Assembly (NCBI GenBank): GCA_964016885.1
Contig: OZ024740.1
Coordinates: 69,378,001-69,442,000, forward strand
Length of the DNA: 64,000 nt
Origin: Eledone cirrhosa
Lineage: Eukaryota
Direction of reading: 5' to 3'
In this document: positions 1 to 64,000 of the stretch, piece by piece
How the letters are laid out: each line of letters opens with the position of its first letter
How positions within the stretch are numbered: position 1 is the first letter of the stretch
The notes under the pieces: model-generated
Told to the model about the DNA's origin: nothing
Databases searched by the model: none
Seen by the model: only the letters and a program-made list of their open reading frames with translations
Translations under genes and position numbers: made by a program

Positions 1-1484
1 CATGCCTTCCGCTGCACCTCCTCCAACCTAGTCTACGGACTTACGTCGGACAGACTGGTCGTCGCCTGGCGGACAGATTTACTGAGCACCTCCGGGATAT
101 TCGTCTCGGTGGTAGTTCCCCCATCGCCCGCCACTTTGGTGCCCCTGGACATTCCGCACACCACCTCACAGTCTGTGGCCTACTCCAATGCCAAGGAACA
201 CCCGCCAATCTCCTAACGGTCGAAAAACGAACCATCTTCACCCTACAGACCCACACTCCTCCCGGCCGGAACTACCCGCCCTTATTCCTCTAGGCTTCGA
301 CCGCCCCCTCCCCCCACTCATATCCTCCACTAAAACCACTAACACCCCCCCTCTTTTTCACCGCCCACCCCACAACTAACAATACTAACACCTCCACCCC
401 ACATCCGACCACCCTTCCCCAACTAACATACTAACATCCCTCCCTTCTTCCCCCCCCCGTATCACACGCACACACCCACCGGTACATATATACACGCGCT
501 CACACTAAACACACACCCTACTACCACCACTAACCCTCACCCCCACACATCCACCCCACCACCACGCAACTAATATCACTAACACCCCCTGACCCCAAGC
601 ACACGAACACACACACCCACTTACACCAGCCACTCTACACTCGACTAACATCACTAACACACCCCAACCCTACGCACACGAACACACACACCCTCTTACA
701 CCACCCACTCTACACACCCTACCACCACTGATCCCCACTCACACCCGCATTCAACCCTTTCTCCACCTCCAGTATACTAACACCCACTAACACCCCCTTC
801 ACCACACACACACACCAGTACACTACACTCCCTCCATCGTCCCCCACACCCTTCTCTCCCCGCTTCACCCACACCCTTTCTCAAACACTCACACATCTCA
901 CTAACACCTCTACTAATACACACACACACCCTCCCTACTCCAACTTTCACACCTACCCATCCTCTCCCCTGTCCACCGCACATCCGCACACACTGACACA
1001 CCGACTTTCTTCACTTACCATTCTACCCTACCGCTGCTATGCCTCTCTGACCACCTCCCCGCACACACAGACACACAACCCTCCTCCTGCCTTAACCCTC
1101 TGACCACTTCCTGTTTGCGCGTGCACCCCTCTTCCGACGAATCTCGTCACGGATTACACATATGTGAACCTTGATCCCGAGAATCAACCGCATCCCAAGG
1201 ATTTTACTCAGCATTCCACCACATCCTTTTACGGAATTACCTTTACGACTCACCCCAGACATACAACCAAAAACATTTTTTCCCACACGCCACCTACATC
1301 CACAACACGCATAAACACCACACACACACGTGCGTACCACCACATATTTACACATTCAGCCTCCGGAATCGTCTCCCCCCCCCACCCCTCTATCCACACA
1401 CGCACACACACTCCGACCTACACCCCACCCCACACACACCTCTTCCTGAACATGCAACCCCATTCTTCCCACAACCCTTGCTTT

Positions 1485-1515
<31 letters not shown>

Positions 1516-1521
1516 GTACAC

Positions 1522-1557
<36 letters not shown>

Positions 1558-1938
1558 ACACCTACATACACACACCACCTTCAGCCCTCCCCGCTCGGAC
1601 ACTCCGCCTCCCTCTCCCCACTCCACCCGCCATCACCCTACACGCCCCACACCCTTCCACCACCTGTTTTACCCCATTTTAATTTTATTTTCATCATGCC
1701 TTTATTTTTAATTTCATTTTTAATTTCATTTGCACCGTTTCCTCTCACCCCCTTTTTGCTATATGCCTCTCCACCACTCCCCTACACACCCTTTGAACTC
1801 TCTTCCCACACACCTTTCACCTGAAGAAGGGCTTATGCCCGAAACGTCGTTCCCCACCACCACCCCACTCTCAAGAGCGTGAAATTAATAAACCTTTGTT
1901 CGTACTGCCTCTCTGTTTTGTTCCCGTTCAATTTTTCA

Positions 1939-1940
<2 letters not shown>
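1..1940 (+). mobile_element. 3' end of a Neptune-like Penelope-like retroelement (GIY-YIG remnant, C/A-rich 3' region, terminal HHR-like motif)
   Basis: Translation gives HAFRCTSSNLVY (1-36), then after a frameshift YVGQTGRRLADRFTEHLRDIR...SPIARHF...HLTVCGL...VEKRTIFTLQT (42-252), a PLE GIY-YIG signature. Motif CTGAAGAAGGGCTTATGCCCGAAACGTCG at 1821-1849. Ends at a (TA)n tract. Confidence 0.8.
1817..1853 (+). ncRNA. Minimal hammerhead-like motif of Neptune-type pLTR
   Basis: CTGAAGA-A-GGGC-TTAT-GCCC-GAAA-CGTCG-TTC; stem I is not well supported. Confidence 0.55.
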
Positions 1941-1985
<45 letters not shown>

Positions 1986-1999
1986 AATTAAAATACTAG

Positions 2000-3150
2000 A
2001 GTGTGTTGGAGTTAAACACCCTCTTCGTATTATATAAATGACAGTAGAGGTATAGCTCAATGTAATTAAACAGGGCCGAAGAATTATGAAAATAAACCAA
2101 AGAAGCCTTCAATACATCAAAAGTCTTTATTAGCCAACAATGTTTCGTCCTTTTAAGGACTCATCAGGGCAATTAAAGCTATAAGAAACACTATCAGCCA
2201 ATACAAGCCAAAAACTGAGAAGAATATGGAGTGTACATACATTAAAGAATAGGAAAATTATCGGGTAAAAATTATCAAGTAAAAATTGCTAAGGAAGTGA
2301 ATAACATTTTGAACCATATTACAAATATAGTCCAATGCAAAAACTAAAGCTAAACAAAGGTGGTGATATAGAGCGGGAATTATTGTACTATATATAATAT
2401 AATATAATATAATATAATATAATATAATTGATAATGATAATAATAATAATAATATTAAAAGGCCCAATATACATATATATATATATACATATGTACACAT
2501 ATATACATATATATCAATACACATTTCCATCAATACAAGCACAAACTAACCCTTATTAAGAGTTTAAATATAAATAAGAATCATAAGAATAATAAGAATA
2601 AAAATAAAAATAAAAATAAAAATAAAAATATAATACATATATTATTTACAGTATAAAATGAAGAAGAAATGATTAAAAGTAAACATATAATATATAATAA
2701 ACTATATAATTATATAATAGATAATCTCCGGTTAATTTGCACAAACAATATAAATGTTACAATAACCCTATAATAACAATATTATAATATAATGGCATAT
2801 AACTTAACAAATCATATAGAGTTACAGACCGGGTGAGAAAAAATATTGTACAGAACTAAATAATGTTGGAAAAATTATGTTGGAAAAATATCAAAACCAT
2901 TGCAAGAAAACAGATGGAGGTCACATTTCTCTACAATTGATGTAAATAAATATTATCCAAACATTACAAAAATTATAAAAATATAAACATATTACAGAAT
3001 TTACAAAATTTAACATAACATAATGGTACATTTAATAATCGGTAAATAATAAAGATCAGTAGAACGTTTACAAAGAGTTGAAGGATATAAAAATGTCAAT
3101 ATAAAATATTGAACATAATATAATATACATAATTACGGAAGTTTGTGTAA
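2000..3150 (-). mobile_element. PLE 3' UTR/pseudo-LTR fragment in inverted orientation
   Basis: Contains a canonical HHR (2133-2170), AATAAA and a CATTGAGC tail motif on the minus strand; abuts the 5'-truncated Naiad at ~3155. Confidence 0.6.
2133..2170 (-). ncRNA. Type I minimal hammerhead ribozyme
   Basis: Minus strand GCC-CTGATGA-GTCC-TTAAAA-GGAC-GAAA-CATTG-TT-GGC: intact core, 4-bp stem II, stem I GCC/GGC, GUU site. Confidence 0.85.
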
Positions 3151-3154
3151 TCCT

Positions 3155-5273
3155 TTTCCTATCGAAGTGGAAGGCCCTCCATCTAATCCGACACCAACAA
3201 CGATAAGTTTGGTTTCAAATCCTACAAAAACCTCACACCTCCGCACACCACCTCACAGTCTGTGGCCTACTCTTTGGGATTCTTTCGAGCAGGACTTAAT
3301 GAAAATGATAACCGGAATCAAATTTACAAACGGAAGGAAAAACGAACTTCAACGAGATATTAAAACTCTACTCGACAACCTAAGGAATACCAAAGGAATT
3401 ATCATAAAGGCAGACAAAACATCGAATCTATACACCCTGGATGTAGAAACATATAATAATTTTATACGTAAGGAATTACATAGGAAGTACAAAAAAACAA
3501 ACGCAACTACACTAACCAACATTAATAACGCAGCATGTGATATTGTTAAGAAACCGAAAATCGACGACAGAACGGTACCCCTATCTCCGGCTACACCGAC
3601 TTTTAATCTGAAGGACCATAAGGATAACTTCGATACCAACCCTAAAATTAGATTAATATGTCTTTCAAATGTAGGTAGAATCAGTAAGTACATATTAGAT
3701 CGTATTATCCCCCAAGTTAAGGCTAAGGTAGATATTAAATTATGGGGTAATACTCAACAGGCAATAAGATGGTTCAATAACATTAGTGACAAAAATAAAT
3801 CTTCTTTTATTCAATTCGATATAGATGAATACTATTCCTCTATTTCACCCGAAACCCTGCATAAGGCCCTCTCATTCGCTAAGACTAACCCGGACCTCAC
3901 AAATGAGGAAATTAATATTATACTTGAAGCTAGACGCACAGTAGTGCATTTTGAAAATAGTTATTGGGTCCGCAGAGATAGACCCTCGGAATTCGACATT
4001 ACGATGGTTTCTAATGATTCGGCGGAGGTCACGGATCTGGTTTGGATCTATATAGCCCACAGACTCCAGAGCGAATTTACGGACCTCCACGGCGGAATAT
4101 ACCGCGACGATACACTTCTATTAGTCAAGAATATGAACAAACAAAACCTAGAAAGGCGACGTAAAAACATTAGGAAACTTTTCTTAGAACTAGGGCTTAA
4201 TATTACCTTCGAACACAATTTTAAGGTGGTCAACTTCTTGGATGTCACCTTCAACCTTAATAACGGTAATATAGAGCCATTTCACACACTTAATGAAAAT
4301 CTCAAGTACGTTAATGTAAAATCGAACCATCCCCATTCCATTATTAAATCTATCTTTAAAAATATATCCATAAGGATCTCCCGATTGTCGTCTAATTTGC
4401 AGACTTTCAACGAGCATGCTGAATATTATAATGACGCACTTAGAAAATGTGGTTACTGCGATAAAATAGAATATCTAGACGATAACCACATAAGTACTAT
4501 GAATAAAACACATCTAAGTCGAACTAGTATTGCACCACACACACACATCAATAGGCATACTAATAGGTGCAAACCAGCAAATAGAGTCAGACGTATAACC
4601 CCGTGTACAATATTTCTATTAGCACTAAGATTATCTCACAATTCTATACACTAATCAATAAACACTTTACAACTTCACATAAATACTATAAAATCTTTAA
4701 CTCGCGCACCATTAGACTCTCATACTCCACTGCACCTAATATAGAACAACTAATTAAAAAACTCAACTCAGCAATACTAAATAAGGACATCCCTAATGAC
4801 TCAGCGCACCACCATAGCAACATACAACGCACTAACACGCAACTACAACCCCACCAACCTATCCAGGATACTACTGCAAAACATTAAAATAATTGTAACT
4901 GCACCAAACCAGGTACGTGCCCACTGAATAACCAGTGCCTAGCACGCAATATTGTCTACCGATGTACAATAAATTCCGGAACCAACAAATGGCATTACGT
5001 CGGATGTACCGCAACTTCTTTCAAAGCTCGCCTATACCAACATCGATCTTCGATCAGACACGAGAAAATGCGCTCCGTAACAACGCTCGCCGATAAAGCC
5101 TGGCAGCTCCGAAAGAAGAATCAAGCATTCTCCCTTGATTGGCAAATTATTGCTGCTGCGCCTGCATATAAGCAAAATCATCGATTCTGTAAATTATGCA
5201 ATATGGAGATATACTGCATTTTAACGTCGGTAAACAAACTTTTGAACAGCAAAATTGAACGTTCAGTGTACTG
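3155..5273 (+). pseudogene. Naiad-type PLE RT + GIY-YIG ORF, 5'-truncated, with frameshifts and a stop
   Basis: KWKALH, KFGF, ADKTSNLY, LKDHK, FIQFDIDEYY, FDITM, YRDD, VNFLDV and SNHP in ORF 3143-4654. Continues in 4603-4887 (KIFNSRTIRLSYS), then TAA at 4885, then CNCTKPGTCPLNNQC, IVYRC...HYVGCT, CKLCNME, LLNSKIE. Confidence 0.92.
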
Positions 5274-5699
5274 TATTTTTAAATGTAATGTTACCTTTTT
5301 ACACCACCGTTTGCAAATTTCTGTTTTATATGTTTATACACAAGATATGGATTTCTATAATAATAGTACTAAACACTATTTTCTGGACCCCTTTAGAAAT
5401 AACCTGCTACTATAATAGCCCCAATAACTTGTATGTATTTCTGTACCACTTTGACCCCTTTAACTAAATTTTGTCCAAACAACACCACTGGAAGAATTTA
5501 CTTCCCCCACCAACCCTAACACGCCTCATTAAGCTAACTGCTGCCAAAACATTCTCTCCTTACAATCTCTACTAGTCTGACAGTCTTAAATCCTAGGACT
5601 CCCATCCCCTTACTCACTTCCCTCTTCCCCCATCTCTTCCTACCTCCTTCTTTCTCTTTTATCTAGTGTATAAAATATTTTCATATCATTCCAATACAA

Positions 5700-5816
5700 A
5701 GGTCTGACGACATGGTGTGTTTGCTTGCAGTGTACTTTCGGTTTATGATAATATTTTTATATTATTCAAATAGCGAGGTATAGGTAACCCATACACTATA
5801 GAAACAATTGTTACCT
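5700..5816 (+). ncRNA. Hammerhead ribozyme with 90-nt extended stem II (Naiad 3' pLTR)
   Basis: AGGT-CTGACGA-[CATGGTGTGT...ATACACTATA]-GAAA-CAATTG-TT-ACCT; stem I AGGT/ACCT, palindromic stem III, followed by AATAAA. Confidence 0.8.
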
Positions 5817-5999
5817 AATAAATTCTTTATACCCGCATTTCCGTTTCAGAAACTTCTTCTCCATATTTTCTCCGGATTTTAAAACACACTTTATTATACG
5901 TTGAGCAATCTCCGACGTCGGTTGACTCCATCCAATGCAACTACTTAGTAACATTGGAATACAAATTTTCTAATTCTCTCTCTCTCTCTCTCTCTCTCT

Positions 6000-6070
<71 letters not shown>

Positions 6071-6104
6071 GAAACACACAGATACATGCGGACACACACA
6101 TATA

Positions 6105-6625
6105 CATGAATGCATCCGCACCCAACCGTGAGTTAAGGGTGCCAACTTCACCGATGTTGCTCAATGAATGACTGGGACAGACCAATCCGGTTGAACCAGA
6201 CTGAACCAGTATCAGAGTTAAAAATACATTATGAAGAGAGAAGAAACATTTAGATATAATTAGTAATAAAATGTATCATACCTAAACTGCTCCTAGATTC
6301 CTCGACTACGTAGTTTCGTGGCATAAACAAAAACAATACATCATAAAGATATAGAGTCCCTGCGAGGTCTGCCGACTTATCAAGAGGATACCTCATTTTA
6401 CTAGTCTCAAGAACGCGTCTACAGGACGTGAGAAAGAATCCCAAAAGGCGGAGGGGGAGATAGTCACGCGATATAACGGTCGAGAAACAGAGCTAAGCCT
6501 CTTATAACCCCGAAAAAAATAACACGGAGGCGGAGGGGGTATTCATATCGAAGCCGTAGAAGAGGTGGTGAAGGAGGCGAGAAGTATGAGTAATGGAAGC
6601 TTTCCAGCAGTCCCCACACTTCAAA
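6105..6625 (-). mobile_element. PLE pseudo-LTR plus tail, inverted
   Basis: HHR at 6299-6388 and a CCGGATT...CATTGAGCAA tail motif on the minus strand (~6148-6190), matching the tails at 5872-5908 and 38992-39031. Confidence 0.6.
6299..6388 (-). ncRNA. Hammerhead ribozyme, U3-A8 core variant, extended stem II
   Basis: Minus strand TCCTC-TTGATAA-[GTCGGCA...TGCCAC]-GAAA-CTACGTAG-TC-GAGGA; 5-bp stem I, palindromic stem III, GUC site. Confidence 0.75.
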
Positions 6626-6925
6626 GATTGCTCGAGATCAGCTGGAAAATATTGTCAACTGCTAAAGCATATCAAACTGGTATGTCCCATTGTAAGCTCT
6701 GTAATATGGAGCTCTTCCAAATACTTAATTTTAGTAAAACCCTTCTTAACAGTAGAATTGAACAAGCCATCTTCTGCCGGCATAAATCAGCAACGAAGTT
6801 CCTGAACTTTAGACCCACTTAACTCCATTTTCTTATTATTATTTCATTTTATACTTTTAGCACTAATTACGATATCTTATTATCACAAACTTCATAATTA
6901 CGTAGGAATAACCTAAAAACATTTG

Positions 6926-7207
6926 TTTTTTATTTTTATTTTTATTTTTATTTTTATTTTTATTTTTATTTTTATTTTTATTTTTATTTTTTATTTTTAT
7001 TTTTATTTTTATTTTTATTTTTATTTTTATTTTTATTTTTATTTTTATTTTTATTTTTTATTTTTATTTTTATTTTTATTTTTATTTTTATTTTTATTTT
7101 TATTTTTATTTTTATTTTTATTTTTATTTTTATTTTTATTTTTATTTTTATTTTTATTTTTATTTTTATTTTTATTTTTATTTTTATTTTTATTTTTATT
7201 TTTATTT
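6926..7207. repeat. (TTTTTA)n microsatellite
   Basis: Direct inspection. Confidence 0.95.
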
Positions 7208-7761
7208 GTATTTTCATCATTTATTATTTTATATATATACATCTTTCACCATTTATCTCCGCTTAAACACATTCCATCATCGTTCATTTTATCTTATAAT
7301 ACAATACATCTCAAACTAGCTATTTTACATAGTAATCAATATTCGTCCGTATATTTATTTTCTTGTCTCTCTTTTTCATATCCCTATGTTTATTTCTTTC
7401 TCTACCTCATATCCCCATATTCATGATTAATTTCTACTCCCTCATCCCTCTTAATCTTCATCTATTTCTTTCTCATCTTCCTTACTTATCCTTCCTCTTT
7501 GCCTATTCTACACCCCCTTCTCTCTTTCTCTCTATATATCTTTATTATTATTAATGTTATATTTATTTTAATATGATAGGTTGATTTCGTAATTTTGCCA
7601 GTTATTCATTTAACTATATATTCTTTCCTTCTTTATTTCTTTCTCTCTCATTTCCATCTATCTCCCTTCCTTTATTTATTTATTTATCATTAATAATATT
7701 ATTGATATAGTAATTTGAATCTTTAAATTTGCCGTTACGCGTATATTTTATATTTCTTAAT

Positions 7762-7866
7762 GTTCTCTGATGAAATGGTCAAACTTAAATGTATTGTAAA
7801 TTGAGTTGTACTTCTCCAGTATCTAGCAATTTATAGACAATTCTATCATGGAAACAATTGTAAAAC
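7762..7866 (+). ncRNA. Hammerhead motif with 77-nt extended stem II (stem I degraded)
   Basis: CTGATGA 7767-7773, ATGGT...ATCAT closing stem, GAAA-CAATTG-TA at 7851-7862, AATAAA at 7871. Confidence 0.65.
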
Positions 7867-8274
7867 TGTAAATAAATTCCCTTGTTTGTACTATCAACCA
7901 TGTTATTCTTAACTTTTATATATATATATACTCTTTTCATTGGCAAGATGAGATAGGCTGAATGTTCTTTACAGTTCTCTGTTCTCCAGGAGCAAACAAG
8001 TGGGTGATTAAGGGCAGTTCATATAGTAGAGCATTTAAAAATCAAAATGTTATGAAAGCCAAGCTTAGGAAACTATTATTTATTCATACATCTCTACGAA
8101 CGTTCCACCGTGGCTAGAATATCGCATCCACTTCGGAGAAACTGGAGATTACCAGTTAACAATTATCTCCATTATTGGTGCTTTATCCTAACCGTATCTC
8201 TTCAGGAAACATATAGAAGAAAATAGCGATAGTTAATTCCAAAATGTTATAGACCTCACCTAACTATATATCTA

Positions 8275-8313
<39 letters not shown>

Positions 8314-8322
8314 ATAATATAT

Positions 8323-8670
8323 ATATAAGATCAAAAGATGGTTAAAAGAGTTCCATGTATTTTATTATGCGCATTTCAAAAACAGATATCATCATGGGAT
8401 GATATTTGCGTTCTCTTATGTTGATTTAACACATCACTTCTCGCAAGTGTTTTTTAAGCTTCATATCATATCTCCCTATTTTATCTGATGAGAAGGCAAA
8501 TATCATTCCATGATGATATTTGTTTTTGAAATGCGCATAATAAAATACATGGAACTATTTTAACCATCTTTTGATCTTATATTATTTATACTCCAGTCCT
8601 ATAAACTGTGGAGTGCTACTTATCCGATATTTGCATTGCTTTATTGTGCTACAATAAAACTCACCTCCTA
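8323..8670 (+). mobile_element. Very short PLE-type insertion: inverted partial pLTR + pLTR + tail
   Basis: ~8323-8409 is the reverse complement of ~8496-8582; HHR in the right arm; microsatellites on both sides. Confidence 0.8.
8477..8547 (+). ncRNA. Type I hammerhead ribozyme
   Basis: TATTTTAT-CTGATGA-GAAGGCAAATATCAT-TCCATG-ATGATATTTGTTTTT-GAAA-TGCGCA-TA-ATAAAATA; 8-bp stem I, 15-bp stem II including GU pairs, palindromic stem III. Confidence 0.88.
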
Positions 8671-8690
8671 CACACACACACACACACCCA

Positions 8691-8849
<159 letters not shown>

Positions 8850-8861
8850 ATTTATATATAT

Positions 8862-9369
8862 AAGTGGAATAGAATGAAACGAAATTTCATTTCTCACTCT
8901 TAGTACGGCACTTACTTAAATGTAAGTATGTATGTATGTATACGTACATACATATATGTATACGGACGTGCAGTAGTATGTATATATATACATACGGCCG
9001 ACTGAACTCACTCGATATGCAAATTAGGCTGCTCAGCCGTTAATATGCATAAGGACAGTATATACTTTCAGACGTTCAACCATCTGGCAGGAAGGTATAC
9101 GATGCTGACGATAGCTAGTAAGCTTGAAACTAGTACATCGTTCCTGTGTAAGTGTTGAACAAAAAGGTGAAGTGGTTGCCTAAACACTGTACGGCGTAAT
9201 TCGGGCTGTTTATTTGTTTACAAACAAACAAACCGAGCATTATAATAAATGTTCGGTAAACCGATACGTGCATATATATATATATATGTGTGCATGTATG
9301 TATATATATAAATACTACTGTACGTCTGTATACATATATGTATGAACGTATACATACATACATACTTAC

Positions 9370-9374
<5 letters not shown>
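8862..9374 (+). mobile_element. Retrozyme-like non-coding HHR element (family A) with 5' inverted segment
   Basis: 8995-9374 matches 50968-51315. 8862-8993 is the reverse complement of 50830-50950. Octamer at 9017-9024; HHR at 9099-9141. Confidence 0.85.
9099..9141 (+). ncRNA. Type I minimal hammerhead ribozyme
   Basis: ACGATG-CTGACGA-T-AGCT-AGTA-AGCT-T-GAAA-CTAG-TA-CATCGT; 6-bp stem I, GUA site. Confidence 0.88.
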
Positions 9375-9443
<69 letters not shown>

Positions 9444-12400
9444 CCATGACCACGCCGACAGAAATAACATTTCACCATTATCTATATATGTTTAATTAAC
9501 CAGATTTTTCTTCTCTAGCTACATAAATAAAATCCCATATAAGAAGTTGGTCTAACCGAAATACATACCTTCCCTATCTCTCTGAACTAAGATCACCCAG
9601 GCGATGATTTATTGACAAACAGTCTATGATTGTCCATAATTATATTAAAGTGACGCAAAATGTATTATTTAGATTATAAGTTAAACTAAGTAGTAACAGG
9701 AAACGTGCCATGATCATAAGTCTAACCCCACTGCTCTTTGTTTTATGGGTGAACGAGATCTTTAGTTAGGGAATAATACTGTCATTTGACTCACGTTAGT
9801 CTTACATATATGTGATACTGCTGCAGCTAGACAATGTATACCATAAACCTCAGAAACAAAACAATGGGAATCTAGATTATTGGTGAAAACTTACCAACAC
9901 GCTACATTTACTGAATGATCTACGCACTGTTTATACACTCCGCGTTCGGTTGAGTTGATATCATGAACGACCAGGCTACCTTACATCTTTAATTCATCGA
10001 TCAATATTTCGGTCACATTTAGTCTGCTATCCACCTCTTATTGTTCTACTTTTACTGTAACTTAAACCTATCACTTAAAATTCCCCGAGTCAGTCTTTCC
10101 AAAAGCTGCAGTTACTCGGAATTCTATCCCACCCACTTTGTTATTTTTTGCTAGTCTTCAATCAAGATGTTTAACCTACTATACAACTATTTTAAAGAAC
10201 AAAAATTGTAATTTTGTGTCAATATTGATTTCTAAGTTAGCCAAAATGTCAGATCAGCATCTTACTGGTATTTGCAGTATTCGCTCCCAAAGATTTGAAA
10301 GTAAAACATAATCTCGCATGTAAGGATTTGAAATCAGAATTCCAAAGACGCAACTAATTTGAACAGATTTGCCCGGAATCACACGGATTCTTCAAATTAA
10401 GCTCTTGTAAGATTGTTTTAATAGAATAAATCAATATAGTCTCGTGAGAGTTGTTTATCACCCCACATTGCTGTATTGACAGAATAGTTAATTGGGAATG
10501 AATAATTAATAAACATTCACGGGAAACTTAAAATTGATTTTCTAAATGAATATACTCTGTAACATTTTAAAGATTCCTGGTTTTTCAAAACTAACATTTT
10601 CATTTTCATTTTATGTGTTGAGCGAAACTGTCAGTCCTGTAGAATCCATTATTTTCTAGATATAAAGTATATAATATAAGTTGTCATATATCAAGCTAAT
10701 AATATTTATTTATTTGCAATTGTTAATCACGATTATTATAGAAGGTAAAATAAATTGGCGTCGCAGTATAGATTATATTCTCATAAACAAACCCATGGTC
10801 TAACTACGATGCTTTCATCATACTGATTTTATCTAGGCATAGGTACAATTTGCACGACGTTCAATGATAATGATATACAAGAGCTGGGTAACATGGTGGC
10901 ACTGGCTTGCGTGAAAATTTAAGTATATAATAATGTCTTTAAGAGAGATTATTGAAGCACTATTGGATGTGAAGTGTTAATGGATAGATGATCATAACTT
11001 AGAGATTCTAGTGAATATTACATTGCATTGGTACCTCATTGCCTTCTCTAACTTTAAAGAATGGATTGCTCTCGGAGATACTGAACTACTTGTGTAATTT
11101 AGACAATATGAGACTCTAGAGCGGTGAGTTGTTACCAGCGGGCAGTAATTGTTTTAAGTTAGGTAACTAGACGACTAGTGTGTAAAGTACTGCGGAGACT
11201 GGCATATAGAATGTTGTACCTATAACAGGATACAAACTATCAAACTTTCATTTAAACGTGTTCCAGAATAAAGTCATTTGCGCCCTCTTAGTGAGGACAA
11301 TTTCCTTTAAAACTTAAAGCCCAAATTTTCCTTTGACAAATTAATGAGTAACAGGTATGTTCTCCTCCATAAAATATATTCCATGTGACAATATGAAACA
11401 ATATTGTATACCACACAACGTAGAACTAGAGTATATATAGGCATAACATGCACACTTTATTATCTGTGGAGTTTACAAAAAGCCTATAAATTATATATCA
11501 CAACTTGGTTGCTGTAAATAGTTTAAAACTATTTGATAGTTATTATATATGAATGTGTATATATATATGTGTGTATGTGTGTGTGTTTATATATACGTAT
11601 ATGCCGTTGGGTGAATAATTCATTTGTTATATGAAGTGTTTTACATTAAAAATACATAAGCCTATTTACATAATTTATTCAATAAGAAAAACATCAGCTG
11701 CAATCATCTGACATATTGTATTCATTTTATAACTATAGACAGTTTCACGTTCAGGATTTGCTGCTGCTTTTTAAATATTGAATAAGCCAATCCCGTGGAG
11801 TGGAGGTGGTAATTTCTATGAAATAAACATCAAACAGGCATTTCTACAACGAAATATAAAAGATTCGACATTCGTGACCCTCTTATAATATTTACCACAC
11901 CAGAACATTTTTGGATTCTCCGCCCAGCTGGGAAATGGCATTTCTCTAAATAGATTTTGAAACGGAATGTTTTCCTTCACAGCAGGTTTTCTGATTCAGA
12001 ACTGGCAATAAAATTCAATTGCAATGCTACGCTTTACATTGAACATATTTTCTCATAAAACATAAAAGGGTAAAAAGGAAAAACCACCGGGTTACCATAT
12101 ACAAATAAAACAAACAAAACAAGCCAGATGAGATATTTAGCATCAATTAGTGGAATTATTATCTTTATTTTGATCTGGATGTTCAGCAAACATTAGAGGA
12201 CAATGCAGTGTATGCGCCAGCAGCGTATTAACATCGGATCATTGAACAAATTCTTCAAACGCGTATAATAGTGAAAGCGAAATAGAGAACTACGGAGTAT
12301 TGTGTCTTTAAGCTCCTCTGGCTTCATCAGGCAGTTACTACTAATAGAGTAATACTTTTCAGTCTATCTAATAGCTCTTCCCTCATATGTCGCAAAATCT

Positions 12401-12756
12401 AACACTTAATCAACTAATGTCTATTTTGTATTTTGTATTTTGGTGTAAATTTAACAAATTTGTAGAGTTCGTTTGACGTTTATGGTTCTCTCAAGAGGTT
12501 AGTAGTTTGAAAGAAATGAAATTACTTCAAACGATAATCAGAAGAAACTCTTTATATACAGAGCTCGCCTAAAGGATCATACATTCTATATTGCACTGAT
12601 GTTTACTGCCTTGGCTATATTGATTCATATTGCTGACGGAGAATAGAGTACTGAATACCGAATTAAAGTATAAATATTCAGTCTGGTGACCCTGTGATAA
12701 TAATACTCACAATTCAGCCGTAATAAAACGCATACCCACACACACACACACGCGCG

Positions 12757-12847
<91 letters not shown>

Positions 12848-13299
12848 GATTTAAATTAGTTTGATTACCAATGGGTAGAACTTGTCATTTTGAATTATTT
12901 CAAACCAAACGTAAATGACATATTCCCCAATAGCCACTTTGAATAAGTTTTTGTGCACAACAAATCCAATGATTTGACAGTAATTTTGGCCTTAGGCTAT
13001 CCAAAACTCTCTAATGGGCTCAAAAGTAGCATTCGTGGATATCAGTGCCCTAGATAATAGTAGATGAATCACTACCTCCTTACGGACAACTGACGCTACA
13101 TACCAAGTCCGAACACATAAGAGCCGAACACCCACAATCATTGCCTCCATCTCTCTCGCCCTCCCCATCCCTCTCTATTATGAGAAAATGGGGTCCGACG
13201 TGGTGGCCGCCCCACATCTCCGGTGGAAAGAATGGATAAGGCGTTTAGTGGCATAATTTTGTTTTTCTTTCCGCTCAGTGGATAAAAATTAGCAGATCC

Positions 13300-13915
13300 G
13301 ATTAATGACATGTCGCTATCCTACTCTGTTGAATATCTTCGGTGGCTTGGAATCATCTACAAACATTATTATGTTGCCTTTCTTTATGAGGTTTATGATG
13401 TGATTGTTGTAAATAATGAAGTTAGGTCGGCCCAACACAGAGCTCTGTGGGACGCAACTAATGCCATTAGCTGAGCTTGACATTAAGCCGTCCATCACAA
13501 CACGCTGAACCTGTCATCAGGAAACACTCCACTGTAGCTTCCCACAGGCTCCAGTGTTGATTGGTCTCTTGAACAAGATACTGTGTTCAACCCTTTCGAA
13601 GGCCTTGCTAAAGACAAACTGCATATCAAAGGCTTTAGGATAGCATTAAAATGATGGAGAAGTTGTGTTAAGCAATTTCTGCCGTCGCAGAAACCATGGT
13701 GGTGGAATTCATGTAATCATTGCTTTCCAGGAAGTTGGGATGTGTTAGTTATTCGTGACATCACCAAACTTCAAATACCTTAATGATGTTAGATGTGAGT
13801 GAGATCAGAGGTAATTCACTGGGGGTGGGGGGACTTGTTTCCTATTTGAAAAGTATGATGAAAGAATGGGAGAAAAAATGTCCACGGATGTAGCCTGTGT
13901 CCAGCGAGGTTCTAG
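13300..13915 (-). mobile_element. Decayed CR1/L2-group LINE RT fragment
   Basis: Minus-strand remnants ISLTSNIIKVFE, FSKAFERVEH and CVPQSSVLGRPNFIIYNN...MFVDDSK. Confidence 0.7.
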
Positions 13916-13944
13916 AGGAGATGCCAAGAGATGTGGAGTTCAAG

Positions 13945-14886
13945 CTAGCGGATGAAGTATGGTTTTCTCCCCGGTCGCAGCACAGGCGACCTAATATTCA
14001 CACTGCGGCAAATCTTCGAGAAATCGAAGGAGAATTGCCAAGATGTATACACTTGTTTGGTCAACCTTGAAAACGCATGTGACCGCGTTCCTAAGGACCT
14101 GCTTTGAAAGGTTCTGTTGGAGTATAGTATCAATGGACGGCTTTTTCATGTTACCCTGATGTCTCAATACGAATGCCCAATTATTTGTGTTCGAATAAAT
14201 GGTGCTAAATAATCAGAACCATTTAATGTGGGAGTCGGACTCCGCCAAGGGTATGTACTCTCACCTCTCCTGATCATTATTTTTATTAACAGGAATGACG
14301 TGCGCAACCGGGCTGGATGTGATATCACGACTGGCAGGTGGAAAATCAGTCGGGTGGAATTTGCAGACGACATTGTGTTACTTAACTAGACAGAAGGTGA
14401 TCTCCGACTTGCACTTGATGCCTTTTTTGCCGAGTGCTGCCTTTCTGGAATGAAAATGAACATTGCAATCCTCTGAAGGAAGCCTGTGCAGTGCACTCTA
14501 CATCAGAAAGGAGTTCCAGCGAATTAGATGGAGAAGGTCAAGTATCTCGGGGCCGTGTTCCCGAGTGACGGAAGGCATATAGCAGAATTAAGTGCTAGCA
14601 GTAATAAGTGCAGAAATAATTGTAGGAGCATGTTCAGTAATGCGTCAGCATCAGAATTCAGTAACCAGAAGGGAGGTAGGTGTGAAAGTCAAACTCGCAA
14701 TCTATAACTCGGTATTCGTGTCAACTCTTATCTGTGGTCATGAATCTTGGATAATGACTGAAAGAATACGATCGCAAATACAAGCGACCGAAATGGGGTT
14801 CCCCGATTGAATGCGTAGCTCGGAGATCAGAGAGTCACTCGAGGTAGAGCAACTACTCCTCCACATTGAGAGATCACAGCTCCGAT
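13945..14886 (+). mobile_element. RTE-clade (Expander/Rex3-like) LINE fragment, decayed
   Basis: PGRSTGDLIFTLRQIFEK, FNVGVGLRQGYVLSPLL, EFADDIVLL, TLICGHESWIMTERIRSQIQATEMGF, LLLHIERSQLR, with stops. Confidence 0.88.
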
Positions 14887-17878
14887 ACATGGTTGACTAT
14901 TCGGATGACAATTTGGTGAGCGGAGTGGTCAACCTTGATAGAACCCATAGACAAGGACCCGGTTACTGGAAGCTAAACTTGTCCTTACCGACAAACAAAG
15001 CTTACAGTAAGCGGATTAGTTATCTAGTTAAGCAGCGGTTGACAGGGGCAATTGTCAACAGCAGGTGGTGGGCCTCTCTCAAGAGAGAAATTAGAATAGA
15101 ATCGATAGGTTTTAGTCAGGAATTAGCATCAGATAGGAATAGAACTGAAAAGGAATTGATAGTTAGAGTATAAGAGGCGATTAGGAGGGGCAACGTGGCC
15201 GGCGTGCTGGCGTCAAGAACGGCCCTAGACCAGTTCTTTGACGCGAAGCACGTGGGCTGTGTTGTCAGGAGTAATATACCTGCTCTGGGTAAACAGGGAG
15301 CCAAAGCTGTTGGCTGAGCCCGAGTGACAGAGATAAACGTGGAAACAAGTCCACGATTCGGTATTTGAAGGACCAGGATGGACGCGTGATCCTTGAACCT
15401 AAGCAGATGTGCGCGGCCTTTCAACGGCGCTTTGCACGACTGTTCGGGAGGGGCGGCGCTCCGAGTGAGGGCATGGATTTCGGTCCATACCTCGACGGTC
15501 TTCTGCGGCTCTCGGACGGGGAGGCTAAGTCCTGCGAAAGGCCGATTTCAGCCGCTGAAAGGAAAGCGCTGAGCGTATGCGGCAAACGCAAATCTCCCGG
15601 TATCGATGCTCTACCATACGAATTGTATGTAGCCTTGCCGGACTTGTTCTCCGATCTCCTCGAGGTGGTCTAATGCAACTGGCAACAGAACGGGAGAATT
15701 CCCAGTTCTGTGACCAAGGGCGTAGTCACGCTGGTGAGGAAGGACAAGAACAAGGGATATAACATAGATAACTTCAGGCCCATAACTCTGCTAAACCTAG
15801 AGTTAAAGATTTTGGCCAAGGTGTTAGCGAAGAGGTTGGCGCTTGTCGTCGGGAACCTGGTGGCAGAAGCGCAGACATGCGCAATCCCGTCCAGGTCCAT
15901 ACACGACAACTTCCACCTCATGCGATACATCATGGAGAGGGTTGGGAACGAACCCGGCTTTGGTGGGACCCTGATCAACTTGGATCAATCTAAGGCGTTC
16001 GATAGGGTCGACCATCGGTACCTGGATGCATTGCTCGCGGCGGCAGGCTTCGGACCCGTTTTCAGGGGCTGGATTGCTGCAATGCACAGCAGAAACACCT
16101 GCTCGAGTGTCAAGGTGACCGGCTACCTCTCGGAGCCATTCCAAATCGCGCGATCCATCCGACAGGGATGCCCTCTCTCCTCCCTTCTGTATGTGCTGGC
16201 TCTCGAGCCGCTACTGCGGGAGTTGGAGCTGTTGCAGGGAATCCCCTTAGAAACGGGATTGCGGAAAGCGGTGTCGGCCTACGCCGATGGCGTGACAGTG
16301 CGCCTCGGAAATCGGGCAGATCGGCACCTTACTGGAGGAATACGAAAGGTTTACAGGAGCCAAGCTGAACCGGGAACAGTCCGTCGGTTTGCAACTCGGA
16401 ACGTGGAGAGGCAAACCGATACCCTCCGACGGCGTCGTCCGTCGCTGGACGGAGTGACCGGTGAAGCTGCTCGGGGTCTGGTTCGGACCGGACCTCCAGG
16501 TGGAGAAAAACTGGGATGAGGTAACGGGAAGGGCGTTTGCACTCGCCCAGAAGTGGGCCGAGTGCAAACTATCCCTGAAAGGTCGAGCGGAGGTGGCGAA
16601 CACTTATATAGCGTCCGCAATCTACCACCGCTTGACCGTCGTGCCTTGCCCAGCGAAAACGCTCGCCAAAATGTAGCGCGCGCTCTTCCGATTCCTTTGG
16701 AAGAAGGGGCCCCTTTGGTGAGAAGATCCATCTGCTGTCAACACCCTTCGAACGGAGGGGTGGGAATGCCGTGGCTGACGATGCGTAGCCACGCATTAAG
16801 GCTACGGCACCTCCAGGTATTCCTCACCGGTCAGCTGGTGTGGGCCCCTTTTGTGAGGCGAGCTTTTCCGAGACTCGTCTCACTCACCGAGCTGCAATTC
16901 TGGTTCAAGCAAAGACCGAGAAATGTGGGCGACTGGCACATTGGATGTGCCCAGGTGCTCACGGCCCTCTGGCAAGCGGATCCGGCAATCAGTGGAGACT
17001 CAACCTCAACATTCTATAGACTGTTGGTGCGCAGCAAGTGCGACGATGCTCTCGGAGAGGCTCTGAGCATGGAGGAAGACGAGCTAGCCAGTCTGTTCGG
17101 TAGGACGTTTGGCCCGGGACCGATGGACAACTTCCAAAAGTCCCTGGCTTGGCAGTGCTACCGAGGAGCTCTACCCGTTCGGGACAAGCTCTACAGACAC
17201 GGGCGCCTGGGTAGGGACCCCTCGAAAAAGATCTGTCCGAGATGCGTGCGGGATGAGGAAACCGTCGCGCACGCAATCGTACACTGCCCGTGCGTTGCTG
17301 ACCTGTGGGGCTATGTGGAACGACTACTGTCGCGGGTGGGACCAATCCGGTTGACCACCGAGTACATTGTCACTATCACACCGCCTCCCCCTTCAAAAAC
17401 GAAGGAGATGCGGTTTTACTCTGTGTGATAGCTATGGCGAAAGAGGTTGTATGGTGGACGAGGTTGGAAGAGCTGAGGTCAGACACTTTTCTCTCCGGCC
17501 AACAGCTGGTCCTTTTTTTCAAGTGCCATTTTAGAAGAAGGATCAGAATGGAGAGAGAGGTGCTCTACCCCAGCAAGTTTTATGAAAGGTGGTTGAAAGT
17601 GGCGAGAATGGCCCGAGTGAATGGGCCTTCTCTCTATATCCGCCTGTAGGTGAGAGAGGAGAAGAAGGGAACACCCAATCTTTGTGCTCCTGAGGGGGAG
17701 GGTTGCACATTTTTTTCGCGGGTGTGCGCGACCCACGTCAACGCCCCCTCCCTTTTGAGGACTTCGATTGTTGAATTTGATTTGTTATATATTTTTACAC
17801 GTCCCTTGAAATATATGTAAACTCCCCTCTTGTATTTGTCCCAATCTTTGATGCCCTGGTGGCAAATAAATAGAAAGT
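14887..17878 (+). mobile_element. Tx1/L1-clade LINE ORF2, 5'-truncated, several stops and frameshifts
   Basis: GPGYWKLN (end of APE endonuclease), KSPGIDALPYELY, NFRPITLLNLELKILAKVLAKRL, DQSKAFDRVDH, RQGCPLS, AYADG, zinc finger CPRC...HAIVHC; stop at 17649, AATAAA at ~17865, then (TCTA)n. Confidence 0.92.
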
Positions 17879-17943
17879 TATCTATCTATCTATCTATTTA
17901 TCTATCTCTCCTCCCTCTCTCTATCTCTCTTTCTCTCCTTCTT

Positions 17944-17979
<36 letters not shown>

Positions 17980-18002
17980 ACTATATATATATATATATAT
18001 AT

Positions 18003-18120
18003 AAATGGTCGTTTTAGAAGCCTCATCAATGCAGAAGGTAAAGCTCCGGGTAACAGAATCAGGTGGTAATGAGAGAGAGAAGCATAGAAAGACGCGTAGA
18101 GGCTTCCAAAACGACCATTT
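18003..18120. repeat. Short inverted-repeat insert (~22-bp arms)
   Basis: AAATGGTCGTTTTAGAAGCCTC / GAGGCTTCCAAAACGACCATTT. Confidence 0.8.
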
Positions 18121-18170
18121 TTATTATTCCACAATGCTTCAAGCAAACTAGTAAACTTCAACACTCTCTT

Positions 18171-18249
<79 letters not shown>

Positions 18250-18327
18250 TATAAATGAAAAGTATAGAAATTGTTGTAGTGAGAAGCTAACAGTATTCCA
18301 TAACATATATATATGTATATATATATA

Positions 18328-18414
18328 CAAAATTAAATTAAGGGTGCCATGTCCGAGAGACATGCGCCATATCCACTGTAGAATAGGCTCAAAGATTCCC
18401 TTAATTTAATTTTG
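18328..18414. repeat. Short inverted-repeat insert (17-bp arms) in a TA tract
   Basis: CAAAATTAAATTAAGGG / CCCTTAATTTAATTTTG. Confidence 0.75.
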
Positions 18415-18631
18415 GATATATATATGGCCCCTTAATTATAGAGCTAACTGAGTTGATAAGACTTGGCTGCTATTTCTACTTGTCGATAATCCTATTCACG
18501 CCACTGGAATGAATAGAAGAAAGAATGAGAAATAAGGTATATTGAAGTGACGGGCGGGTTGGTTTGGGAAAAAATGTCTTTAGATAAAGATAACAAGTCT
18601 ATTCATGTTGACATCTCTTGGAAAACTGTTG

Positions 18632-18673
<42 letters not shown>

Positions 18674-18788
18674 GCACACACACAGACAGACAAACACACT
18701 CACACACACAGATTCACGCTCAGAGACCACACGCTCACTGATGTATACGCGATTAAATTGCTGGAATTGGAGTTTAACATAACATAAC

Positions 18789-19607
18789 ATAAAAACGCCC
18801 CTCCCCTCAATAAGAAATGGACCACCAATAAAAAAACCGATCCTCCCTAAAATAAAAAAGGATCCCCCCAAATAAAAAACGGATCCCCCAAATTAAAAAA
18901 ACCGCCCCGCCCCCAAATCTAAAACGGATGATCCGATAAAATACGGATCCTCACAAATAAAATAACTGACTCCCCCAAATAAGAAACGGACCCTCCAAAT
19001 AAAAAACTGCCCCCGCCCCCACCTCAAATAAAAAAACCGACCCCAAGATAAAAACGGATCCCACCAAAATAAAAACGGATCATCCCCAAATGAAAAACGG
19101 ATACCCCAAATAAAAAACGGATCCCCCCTAATAAAAAATGGATCTCCCAAATAAAGAACGGACCACCCCCAATAAAAGTCGGATCCTGCCAAATATAAAA
19201 CGCCCCCCATTCCCAATAAAAAACGCATTAGCCAATAAAATACAGACCCCCTCTCCTAATAAAAAACGGGCCCATCCCCCCAATAAAAAACGCGCCCACC
19301 CCCCAAATAAAGAACGGATCCCTCCCAAATAAAAAACAGATCCCCGCTGAATAAAAAATCGTCCCCCACAAAAAACAAAAATTGTAAAAAGGACCCACCC
19401 CAATAAAAACGGATCCCCCAATTAAAAAAGAGATGCCCCAAAGAAAAAACAGAACCCCCTCCACCACCCACTCCACCCAATAAAACAACGGATCTCTCAT
19501 AAATAAAAATGGATTCCCGCCCAAATAAAAAACGGACCCCCCCCAATAAAAAATGGATCTCTCCCAATAAAAAATGACGCCCCCCCCCCCCCTTCTCCAA
19601 TAAAAAC
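18789..19607. repeat. Minisatellite, ~21-23-bp unit (consensus approx. CCCCAAATAAAAAACGGATC)
   Basis: More than 30 degenerate tandem copies visible. Confidence 0.9.
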
Positions 19608-19694
19608 TATTTCGCTCTACATGGCTGAATACCATAAATGTAATCTGAGTTTTTCGAATATTGATAATGATACTAGATTTATTTGAATATGGCA

Positions 19695-20047
19695 AAGTCG
19701 GCCATTAATCGCTCGTATACATGAAACTGACTGGCCAGTCTGCCTATATGCAAATCTGGCTGATCAGTGGATCCTTTAATATGCAGATCTGACTGATCAG
19801 CCAATCTGCTAATATGCAAATTAGGCTGATGAGTCGCTGTATATTTTAGAAAATATATATTTTCACTAGCTCTGACGGTTGGCCGGTCAACAGTGAACTG
19901 TACGGATGAAGGGAAATACCCAGAAACATTAGTATCTGCAGTTCGGTTTACAGCAAGAATGAGGGGCTTATTCTACTGGTATGGCTTTAAAAATAAGGGT
20001 TGTTTGCATAATTGCACACGAATCGAATATTATTATTAATATTCGAT
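19695..20047 (+). mobile_element. Diverged retrozyme-like element (family C) with triplicated octamer and degenerate HHR
   Basis: ATGCAAAT/ATGCAGAT/ATGCAAAT at 19748, 19781 and 19814; palindrome GAAAATATATATTTTC; GAACTGTA-CGGATGA-AGGG-AAATA-CCCA-GAAA-CATTAG-TA-TC-TGCAGTTC at 19895-19944; hairpin TCGAATATT/AATATTCGA. Confidence 0.65.
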
Positions 20048-20058
20048 ATATATATACA

Positions 20059-20145
<87 letters not shown>

Positions 20146-20672
20146 ATATATTGTTATACTTGGGGAGGGTCATATTTGTGTAATATTGCCAGAATTAAGA
20201 ACAGAACACGCTCACTGTTTGGTTGGTTTTCGCTTTTCGCTTCTGTGTCTTTTATATCGGTAATTCAATTTATTCGGTCCTCAATGTTGCCATTGACTGA
20301 CCAACGGTCAAAAATACAGATACAATATAGACACAAACACATATATATAGTTTATCATAGTTCTTTTGTTGCACATCTGCAACACCGTCAGTGGTGCTAT
20401 TGTTTCCCCCCGTTGCATTGTATTTTCTACGCCTTCTTTATTTAGTCTGTTTATATATTTATTTCTTTGTTTATTTTTTTTGTCTTCTTTGCGCATGCGT
20501 TTGTGTGTGTGTATAGTGTTTTGTTTGATGTATGTTCGTGATTGGGTGACTGTGTATTGGTTAATGTATTCTATCTTTACTAGTGTGTGTTTATATTTGT
20601 TTGTTGTTATTGTGCTTCGGTATGTATTTATTTATCTATTTATATATTTATTTATACTTCTCTTAGGTCAGA

Positions 20673-21436
<764 letters not shown>

Positions 21437-21666
21437 TTCACCGCTCCTATTAATGACGTATTATATTCGTTTTCCCCCGTTCTTTGCCAGGGAACGTTTC
21501 CACGGACCAAAGTATCGTCTTCCTGTCTTCCTACGGTTGCAACGTTTTTTGAAATATCCACTTATGCGTTTACAGATTGACTTTGTTAGTTTCAGAAGAT
21601 CCCGTTAAGGGTGAAAGCAGCGATTCTTTGCTTAAACTTTAATCTGTTATTTGAATAAATATATAG

Positions 21667-21749
<83 letters not shown>

Positions 21750-21754
21750 TGATT

Positions 21755-21960
21755 ACATAACAGTTAGTTCACCATACCATGGTTATACGGAAGGAACAGC
21801 TGTTCCGTATAACCATTTTCTTTACGCGCTGAGGATCCGCTAAGGTGAAACAATTGTTCTCGGTATGGTGAACTAACTGTTGTGTAAACACTTCTACCTT
21901 ACTCGTCCCATCGACTGAGTGCTCTGCCACTACGGATGTTACCTTCGAGTGTCCTACCAC
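21755..21960 (+). mobile_element. Mini PLE-type insertion with short inversion and HHR-like motif
   Basis: Inverted repeat 21755-21778 / 21862-21885; CTGAGGA-TCC-GCTAA-GGT-GAAA-CAATTG-TT at 21829-21858; 14-bp hairpin 21779-21816; flanked by (TA)n. Confidence 0.6.
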
Positions 21961-23966
21961 TATATATATATATATATAAAACATAGAAAATGCATCTAAA
22001 ATCCTAGAACTATTTCATTCGTATAAAAACATCATGATGCTCTGATTAATTCATACGAATGAGATAGTCCTTTTCCTGTAGAATTATTTTCTACCAGTCT
22101 TCTCTACGAAACTATTGAGTAACTTATATAAGTTTTCTCCCATCTCGTTTTGAAAATCATCCTTACTTATGTATATATACTATATATGTCTATTAGTGTA
22201 TGTGTCTGAGGGCACCTGTGTGCATGTATGTGTCTGTGGGCGTCTGTGTGTATGTGCAAGTGCGTACGTGTGTGTATGTGCACATGTGTGAAAATATTTT
22301 CGTTATTTATATTGAAAATACGACTAATGTAATATTTTTATTAAAGATTTTCATATTTTATATTTCCTTACTTTTCTTTACGATTGGTGTGGAAGAATAC
22401 GCTTTTCTAAATCCATGTGTCAATCACCTTTTCGAAGCTTTCACAGCCCTTACTTCAAAATATAAATAGAAATGCTTGAGGCTTATTAATCATATATATG
22501 TATGGAAACGGTAGGAAAGACGCCGATCCGGAGATCGGTCTAATGAAACTATATTTCCATTGGTCTTTCCTTTGCTGGTACCATCTTTCAATGGCAATTC
22601 CGGGCAGCGACGCATCCCCACTAAAATATATTTCTGCCTACACTTCAATGAACGTCAGCTTTATTTTCATATTTCTAAAATAAATTATTAATCGCTCAGA
22701 AACAGGAAAGCAAAAAGCGAACATCTCTTTCTTCAGTTGCTTCTTGCTTCCATTTGACATTGGGTACACGTGTGCATAGCTGTATGGATGTGTTCCTATG
22801 TACGTGAAGCATGGATGTGTTCCTATGTACAAGCGCTTGTGTATGACCATGTGTAAGAAACATGTTAAGATATATATTAGTCATAATTTATGAAATGGAA
22901 TTCTGTTTTTTTTTTAATGACAGCAAACATGTGATAATTAAAATAGAAACAAAAAGAAAATGAAATGTTGAACTAATCGAAATTTCATTCAAATTATCCA
23001 AATTGTGTAGCTGCTGCTGTTCCCTTTATGTTCGTTGTGTATGCCAGTGTTGTTGCTGTTGCTGCTGTTTATGTTATTTTTGTTAGTGGTGTAGTTCATG
23101 TTCTTGTTCTATCTGTTTTCGTGTTTCATATTTTGTTTCGAAAAGGTGTGGGGGAATGAGGGGTGTCTTATTTCGAAATTAAAGGAAAAAAAATCAAGCA
23201 AGTGTCTGTGGACATTAGAGCAATTGAATGTTGTGCAAATGAACAAATTTGAAATTACGAAGAAAATATGAAAGAAAAATTAGCAAAATGACACACCATC
23301 AAATACTCTGTTTTATTTTTATATTTTATTCATTTATGTTTTCGTTGTTTTATTTTCGTTTTTTTTTTTTGTTTCTTATTTGTTTTGTTTTCTTACGGTT
23401 AAAATTTCATTTGTCCTTCATTCTCCTATAAAATTTCAGTTAAAATCAATTCACCGAAAATAAAAGTCCACAGAAGTTCTTGAAAAGAAGACAATTGCCA
23501 AAAATACAAAACAAATAATAATGAAAATTAAAACAAAAATAGGCATATATAAATGAAAGAGCAAAATTTCTATTAATGATGTTAGAAAACAATCCATAAC
23601 AAAAAACATTCTTTCTGTAACTGGAAATGATATCAAAGGGTGCAATCCTCATAAAAGAAATTGCATTTGTTTCTTTCAAGCTTCCCTTTAATGTTTATTT
23701 CTCTTTGAAAACCAGCGAAATTCCTATTATTTTACAAGTCCACAGCCATATTTTTCATAGTAGGGGTTAATAGTATTAACATGACATCACGAAATCCCTA
23801 ACGTTTATAGGGATCTTTAAAATTCATAGGTTTCCTTGAGAATTCTTTAGGACAACAATTCCGTAGTGTGTTGGTATTGGAGTAAATGGATACAAATCTC
23901 TACGTGGAAGGAATGCTAGTTTCTGCTTGGAAATTTTCCCAAAGGATATGTATGTATTTAACATCT

Positions 23967-24105
23967 AAGCCTGGCTGTGTGGATAAGGCATTCGCTTCGC
24001 AATCATGTGGCTTGGCTTCAGTCCTAATGTAAGGCAATTTGGCTTTGGGTCGACCTGCCTTCTGGGAATGATAATTGATAGATGAGGTCCATGCAGATGC
24101 CCGCC
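23967..24105 (+). mobile_element. tRNA-derived SINE, decayed
   Basis: A-box-like TGGCTGTGTGGATAAG and B-box-like GCTTCAGTCC. Confidence 0.6.
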
Positions 24106-24111
24106 TTAATA

Positions 24112-24188
<77 letters not shown>

Positions 24189-24189
24189 T

Positions 24190-24229
<40 letters not shown>

Positions 24230-24701
24230 TGATAGATAAGCTTTTTTGTTTATGTATATCAGGAATGAATGCTTAAACATGAAAACTGCTTACCAGATAG
24301 TTTGACTCAATGGTATCCTTTGAATCGCATAGCATAAATATCCAAGCAGAGGAATATGATATATATGTCCAGAAGAGATCGGGGAGTATGGGATATAATC
24401 AATTATTGCACCAAGAAAAATATAAACCTCGGCGGGAAAAGAAATTAGGAATTTGTTTGCTGAATTCTACCGCGTGGTGGATAGTCACTTCCACAAACAG
24501 TTATAAGCTTTCCGAAGAAGTGTTATAAATAATTATGTATTGCATATGATTGAACAATATATATTTTAGTCAGCTTATGTAGACAATTATAATAGACACG
24601 GAAACGTATGTTAAAGCAAATAAATTCCTAATTTCCTATCTCGACGAAGTTTATATTTTTCTTGTTCAATAGTTGTTGCTTATATTACACACTCTCACAA
24701 G

Positions 24702-25522
<821 letters not shown>

Positions 25523-25586
25523 CACAATTATATGTCTCTATATATATGTATATATCAATAGTCGATCCCAGATCTCATTCGCTTAA

Positions 25587-25748
25587 CGTCAAATCGGACC
25601 GAGGATACTTTGGATAATACTAACTGTCGATCGCCACTCGAGGCAGGCATAAGGAGCAACGTGAAATAGAGTGTCTTGAAATAAATTATCACCCTGTCTG
25701 GGAATCGAAATCACTATCTCACTATTGCAAATCCACTTCTCTAACCAA
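25587..25748 (-). mobile_element. tRNA-derived SINE
   Basis: GGAGCAACGTGAAATAGAGTGTCTTG core and GGAATCGAA B-box complement; shares its end CGTCAAATCGGACCGAGGA with 61591. Confidence 0.7.
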
Positions 25749-25749
25749 T

Positions 25750-26262
25750 CAGAATTAACCATAAGGAAGATCATATTAGAGTACCTTACAACAATAAAGG
25801 AAACCATAGGGGTATTTACACAGAGGCAAAATTAAATTGTTAATGAAGCTAAACATCTAGTATTCAAAGGATCTATTACAACCTCTTAACTGCAGTTTTC
25901 ACAGACTAAAACGCCATAAAAATGTTCTATCTCAATTAAAAGAGATAGTATAACTCCGCCAGAAAGCTTGTCTCATCATCGCAGAGGTATTTTCTGTTCC
26001 TAAAATTAAGACAGATATCTTCCCACCACGAAATAAAATCAAATCCACCATGACAAGTCTTCTGCCAGAGATATATCCTTTAATTGAGATAGAAAATTAC
26101 TGTGACTTTTCAGTCTATGTAAACTGCAGTTAAGAAGTTAATAGATTTGTTGACACCTAGATGTTTAGCTTGTTTAACAATTTAATTTTGCCTCTGGAAA
26201 AAATGCACGTATGGTTTCCTTTTTTTTTATGTATTCTATGATCTTCCCTATAGTTAATTCTG
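25750..26262. mobile_element. Palindromic MITE/foldback element (~510 bp, diverged arms)
   Basis: CAGAATTAAC...GGAAACCATA...CAGAGGCAAAATTAAATTGTTAA...TTAACTGCAGTTT...TTCTATCTCAATTAAA mirrored in reverse complement in 26050-26262. Confidence 0.8.
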
Positions 26263-26905
26263 GGTTTTGTTTAAGATTGGTGTATATTTGTATTCATAAG
26301 CTTTACTAAATGATGTTCTCCGCGATAATATTCAATACGATGTGATGTACATATGACTGACTAATTTCTCTATATAAATATATAAACTGGTCCTATATCT
26401 CTTGAGCAGAAGAACGATTTTAAATTGACTGCTATTTCTAGCAAAAGTATTTTCTGGTCCCCTAGTCAGTTTTGTACGAACATTCGCCTCTTTCGGAAAT
26501 TCTACGCATGCCTAGATTATTGTAGACCAAGCTGGATTTGAATTGATTTCGTGATGGGAAGAAATAAAAGGAATTACAGCAAATAGAAGCAAAGAAGAGA
26601 GGAATTATTTGAATCTGATATGGACCGCGAAACTGGTGTTACTGTTGTAGCAAACCATCTCCGACTCTATGAATACCATACAACCCCCAGCCACTTGGTC
26701 ACGCTTGACAAACCAAAAATGCTAAGCATTGACGGGTTTTTCTTTTGGAGATAATCTGCCGCTTCAATAACATCGATTTAGCAGGATATCTCCGAAAAAA
26801 ATATGTTCTATTCTCTGCCTGCGTTTGCCGTAATTCCATTGATAAACTAATTATACAACGTGCAACTGATGATGTCACCAGGGTCTTACGTACCCAGGTG
26901 AAATA

Positions 26906-26945
<40 letters not shown>

Positions 26946-26961
<16 letters not shown>

Positions 26962-27591
26962 GAGAAGAAAGAAGAATACTGCGTGGTTTGCACATGGGTT
27001 ACATATGATAAAAATAGTCCTTCGTCAGTGATTTTCCAACCATCATTGGTATTTCATCGCATTAAAAATCAGATACCTCAGGTTGGTGCGAGCAATAACT
27101 AAAAAACGTTATTGGGACCAGACTTCGCGTAAGGGGAGGGGGACAAGTAAACAACATAGAAGGATAAAAGCAAACCGAAGATAGGAAAATAAACAAACAA
27201 GATGGTTGTCCAATCAGCATAAGCTGGGTGGATTTCATGAGCGAGAGAGGTACAGAGCGTGTTGATGTGTGTGAGAAGTGAGCAAGAAGAGACCCACACA
27301 AACCAAACGGGAGGAAGTGAGAAGGGGAGAAAGAGAGAGTGGGTGAGTGGAAGTGTGAGGAAGAGGTCAGTCGAGAGAAAGTGTAACTGACAGAGGGGGC
27401 GAAATAAGGTGAGAGAAACAGAGAGAGCGGGGAAGCAGTAAGAGAGAAACAGACAAACGCAGCCGAGGTAAATATATATAAAAAACATGAGAAGAAAGAA
27501 GAACAATGCGTGGTTTGCACATGGGTTACATATGATAAAAATACTCCTTCGCCAGTGATTTTCCAACCATCATTGGTATTTCATCGCATTA
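26946..27591. repeat. Segment bounded by ~117-bp direct repeats (26948-27064 and 27474-27591)
   Basis: AAAACATGAGAAGAAAGAAGAA...TTTCATCGCATTA occurs twice around a purine-rich spacer. Confidence 0.85.
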
Positions 27592-28716
27592 TATATATAT
27601 TGAAAGGATAACAAGGACGATATATATGTATATATATATATATTCATTAGTTAGGCAACACAAGACCACAACTTTCACAAGGAAGACATTATTAAAAGAT
27701 TGTCAACATATTTTAGTTTGATGTAAGGAATGTAGAGAATAATAATAATAATATTAATAATAATAATGTCCGTTTACAATTGTTTCGCTACTCCATATAA
27801 TATTTCTTGATCAAATGATTATATATCATTATTGATCTGGTTCAGTTGAAAATAATTAACTTGGGTAAAATTCAAAAGGAATATAAATTAAAATAAGGAA
27901 AGAATGTTACATAAATGTAATGTTCCATATATTGGTATGGTGTCCTGGGTATATCAATTGTCTGCCATAGTCGAGCAGTATTCTTCTGTCGAAGCTGCAT
28001 TGTGTGAGATCTGCCTATGAGTAACAAGATGGCCGCCAATGGACATATTTACGTTACTAATTAAAGGGTGGTTTCAGGGGAAGTAACTCCTCGAGGGATT
28101 AGAAATTGTGGGTACATTATAGTTAAGTGCTAATTTTTTTAATTTTTTAATTCAAGACAATGTAAGGGAGGTAACTTATAATTATCTACGTTAGTTATAG
28201 CTATTTAACTTATTAGCTACAAGTAAAAATGGGACAAGATGACTATATTGGGTCAAATATTCTGTTGGCAAAGGAATTAGCCCTTCGATGTTGACAGCTA
28301 ATAGTTACCCCGTTCTATCGTTAATCGGTAGAGGTCGTGATAGAGTTATGTAATATGCTTCGGTAAGACAGAGGTCACAAGATTTTCTTCGTCCATTGAA
28401 TGGTTAGGCCCTAGCCAAGATATCCCATATTAGTGAGTGTTCAATTTTGGTTAATTTAAGGTTTTTAATGAGCCTAGATAGAGATCTCGAACATCTGTTG
28501 TTAGGGTCTCGGAAGGAAAAAGAGTGCGCGTTATAGCGTACCTTAAAATGGTTAGGGTAGACCCTATATAGTAGCTGGTATGAATACTGCTCGACTATGA
28601 GAAGTATACTGCTCGACTATGGCAGTCAATTGATATACCCAGGACACCATACCAATATATGGAACATTACATTGATGTAACATTCTTTCCTTATTTGAAT
28701 TTGTATTCCTTTTGAA

Positions 28717-28835
28717 GTTCCGATGAGCTGCTCTAATTGTACCCAAGTTAATTATTTTCAACTGGACCAGATAAATAGTGATATATAATCATTTGATTCA
28801 GAAATATTATATGGAGTAGCGAAACAATTGTAAAC
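28717..28835 (+). ncRNA. Hammerhead motif, CCGATGA core, 94-nt extended stem II
   Basis: GTT-CCGATGA-GCTGCTCTA...TGGAGTAGC-GAAA-CAATTG-TA-AAC; second copy at 32069-32182. Confidence 0.75.
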
Positions 28836-29179
28836 GGACATTATTATTATTAATATTATTATTATTCTCTACATTCCTTACATCGAACTAAAATATGTTG
28901 ACAATATTTTAATAATGTCTTCCATGTGAAATTTGTGGTCTTGTTTTGCGTAACTAATGAATATTTCCAGCTCTGTCCACCTAGCCTCTGCATGAACCCA
29001 GCCACCTAGCTGCCTTCCACTGCATATTGCACATTGAGCACATGCCTTTACGCTTTGATTTCTAACTAATTCACCTATCTCTCCTCTCCTATCTCCATCT
29101 ATCTCTTTAAGATTGGTTGCTCTTGAACCTGTGTATACTTGAGCTCCCGTAGTTGAGCTATTTACTGTTAGAAGTCACC

Positions 29180-31720
29180 ATGTTGAGCAAGCAGGAACTC
29201 AGGATTTCACTTAAGTCTATACCTATCCCGGACAGGAAGACATACCTCAAACTCCTAATACAGAGTGTCAACTCTTTCATCCGAAGAATACGATGGAAAG
29301 CCTTTCCACTTCGACCATGCGGGTGCTGCTGACGCCGGATATACAGCAAACAGATATGGATTTACCACCTGCAAGAACCCTCCACACGACATCCTGGTGG
29401 ACACTTTTGAGAAAGATCTATTTAACTTCGTCAGGAGCATTAAATTCAAAAAGCATTATAGACACAAGAATAATTTCCTCACAAAATTAGCAATAACATT
29501 AAACAAATTTAAAGATAGCCACATCTTACATGTTATATCTGACAAAACTAAAATTCTATACACCATGACTCCTGAAACTTACAACTCTTTCCTTCTTAAG
29601 GAACTCAATAAACACTATAAAACAACTATACCCTCCAGTGTAAACTTACTTAACCGAAAAGCCCAGGCTTTGGTTAAGGACTTGCATCTGGATAGATTTA
29701 CCCACCCTTATGTACCTACAACCCCAAGGTTTTCTCTCAAGGATTACAAGCCAAACTTTATAGAGAACCCATCTATTAGACTTATAAGCCCAACCACATC
29801 CGACTTCAGTGGTATCAGTAAGAACATCCTTGATAGGATAATCCCTGGGCTACGAGATGATATCACCTACAAGCTGTGGTCCAACACCGGCCAAGTCATT
29901 ATATGGTTCTCCGATCTAAGGTCCAAGAAATCTATGAGGTTCATCCAATTTTACATTGACAGCTATTACGCTTCAATAACCCCGGAACTGCTCAACAAAG
30001 CATTAACCCTAGCCAGCACCAACTCTGACATAACCAATAATGAGATTGACGTCATACTTATGACTAGGCAGATCATCATTGAATTCAACGGAACACTCTG
30101 GACTAGAAAAGACAGAGCAGACAACTTTGACATCACGATGGGCTCAAGTGACTCCGCGTAAATCACTGATTTAGTTGGAATTTACCTATTACATATCATC
30201 AGAGCCGAAATGCAACCCTTGCAAGGCGGAATATACAGGGACGACGCCCTATTTGCAGTCCACAATTGCACTAATCGGGGCATTGATTTGCTAAAAAAAA
30301 ACAATTACATAGATTCTTTAAAAATAACGGTCTCTCTATCACCATCGAGCCGAACCATAAAGTAGTAAACTTCCTAGAAGTTACCCTGGATCTTAACAAT
30401 AACCTATATTACCCTTACCAAAAACCAGGTGAAATACTAACATATATTAGCCCACACTCTAACCACCCACCGGCAGTCATCAGAGCAGTAATCAAATCTA
30501 TCTCGTATAGGATCTCCATGCTATCAGCAAATGAGGAGATATTTATAAACCATGCGGCATATTATAATAAGGCTCTTTCTGAATCTGGTTATGAACAGTC
30601 CATTAACTACATACCTAAATGCCATAACACAGCAACTCACCACAGCCATAATAAACTTAACACTAGAACTAGAAATACCTTAGCAAATATCCAGATTCGC
30701 TGGAATTTTAGCAGTAACAGCACTTATACAGGGAACCTTAATGGTGGCAGTGGCCTGCTTCCCACTCCAAGTAGCAAACTAAAAATCAACTCTAGAATAT
30801 GAATGAGCAATGGGATGGCAAATAATAAATGCCCAGGTAATAATAACCCTATGAAGGCCCCTACCAACTCCACTAGAACCCCTAGAGGGAATAGGCCTAG
30901 AAATATCACCTGGCTTAACACCCCATTCTCATCTAATCTAGCCACTTATATCCCTAAACGCTTCTTCTATATCCTATCTAAACTTCCCCCCCCCCCCCAA
31001 CCATAGATATTACAAACTCTTTAATAAAAATAACATTAAAATCTCATTCTCCACACCACCTAACTTAGCAAGCTACATCGCATTCAGTAACCATCATAAA
31101 CTAAGACAGTATAACGCCCACACCGCGCTACCACCACCCCCATCAAATACACAACGCCACTACTCCAATACTTACTCTAGTAGCACACCTCCCCCATCTA
31201 ATCCTTCTAGCACTGACCAACCGCTTAGGTTAAACAACCATACTCTCACTAACTGCAGACGTAACTGCAAATGCCGTTACACTAATGCATGCCCACTAAA
31301 TGGACATTGCCTGACACCCAACATAGTCTATAGGTGCACGGTTAAAACAGCTTCGCATACCAACTCATATATCGGGTCTACATCTAACCCTTTTAAGGTA
31401 CGCTATAACGCGCACTCTTTTTCCTTCCGAGACCCTAACAACAGATGTTCGACATCTCTAGCTAGGCTCATTAAAAACCTTAAATTAACCAACATTGAAC
31501 ACTCACTAACATGGGATATCTTGTCTAGGGCCCAACCGTTCAATGGACGAAGAAAATCTTGTAACCTCTGTCTTACCGAAGCATATTACATAACTCTATC
31601 ACGACCTCTACCGATTAACGATAATCGGAGGTAAATATTAGCTGTCGACATCGAAGGACTAATTCCTTCGCTAACAGAATATTTGACCCAACATAGTCAT
31701 CTTGTCCCATCTTTACTTGT
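29180..31720 (+). pseudogene. Naiad PLE RT/GIY-YIG ORF, disrupted
   Basis: MLSKQELRISLKSIPIP...FIRRIRWKAF, frameshift, YGFTTCKNPP...FDITMGSSDSA, TAA at 30159, YRDD, SNHPP, RNITWLNTPF, CKCRYTNACPLNGHC, YIGSTSNPFKVRY, CNLCLTE, SCRHR. Confidence 0.92.
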
Positions 31721-32187
31721 AGCTAATAAGTTAAATTGCTATAACTAACTTAGATAATTATAAGTTACCTCCCTTACATTGTCTCTCAATTAAAAAATTA
31801 AAAAATTAGCACTTAACTATAAACTACCCACAATTTCTAATCTCTCGAGGAGTTACTTCCCCTGAAACCACCCTCTTAATTGTATGGTAAACATGTCCAT
31901 TGGCGGCCATCTTGTTACCCATAGGCAGATCTCACACAATGCAGCTTTGACAGAAGAATAATGCTCGACTATGGCAGACAATTGATACACCCAGGACACC
32001 ATACCAATATATGGAACATTACATTTATGTAACATTCTTTCCTTATTTTAATTTATATTCCTTTTGAAGTTCCGATGAGCTGCTCTAATTGTACCTAAGC
32101 TATTTTCAGCTGAACCAGATCAATAATGATATATAATCATTTGATCAAGAAATATTATATGGAGTAGCGAAAGAATTGTAACTTTGG

Positions 32188-32286
32188 TTAACTTTGCCTT
32201 TCATCCTTACGGGGTCGATAAAATAAAGTACCAGTAATACACTGAGATAATTGCTGGCCTTGTGCCAAAAGTAGAAACAATTATTA
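32188..32286 (+). mobile_element. SINE 3' fragment inserted in the Naiad 3' pLTR
   Basis: CTTTGCCTTTCATCCTTACGGGGTCGATAAAATAAAGTACCAGT...GGCCTTGTGCC; absent from the other two pLTR copies; same fragment at 51572-51666. Confidence 0.8.
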
Positions 32287-33316
32287 TTAATATTATGATT
32301 ATTATTCTCTACATTCCTTACATCAAACTAAAATATGTTGACAATCTTTTAATAATGTCTTCCTTGTGAAATTTGTGGTCTTGTTTTGCTTAACTAATGA
32401 ATATTTCCAGCTCTGTGCATCTAATCTCTGCATGAACCCAACCATCTAGCTGCCTCCCACTGCATATTGCACATTGACCACATGCCTTTACGCTTTGGCT
32501 TCTAACTAATTCACCAATCTCTCCTCTCCTATCTCCTCTCCTATCTCCCTCTCTCTCTCTTTAAGTTTGGTTACTCTTGAACTGTGTATATATATATATA
32601 GTATTTTTGCTATAATAAACTTTATAATAAACCTTTAGAAGGATATCCCTATTCGAATTAATATTTAACTCCGTTCCTGAACCAGCTGCGGGATTCAACA
32701 TCAACGATGGATCAGTTACATGACGAAGAACTATTTTCCAACTAGTACATTATGGTTACCAAAAGGGAATGACCAGTTCTATCCACTATATATGATATGT
32801 GTGTATGTGGTCGGGGTGTATGCATAGATAATGAAGTTAAGCCGAAATTACCCTTTGAGTGGGAATGCAAATCAACTTGGCAAAAGGAAGGCAATTCGAA
32901 TTTATATTATGCCCCAAACATGGCTTCCAAGACTCAAAGGGAAAGCATTTAGAATATGAGATAAACTCTATTAGAGACAATTTACTTTTTACAGTTATAT
33001 ATATATATATATATATATATATGAAGTAATTCCGTCGGAAAAGTCCAGGATAAAAAAAGTGCTCTATGTAGGTAACAGAGCTTAATAGTTATGTATAAAC
33101 AACATAAGGCAATATTTCATTTACCAGTGGTTTCTTAAAAGCAAAATAAATGTTGCTTTCAATCATCAGAATGAAAAAATCCTGGCGTATTTATTGACTT
33201 TGGATTTTAAAAACAAAAATGCAATCTATATGAAAGTGAGGCTGCAGAAGGAAGAAGAAAAGGAAAAATAAAATAAAAACACAGATGCAAACACACACGC
33301 ACACAATTATATACAT

Positions 33317-33347
<31 letters not shown>

Positions 33348-33612
33348 CATACACACATACATACACACACAAAAAAATAAATATAAGAAAATAAAGATTA
33401 TTATAAAGTTGACAGCGATACAGGCAACAAATAAATGAACAAACACACGTGGTAAACGATACACACAATTGCACATACACATACATACGTAATAATAAAT
33501 ATATCACACACTCTCACACATAAATATACATATAGAAATACATAAACACATACGTACGCATACACAAATACATACACACATACACATACATATATACACA
33601 CACATATACATA

Positions 33613-33669
<57 letters not shown>

Positions 33670-33932
33670 TACATACATAGCCATACAATTATACACATAC
33701 ATATACATATCACAAACACGCACAACCAAATACAAACACACACATATATATATTTGTGTAAAACTCATTCTTAGATAATTCATATGAACCATAATTCATA
33801 TTTAACTCTAAAATAAATATATATATATATATATATATATACATACACATACATACACATACATACATACTCACATACACATATATACCTACACACACAT
33901 ATATACATACATATACGTATGCATACGTACAT

Positions 33933-33963
<31 letters not shown>

Positions 33964-34453
33964 TATATAACTCAATATATATATATATATATATATGAGA
34001 AAGGACATAAATATTATAAAATAAATATTGTATATATAAAAAAATATTGTATATATAAAAATAAAAATAAAAATAAAAATAAAAATAAAAATAAAAATAA
34101 AAATAAAAATAAAAATAAAAATAAAAATAAAAATAAAAATAAAAATAAAAATAAAAATAAAAATGAAAATAAAAAGTTGGGAACACGACAAATAATAAAT
34201 GAAAAAAATATATATTTAGAAAAGTGTATAAATGCTTATAGCAGATTTAGAGCACTCAACAAGTTCCTGGGGTAAAAGATCAATGAAAATAATCATTAAA
34301 CCACTATATGTAATGATGCATATACATACACCCTTATGCATATATATATATACACACACACACATACACACATATATATATACATACACACACCCATACA
34401 CACAAAAACACAGCATCAGAAATACACACACACATACATTTACGTATATATAC

Positions 34454-34503
<50 letters not shown>

Positions 34504-35115
34504 TGGTGGCTGCCAACTCGTTTTCGAGTATGGCCACTACATTATATGCATATAGGAGAACCCCTACGGATGCGCTGAACGAGTGTGACTTTTTAGTCCA
34601 GCCAGCGATTTGAAAACTCTGGTACAAACACTACACTTTTTACAATTATTGACACATAGTGCTGGGCCCATGGTACCATCTGACGACAAGTGCAAAGAGA
34701 TCTCCAGATATAAAGCAATGCCTGTGCCGTGAAGCTTTTATAGTGAGCAAAGGCACTGCACAAAGCCAGTCCCACTCTCTTAAACAAGATGATATGTACC
34801 AAAAAGAAGAACAATTCAACATCATTGGATACGATATATATACACACATGTATATATATATACACACACATAGGAAAAGGTCTGACCCTACGGCAGAGCT
34901 CAAGCCTTTTCTGAGGCTATTATATATAAACACACAAAACCATTATATAAAAAAATACAAATACACGCACAAATATACACACGCCCATACATACACATTA
35001 AAGTTATATATACACACATACATACATACACATATATACATACATATGTATATATATATAAAATATATATATATATATATACACACCTATATACACACAT
35101 ACATACATACATACA

Positions 35116-35147
<32 letters not shown>

Positions 35148-35296
35148 AATATATACGTATACGCGCACAAATACAGCAGAAATAATTAATATATACGATA
35201 AAATCTACATATACAATTACATACAGATAGATATAAACATACATACACACACGTATATACATACACATATCCATATACACAAACATATACACATAT

Positions 35297-35380
<84 letters not shown>

Positions 35381-35414
35381 AGATTTGAATGGATACAGTT
35401 TAGTTGAAAGGAAT

Positions 35415-35531
35415 TTATTGACACGTGTTTCTATAACAGTTACATAACCTAAAACAGCTATCTACAAACTTTTAGTTATGCAGACATTCAATATTTCAAT
35501 GTTATTATTTACTGTCATTTCATCAGAATAA
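35415..35531 (-). ncRNA. Hammerhead ribozyme with extended stem II (inverted pLTR copy)
   Basis: Reverse complement of 38829-38945. Confidence 0.85.
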
Positions 35532-35662
35532 TATTACTGAGGACCTATTTAGTTTTTATAGAGAATATTAGGAGGGAGGGGTGAAGTTGTTAGAAGAATA
35601 GTTGAAGGAGTGGTTTTTCGATAGCAGTGAGAATTCTTGGTGGCAGTGAGTAAAGAAGCCGT

Positions 35663-37894
35663 ATGAACTCAACATTAGAAAGTGGTGTAAACAACAAATT
35701 CGGTTTTAGGACTTATAAAAACCCACCCACCAACCCACTATTAGATGCATTTGAGCAGGACCTTATGAACTTAATCCTTAAAATTAAATTCAAAGGACGC
35801 AACACCAACAGCAAATTACAGAAAGATATAAAAAAACTACTGGACGACCTTAAAAACACCAAAGGAATTGTAGTAAAAGCGGACAAAACATCAAACCTGT
35901 ACACTATGGATTGCACTACATACAACAACTTCATTCGAAAAGAATTACATAAAAAATATAGAAAAACGAGTGAAGTAACCCTTAAGCACATCAATGATGA
36001 GGCATGCGAAATAGTGAAAAATCTCGGAATCGAAGATAGGACAGGACCACTCTTACCGGCGGTACCCACCTTCAATCTTAAGGACCACAAGGTAAACTTT
36101 GATAATGACCCTAAAATTAGATTAATCTGCCCCTCTAAATCAGATATAGGTAAAATAAGCAAATATATCTTAGATAGAATCATCCCCCAAATTAAGGCTA
36201 AGATTAACATTAAACTCTGGGGGAAGACCCAAGAAGCAATAAGATGGTTTAATAGCATTAGCAATAAGAATAAATCTAAGTTTATCCAGTTTGATATCGA
36301 TGAATATTACTCATCGATATCACCTGAAACTTTGAATAGAGCCATTAAGTTTGCTAAGGATAACTCTGACCTTACAAACGATGAAATTAAGATTATATTA
36401 GAAGCTAGGAAAACTATAGTCAAATTTGAGAACAGTTATTGGGTACGTAAAGATAGACCCTCTAACTTTGACATAACAATGGGCTCTAACGATTCGGCGG
36501 AAATAACTGATATTGTGGGGTTATTTATCGCCATTAGACTCCAGGAAAAATTCAGCAATCTCCACGGCGGAACATACCGCGACGATGTTCTCCTCCTAGC
36601 TAAAAACCTTAATAACCAAAAACTAGAAAAACTACGCAAAGATATAAGAAAACTACTACTCGAAATAGGACTAACTATAACATATGAATACAACCTTAAA
36701 GTAGTTAACTTCCTGGATGTCACACTCAATTTAAACTCTGGTTTGATTAAACCGTTTCATAAATTGAATGAAAATCTCAAATACGTAAATGTTGGGTCTA
36801 ACCACCCCATCTCTATAATTAAATCTATCCCTAAAAATATTTCCCTTAGAATCTCGGGTCTATCTTCTAACATACAAGTTTTTAAGGAACACGCCGAGTA
36901 CTACGATAACGCCCTTAGTAAAGCAGGCTACCTCAACAAAATAGAGTACATAGATGGGAACAATCAAAACACCCAAAATAAATCCCACATAGGTAGATAT
37001 AATAACACAACACCAAACCACACTTACTACCATAGTATGCACACCAGTAAACCAACAAACAAAACTAATAGAAAGCGATGCAAAGAGTACTTATGGTATA
37101 TCCCCGAATACAATAGCTCCATTAGTACAAATTTACCAGTACTCTTCTTTAAAATAATTAAAAGACATTTTCCCACATCACACAAATACCACAAAATCCT
37201 AAACCCTACCACTATAAGACTGTCATACTCTACAGCGTTAAACCTTGAACAACACATAAAAAAGATCAATACTAGAAGGTTAAACGAAAACACTAAGAAC
37301 TTAAGTACAAAGAACACAAAAAAAACAGTAGACAATACACTACAGAACATAAATAAACCACACCTAAGTTCGTCCGCAATACTACTCCAGAGAAAACCCA
37401 ACGTACACAACTGTAACTGCACCTATCCTGACAACTGCCCCCTCGGCAATAACTGCCTGGAAAAAAATATTATTTATAAGTGTACCATTAAATCCGGAGG
37501 CAACGAGTGGTATTACGTGGGATCAACGGCAACATCGTTTAAATCTCGATTGTATAGGCATTCTTACTCAATAAAACACCAGAGCCAAAGAAATGTAACA
37601 ACTTTAGCAGAAAAAGCTTGGACGCTCAGGGATAGCGACCAAAAGTTTACCCTAAAATGGGAAAAATTAGCTAAAACCCAAAGCTTTTCCAGGAGCCAAA
37701 ATTTCTGCAAATTGTGTAATCTTGAGATTTATTACATAATCACACACAAGAAGAAACTGCTGAATAACAGAATTGAACGAACATTATTCTGCCGTCACAG
37801 AACTAAAACCCTTTTTCCCACTACAAGCCGAATATTACATAAAAGAGGGACATCCCCCAACTATATAAACCTTAATCTAGTTAGAAAAATATAA
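35663..37894 (+). CDS. Penelope-like (Naiad-type) reverse transcriptase with Cys-rich linker and GIY-YIG endonuclease, 743 aa, N-terminally truncated
   Basis: Uninterrupted ORF: ADKTSNLY, LKDHK, FIQFDIDEYY, ITMGSNDSAE, YRDD, VNFLDV, SNHP, CNCTYPDNCPLGNNC, IIYKC...YYVGSTATSFKSR, CKLCNLE, LLNNRIE...FCRH. Confidence 0.95.
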   Translation: MNSTLESGVNNKFGFRTYKNPPTNPLLDAFEQDLMNLILKIKFKGRNTNSKLQKDIKKLLDDLKNTKGIVVKADKTSNLYTMDCTTYNNFIRKELHKKYRKTSEVTLKHINDEACEIVKNLGIEDRTGPLLPAVPTFNLKDHKVNFDNDPKIRLICPSKSDIGKISKYILDRIIPQIKAKINIKLWGKTQEAIRWFNSISNKNKSKFIQFDIDEYYSSISPETLNRAIKFAKDNSDLTNDEIKIILEARKTIVKFENSYWVRKDRPSNFDITMGSNDSAEITDIVGLFIAIRLQEKFSNLHGGTYRDDVLLLAKNLNNQKLEKLRKDIRKLLLEIGLTITYEYNLKVVNFLDVTLNLNSGLIKPFHKLNENLKYVNVGSNHPISIIKSIPKNISLRISGLSSNIQVFKEHAEYYDNALSKAGYLNKIEYIDGNNQNTQNKSHIGRYNNTTPNHTYYHSMHTSKPTNKTNRKRCKEYLWYIPEYNSSISTNLPVLFFKIIKRHFPTSHKYHKILNPTTIRLSYSTALNLEQHIKKINTRRLNENTKNLSTKNTKKTVDNTLQNINKPHLSSSAILLQRKPNVHNCNCTYPDNCPLGNNCLEKNIIYKCTIKSGGNEWYYVGSTATSFKSRLYRHSYSIKHQSQRNVTTLAEKAWTLRDSDQKFTLKWEKLAKTQSFSRSQNFCKLCNLEIYYIITHKKKLLNNRIERTLFCRHRTKTLFPTTSRILHKRGTSPNYINLNLVRKI

Positions 37895-38157
37895 AAACAA
37901 TCTCTTCTCAACATATATTAATAACCTTAAATTACCATACTAATAATGAAAAGATATGCTGATGAGAATAGGTACAAATATGCGATAATGAATGTGTCTA
38001 AAAACGTCCATAAGTATGTATATATATGTGAAAATGTATATAAATAAGTAAATATATATATATGTTTGATGTGTATAGTTAGATGTAAGTGTATTCATGT
38101 ATTAAAGTGCTTATATATATATGTATATGTATATATGTGTATATGTATATATATGTA

Positions 38158-38246
<89 letters not shown>

Positions 38247-38828
38247 GTATATATATGTATATATGTATGTATATATGTGTATATGGATGTGTAAGTATGT
38301 GTATGTGTGTACACATGGACTAGAGTATGTATGTATATATGTGTGTGTCTATACGTGTGTATATAAAGATAAGTTGAGTATGAAAATGTATACACATGAG
38401 CGCGTATGTATGTACATGAATACATGTGTGTATATATATGTGTATGCATGTGTATATATATGTAAGTATGAATATGTGAATTGTGAGTATATGTATTTTG
38501 TAGAGGTGTGCAAATATATTTGTGTGTGAATGCGTGGGTGTAAGGATACGTACACTTGAAAGAAAAATTTAAGTCTGAATGTTAATTAAGTGCAAACACA
38601 AAACCAACCACGCATATCTTTACTATCTCTAATCCTTCTATAGATTTAGAAAAATAACCAATAATATATTCTATAAAAAATGTCAAAACAACAGATGGGA
38701 ATCTAATTACTCACTGCCACCAAGAATTCTCACTGCTATCGAAAAACCACTCCTTCAACTATTCTTCTAACAACTTCACCCCTCCCTCCTAATATTCTCT
38801 ATAAAAACTAAATAGGTCCTCACTAATA

Positions 38829-38945
38829 TTATTCTGATGAAATGACAGTAAATAATAACATTGAAATATTGAATGTCTGCATAACTAAAAGTTTGTAGAT
38901 AGCTGTTTTAGGTTATGTAACTGTTATAGAAACACGTGTCAATAA
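38829..38945 (+). ncRNA. Hammerhead ribozyme with 88-nt extended stem II
   Basis: TTATT-CTGATGA-[A-ATGACAGT...ACTGTTAT-A]-GAAA-CACGTG-TC-AATAA; canonical core, GUC site, palindromic stem III. Confidence 0.88.
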
Positions 38946-39129
38946 ATTCCTTTCAACTAAACTGTATCCATTCAAATCTTTCTATTTTTCTCCGGATTAC
39001 TTTTGGAACTACAACTGGAACCGTTGAGCAAACTCTACGTGAGCTGATAATCTACTGTGTGTAATATTTATATTACAACACGACGGAAAATACTGTATAT
39101 ATATATATATATATATATATACATACATG

Positions 39130-39541
39130 TACGCAACACAAAAAAAAATTTATATCTAAAAATAAAAAGAATTTTAAATATAGGATTTTGCTAAACTTGA
39201 AAGCCACTTCTGGTTGCCTGAACTCAAAGACTGAGATCTTCAGATGTTGTCCTCATCTGAAATCACATCTGATCTGTAACTGGATTGACATTCCTATGAT
39301 AACTCAACCACCTTGAACTCCCTCTCTGCTCTTTACTTCCACTACGGTTTTTTTTTACCTGCTGAATCCTCGTTCTGTACTCTTGTATTCTCTTTCTCCT
39401 TTATCTCCCCTTATATTTAAACCTTTTCCTATGTCATTTATTCCCCCCCCCCCCCCTCTTTTCCCCCCTATTTGTTTGCCTTACCCTTCACCTACCAACA
39501 TTTTATTTTTATTTTTAGATATTAATTTTTTTTGTGTTGCG

Positions 39542-39543
<2 letters not shown>
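39130..39543. repeat. Small element with ~40-bp terminal inverted repeats
   Basis: TACGCAACACAAAAAAAAATTTATATCTAAAAATAAAAA mirrored at ~39506-39543. Confidence 0.7.
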
Positions 39544-39586
<43 letters not shown>

Positions 39587-39970
39587 ATGTATATGTGTGT
39601 GTATATGGATATGTGTATGTATATATGTGTGTGTATGTATGTTTATATCTATCTGTATGTAATTGTATATGTATATTTTATCGTATATATTAATTATTTC
39701 TGTTGTATTTGTGCGCGTGTGCGTATATATTTATATGTATGTATGTATGTATGTATCCATATATGTGTGTATATATATATATATTATATATATATACATA
39801 TGTATATATGTGTATGTATGTATGTGTGTACATATAACTTTAATGTGTATGTATGGGCGTGTGTATATTTGTACGTGTATATGTATTTTTTTATATAATG
39901 GTTTTGTGTGTTTATATATAATAGCCTCAGAAAAGGCTTGAGCTCTGCCGTAGGGTCAGACTTTTTCCTA

Positions 39971-40034
<64 letters not shown>

Positions 40035-40582
40035 CGTAATTGTATGTGTGTGTGTATTTCTGTGGTTGTGTTTTTGTGTGTGTGTGTGTATGTATATATA
40101 TATGTGTGTGTATGTGTGTGTGTATATGTATATATGCATAAGGGTGTATGTATATGCATCATTACATATAGTGATTTAATGATTATTTTCATTGATCTTT
40201 TACCCCAGGAACTTGTTGAGTGCTCTAAATCTGCTATAAGCATTTATGCCCTTTTCTAAATATATATTGTTTTCATTTATTATTTGTCGTATTCCCAACT
40301 TTTTATTTTCATTTTTATTTTTATTTTTATTTTTATTTTTATTTTTATTTTTATTTTCATATATACAATATTTTTTTATATATACAATATTTATTTTATA
40401 ATATTTATGTTCTTTCTCATATATATATATATATATTGAGTTATATATGTATGTGTGTGTGGGGGGGGGGTATGTGTGTGTGTGTGCGTGTGTGTGTGTA
40501 CGTATGCATACGTATGTGTATGTATATATGTGTGTGTAGGTATATATGTGTATGTGAGTATGTATGTATGTGTATGTATGTG

Positions 40583-40643
<61 letters not shown>

Positions 40644-40679
40644 GAAATATATCTTCTTCTTCGCACACATTTCTGAGAA

Positions 40680-41582
40680 GGTCATGGGGAAAGAGTCCTG
40701 AAACCAACCTTCCGCCGTATCCTGTCAGAAGTAACCTTCTCTAACTGAAACAACAGGATCCTCAAGCGTGACCAGCCAAGCTTATAGATGTTATCCAACC
40801 ATCTTACTCGGGGTCTACACGTGGGTCTGCTGCCTATTGGTTTTTCATAGTAAAATCTGCCCACCGATTCGTTCTTGAGACATTCTAACCAGGTGCCCAT
40901 AGTATCGGAGCTCTGATCTCTTATTTAGAAGTAGCCTTACTCTAAAAACCCTTCGGAGTAATCCCATTTTGACCGCTTGTATTCGTGATCCTATTCTTTC
41001 GATAATTACCTAAGATTCATGACCATAGGTAAGAGTTGGCAGGAATACCGAATTGAAAATAGTGTGTTTGGCTGTTACGGCTATTTCCCTTCCTTTCATT
41101 ACTCAATGCTGAAGTTGGTGCAGGAATGCACCAGCTCTTTTTGCAGGACTGATTTTCATTCCAATTATGCAGCACTCAGCATTAACCCTTTCAAGTGCAA
41201 ATCCGAGATTACATTCTGTCGAGTTTAAGTAATACCACGTCGTCTGCAAAATCCAACCGATTGATTTCACACCTGCCAGTCGTCATTCTACTTCCAATAA
41301 GGCAGAGAATTTCAACTCTTTTCATGAAAATGGCGAACAGAAGAGGTGACAATACGCACACTCGGTTGAATCCAACTCCCACATTGAATGATTTCGATTT
41401 AGCACCATCCATCCGAACACAAATACTCGGATACTCGTATAGAGACACCGGGACACGAAGAATCTGCTCATCGATCCCATAATCCTGCGGATAGCGTGGA
41501 AGTGTTGCCAAGTGGTATATTCTTGCTTTGTAGACCTCGAAAAGGCATATGACCGCTTTCTTCGGAACCTGCTTTGAAAGAT
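40680..41582 (-). mobile_element. RTE-clade LINE, 5'-truncated with 5' inversion
   Basis: Minus strand DYGID...SKSFNVGVG...VLSPLLFAIFM...DFADDVVLL and RPRVRWLDNI; plus-strand piece 41490-41582 reads AWKCCQVVYSCFVDLEKAYDR. Confidence 0.88.
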
Positions 41583-42229
41583 AATAAACGTCATTATACT
41601 AAATTAAATACACCATCGAAAAATCATTGAATTAATTTGTATAATCTGGATAAAAACAAATATGTTTTTGTTCTCTTTTCTACATTTATATATGTTGTTA
41701 AATATATTACGAGGAACACACAAACACATTCTCACACAAGCAAGAAAAAAATCATTATATATCCTTCTCCAACATAGTTTCCCTAACTCTACTTTTAACG
41801 AAAGGACCTTACCCCCAAATATTAAGAAAGAAATAAACATGGATATATATATATGTATACATGGACATATACAATACAGACAATAGAGATATAAATTAAT
41901 ACTGACTAATCCAACATTTTTGAGCTAATATAGAAGGATTTGGGCTGCTGTTTCCAGCATCAATATAAGCCAGTCGTATTGTCCTGATACATAAAAGAGG
42001 AGATATCCATACAATAATTTCAGCATTACAACACGCTGTTTCATCAACTCTCGATGAAATAAATTTAATTGTTCCAATATTGGTTATTCAATATATTAGA
42101 ATTACTGACGTAATTACTATATCTTGAGTTCCTGAAAACATGGTCAGGACATCATCAAGTTAAAGCCGACTTTTTATAGCCGTTTTGGCTTGTATCCTCA
42201 CAAAATGAGATTTTGGCTTAAGTTATATA

Positions 42230-42317
<88 letters not shown>

Positions 42318-42775
42318 TACGTGCGCGTGCGTGCGCGTATGTGTGCGTGTGTGTCTGTCTGCCTGTAGCACCACCAGAAAGATGTGTTTCTCCTGCAGGT
42401 GGCATTTAACAAAATCAAATTTTATCTGAAGATAGCGTTCTCACAACAAATGCATCAATTACATCTTGAATGCATGGGAGAACCGTAGAAATAATTATAT
42501 AAAATAATCGATTTGTGTAACACAGATATGCAACGAAAGAACTTTGATAGACTATATATATATTTATATCTGCATTTTTAACCGGTGGTCAATCAATGAT
42601 AAATATTGATTGCCAAATAAATTTACTATGGAGATATAAAAGATACAGAAGCGAAAACCAAGTGAAAGCCAAGTGAGTGTGTTCTGTTATTATTTCTGGC
42701 AATATTATAACAATATGACCCTCCCCAAGTATAACAATATGTATATATATATAAATTCATATATATATGAATATA

Positions 42776-44000
42776 CGATAGTCGACTGAAAAATGCATAA
42801 GCTGAACAAGGTCCTCTCAGGGAATCTGATCAAATGTGGTTTATTTTTCAATATACTCACCCTGGCGGTCCACACATTTCTTCCATCGGTGTTGCAGTGC
42901 TTGGATCCCATTGGTGATGAAGCTTTCATCCTGTTGGGCAAAAAGTCAACAAAAGCAGATATAACGTCATCATCATTGCGATACTGTTTCCTAGCCAAAT
43001 GTTCTGTTATGTTGGGTAACAGATGATAGTCAGATGGGATCAAATCAGGAGAATAGGCAAGGTGATCAAGCAGTTCAATTCACGATCATGTACAGAATCT
43101 ATTGAAACCAAGTATGTGTGTGCTGGAGCATTGTACTGACCAAACAAGTCACATTCGTCAGTTTTCCTGTGCGTTTGGACTTGATAGCCGTTCGTAACTG
43201 CCCTACCAAGTTGATAGATTACCCTCCATTGATGGTGTGCCTCCTTCGAAAATAATCAATAAACTCATTACCTTTTGCATCCCTTACTTTCAGATGAAAT
43301 GATCCGAACATTCCTTGGAGTAGGTGCAGAGGGGAATTTCCACTGCATGGATTGTCTCTATTTCTCTGGCTGAACGTGATGAAACCGTCACTCATACTGG
43401 GTTAGGAAACCTGTAAGGAACCCAGCTGGATATGCCTAAAAAAAAAGTCAAATTTTCCTGCGATGTGATCAGTTTGGTGTCCTTTTTGATCAGGTGTCGG
43501 AAGACGTGGCATCCTCGTCATGGTACTTTCATTGAGCAGAATATTCTCAACTCTTTCACGGGATAATGTAATAAAATTTCCATTTATCGCTGTCATCCAT
43601 CACCTTGTGATGAACACTATCAATATTTTCCTCGTTGCTGTCAGCTGCCGAACGTCCAGACCCTGGCTCATCTGCAAGACTCTTCCTTCCCCTCTTAAAT
43701 TCAGTTTCCTTCGTATTACACTGTTGATAAATCTGGAATTCCTTAATATGGCATCCATGTTACCACGAATGTTCTTAGGGTCTAAACTCTTTTTCTCTAG
43801 CTAATTCAAAACACCACGATGCTAAATTTTGTCCATTTTCAACAGAAGAAAGTACTAGTTACTTGAAGTCTTCTTTCAACTGTCAGATGTCAGTTTACCT
43901 GAAAAGAAACAATGTAGTTATTGATAAGAAGAGGTGAAATTAGTGAATGCAAGATTTCACAGCTTTATCATCAGCTTATGAAAATCTCAGCCAAAACTCG
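42776..44000 (-). mobile_element. Mariner (Tc1/mariner) transposon relic, ~1.2 kb
   Basis: AYSPDLIPSDYHL and RWKKCVDRQGEYIEK* on the minus strand; degenerate TIRs CGA.....CTGA....CATAAGCTGA at both ends, TA flanks. Confidence 0.88.
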
Positions 44001-44067
44001 TATCTCTCTCTCTCCCTTTCTCTCTCTCTCTCTCGCTTCCTCTTTCTTTCTTTCTCTGTAGGTGTAA

Positions 44068-44112
<45 letters not shown>

Positions 44113-44146
44113 AGGAGAGAGAGAGAGGGAGAGAGAGAGGGTGGAT

Positions 44147-44181
<35 letters not shown>

Positions 44182-44348
44182 ATATAATGTATTTATTTAT
44201 TTGTATTTGTTCTGAGGGGTTATTCTAAAAAGAATGGAACATTCTTTTCGGCCTAAGGAAACAGTCGTAAATCCATTAAATGTTATAATTAAAATCCTTT
44301 TTAATCTTTCGATATACATATATATATATATGTATGTATATGCCCCTG

Positions 44349-44380
<32 letters not shown>

Positions 44381-44625
44381 TGTGTGGGTGTGTGTGTCTA
44401 TGTATGTGTCTGTGCCTGTGTGTGTGTGTGTAAACACGGAGAGAAGTACATTTATCCACAGAGAAAGTAAGCATGAACTCCAACAGCGAGGAGAGACCTC
44501 TTCATGTGAAAATGTATTAATCTGTAACCACCTATTGAGCCATACGTAGATATTTATCCGCATTACTCTATATAATTTAATGTCATATCGATATATTCAG
44601 GAATATATATACGACTCTGTCTATG

Positions 44626-44734
<109 letters not shown>

Positions 44735-45594
44735 TAGTAAAAGGAAAAGAAAATGCTGACAAATTTTTCACAGTAAAAAAAATAGTTTAATTAGGAATAA
44801 GTATAAATTAGTAATAAGTGTTGGTTAGTATTCAGTTTTAGTTTTAAGTTTTTACCGGTTGCTCATATCTAATGCTTTTCAAAAATAATTTTGAGATAGA
44901 GCGCCTGTGATGTTTGCTCTAATCTGACCAGTTTTGGAAATTCTTCCTGTTTTATGTGAAAAAAGTGGCTCCAGAGGTATTAAGATTTGGTTGGTTGTTG
45001 AATGTCACGTGAATGAGTACTATAAATTTTGCGCCAATTCGTGTTGCAAAAATTCTTGTAGTCAAAACAATTTTGATTGGTCGGTAGAGGTCACGTGAAT
45101 TTTAAAAATTGATTTTGCGCCAAATGTAGGTTTATGGAAGAGTGTCCTTTTTCGCCTAATTGAGAAGTCACTGAAAAATAAGTCTTTTAAGACAAATATG
45201 TGTGTGTGTAGTAAAGAGGTTCATTGTTGTGATAATGGTCAGTAGGGATGTGTGTGTGAATTGCAGTCATGTTGAAAGGTCAACAGTTCAGGTGTCTATT
45301 AAGACGAATATATGTGTGTGTGTGTGTGTGTGTAGCAGAGTGGTTCATGGTAGAGGGATTCGGTCAGTAGGAATGTGTCTGTACGTGTGTGGGGGATATT
45401 TTAACATGTTGAAAGATATTTTTCAGCTCTTCTCTTATACGGAGATGTGTGTGTGTGTCTGTGTGTGTATAACTGTTTGTATGTTAGTGTACGCGTATGT
45501 ATATGTGTGTGTGTGTATATGTGTGTATGTGTGTGTGTGTGTGTGGATAGACCAGTATTTTTGTGATACTGGTACACAAAAATACTGGTCCATC

Positions 45595-45628
<34 letters not shown>

Positions 45629-46372
45629 TACACATACACACGCGTACACTAACATACAAACAGACATATACACACACACACACTTCTCCGTATAAGACAA
45701 GAGCTGAAAAATATCTTTCAACATCTTAAAATATCCCCCACACACGTACAGACACATTCCTACTGACCGACTCCCTCTACCACGAACCACTATTTGTCTT
45801 AATAGACACCTGAACTGTTGACTTTTAAACATGACTGCAATTCACACACACATCCCTACTGACCATTATCACAACAAATGAACCACTTTACTACACACAT
45901 ACACACACACACATATTTGTCTTAAAAGACTTATTTAGTCACATCTCAATCAGGCGAAAAAGGACACTCTTCCACAAACCTACATTTGGCGCAAAATCAA
46001 TTTTTAAAATTCACGTGACCTCTACCGACCATTCAAAATTGTTTTGACTACAAGAATTTTTGCAACACGAATTGGCGCAAAATTTATAGTACTCATTCAC
46101 GTGACATTCAACAACAAACGAAATCTTAATACCTCTGGAGCCACTTTTTTCACATAAAATAGGAAGAATTTCCAAAACTGGTCAGATTAGAGCAAACATC
46201 ACAGGCGCTCTATCTCAAAATTATTTTTGAAAAGCATTAGATATGCGCAAACGGTAAAAACTTAAAACTAAAACTGAATATTAACCAATACTTATTACTA
46301 ATTTATACTTATTCCTAATTAAACTATTTTTCACTGGGAAAAATTTGTCAGCACTTTCTTGTCCTTTTACTA
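44735..46372. mobile_element. 1.64-kb near-perfect palindrome (foldback-like non-autonomous element)
   Basis: 44735-45565 mirrors 45575-46372 around a 9-nt spacer; termini TAGTAAAAGGA / TCCTTTTACTA. Confidence 0.92.
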
Positions 46373-46405
46373 ATATATCACAACTCGGGTGTTACACATC
46401 TATTC

Positions 46406-46497
<92 letters not shown>

Positions 46498-47254
46498 AAT
46501 ACAAATATGAGCATTCTTACGTACACAGACGGAATATGTACATACATATATGAATAAATATATGTCAATGTATGTAAGAGCGAGAAAGAGAGAATGCAAA
46601 AGAGACAGAGCGGTCATAAACTGCTGTTTTTGACAAAATTGATGTCAAGAATGAAAAAAAACTTCGTTTAATATATGTTGTTCATAAACATCGAAATTGG
46701 GGAGGAAAAATATTTACTTTATGGTTGTTTTAAATATTTATCTCTCTGTATTTAGTAAGCATCATAAGTTTTCTTTATCCTTTCAAAGCACCCGAAATTT
46801 ATTTTAACAATTTATTCCATCGATAAGCCAGTATATTCTATAATTATTTCTTATTGGTAAACTCTATTGATTAGCTGTTTCACAAATTTACACTTGCTTT
46901 CATTCAGTATGAATTCTAGGGTGGACATTTTTACTATTTTCTGGCTAAATAAAATGCATTCGCCAAGTCATAAATCAAACCAAATTGTTCATATATATTT
47001 CTGTTAGAAAATATCTTTTGAGAAATTCTGTTATTCTATCGATTTATGATAGTATATTTTACCTTCACCCCTTTCCCTCTTTCTATCTTCCTCATTCTCC
47101 TTCTCTCTCTCTCTGAAAAACACCCGCACAAAGCTAAATAACATAAGCATCCCAGAAGCTCATCACTTTCTATATGGCATTCATGCTACCATAAATAAAC
47201 GTGTATGGCTATATTAGATATGCGTATGTAAATGCATGCGCGCACATATAAGTC

Positions 47255-47359
<105 letters not shown>

Positions 47360-47382
47360 TTATATGTGTGTGTGTGTGTGTG

Positions 47383-47483
<101 letters not shown>

Positions 47484-47874
47484 TGTCTGTATACAGTATA
47501 TGTGGGCGAGCATCTGTATATATCGAAATAGATACAAAGTTACTCATACGTGTGTGAGTGAAAGTGTAGAAGTTCATACATATATTTCTGGTTTATGTGT
47601 GTCATTATACTATGCATGTTTCTCTAGGGTAGATTATATCTCTGTTCGTGATTAATAGAGACGTTACATCAGAGACTGTGTTGACCAAGTGAGGGGTATA
47701 TATAATTATTTGAGGGAATATCTGGGAGGAGGAAAAGGTAAATGGGAAAAGTTGTAGGGGAGTGAATGAAAAGGGAAAACCATGGAAGTATACATTATCG
47801 TGTCGATTTCTATTTACATACGTGTTTGTATATATATATATATATATATAAATATGTGTGTGTGTGTTTGTATA

Positions 47875-47905
<31 letters not shown>

Positions 47906-48484
47906 GCTTATATTTCTATATCTGTCTATCTATTTATCTATAATAAAGAAAGATATTTATCGGGTCGTCAAGTATGAAATTTGGAGACATTTGTAAGAAA
48001 AGAAGAAATTTCTACAAATCTTATACTTGACGACCCAATATATATTTGTTTAATTGCCCACCACAACTTTCATACCCCTCACTCTCACCCTCTGTCCCTT
48101 CCTTTCACCCACTCCCTTTTTAGCTCTTTGACTGAAGCGTATTTATGCTTCCTATTATTTGGTATCCTATCCTGATTTGAGAAGATAGGTATTTATATGT
48201 TGTCCCCGGTTTCTGTTTTGTCATCTCATATGCATCTTTCCGGTGGTTTGTTCTGTGTGTATGTGTCTCTGTGCTTATCTAGACATCTATATGACTCCTG
48301 CGTCTATTTATACATATATAGAATCACATCTATATGTGTATCGCCGAGTTTCAATATTTATTACTAAAAGAAATTTAGTTGTATATATCTATTTTAATAC
48401 TAAATCTTTTTATTTTACGTTTTTTATTTAATTCTGCTTTATGTATTTTCAAATAAGGTGCATTACTGTTGTTGTTGTTATTGT

Positions 48485-48497
48485 TAGTAGTAGTAGC

Positions 48498-48575
<78 letters not shown>
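48485..48575. repeat. (TAG)n microsatellite (others at ~54687-54735 and ~55686-55826)
   Basis: Direct inspection. Confidence 0.95.
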
Positions 48576-48576
<1 letters not shown>

Positions 48577-50733
48577 TTTTATATTGTTCAGTTTCCGCAA
48601 ACATTAATTTATATCCTACTAAATTTGACAATTCATCAAAAAGATAATTATAGGCCGTAGCACAGTTATTTTCTATTATAAACATTCTTTAACAAAGGAA
48701 ACTCACACAGTATCTACAATTCATTACCGTGAGAGTAACTAAATATTTGATGAAATAAATAAAATAAATAAATAGATAAATAAATAAATATATTTCAGTA
48801 GAAATACTGATTTTGAAACCTGGTTTCAATGTCCTGGAAATGCTAGCTTCACTTTTTATTTCACTATATGTTATGAGAGAAATATCTGTGCGTGTGAGTG
48901 TGTACATTCAAAGGCATTACAATAAATCTTGATCTTCTTCGAATTATAGTTGATAGAGCTGGTTTATAAATCATAATTAATCTTAAACTATTTTATACAA
49001 TCTTAAAAAGTTTTCGAATATGATTTGAGGGATATTTAACAAGTTGGGGTTCCTTCGTTGGGTCAGTATCGTTGCTGTTTCTTTTGTTTGTTATTTTGGA
49101 CGTCAAAGATGAAATTTATGATAAAAATGATTTAATCTTGTTACCTTATTCATATGCTAAGCCCATGTGAACACTTATCTAAACTTTAATATGCTATTAA
49201 TATGTGGTTAAAATATGAAGAATATAACGAAAATTAAGTTTAATCAGTAACACTTATATTTATTTTCAAATATCATTAGTTACTTATTCGTTCCTACATA
49301 ACCGAATATCAATCGGATAAACCAATCAGATCGTTCCTCCCTTTTGTGTTATCTTTATTTTTTTTTGTCATTTTCATTTTAATATTTATATTTTACATGT
49401 GAACTTTCTTCTTGCGCTTATACTTAGTCGTTCCTTTATTCATGCTTTTCCCTTTCCTAACTATTTACAGTTCTTTTATATTGTATTTCTTTTAAAGTAA
49501 ATATTTATCAGATGTAAAATGAAAAAAAAAACTAACTAAATAAAGACTAAAAGGAAACCAATAGGAAATAAATTGTAATAAAAATATCACAGGAAAAGCT
49601 AGAAAAAATCGTTACTATATGTGAATTTTCTCTATTACGTTTAAGTGACGAGTGAAGAGAAAAAGAGAACGAAAAAAGTTATAGAAAACATTATGGCAGA
49701 TGAAATGCATATATCGGAAATAGAAAGGAAAACTGAATAATAAATGTAATATCAAATTATTTCTGTAAGATCTGTTTAGAAACATCAGGCTAAGAGATAT
49801 CAGTCAGACGCGGGTGCTAGTTACAGAGATAATCCATTAGTTACAGAGCTCTAGTCAGACAGACTAAGCTTAGCTTTTTGCTATTTGTTCTGATTGTTTG
49901 AACAAAGTCAAAAGCCCGTTGCTTGACATCACCAATAAAAGAGAGCTTTTGAAGAGAATCAAGAATCAATGTATGTGATGAAAATTGGATGGTAGTGACG
50001 TTAATTCAGAATGGAATGGCTTCAGTCATATTAAGATCCGCCTAGGGATTTAATCAAAGTCCTCTTTATTATATTTCCTTAGTAGGATAAAAACCTCATT
50101 GGTATTAACTAACATCAGCTTTGATATATTTAGGGCGCCATCAGTAGGAAGTAGTGTAACGAACAGCTAAAAGCATTAAACATTTTCAGCAGTCACTATT
50201 AATTTTGTGATGGTGGTAGACTGTTACTTTTGTTCTTCTGCGTGACCACTATATTTATGTTACAATAATACATTCGTATAGGATATGTTTAAACGTACAT
50301 ATTTAAATACTGCTAAGTAGGAAATATTTTGTAGGTAATAAAAGCAGTTGGAAGGAGATAAATAATGTGTATTTGCAAGCACGAAAAACAAAAATATATT
50401 TTCGCTACTGTATTTATTATTTTTTTGTTTTAATATGTGCGAATGAGAGTGAGGGTGGTGGTGAATGCGCACGCACGTACGTGCACATATATATGTATAT
50501 GAGCATCCCATATTGTTTTATTTAAATGGTTTCAGTCATTAGACATGGCCAAGCTGTAGCACTACATGCCAGGCATTTTGTCGAACATATCAAGCCCATA
50601 CACCTTTTCAACCTAGTATATATTTTATCGATTTTCTCCATCGCTATTTATCGGGACTACATTGCAGGATATGAAACAAGAAGTAAACATAAACAGACGC
50701 ACACAGCACCCCTATCACACACAAGTACACGTA

Positions 50734-51301
50734 CTTAATTCGGGATGTTTGTTTACAAACAAACCGAGCATTATAATAAATGGTCGGTAAATCCATACGT
50801 AGATATATATATATGTGTGCATGTATGTATATATATATACATACTACTGTAAGTCTGTATACATATATGTATATATGTATACATACTTATATTTAAGTAA
50901 CAGCCGTACTAAGTGTGAGAAATGAAATTTCGTTTCATTTTTTTCCGCTTATCGTTTTCTGTGCGCCCGGCCGATTAACTCACTCGATATGCAAATTAGG
51001 CTGCTCAGCCGTTAATATGCATAAGGAAAGTATATACTTTCAGACGTTCAATCATCTGGCAGGAAGGTATACGGTGCTGACGATAGCTAATAAGCTTGAA
51101 ACTAGTACATCGTTCCTTTGTCAGTGTTGAACAAAAGGGCAACGATGGTTGTTAAACACTGTCCGGCTTAATACGGGATGTTTGTTTACAAACAAACCGA
51201 CCATTATAATAAATGTTCGGTAAATCCATACGTACATATATATATATATGTGTGCATTGCATGATGTATACATAGTACTGTACGTCTGTATACACGTATA
51301 C

Positions 51302-51315
<14 letters not shown>
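50734..51315 (+). mobile_element. Retrozyme-like HHR element (family A), ~1.3 tandem units of ~433 bp
   Basis: CGGGATG...GTTTACAAACAAACCGA recurs at 50741 and 51174; octamer 50989-50996; HHR 51071-51113. Confidence 0.85.
51071..51113 (+). ncRNA. Type I minimal hammerhead ribozyme
   Basis: ACGGTG-CTGACGA-T-AGCT-AATA-AGCT-T-GAAA-CTAG-TA-CATCGT. Confidence 0.88.
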
Positions 51316-51351
<36 letters not shown>

Positions 51352-51388
51352 AGAGAGAGAGTCACAGAGATTCAGGGAGAGAGAGAGG

Positions 51389-51475
<87 letters not shown>

Positions 51476-51571
51476 AAAAAGCACGGAAAATATATTTAAG
51501 AGTCTGTTTTTCTTTTTTGATACGTCATAGTGACATTAAAAGGATTCGTCAAAGTGACATTGAAAAGATAA

Positions 51572-51666
51572 CACTTTGCCTTTCATCCTTACGGGGTCGA
51601 TAAAATAAAGTACCAGTAATGCACTGGGTTATTGCTGGCCTTGTGCCTAAAGTAGAAACAATTATT
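51572..51666 (+). mobile_element. SINE 3' fragment
   Basis: Matches 32188-32286. Confidence 0.75.
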
Positions 51667-51791
51667 TAAAAATGAGCGAGACAATTCTTTTTAAAAATAA
51701 GTATTATAATGTATATAAACTATATGAAGAATTACCGGTTTCGATCTATTATTAAAATCCATCTTATCAAATGTTGAGTGTTGAAATAAAA

Positions 51792-51935
51792 ATTAAAAAG
51801 AAAAAATAGGAGTTAAAAACTAAGGATTTAAACTTAAAATCAAATGCGTGGAGTAAATTTTCACCCATCCATCTTGCTCAAAATTTGTTGGTAAGAGAAG
51901 GTAGTAGTAATTGTTTCTCTTCACAGAAGAAAGTA

Positions 51936-51980
<45 letters not shown>

Positions 51981-52234
51981 GTGAGAGAGAGATAGTCACA
52001 GAGATTCAGGGAGAGAGAGAGAGGGAGAGAGAGAAAGAAATATTTTGATGTTGTAGACGCTCTTGTGTTCTTTATCATATATATATATAAATATATACTA
52101 CTTTCTTCTGTGAAGAAAAACAAGTACTACTACCTCCTCTTACCAACAAATTTTGAGCAAGAAGGATGGGAGAAAATTTACTCCACGCAATTGATTTTAA
52201 GTTTAAATCCAAAATTTTTAACTCCTATTTATTC

Positions 52235-52242
<8 letters not shown>
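51792..52242. repeat. Inverted repeat, ~150-bp arms around microsatellites
   Basis: 51792-51940 mirrors 52093-52242; arms carry TTTTGAGCAA, similar to the PLE tail motif. Confidence 0.85.
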
Positions 52243-52307
<65 letters not shown>

Positions 52308-52310
<3 letters not shown>

Positions 52311-52600
52311 TAGCCGAATTACCCGCTTTTTGTAAGAAAATGATGATTGATTTTAAACCAGTGATATAATTTATGGAGAAAAACCTTGCATTTCAATATT
52401 ACTCAATATAAAATGTAATGCAGGAAAAATTGGAAAACATGTTTTGTAACATATCAAATCAAAATTACATTATTAAATCTTATTCTTACTTTGTTTCTTG
52501 TAAATAATTTTTTTCAAAATTGAAAACTTTTGTGAATAGGGATCATATCTTGTCATTTACCTATGGTTTAAATTTCATATAAATTGAAGGGAAAACATTT
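52308..52600 (-). mobile_element. Possible Helitron-like 3' end
   Basis: Minus strand ends GCGGGTAATTCGGCTAG followed by TA; no coding evidence and extent uncertain. Confidence 0.3.
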
Positions 52601-53899
52601 TCAGCGGGGGGTTGTGTCCCCGGGGAACCTTGATAGGCGGTTTAACCCCCATTAGGGTGTGCAAGGGCGTGGAAAAAGTCTCGGATTACCTATTTAAGAT
52701 GATTAAGCTGTCCTTAATTATTTAGATACAAGTTTACATTTGAGGTTGCCGGGCTTATACAAATAGGTTACATTCAAAGTTATTTCGAAGTCCATGTGGA
52801 ATTTCTTAGCCCATTCGAATTGTGTTAGCGAGGTAGAGGGTTTCCTTTTTTGTTTTGTTTTTTTAAGGAGTGGAAATATAGAGTTTAGTGCAACGTGATT
52901 TGGAAATGGCACATTGATAAACTACGATACTTATAGGTCAATTACTCTCAATATGGCATATTTTATGGTTTCTACAGTTGCAGTTAGTGTTACCAATTGG
53001 GTTACTAGGAACATTAAGAATTCTACTCTTTGGTACTCAGAGATTTCACACCATTCAGGGTTAACATGATTCAAGCTCATCAGAGTATTTGCACGGTTTG
53101 AGGCATTGCCGGATATTCTAGGATATTTTCAATGTTTTGATTTGTTACTAGAGGCTACGTAAACAGCTAAGTTAGTGGTTGTTTAGAGCGATATCTTGAT
53201 CGCGTTTTTAGTTAGCGAACTGTGATAATTGTGCGATTTTCTCCAGTATACCGAAGAACAATTTGATTATATTAGAAGCCACATGGGATAAACCAAGCAC
53301 TTTTCCTATATAAAGTTAGTAATTCACCTTTTAATGATTGACGAGTTTAATTTTACTTTCAGGATAATTTAAGTTAGGTAAGATGTATTCAGTTTCTGCG
53401 TATTTTCGTTTCACCAAATTTCACTCGAAAATCGTTGGTCAAATCAAGTTTAATTAGTAGGAGACACCTGATCAAGGAGCCACCCAGTGCAAGTAAACTC
53501 GGAATTGCTAGCCCATTTCTATGTGAGAGAGCATGTGTGTGAAGACTTGTGTGTGCATATGTATGTGTCAAGGTGTTTCTTTCTGTGTGGGCATACGGAG
53601 GGTATGGTAATGTTGCGTGTTTAATAATAAACCTAACCCAACATTTATCTTTCTTCTCTGTTCAGGTATGGTGCAAAGCGCTCTACACACCTTATATGAT
53701 GAGCAGGTGAATGGGAATTTGACGTCAATAATAATAGTAAATATAACTCTGGCATATACCCTAATACTGAACATTGAAATCAATAAAATATTCATTAAAT
53801 TCTAATTAAACAATTATTGACGGGAAAATTCTAATGTTTTAAGTTACTAATCGTAATGTTATTTTTAATATTGTTGGCCTGTTGTCACAATATAGCATT

Positions 53900-54686
53900 T
53901 TAATATTATAATTATTATTGTTATAATTATTATTACTATTATTATTATTGTTATTATTATTATTGTTATTTGAGTCTCAGTCATTGATGTTATTTAACTG
54001 GAAGTTTTGTTGAAATGAATATCAAGCCACTACCTGCAGCCTCAGACATTCAGGACTTATCAGAGGGTTCTTGCTGTTCCCAGCAATCATGCCTTTTGAA
54101 GTGTTCCAAAAAACGGGGCTGGGCTAATCTTCTTTAACCATCCTTGGAAACTCTTTGAGATAGTACCTAGCGTGCCTATGACAATCGGGATGACCTAGAT
54201 CGCATGGCAGTTTCAAATCCTTTTTAACTCCCACTTTAAATCCTGGTATCGGTTAATTTTCTCCCTCTCCTTTTTTTGCACTCTCGTGTCAAATAGGTAG
54301 GCTACATCTACAATCAGGCACATGTTTTTTCCTTGTCAAAAACCACCTGGTCAGGCCTATTGTGTTCTAATTCTTGTCTGTCTGTATCCTGAAATCCTAT
54401 AGCATTTTCACTTGATTGTTTTCTATAACCGACACTTATGCTCATACCACTTCTCAAAATGTAGTAAATTGTTTAGTTTGCCTAAATGCCAGTAAATCAC
54501 CTTTCCTAGTATAGCATGCTTGCAGCCTTTACGGTGAGTCTGGGCTAGGTGTTTACTTTCGGATACAATGTGAGCCACAGTCTCCTCTCTATTTCTCTGT
54601 ACACATCCTACACAGTGAGCTAGCATCCTCCTTGTTAATCTGGTGTCTCACCCACTTCGTTCTGTGCAGTCATTAGCATTCCTTCT

Positions 54687-54690
<4 letters not shown>
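53900..54690 (-). mobile_element. R4/Dong-like non-LTR retrotransposon 3' fragment (Zn knuckle + restriction-like endonuclease) with (TAA)n tail
   Basis: EETVAHIVSESKHLA...KHAILGKVIYWHL, PDQVVFDKEK, IVDVA, EKINRYQDLKWELKRI, VIPIVIGTLGT, LQKA*LLGTARTL. Confidence 0.8.
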
Positions 54691-54734
<44 letters not shown>

Positions 54735-55262
54735 ATCTTTGTTTTTGTTGTTGTTGTTGTAGTGATATCTACTGTTTATGTTGTTATTTTTTTGTTTACA
54801 TCTTTTAAACACCATTTCGATGTTTGTATTTATATTACTTTCGTGTGGTTAATTACGAGGTTTAATAAATGATCGATGATGTTTCAACTGGGTTGTGATA
54901 GACGTATAACATTGCGTTATACATAATTGGTTAAACATATTTGACACGTAGTTCGTAAAAATGTTATTATGAAACAATATGATGCCTAATTGAATGTAAT
55001 GTGAAACTGCACTCCAATGAGTCAAATTCCCTAGACACTATTATTTTTTTTTTCAATTATTTTGTTATGTTTGAAAATTAAAGGTCCACTCATAGATTTA
55101 GGCTAATAGAATAAAGAGGCGTCACTGTTCTTCTATGAAATTTACACTTTTATGGCGTTAGTTTAAATAATTATTGATTTTGACATACACACGGAAATAT
55201 AAGCATGGATAATACAAATATTATTTTAAGTTACAACGTTATTCAGTGTTCATTCACAAAGG

Positions 55263-55685
55263 TCTTATATACTTCCCCAGGCATCTAAAATCAGCAATAA
55301 TACTGACGATGCTTAAAAATGCCGAAACGTCTATGGATTTATCAATATTTGCCAAAGATCAAAATCACTTAGTACCTCATTCTATATATAATTGTATTTA
55401 TTTAAATTTCGAATAAATTATTTCTCTTACATCTTACCAAAGATAATCATTATGAGCGACATGGTAAAAGCGTCATATCTTTTTATTGGCTTATAACATA
55501 TGTTGTGGTGGTGCAAAACCCAATCGCCAAATAGTGCATTCTAATTCGAAATTAATTCTACTGGATAATTATAGATTACCTCATTATTACTGAAAGAAAG
55601 TGACGATAAGAATTAGAAACGTGTTATCCAATGTTGGCAAATGAGAAACAGACAGAACAGCAACATCGTCATCCTTATCATCATC

Positions 55686-55747
<62 letters not shown>

Positions 55748-55762
55748 CAGCAGCATCAGTGT

Positions 55763-55826
<64 letters not shown>

Positions 55827-56128
55827 TCTTGTTTTTGCTGTGGTTGTTCGTGATCAGTACTGATTGAAGGGCAAAGGCGTTTAATATAGTGGAGTGCGAT
55901 CTGGTGGAGTGTTCAGTTCTGCTCATTCTAGCAGACAAAGCGTCCGCGTAGAAAAACATCATCATACGCTCTCGCTCTGATGGATTGGAAATATGCATGA
56001 TTTTATTGGACTAAAAACAGGATCACTCGCATACCTTATCTTGAGTTTTAAGACGTCCATAGACGTTTCGGCATCTTTAAGCATCGTCAATATTATTGCT
56101 CATTTTAGATGCCTGGGGAAGTATATAA
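55263..56128. repeat. Convergent pair of ~75-bp segments with degenerate HHR-like motif
   Basis: 55263-55337 mirrors 56056-56128; (C/T)TGACGA-TGCTTAAA(A/G)ATGCC-GAAA-CGTC-TA. Confidence 0.65.
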
Positions 56129-56689
56129 TAATGTATATAAGAATGTATATGGCAGAAAAATAATAATCATTTATGAAGGACATTTAACTATCATTTTACT
56201 ACCTTCGTAGTAATTAAATGTAAATATCATTATCATAATCATCACCACCATCATCATCGGCGTATTCATTATCAACCTTATCTGCGCATTGCAAGTCCTC
56301 TTCGGTCGGCGCCAATTGATCCTATCCTGGAACGTCCTCGGTTTTAAGACACCTTTAAACATATCGATATCATCTCTCTGTATAATACTCCGTTTTCTTT
56401 GAACAAATGAAACTGTCCTATGTGGTTTCTAATCTGTATTCAGCTTAGTCCATTTGTTGTTATCTTTGTGTACGATATGCCCTGCCGATTTTCATTTTCC
56501 TTAATATTGTTTAAGATGTGTTGTAAATTTTCTTTAAATTTAGATCTAACCAATTAAACGCTTTTCTTAACAATTTTAGCTGCATTAAACACTTATTTAT
56601 TAACATTAGTTTTGAGACGTTCGGAAATGAGTTAAAGCTAGTGTTAACATCTTGCTCTCATTTGTTCCATTCTTATACGGGTTGGACGA

Positions 56690-56878
56690 AATGCTGATCT
56701 TTTTCCAGTTTCATCTGTGCTAGACTACTTAGAGTACAAGAACTCCCATCGATGGGACACGAGTTGATCGCAAAGCTAAACTCCAGGGGGCGCTAGTACG
56801 CATAACTAGCTACGTTCTACTGGAGCAACGTGAAATAAAATGCCTTGGTCGAAGAATACACGTGTCAGCCAGTCAGAA
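56690..56878 (-). mobile_element. SINE fragment
   Basis: ACTGGAGCAACGTGAAATAAAATGCCTTG core shared with the SINEs at 25587 and 61591. Confidence 0.6.
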
Positions 56879-57809
56879 AAGAAAGAGGTAGAAAACAATT
56901 ATGAAAATAACTTCTTAATGATGATACATTTGACGACATAGCGTGCCATGGAATTTAACAAAACGACATTTGCTAGAATAATAACGTTGATATCATCTCA
57001 ACATATATAGCTAGAAATCATAAAAAGTATTTTGGAGTGTGCATAAGTGTGTCTCATGTTTATGTGTAAGAATAATTATGATGTTGATGATGCTGATAAT
57101 AATAATAATTATTATTATAATAAACGTGAAGCTGTAACATTATTATTGTTGTTAATATTCTCAAAAGGGAGGAGTAAGTTTGGTGACGATGATGATGATT
57201 GTAGAGGTAGTGATAGTGGTGTTGGTTTTGATGTTAGGGTTTTAGTAGTGGTAGGGGTGGTGGTGAGTGTCATGATAATGGTGACGATGATGTTAATGAC
57301 GATTCCCATAAAGATTAGGATGACCACGATGAAGGCAATATGTTTAAGGACGACTACGACTACGACGACAATGGCTTATAAAAACAGCTAATATTAGATA
57401 ATGTTTGCTTTTTTTTATTAATATCTTGATGACATAAGCCAAATGAAATTAACTTCATCATTAGTTGATAAACATAACCCTAACATTATATATAGTAGCA
57501 ATTACTACAGTGACAACAAGAACAACAAAAATCAGTGACCACCATAACAGCGAAATATCAAAAGTAATATGCACAAAACCATGATTACTGTATCTTGTTG
57601 TTGCTGTTATTTTAGGAATGTGTTGTTGGTATACAGTTGATTAAATCGAATCCAACCTTTAAATGGCATTATATTCTATTGATTAATAATAGCTGAAAGT
57701 AAATTCAGACTTGGAGGAAGTCAAACCCAGAACATAAACGAGGTTAATTAAATATAGCATGGCATTTTTGTCCGACATTCACCATTCCCACAAGTCCAAC
57801 CCCATTGCA

Positions 57810-58450
57810 TATATTAATGGATGACAACTAGAACCCACTTGATCCGTCTAAATGCTGACTTGACAATCATTGAAGATCTCTTATGGCAAACATGCATCCT
57901 TGGAGTATATTAATCATGCCTCAAAATCTTACCCTTTTCTTCAGAGTCAGAAACCACTTCAGTAACTAACCAGTACTAATATTCTAGAAAGTGTAGATGG
58001 CACATACCATGCAGAATTACTCCAGCATATGGAATGTAGATGTTACTACATACGCAACAATACTTTACCATTGTGAAGCAACTCGGCTAATTGGCATAAT
58101 ATCACTCACACATACATTCCATTTTTTTTACCAGTAACTACTCTCATTGCCTTTTCTACCACAACAAAATCGCTTCTCTACAGTCTTCGAGTTGTCTAAT
58201 CGCATAAAACACTAATGAGAAACTCTTGAAGCATACGTTTATCCTTCCCTCATCAACTATGTCATATCGAGCTTTACAACTCCCACCGTATCTTGCTAAT
58301 CCTGTTCTTCCTGCCCAGAAAGTCGTTCTTCTGGAATGTTATCCCTGCTCGTGGATTTTATACACACGTCGAATTTCATCAGCCCCAATGTCTCTCATGC
58401 TGGATGGTCTGTAAAACAGACTAATTCTTTTCAACCTAGACACAATTTTT
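57810..58450 (+). mobile_element. Highly decayed LINE 3' region (CR1/L2/Jockey group)
   Basis: Remnants LTIIEDLLWQ, LFRVRNHFS and MQNYSSIW in mixed frames. Confidence 0.45.
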
Positions 58451-58934
58451 TATTGTCAAAAAACGAACGCCCTATCATGAATGGAAGAATATTAGTTTCT
58501 TAGAAAAAAAACTTTTAATTAAGCCGTTTTATTTTACTGTAAGTGCATTTCAATACAATTTAGATCTTCTATAAACTGGAAAATATATTTTATACACAAC
58601 CACTACTTCAGCGTGTCAACTTTTAATCATTGATATTCAATAATTGTCTGTGGGAATTTGCCCAGTGGGAACCTTATGAATCGTGCTAGATGCAGACTTC
58701 TTTTTGTTCAAGTTGCTAATTTTGTAAATGCGAACGTTACATATCAACTTTTGTAATTTCCAATCATTTTATATTAGATTGCATTTTCATATCTTTCTCA
58801 CTAACATAACTCACAACTTATAATTTCCTGAAATATTCTTATACTTCACGGCCACAACAATATCCATAATCCCCACTTTGATAATCAGTGACAAAGACAG
58901 GAATATGTATATATAATATTCATATTTATACCAG

Positions 58935-59300
58935 CAATATCATCAAAACCATCTTCATCATCACCACCATCATCATCATCACTATTATCTTCATCATCAT
59001 CATCATCATCACCATCATCATCACCTCCCCCATCATCATCATCACTATCATCTTCATCATCATCAACATCATTATCATCGTCGTCATTGTCATCATCATC
59101 CTTGTCGTCATCGTCTTCAGCATCATTAACATTATCCTCATATTCGTCATTCTCTCAGTTGCCATCCTTATTATTGTCATCGTTTTTCCCTTTTCCTTCT
59201 TCCTTATCATCTTGATCTACTTCATTGTCTTCGTCATCGTTGTAGTCATCGACGTTGTCACCATCTTCGTTTTAGTTTTTTCCGCCGTCGTTGTTTATTG
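58935..59300. repeat. Degenerate (CAT)n/(CGT)n low-complexity tract
   Basis: Direct inspection. Confidence 0.85.
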
Positions 59301-60599
59301 TTAGTAAATATTCACTAAATGGAATTTGTTAACATCAGCAATATTATTTATAGCGTCCTGACGACGATAGCTGTTGAAATGAAAAAAAGCGATCAGTAAC
59401 TTTGTAATCATAGATTTGAATAAGCAAATATTTTCCATATTCACAAAATAATCATGCTGTTGTCTGTTTCTGATCTTTTTTATTTTTTTTGGTGCGGTTG
59501 TTTTTGCTGTTCAAAGTTAAAAAATGTATAAACAGAACCACGTCGTGACACAACAACGGCCATTCATGCAGATTGTCTAGACATTGTGTCTCCTCAAGAT
59601 GGCCATCGAATTTATTTTGCTTCCAGCTTGCTAATCAGCCACAGCGTAAATGTTAATATAACTTCACATTATTTTACTAGTACTTCTCTCCTCTCCTTAT
59701 TCAACTTAATCATTTTATTGTTGTTTATTCAATATAAAAACGTCTTTTTTTATTATTGCTATTATTACTAATTAATCATTTAAAGACGATGGGTTGGCAG
59801 TATCGGTAGAGCGTCGGAGAAAATGCTTCGTGGTAAACTACAAACGAAAGAGCACGTTCCAGCCAGCAAATGGATTGAAAATTAATATTCTTTTTCACTC
59901 GCTATGACAGGGAAACTATTCACAGACAAAACAAACATTGGACATCGCTTGTATACGTAGTTGCTTTGCAATTCATGAATTAAAATAAGGCTTCTTTATG
60001 GTCAAATCCGAGATGTGTTTTCGGTGCACATTTAAAGTCGTATTAAGATCTTGAAGTCACAATTTCCCTTTACAATAGCAATTAAAATCTGACATAGATA
60101 TGATCCCTGAGTAGTAAATAAATCTGCAAAACTCATAGCCCCTTAACAAAATATAGGACACATTTGATAAGAATCAACAAGGAAAGGTTGCATTTAGTCA
60201 TGGGTCCGTTCAAACAAGGCTGATTTAGGGTACAACAACAACAACCCTAACCATAACAACGACAGCATTAACAACAACAAGAACAATAAAAGAAATATTA
60301 TTGTTATGATATTAATTAATTGTAAAGCACTGGGGTCGATTTAATCGACTATCCTCTCCCCCAAAGTAGTTGTTCTTGTGACTAAACCCAAAACCATAAT
60401 TGATTTGTTGGCTATTAGACCCGAAACATAGAGGGAAATACGAAAAATAGGGGCGGTGAAGATTTACAAACACTTTTTTAAAAAAAATATAAAGGTAGCA
60501 GATAACAATTAACATATTAATAACAATAAAATTCGCCAATATACGGTATCTTAGGAAACCTACTGTTCTTAAATCTCCCTAATTGGCAAGAGCACCATG

Positions 60600-61530
60600 G
60601 GAAGGTGCACTTTCCTCTAAAAAATCTCCATCCTACAGGGACGTGTTCAAAGTAGGCACATTCTCTCTGGCCAGCCTCGCTACATTCAGCCATCTTTTAA
60701 CAAATGTGTTGGGATGTACCACCTCCCTCATCGCCTTCATCATCATTCCTAAATGGAACTTGAAAACGTTGATGAGGGCTTAGCCGAAGAAAAAAGTTTC
60801 TGTCTTCAATCCTTTCAGATGCATCTACCATACAACCGCTTTCGCTATAGCTAACAGGCAAAAGAAAGCTGCCTGTCCTTACCGGCCAAAGGAAGGCGTT
60901 GAGGTGACATTCAGGATGATGTCAAATGATTGTCGTATCCGACTATAGCTGTTCGACAAATCTCCACGTCAATAATGCCCGCTCACTGGACGAGTGCGTG
61001 CAGAAATGTTTTGTTACACTGCACAGGACAGGTCCGTTTGACAGCACTTCTCTGCCTGTAGAGATTCTCTCGAACAAAGAGTGCCCCCTCGTTAGCACTA
61101 CCAGGTCATTAATTTCTGGAAATTACCCATAGTCCTCGGGAAGAGATTGGCTAGATTGTTCTTATCGACACCCTGTATCTCTCAGAGAACGTCGATGCCT
61201 CTGCCTACAACTAGTCCACTATAATCGGATTTCCAAGGATTATATTTTCCTGTTAAGAGAGATCTGAGACCACCTGACGACATTCCAACGGCCAGGAGTC
61301 CATTTTCTGTCTTCCCGTCACCCAGAATAGCAGTTCAGTCAAAGAGGCGAGCTACGGAAAGACGTGACTCACAAACGGCGGCCACATATGTTAACCTTTT
61401 AAGAATATCTGCAAATGCCGTAGGTTTAGTGTAAGTTTGCGTATCATCGGCATGCCAAGCTACCCGTTCACATCATGTTGGCAGAAGAAGTACCACCTCA
61501 ACAGTTGAACCAGTCACTTCCAAAACCGCT
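60600..61530 (-). mobile_element. Decayed Tx1/L1-clade LINE 3' fragment
   Basis: Minus strand GQAAFFCLLAIAKAVVW and FVKRWLNVARLARE match GDAVLLCVIAMAKEVVW and FYERWLKVARMARV of the 14887-17878 element. Confidence 0.8.
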
Positions 61531-61590
61531 CGATAGCCTAAAATTGCGGAGCTATTAACAAAAGAAAAGCATTTTTTGTCGATCAACTTT

Positions 61591-61782
61591 CGTCAAATCG
61601 GACCGAGGAAACAATGTTTCCGTTGGTCTTTATAATTGCTAATACTATCTATCGGTCACAACTCCAGGTAGGAGGAGAAACGTGAAATAAAGTGTCTTGC
61701 TCAAGGACATAACGCATGGCCCGGTCCAGGAATCGAACTGACAACCTCACGATTGTGAATCCAGTTCCACACGCCTTAACAA
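61591..61782 (-). mobile_element. tRNA-derived SINE
   Basis: AACGTGAAATAAAGTGTCTTGCTCAAGGACATAACGC and GGAATCGAACT (B-box complement). Confidence 0.75.
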
Positions 61783-62972
61783 AAGCAAGTGAGAAAACAT
61801 GCAATGGCTGAAGTGAGCTAAGATCACAGTTATATACTTCCCTGATATTACGTGGCACGGAGAGGCAACCCGCTAATCTAACCGATACCTCTCACTGTAC
61901 ACTAACTCTTGTTACTTTTCTCACGCACCTCGTATATATATATGAATATTTCTATTCTTGTATATGTTTCCTCCCAACGGCTTACTACCACAGCCCTCAA
62001 GTTAAGAAGGTCATATGATACTGCTACAGTATGAAACTGCTATCACTATCAACGTGATGTATCAGCTTGACTCTCCCTTTGGATTAGGACTGGACTTCAT
62101 TTGAGTATGTGCTACGTGAATCCTACTTATGTAATATTTGGAAATATTGCATCACGTAACACTTGCTGATGCAACTGTGGTGCACAGGGCGTGGCCTTGA
62201 AATAGTATAGTTCGGGTCTTTTAATTGTACCCTGAGTAAGCCGTTTAACTACTATTTAGCGTATAGTGTCCACACGAGGTTACAAGTTCATAAAAACGAC
62301 ATAAGAATTTTTCTAAATCATCGAATGAGAAGATAGCGGCCGATCGAGACGAATTGTAAACGGCTAGCTGGGTTAAACTTAATATATGTGTGTGTGGGGG
62401 GGGGTCTGTCTGTATGTGTCTGTGCCTGTGTGTGTGCGTATGTATGTGTTATGTGTGAGCCGCTTTGTATGTGTGTGTAAATGTAAATCTGCCTATAAGT
62501 ATTTTTCTTAGATATTTTTGGTTTTCGTTTATTATTATTTTTTTATAAATTTTCAAAGCTGTTCATGTATTTGTGATTAAAGCGAAAAGTTGTTCTCAGA
62601 TTCTTCAAGAATATTGCACTTGACTTCAAAGGAATTTTGCTACCAATAAAAAAAGTCTGATTCTTTATAATGTTTCGAAACTATTTTGTGACTATTCAGT
62701 AATATGGTAGTTTCCAAAACGAAGGGAAATTAGAACTCGTGTAGCTTAAAGCAGCATGAGGTTTTCATGATAACTTATATGATGAATATCTCTTTCCTAA
62801 GTTCTTTTTTTATATGTATTTCTAGACGACAAGTAATCAAAGGAACACGTATACAGCCCTCGACTGTTATCTTTAACTTAATATTATAGAAATATGCTTC
62901 CACACACACACACACACTCACAAATATTCATCTCGCCCTCTCTCTCCATCTCCCTCTCCCTATCTATCCCTC

Positions 62973-63072
<100 letters not shown>

Positions 63073-63362
63073 CAAATAACGAAACGAAATTAAATTTCGT
63101 TTCGTTTGTAACTCACTTTTGTATGACTGACGCTTAAACAATTAAGTTAAAAATGTACATCTACATATGCATACTGAAATACTAGTCTGTATATGAATAC
63201 ACACACGTATACATATGTAGGTGTACCAAGTCTTTCACTGGTCGCTTTACAGTGAGCGGCCCAGCTATTCTGTACGTAAACACACAGACAAACCGGTTTT
63301 TAGAGTCATACTGGTTTTCGGGGGGAACACCTTCCCTCCATTCTCCAGAAAGCCAGACAAGG

Positions 63363-63407
63363 AATATTGGACTAGTTTCGTTGTTGTTACAACTCATCAG
63401 CAATATT
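63363..63407 (-). ncRNA. Type I minimal hammerhead ribozyme (unit 1)
   Basis: AATATTG-CTGATGA-GTTGT-AACA-ACAAC-GAAA-CTAG-TC-CAATATT; 7-bp stem I, 5-bp stem II, GUC site. Confidence 0.93.
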
Positions 63408-63492
63408 TACCTATCTACCGGCCTTTCTGGAGAATTGTAAAAGCACATATCGTTATATGCTTTTTCTATGAAAATTAGTAGTGGGCAGACTA

Positions 63493-63500
63493 ATTTGCAT
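63493..63500 (-). promoter_or_regulatory. Octamer (ATGCAAAT) conserved upstream of retrozyme HHRs
   Basis: Also at 63961, 9017, 50989, 19748 and 19814; the HHR-proximal copy is 88-100 nt upstream of the HHR core wherever both are seen; function inferred. Confidence 0.5.
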
Positions 63501-63830
63501 AGAGTGTGAGTACGCACCGGTTCAGCGGAGACGATAAAAACAAATAACGAAACGAAATTAAATTTCGTTTCGTTTGTAACTCACTTTTGTATGACTGACG
63601 CTTAAACAATTAAGTTAAAAATGTACATCTACATATGCATACTGAAATACTAGTGTGTATATGAATACACACACGTATACATATGTAGGTGTACCAAGTC
63701 TTTCACTGGTCGCTTTACAGTGAGCGGCCCAGCTATTCTGTATGTAAACACACAGACAAACCGGTTTTTAGAGTCATACTGGTTTTCGGGGGGAACACCT
63801 TCCCTCCATTCTCCAGAAAGCCAGACAAGG

Positions 63831-63875
63831 AATATTGGACTAGTTTCGTTGTTGTTACAACTCATCAGCAATATT
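63831..63875 (-). ncRNA. Type I minimal hammerhead ribozyme (unit 2)
   Basis: Identical to 63363-63407, 468 bp further along. Confidence 0.93.
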
Positions 63876-64000
63876 TACCTATCTACCGGCCTTTCTGGAG
63901 AATTGTAAAAGCACATATCGTTATATGCTTTTTCTATGAAAATTAGTAGTGGGCAGACTAATTTGCATAGAGTGTGAGTACGCACCGGTTCAGCGGAGAC

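Follow-up and report, generated by a model that had tools for sequence, protein, structure and literature searches.

An octamer-bearing inverted-repeat module in retrozyme-like elements of Eledone cirrhosa: a candidate internal promoter element

Three families of retrozyme-like elements (A, B, and C) in a 64,000-nucleotide stretch of the Eledone cirrhosa genome (contig OZ024740.1, positions 69,378,001 to 69,442,000; hereafter the window) carry a ~35-bp inverted repeat with an octamer as its left arm. Consistent evidence from few related copies (three families, five hammerhead positions) suggests that the octamer motif is real and constrained. On the basis of its sequence and of analogy with known systems, the left arm is best read as a POU-bound internal element of a Pol II promoter or enhancer, a reading that we hold to be somewhat probable. 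The original prediction was an snRNA-type promoter in every monomer, parallel to newt satellite 2. An Oct/SNAPc promoter of this type appears doubtful; we assign slightly less than half of the favored reading to involvement of SNAPc and a PSE.

Results

Family A is represented by two copies with one hammerhead each. Copy 1 spans 8863..9270 overall and consists of a direct part from 8995 and an inverted upstream piece. Its octamer module is at 9016..9051 on the plus strand (octamer at 9017-9024, right arm TAATATGCAT), and its type I hammerhead is at 9085..9150 on the same strand (core at 9105, GUA triplet, predicted cut after 9135). This hammerhead has no Rfam hammerhead match at E<=5; its full core and stems were recognized by structure search. 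Copy 2 (50734..51234, plus strand) is a 433-bp monomer with a partial repeat, with its module at 50988-51023 and its hammerhead core at 51077-51107. In both A hammerheads, which Rfam misses, stem II has a U.U pair at its base (9112-9125 and 51084-51097). The inverted upstream piece of copy 1 (8863-8995) resembles inverted 5'-truncated copies of Penelope-like elements (PLEs), and by analogy it supports mobilization of this copy by a PLE.

Family B (63066..64000, minus strand) consists of at least two tandem 468-bp monomers in an array that runs to the end of the window. The monomers differ at 2 of 464 compared positions. Their modules are inverted repeats at 63467-63501 and 63935-63969, and their hammerhead cores are at 63400 and 63868, with predicted cuts after 63370 and 63838 (all on the minus strand). 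The B hammerhead matches Rfam HH9 with an E value of 9e-9 and 41 bits, below the gathering score of 52.

Family C is a decayed retrozyme copy at about 19.6-20.05 kb on the plus strand, with a triplicated module in its 5' part. Its degenerate type I hammerhead (19895..19944, plus strand) has kept an 8-bp stem I and GAAAC and has the core CGGATGA. Neither Rfam nor a model built from A and B matches this hammerhead, and judging from its sequence the triplicated copy is probably unable to cleave. A downstream block with two hairpins (19974..20045, plus strand) is homologous to A and B, and the element ends in (TA)n. With the module left out, homology among A, B, and C is still evident (identity 60-66%, z 4.6-8.1, 0/500 shuffles each). 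Outside the module C is homologous to A and B (z 8.1 and 4.6, respectively), which identifies it as a decayed relative. A 21-bp minisatellite composed of an A-run, CGGATC, and a C-run (18831-19608) directly adjoins element C, and its core 10-mer has no other occurrence in the window.

The retrozyme-like character of the elements, as originally proposed, is upheld by the type I hammerheads of A and B, the tandem 468-bp monomers of B, and strong self-pairing. At the gathering threshold Rfam has no matches in the whole window, and neither an snRNA gene nor a tRNA was found in it.

The octamer had been noted three times in family C, and these positions were borne out: ATGCAAAT occurs at 19748 and 19814 and ATGCAGAT at 19781, in steps of 33 bp. 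TRF, which is independent of the octamer search, identified 2.7 copies of a 33-bp repeat (75% matches) at 19746-19835. The single octamers at 9017 (+), 50989 (+), and 63500 (-) are also where they had been placed, with a CTGAYGA core 88, 88, and 100 nt downstream of them, respectively, and a fourth one, absent from the original prediction, is at 63968 (-) in the next B monomer. Every observed monomer that spans the octamer position contains the octamer. Over the whole window the octamer is not enriched (9 occurrences compared to 5.9 +/- 2.5 expected, with at least 9 in 22 of 100 shuffles). Six of the nine exact octamers fall inside families A, B, and C, and the surroundings of the remaining three (8629, 32865, and 46493) are unlike these elements.

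The 33-bp unit of family C is one inverted-repeat module, so its exact spacing follows from tandem duplication. The spacing is as exact as originally described, but it is the product of duplication of the module in a single ribozyme-dead copy, and of all parts of the observation the triplication tells the least. Thirty-three bp is also about three helical turns, and phasing cannot be separated from tandem duplication. Unit 1 (19746..19778, plus strand) has ATGCAAAT at 19748-19755 and no stable hairpin (z +1.2). Unit 2 (19779..19811, plus strand) has ATGCAGAT at 19781-19788 and a hairpin with z -2.9; the G of ATGCAGAT has a C as its counterpart in the inverted arm, ATCTGC. Unit 3 (19812..19848, plus strand) has the invariant word TATGCAAATTAG at 19813-19824 and a weak hairpin (z -1.5), and it is homologous by position to the modules of A and B. 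A perfect 12-bp palindrome at 19729..19740 (plus strand) is probably the inner palindrome of a decayed fourth unit. Comparison of the three units gave 2, 3, and 5 differences in the octamer-bearing first 22 nt and 6, 7, and 8 differences in the last 11 nt (p 0.006-0.008, for a boundary that was picked by eye after inspection). Over half of the last 11 nt differ between units, compared to ~8% between A copies 1 and 2, suggesting an old duplication that has been maintained in a lineage.

No word of at least 7 nt other than TATGCAAATTAG occurs in the monomers of all three families; TATGCAAATTAG lies 88-100 nt upstream of the hammerhead. The longest common word in 2000 shuffles was 9 nt (10 nt or more in 0/2000), under a null that takes no account of common descent. 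A rough correction for descent, by a star-tree approximation at 60-66% identity outside the module, puts the chance of an invariant run of 12 columns at 0.01-0.04 anywhere in 200 columns and at 1e-4 to 4e-4 for one specified position. Within family A, the two copies have 0/40 mismatches in the module and 21/226 elsewhere (Fisher p 0.028). An octamer no more conserved than its flanks had been named as the outcome that would count against the original prediction; comparisons between families, within family A, and among the C units all found it better conserved.

An exact octamer is located upstream, on the same strand, of 4 of the 19 listed hammerhead-like motifs (those with a stable stem II), and these four are the A and B hammerheads. 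The PLE-type motif at 55303 has a one-mismatch octamer at -91 and no module, so such placements can arise by chance. Two matches to the word plus hammerhead core in bacterial or archaeal genomes were rejected as chance matches, because neither folds as a hammerhead.

Second POU-like sites, TAATATGCAT and TAATTTTCAT, had been proposed to follow the octamer. They are present; each is the reverse complement of the first site with 1 mismatch in 10, at a distance of 13-14 nt. Because the second site is the right arm of the same inverted repeat, it provides no independent evidence for POU sites. The left arm TATGCAAATTAG is fixed, whereas the right arm has different uncompensated mismatches in A and B and is mostly lost in the third C unit (10, 11, and 7 of 12 positions in A, B, and the third C unit, respectively). 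A fixed left arm together with family-specific decay of the right arm is the main argument that sequence, not shape, is recognized.

As RNA, the module forms a hairpin with z -2.7 in A, -4.9 in B, and -2.9 in the second C unit; the weak hairpin of the third unit is in another register, and the first unit is unfolded. RNAalifold on A1, A2, B, and the third C unit kept just a 4-bp inner stem, with two-sided changes in 0/4 pairs. The other hairpins, which are downstream, have kept their structure with changed sequence, and two-sided changes occur in 7 of their 23 predicted pairs. An AT-rich palindrome centered on TATATA (19849..19864, plus strand) has its counterpart in A and B in a hairpin of different sequence at the same place. 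The circular monomers fold far more stably than shuffled sequences (z -9.4 for A and -10.3 for B; 0/40 shuffles each), and in both families they are chains of hairpins with helices in the same order. The octamer word is paired in the predicted circular RNA, at 11 of 12 positions with p>=0.74 in both A and B. This pairing and the matched G/C partners in the second C unit are as expected of an RNA stem.

Human snRNA genes have a distal element at -250 to -170 and a PSE at about -70 to -40 (PMC9652321). PSEs differ by taxon (PMC9841428), and none from a mollusc was found in the literature searched. The snRNA-type promoter of the original prediction lacks support here in that no PSE is identifiable in the elements, the best candidate block being an arm of a covarying long-range helix. 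This block, 162-186 nt after the octamer, fits the human spacing and resembles a vertebrate pattern, but it was downgraded as a PSE candidate on account of its long-range pairing with compensatory changes (GTACGGC/GCCGTAC in A1 and GTATGAC/GTCATAC in B, with two compensated changes in 7 bp). Between B and C the block matches at 15/20 positions, a score also reached by chance pairs. Matches in the monomers to the 3'-box consensus (PMC3499247) have two mismatches at best and are inside a hairpin. TATATA was rejected as a TATA box, since it is the center of a palindrome whose arms change together.

Human U1-11, U1-12, and U12 have the variant ATGCAGAT at their POU2F1 peaks (Fig. S9, PMC3499247). 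On the other strand the right arm reads ATGAAAAT in B and ATGCATAT in A; the former is the form at human U1-9, which is described as unoccupied, and the latter is absent from the human octamer list of the same source (PMC3499247). Among invertebrates, the sea-urchin U6 distal element is reported to be an E-box and the schistosome U6 octamer is a prediction by resemblance, so octamer use by invertebrate snRNA genes is doubtful on these sources. One squid is reported to have POU2, 3, 4, and 6, including a POU2 ortholog (PMC4407788), and by analogy an octamer-binding factor probably exists in the host. The sense strand of the monomers contains runs of T: A has T7 and T4, B has T5 and three T4, and C has T5 and two T4. 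Pol III terminates at T-runs. The T7 in A and the T5 in B therefore favor Pol II over Pol III for production of multimers.

The window is AT-rich and microsatellite-rich animal DNA, and several other mobile elements were identified in it. A Penelope-like open frame of 745 aa (35654-37894, +) has a DKT motif and a GIY-YIG-like C-terminus, and its relatives are at most 44% identical. The frame is flanked by 276-bp inverted repeats (35378-35653 and 38707-38982) that are 99.6% identical and contain a loose CTGATGA...GAAA motif. From its sequence, this element is a candidate young Hydra-clade PLE. Two more Hydra-like PLE copies, at 3119-5415 (+) and 29259-31634 (+), have frame breaks. Minimal PLE-type hammerhead motifs are at 1821 (+), 2167 (-), 21829 (+), 55303 (+), and 56090 (-), and the segments 55273-55337 and 56056-56120 are an inverted pair. 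In a BLAST of the masked window, none of A, B, and C matched the sequences that flank the PLE ORFs. A broken LINE-type RT with a zf-RVT domain is located at 15293-17649 (+), with a related copy at ~60.6-61.4 kb; its nearest animal-named match is from Argonauta hians (60% identity). Fold-back (inverted repeat) elements are at 8329-8576, 25750-26262, 44735-46372, and 51794-52240. The frame at 42705-43079 (-), judged by eye, resembles a fragment of a mariner transposase.

Discussion

In the reading that we favor, a host POU-domain factor would bind the left arm, TATGCAAATTAG, as a DNA site, and the arm would serve as the activating component of a Pol II promoter inside the element. Arrays inserted in microsatellites could thereby transcribe themselves into multimers. 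Hammerheads would then cut out monomers, which would be circularized, and the circular monomers might be re-inserted by a Penelope-like reverse transcriptase; these steps are taken from work on other animals. The module would double as one hairpin of the RNA.

The same module could instead be an RNA stem-loop that is read by both sequence and shape, with a Penelope-like RT/endonuclease or a host RNA-binding protein as possible readers and a coincidental match to the octamer. We regard this explanation as possible and, on balance, unlikely. It draws on the report that a PLE protein needs an internal RNA region and starts reverse transcription in a stem-loop (PMC11167929), on the presence of Hydra-type PLEs in the window, and on folding, both of the module hairpin (z -2.7, -4.9, and -2.9 in A, B, and the second C unit) and of the whole circular monomers (z -9.4/-10.3, the helices being ordered alike in both families). 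However, the stem is not conserved as a consensus, as only its 4-bp inner part is kept and 0/4 pairs have two-sided changes, and among the C units the first is unfolded (z +1.2) and the third folds weakly in a different register. The invariant word also holds an exact octamer, in a class of elements with a reported octamer promoter. No exact octamer occurs within 200 nt upstream, on the same strand, of the PLE-type hammerhead motifs of the window, which counts against a PLE signal because such a signal might be expected there. A neutral origin would make the module a leftover, either the least-changed stretch of a common ancestor or a stretch exchanged between families, and the triplication a result of slippage in a dead copy. 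The families are as similar as 60-66% outside the module, the corrected probability of the 12-nt run is only 0.01-0.04, C is represented by a single copy whose core is broken, and the octamer is not enriched window-wide, all of which would suit this explanation. It is nevertheless improbable, as three separate comparisons (across the families, of A1 with A2, and of the C units with each other) agree, and the C units differ at more than half of their last 11 nt compared to ~8% for A1/A2.

Among promoter types, a compact type 3 Pol III promoter, with the octamer near a TATA box as in RPPH1 and a start at the foot of stem I, is a very improbable explanation. Each of the three families does have a TATATA-like box ~40 nt past the octamer, and the octamer of human RPPH1 is reported at -90 to -97 (PMC3499247). 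Against this, the TATA-like box is the center of a palindrome whose arms change together, the ~35 nt between octamer and TATA are filled by the inverted repeat with no recognizable PSE, and sense-strand runs of T7 (A) and T5 (B and C) would be expected to terminate Pol III ahead of the next hammerhead.

Animal retrozymes are reported to be highly transcribed in all tissues examined, which was called atypical for retroelements (PMC7229834). What drives this transcription is not stated in the accessible parts of PMC7229834 or bioRxiv 10.64898/2026.07.22.740005, and no internal promoter or octamer is described in them; the words "octamer" and "Octopus" have 0 occurrences in the main text of PMC7229834. 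Among the matches listed in our literature searches, none dealt with a retrozyme from a cephalopod or described an octamer in a retrozyme of any invertebrate, and subscription journals or supplements could hold such a paper. Retrozymes and the newt internal promoter are thus already known, and the cephalopod octamer module was not found in the literature searched; a promoter role for it is plausible and unproven. An invariant 12-bp word across families that are about 37% diverged offers mutagenesis a precise target, and its arrangement in an inverted repeat permits a clean separation of the roles of DNA site and RNA stem. If the word is a POU site, dispersed copies, possibly thousands, could seed POU-responsive enhancers in the cephalopod genome. 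Should the snRNA-type promoter prove true, capture of the host snRNA promoter machinery would be either ancient or repeatedly evolved in animal retrozymes, and it would explain their high constitutive expression. The POU site would then be a DNA enhancer and an RNA stem at once, and its amplification to three copies would have taken place in family C.

The vertebrate snRNA distal element (an Oct-1 site and a ZNF143/Staf site) shares the exact ATGCAAAT and the variant ATGCAGAT with the elements described here, which differ in having no PSE or start site for reference. The newt promoter, composed of an octamer and a PSE, is said to have been tested experimentally by Coats, Zhang and Epstein in 1994. 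Newt satellite 2 is, like the present elements, a hammerhead-bearing tandem repeat that reportedly has an octamer inside the monomer; unlike it, A, B, and C have the octamer as an arm of an inverted repeat and have no identified PSE. The internal snRNA-type Pol II promoter of newt satellite 2, on which the original prediction drew, was confirmed second-hand (cited in PMC2220036).

Hydra-clade PLE pseudo-LTRs share type I hammerheads and AT-rich microsatellite insertion with these elements, as well as the 5' inverted piece found in A copy 1, whereas the PLE-type hammerhead motifs of the window are without the octamer module. Metazoan non-LTR retrozymes (Cervera and de la Pena, 2020; PMC7229834) are reported to have type I hammerheads in short low-GC tandem repeats, high self-pairing of the monomer, a short palindromic stem III, and co-occurrence with PLEs, all of which are shared here. 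Axolotl HHR_Amex2 is described with the same U.U mismatch at the stem II base as family A (PMC7229834). At 433 and 468 bp, the A and B monomers are longer than the ~170-400 nt given for invertebrates in PMC7229834 and within the 51-972 bp range reported by Li, Clavereau and Pollet (2026; bioRxiv 10.64898/2026.07.22.740005). By their sequence features, A, B, and C fit the non-LTR retrozymes described in these two sources.

Follow-up and report, generated by a model that had tools for sequence, protein, structure and literature searches.

Predicted hammerhead ribozymes of Hydra-clade Penelope-like elements in Eledone cirrhosa have long stem II arms that often share a small internal loop

Why would a retrotransposon hammerhead carry a long hairpin where a short stem II is expected? 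Canonical contacts between loop II and stem I of hammerheads use a short stem II. In a 64,000-nt stretch of the Eledone cirrhosa genome (contig OZ024740.1, positions 69,378,001 to 69,442,000; hereafter the window), 88 nt separate the two core halves of a predicted hammerhead in a Penelope-like element (PLE). A sequence-only reading of the window had described this insert and several others nearby, had ascribed them to Naiad elements, and had argued that inserts of similar length without shared sequence might form a functional module. We find that the long-armed form is real and abundant, that it belongs to a known pairing of ribozyme and retrotransposon, and that a conserved loop in its arms is the one new testable feature.

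Judged from its sequence, the focal motif is a hammerhead of the known dimer type of PLEs, in a Hydra element (Table 1). The CUGANGA and GAAA core halves, a UH cut site, and three stems are all present. The R10.1-Y11.1 pair that would close stem II is absent: A is opposite A in the focal copy and A-U is found in one subfamily. The insert lies between CUGAUGA and GAAA exactly where the sequence-only reading had placed it, and it does fold into the hairpin drawn there (-24.1 kcal/mol, z = -4.35, with 0 of 200 shuffles as good). The palindrome of stem III has a computed duplex energy of -10.3 kcal/mol. In the focal family, the putative poly(A) signal doubles as the 3' strand of stem I. More broadly, AAUAAA or AUUAAA is found no more than 25 nt from the cut in 20 of 32 long-armed clusters, in all 6 clusters with 20-nt arms, and in 1 of 8 short non-Hydra-like clusters, and likewise in several metagenome Hydra loci.

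Table 1. Predicted features of the window. Positions count from its first letter.
Feature	Position	Strand	Remarks
Type I hammerhead motif (predicted), focal	38829..38945	+	In 3' pLTR of Hydra-clade PLE
Focal stem I	38829-33/38941-45	+	UUAUU/AAUAA
Focal core	38834-38840; 38929-38932	+	CUGAUGA; GAAA
Focal stem II	38841..38928	+	88 nt, irregular 33-bp hairpin
Lower motif of focal stem II	38859..38912	+	CAUU 38859-62 / AGG 38910-12; bulged A, U-G, U-A; in minimum-energy fold
Upper motif of focal stem II	38871..38903	+	GAAU 38871-74 / AGC 38901-03
Focal stem III	38932..38939	+	Palindromic, ACACGUGU; predicted pairing between two hammerheads
Focal cut site	after 38940	+	GUC; predicted cleavage
AAUAAA directly 3' of cut	38941..38946	+	Poly(A)-signal-like by sequence, putative
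3' end region	38941..39080	+	Copy ends at about 45 nt (38985) or about 135-140 nt after cut
Inverted pLTR copy	35375..35653	-	99.6% identical; same hammerhead at 35526-35420
Hydra-type RT-GIY-YIG ORF	35654..37894	+	5'-truncated, 746 aa open
Predicted hammerhead	5704..5812	+	90-nt stem II (5711-5800); lower motif CAGU/AGG
Predicted hammerhead	6299..6388	-	U3-A8 core (UUGAUAA 6383-6377); 59-nt stem II
Predicted hammerhead	7767..7862	+	77-nt stem II (7774-7850); Hydra EN fragment at 6637-6801
Predicted hammerhead	24512..24612	+	82-nt stem II; CCGAAGA core; lower motif UAUU/AGA
Predicted hammerhead	28720..28832	+	94-nt branched stem II (28727-28820); cluster F62
Predicted hammerhead	32072		90-nt stem II; sister pLTR/direct-repeat partner of 28720; stem III disrupted

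Upstream of stem I, the segment 38790-38824 (CUAAU ... CCUCAG) resembles a branch point followed by a 3' splice site, at the position where the Penelope intron ends; position 38823 is C in the window's plus-strand copy and G in the family. We also considered whether 5' ends cluster at the CAG that precedes stem I and dropped the idea, as just 5 of 77 copy contexts begin at 38823-38833.

The parent element is a Hydra-clade PLE, an assignment that rests on domain order and motifs, with reference Hydra proteins that resemble it by eye and unnamed homologues used in the trees. In the focal element, in the element before the hammerhead at 5704, and in those of clusters F56, F62, and F67, the reverse transcriptase (RT) comes first and the GIY-YIG endonuclease is C-terminal. 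The focal ORF has the motifs ADKT, a CxCX5C linker (CNCTYPDNC), CKLCNLE, and NNRIE..CRH; CxxC and CxH lie beside the conserved E and N, and CCHH is absent by eye. Six of seven longer copies in the family add an RWK-bearing N-terminus. As described by Craig et al. (2021, PMC8557442), the Hydra diagnostics are a C-terminal GIY-YIG, RWK, DKT, and CxCX5C, and Naiads instead have an N-terminal GIY-YIG endonuclease, a CxC linker, and then an RT with a DKA motif. We therefore rejected the Naiad label of the sequence-only reading, because GIY-YIG is not N-terminal and ADKT stands in place of DKA. Database homologues of the focal protein are 31-39% identical, and in the tree the host families group together (94/98), beside one unnamed protein and one from Argonauta, as would fit an octopod host. 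Pfam gave no hit for the focal ORF and a weak GIY-YIG match at 4888-5412. A SECIS element was also rejected: the 746-aa ORF contains no UGA, and no AUGA..GA core was seen in the fold.

The hammerhead itself agrees with Hydra-clade hammerheads (Craig et al. 2021, PMC8557442) in clade, location 3' of the ORF, type I topology, a palindromic short stem III, a frequent mismatch at the base of stem II (often U opposite U at 10.1-11.1 in the published motifs), and (TA)n targets; insertion into (TA)n was seen for the focal family. With the minimal PLE hammerheads of Cervera and de la Pena (2014, PMC4209133) it shares the pLTR location, a helix II that is longer than usual, an extra base after A9, a palindromic helix III, the occurrence of U3-A8 variants, and the dimer model. 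The arm is what differs. Helix II in that account has 7-8 bp and a conserved G10.1-C11.1 pair, whereas the focal motif has A opposite A and a 33-bp arm. Similarly, all 26 Hydra rows of File S2 of Craig et al., including Hydra-1_oBim, have 3-7-bp stems and 3-10-nt loops, whereas the arms described here reach 116 nt and have a conserved loop. The longest arm in that file, of about 52 nt, is from a spike-moss element (PLE-X1_sMoe) and is flagged there as deviating. Discontinuous Clec2 hammerheads of mammals (PMC2950038) are also natural hammerheads with a large insertion that escape standard patterns, but they sit in the 3' UTRs of host mRNAs and come from a search that permitted insertions in loops 1 and 3, and the insertion here is a structured stem II inside a retrotransposon. 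Among the titles and abstracts that we searched, no PLE hammerhead had a stem II of such size or such a loop (full texts or supplements could hold long-stem cases), and within this material the spike-moss arm and the Clec2 hammerheads are the nearest precedents.

The other inserts that had been listed for the window, of 90, 77, and 94 nt, also lie where they were said to lie (Table 1), and these long motifs are real, but the list had missed the ones at 24512 and 32072 and the inverted copy of the focal motif. A fifth motif, with a 59-nt insert, is real as well, although it is on the minus strand and has a U3-A8 core; a U3-A8-type hammerhead with a 62-nt arm is also present at locus L321. The hammerhead at 5704 follows a frameshifted Hydra ORF (3272-5310) at a distance of about 390 nt, and a decayed Hydra ORF (29349-31622) lies between those at 28720 and 32072. 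Stem I of the hammerhead at 7767 is damaged in the window and intact in L079-L081. Short or medium hammerheads are found at 2167, 8485, 9105, 33169, 51077, 63400, and 63868. The last two belong to a retrozyme-like repeat on the minus strand (63066-64000) of two tandem 467-nt units, each with one short hammerhead. A LINE fragment with RVT_1 and zf-RVT domains occupies 15674-17428 on the plus strand.

As the sequence-only reading had warned, searches with short loop limits miss such motifs: Rfam gave 0 gathering-level hits over the window, and the core search described by Craig et al. has a 7-17-nt spacer (PMC8557442). A pattern search with wide loop limits in the 3.0-Gb host genome found 7,946 matches with 65-95 nt between the core halves and one stem III (5 in reversed controls), 14,840 with 96-125 nt (148 in reversed controls), and 3,838 with 65-125 nt and the focal type of stem III (52 in reversed controls), or about 26,000 long-armed matches against about 200 in controls. 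These counts are rough because some long matches join a stray upstream CUGANGA to a short motif. The 20-nt family F10 (L066, L121) has an additional CUGAAGA about 45 nt before the true core, and one listed match has a CUGACGA still further upstream. There were 3,257 matches with 30-64 nt (190 in controls) and 12,657 with 10-29 nt (90 in controls). With a strict descriptor, 80 ten-kb stretches that were not chosen for hammerheads (70 genome-wide and 10 flanking the window) gave 46 hits, and 0 when reversed. Neither published descriptors nor Rfam allow a stem II as long as in these roughly 26,000 matches from one genome, and hammerheads in such genomes are therefore undercounted.

Pooling all loci gave 239 distinct inserts in 70 clusters (copy counts in this set are inflated, as some loci were entered twice). 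Arm lengths form a continuum from 12 to 116 nt in which 77-94 nt does not stand out, and the claim of similar length does not hold. Hydra ORFs lie within 2 kb upstream, in several copies each, of clusters with arms of 20 nt (F11, F13), 81 nt (F56), 90 nt (F60), 88-92 nt (F61, the focal cluster), 94-96 nt (F62), and 101-116 nt (F66, F67, F69). The ORF links of F19, F29, F58, and F63 come from one or two loci that may be nested insertions, and these clusters were omitted from the tree for the AU test. A class with 57-63-nt arms had no Hydra ORF within 2 kb upstream of any copy, so it is tied to Hydra only by its stem III, its AAUAAA, and the loop that we describe below. Among metagenome loci of Hydra type, 38 of 77 gave a hammerhead call, and 37 of these 38 have arms of 11-29 nt; the single 97-nt call (L377) has a visible 13-nt alternative. 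As the published Hydra arms are short too, the long arm appears to be lineage-restricted. The four host groups form a polytomy, and a single long-armed clade is not rejected (AU p = 0.096, from 9 host rows and 6 outgroups); a hint in a quick tree that short arms are nested among long-armed families was not upheld.

Lengths of this kind might arise neutrally, if the ribozyme tolerates a growing arm. The arm would be extended by RT slippage or fold-back copying, selection would keep nothing beyond a closed hairpin, and any loop would be inherited baggage. The continuum of lengths favors this explanation, as do the prosperity of the short-armed Hydra families (the 12,657 matches above), the existence of deletion variants between short repeats (such as a 63-nt copy in L006), and the fact that one common origin of the long-armed families is not rejected. 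The folding energies also favor it, in that the median z across the long clusters is only -1.9, with 15 of 32 at -2 or below. In the window, the expectation that the inserts fold better than shuffled controls holds for the focal insert and for the one at 5711 (z = -2.85) and fails at 7774 (z = -1.21) and 28727 (z = -0.71).

Another possibility is that the arm serves host proteins that bind double-stranded RNA, such as ADAR, Drosha/Dicer, or Staufen-like proteins, as a substrate or a decoy; the first two of these had been proposed from the sequence. The hairpins in the arms reach 33-44 bp, and octopods edit their RNA heavily. But in 10 of the 11 families checked, the longest perfect run has just 5-11 bp, two families (F62, which includes 28720, and F63) have two hairpin loops and are branched, and the arm sequences are not conserved as the arms of miRNAs are. 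In L177 and L197 (F63/F64), as at 28727-28820, stem II is a two-hairpin junction rather than a single rod. A pre-miRNA would have a near-continuous stem of about 35 bp, single-stranded flanks, and a conserved arm, and we rejected it because of the large internal loops, the branching, and the turnover of the arms; Rfam, besides its lack of gathering hits in the window, gave sub-threshold matches to AT-rich miRNAs in four loci. As to ADAR, changes in the focal stem are rare across 77 copy contexts, and A>G equals T>C (5 versus 5), a comparison of low power. We consider a role for such host proteins very unlikely. Contig sets from four sequencing runs contained family variants and no joints, and have no bearing on expression, editing, or splicing.

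A spliceosomal intron might also be retained within the arm, so that splicing would return stem II to a short canonical form. Removing 64 nt (GUAAAU...UUUUAG) from the focal insert leaves a 24-nt hairpin, near the arm size of Hydra-1_oBim; PLEs are described as retaining introns near the hammerhead (PMC4209133); and F66 and F67 have the donor AG|GUAUGU and score above shuffles (p = 0.01 and 0.04, with rough weights). With the same weights, the focal donor is weak (p = 0.14), and one subfamily reads GUUGAU at this site. Twelve of 32 clusters lack any GT-AG interval of at least 40 nt. For the two junctions tested there were 0 intron-less genomic copies, although PLE copies usually keep their introns. 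The conserved AG of the 57-63-nt class comes after a G and would thus be a weak acceptor; the 5' strand that pairs with it is equally conserved. We give this explanation only a slim chance.

The predicted helices of the long arms covary. Across 31 sequences of the 57-63-nt class, 85.8% of cells are paired, as compared to 30-43% in slid controls, and 97 cells changed on both sides, as compared to 36.7 when shuffled. Double-sided changes occur in 6 of the 7 basal pairs, and the four pairs that flank the loop have none. Across 15 sequences of the 75-82-nt class, 89.6% are paired and 59 cells changed on both sides (21.4 when shuffled); the pairs of the lower loop are intact in 14-15 of the 15 sequences, and individual pairs of the spacer helix have as many as 7 double-sided changes. 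These counts are inflated by relatedness, and both structures were drawn by hand from member sequences, because unsupervised RNAalifold recovered only the basal helix of the first class and only the middle helices of the second.

The loop within these helices is 5'-NANU/AGN-3': a closing pair, an A facing a G, one free base, and then U-A. If the free base is U, the loop reads as a bulged A followed by U-G. We admitted folds within 3 kcal/mol of the minimum, took at most four members from each cluster, and dropped one deletion variant of the focal family. On these terms the loop is present in 19 of 32 long clusters (at least 55 nt), which are related and so are not independent. The next of 90 loop types reached 7. 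None of the 19 clusters with arms of 31-54 nt had it. We spotted the loop by eye and widened its definition after a stricter run gave 13 of 32 (versus 4); with first members alone, it is present in 16 of 32, as compared to 0-4 in 30 structure-preserving shuffles. Three matches are marginal (2.0-3.0 kcal/mol), and the loop is missing by this test in 13 of 32 long clusters, including F63/F64 and several old 57-63-nt copies. By eye, the hammerhead at 6299-6388 also lacks the motif. Still, the statement that the inserts have no sequence in common has to be given up.

The loop is variable in its setting. The closing pair may be G-C, U-A, or C-G; the loop is found twice per arm in F56, F58, and F61; and its distance from the core ranges from a 3' offset of 11-18 nt in most arms to 41-48 nt in the longest class. 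The upper of the two focal motifs lies 0.9 kcal/mol above the minimum in the 88-nt subfamily and is in the minimum fold of the 92-nt form. Within the focal family (77 copy contexts), the only subfamily-level change in the two loops is at the free N (A, G, or U at 38873). The loop recurs even in families whose protein has just about 30-66% identity to the focal ORF. Families F59-F61 (82-92 nt) could not be aligned to the rest with MAFFT, so their loops are taken from single-sequence folds. In the 57-63-nt class the loop reads AGUC/CGAG, which resembles loop A of the hairpin ribozyme; we set this likeness aside, since the G is absent from the other classes and we saw no loop B.

A small loop is conserved, then, in many families while the stems around it turn over, so far as the aligned and folded sequences can tell. 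Neutral growth accounts for the continuum of lengths, but it does not account for the loop: adjacent helix pairs were replaced repeatedly and the loop positions were not, and the loop recurs with different closing pairs, twice in some arms, and in families with strongly diverged proteins. We consider neutral growth of the whole arm rather unlikely; if the loop were neutral, the finding would reduce to a lineage-specific size variant. The proposal of a functional module is upheld in so far as covarying helices surround a conserved loop, and not by the argument from equal length.

Arms have lengthened elsewhere in the host genome too. At L024, a hammerhead with a 49-nt arm and the stem III CCGCCGG has a Neptune-like endonuclease upstream and no NANU/AGN loop. 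Related clusters of 46-53 nt form a second class of lengthened arms, also without this loop. The Neptune-like endonuclease suggests that arm growth extends beyond Hydra elements.

What might the loop do? The ends of genomic copies bear on this. Of 77 copy contexts, 39 end about 45 nt past the cut and 30 end 135 nt or more past it, and we infer that these are start sites of reverse transcription. Because copies end beyond the predicted cut, the copied RNA probably ran through the cut site, and uncleaved RNA is likely the template for copying. In tandem copies, an AUG lies about 200 nt past the cut. The Poseidon element PAc of the green anole, as reported by Frangieh et al. (2024, PMC11167929), is similar in that two internal RT starts 3' of the hammerhead define a tail, uncleaved RNA is the main template, and cleavage occurs only with protein added. 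It differs in that it is from another clade, its ORF begins at stem II, and the region needed for activity is downstream of the start of stem II, whereas here the AUG is well past the cut, with a tail of about 95 nt.

Where covarying helices enclose a loop of conserved sequence, the loop is typically a recognition site. The irregular stems with a conserved bulge near the site of copying in telomerase RNA (stem IV) and in hepatitis B epsilon provide a working analogy, with no sequence or structural identity claimed. Since the nearest known binder is the element's own protein, the reading that we favor, and that we put slightly short of an even chance, is that the long stem II would be an accessory docking arm for the element's own RT-endonuclease, which would bind via the NANU/AGN loop. 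In the host lineage, stem II would have been extended to its present long and irregular hairpin. With a mere palindrome as stem III, a monomeric ribozyme would remain uncut, and cleavage would occur in a dimer or with help from a protein. Reverse transcription of the intact RNA would begin 45 and about 140 nt past the cut. Some 75-130 nt before the first of these start sites, the long arm would present one or two loops to the protein, and its closing helix would hold both halves of the core together. The arm would not be essential to the clade, as short-armed Hydra families thrive in the same genome. The copy ends described above fit with how the anole Poseidon element is copied and with the low, dimer-dependent activity reported for PLE hammerheads (PMC4209133). 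The RT of PLEs is described as the sister group of TERT (PMC8557442), and a stronger version would have NANU/AGN as the docking site of a telomerase-related RT whose binding both selects the RNA for copying and gates self-cleavage; this we think unlikely.

Alternatively, the arm might tune self-cleavage itself, with the loop as a tertiary receptor or as a handle that pairs two hammerheads and sets the timing of a dimer-dependent cut. In natural hammerheads, loop II makes functional contacts with stem I (PMC3088659). In relatives of the focal motif, stem I and the stem III palindrome covary, with 10 double changes at the center of the palindrome, as the dimer model predicts, and the focal monomer fold with stem I forced is 3.4 kcal/mol above the minimum. 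These observations are consistent with tuning. However, the distance from the loop to the core varies, the loop lies farther out than the short stem II of canonical contacts, and the apical loop of the focal stem II differs between subfamilies, even inside one family. We consider tuning of cleavage distinctly improbable.

The loop bears on how PLEs may recognize their own RNA and on what their hammerheads do. If NANU/AGN is the docking site, it would be the first defined cis-acting recognition element of any Penelope-like retrotransposon, and the motif would be a natural protein-switched hammerhead in tens of thousands of copies. Dozens of diverged arms that keep one loop provide a precise target for mutation, and there are young, intact elements in which to test it. 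The focal family appears to be a very young expansion: an endonuclease query gave 60,848 first-look candidates, many of them 98-99% identical, and several young copies keep ORFs of 785-798 aa.
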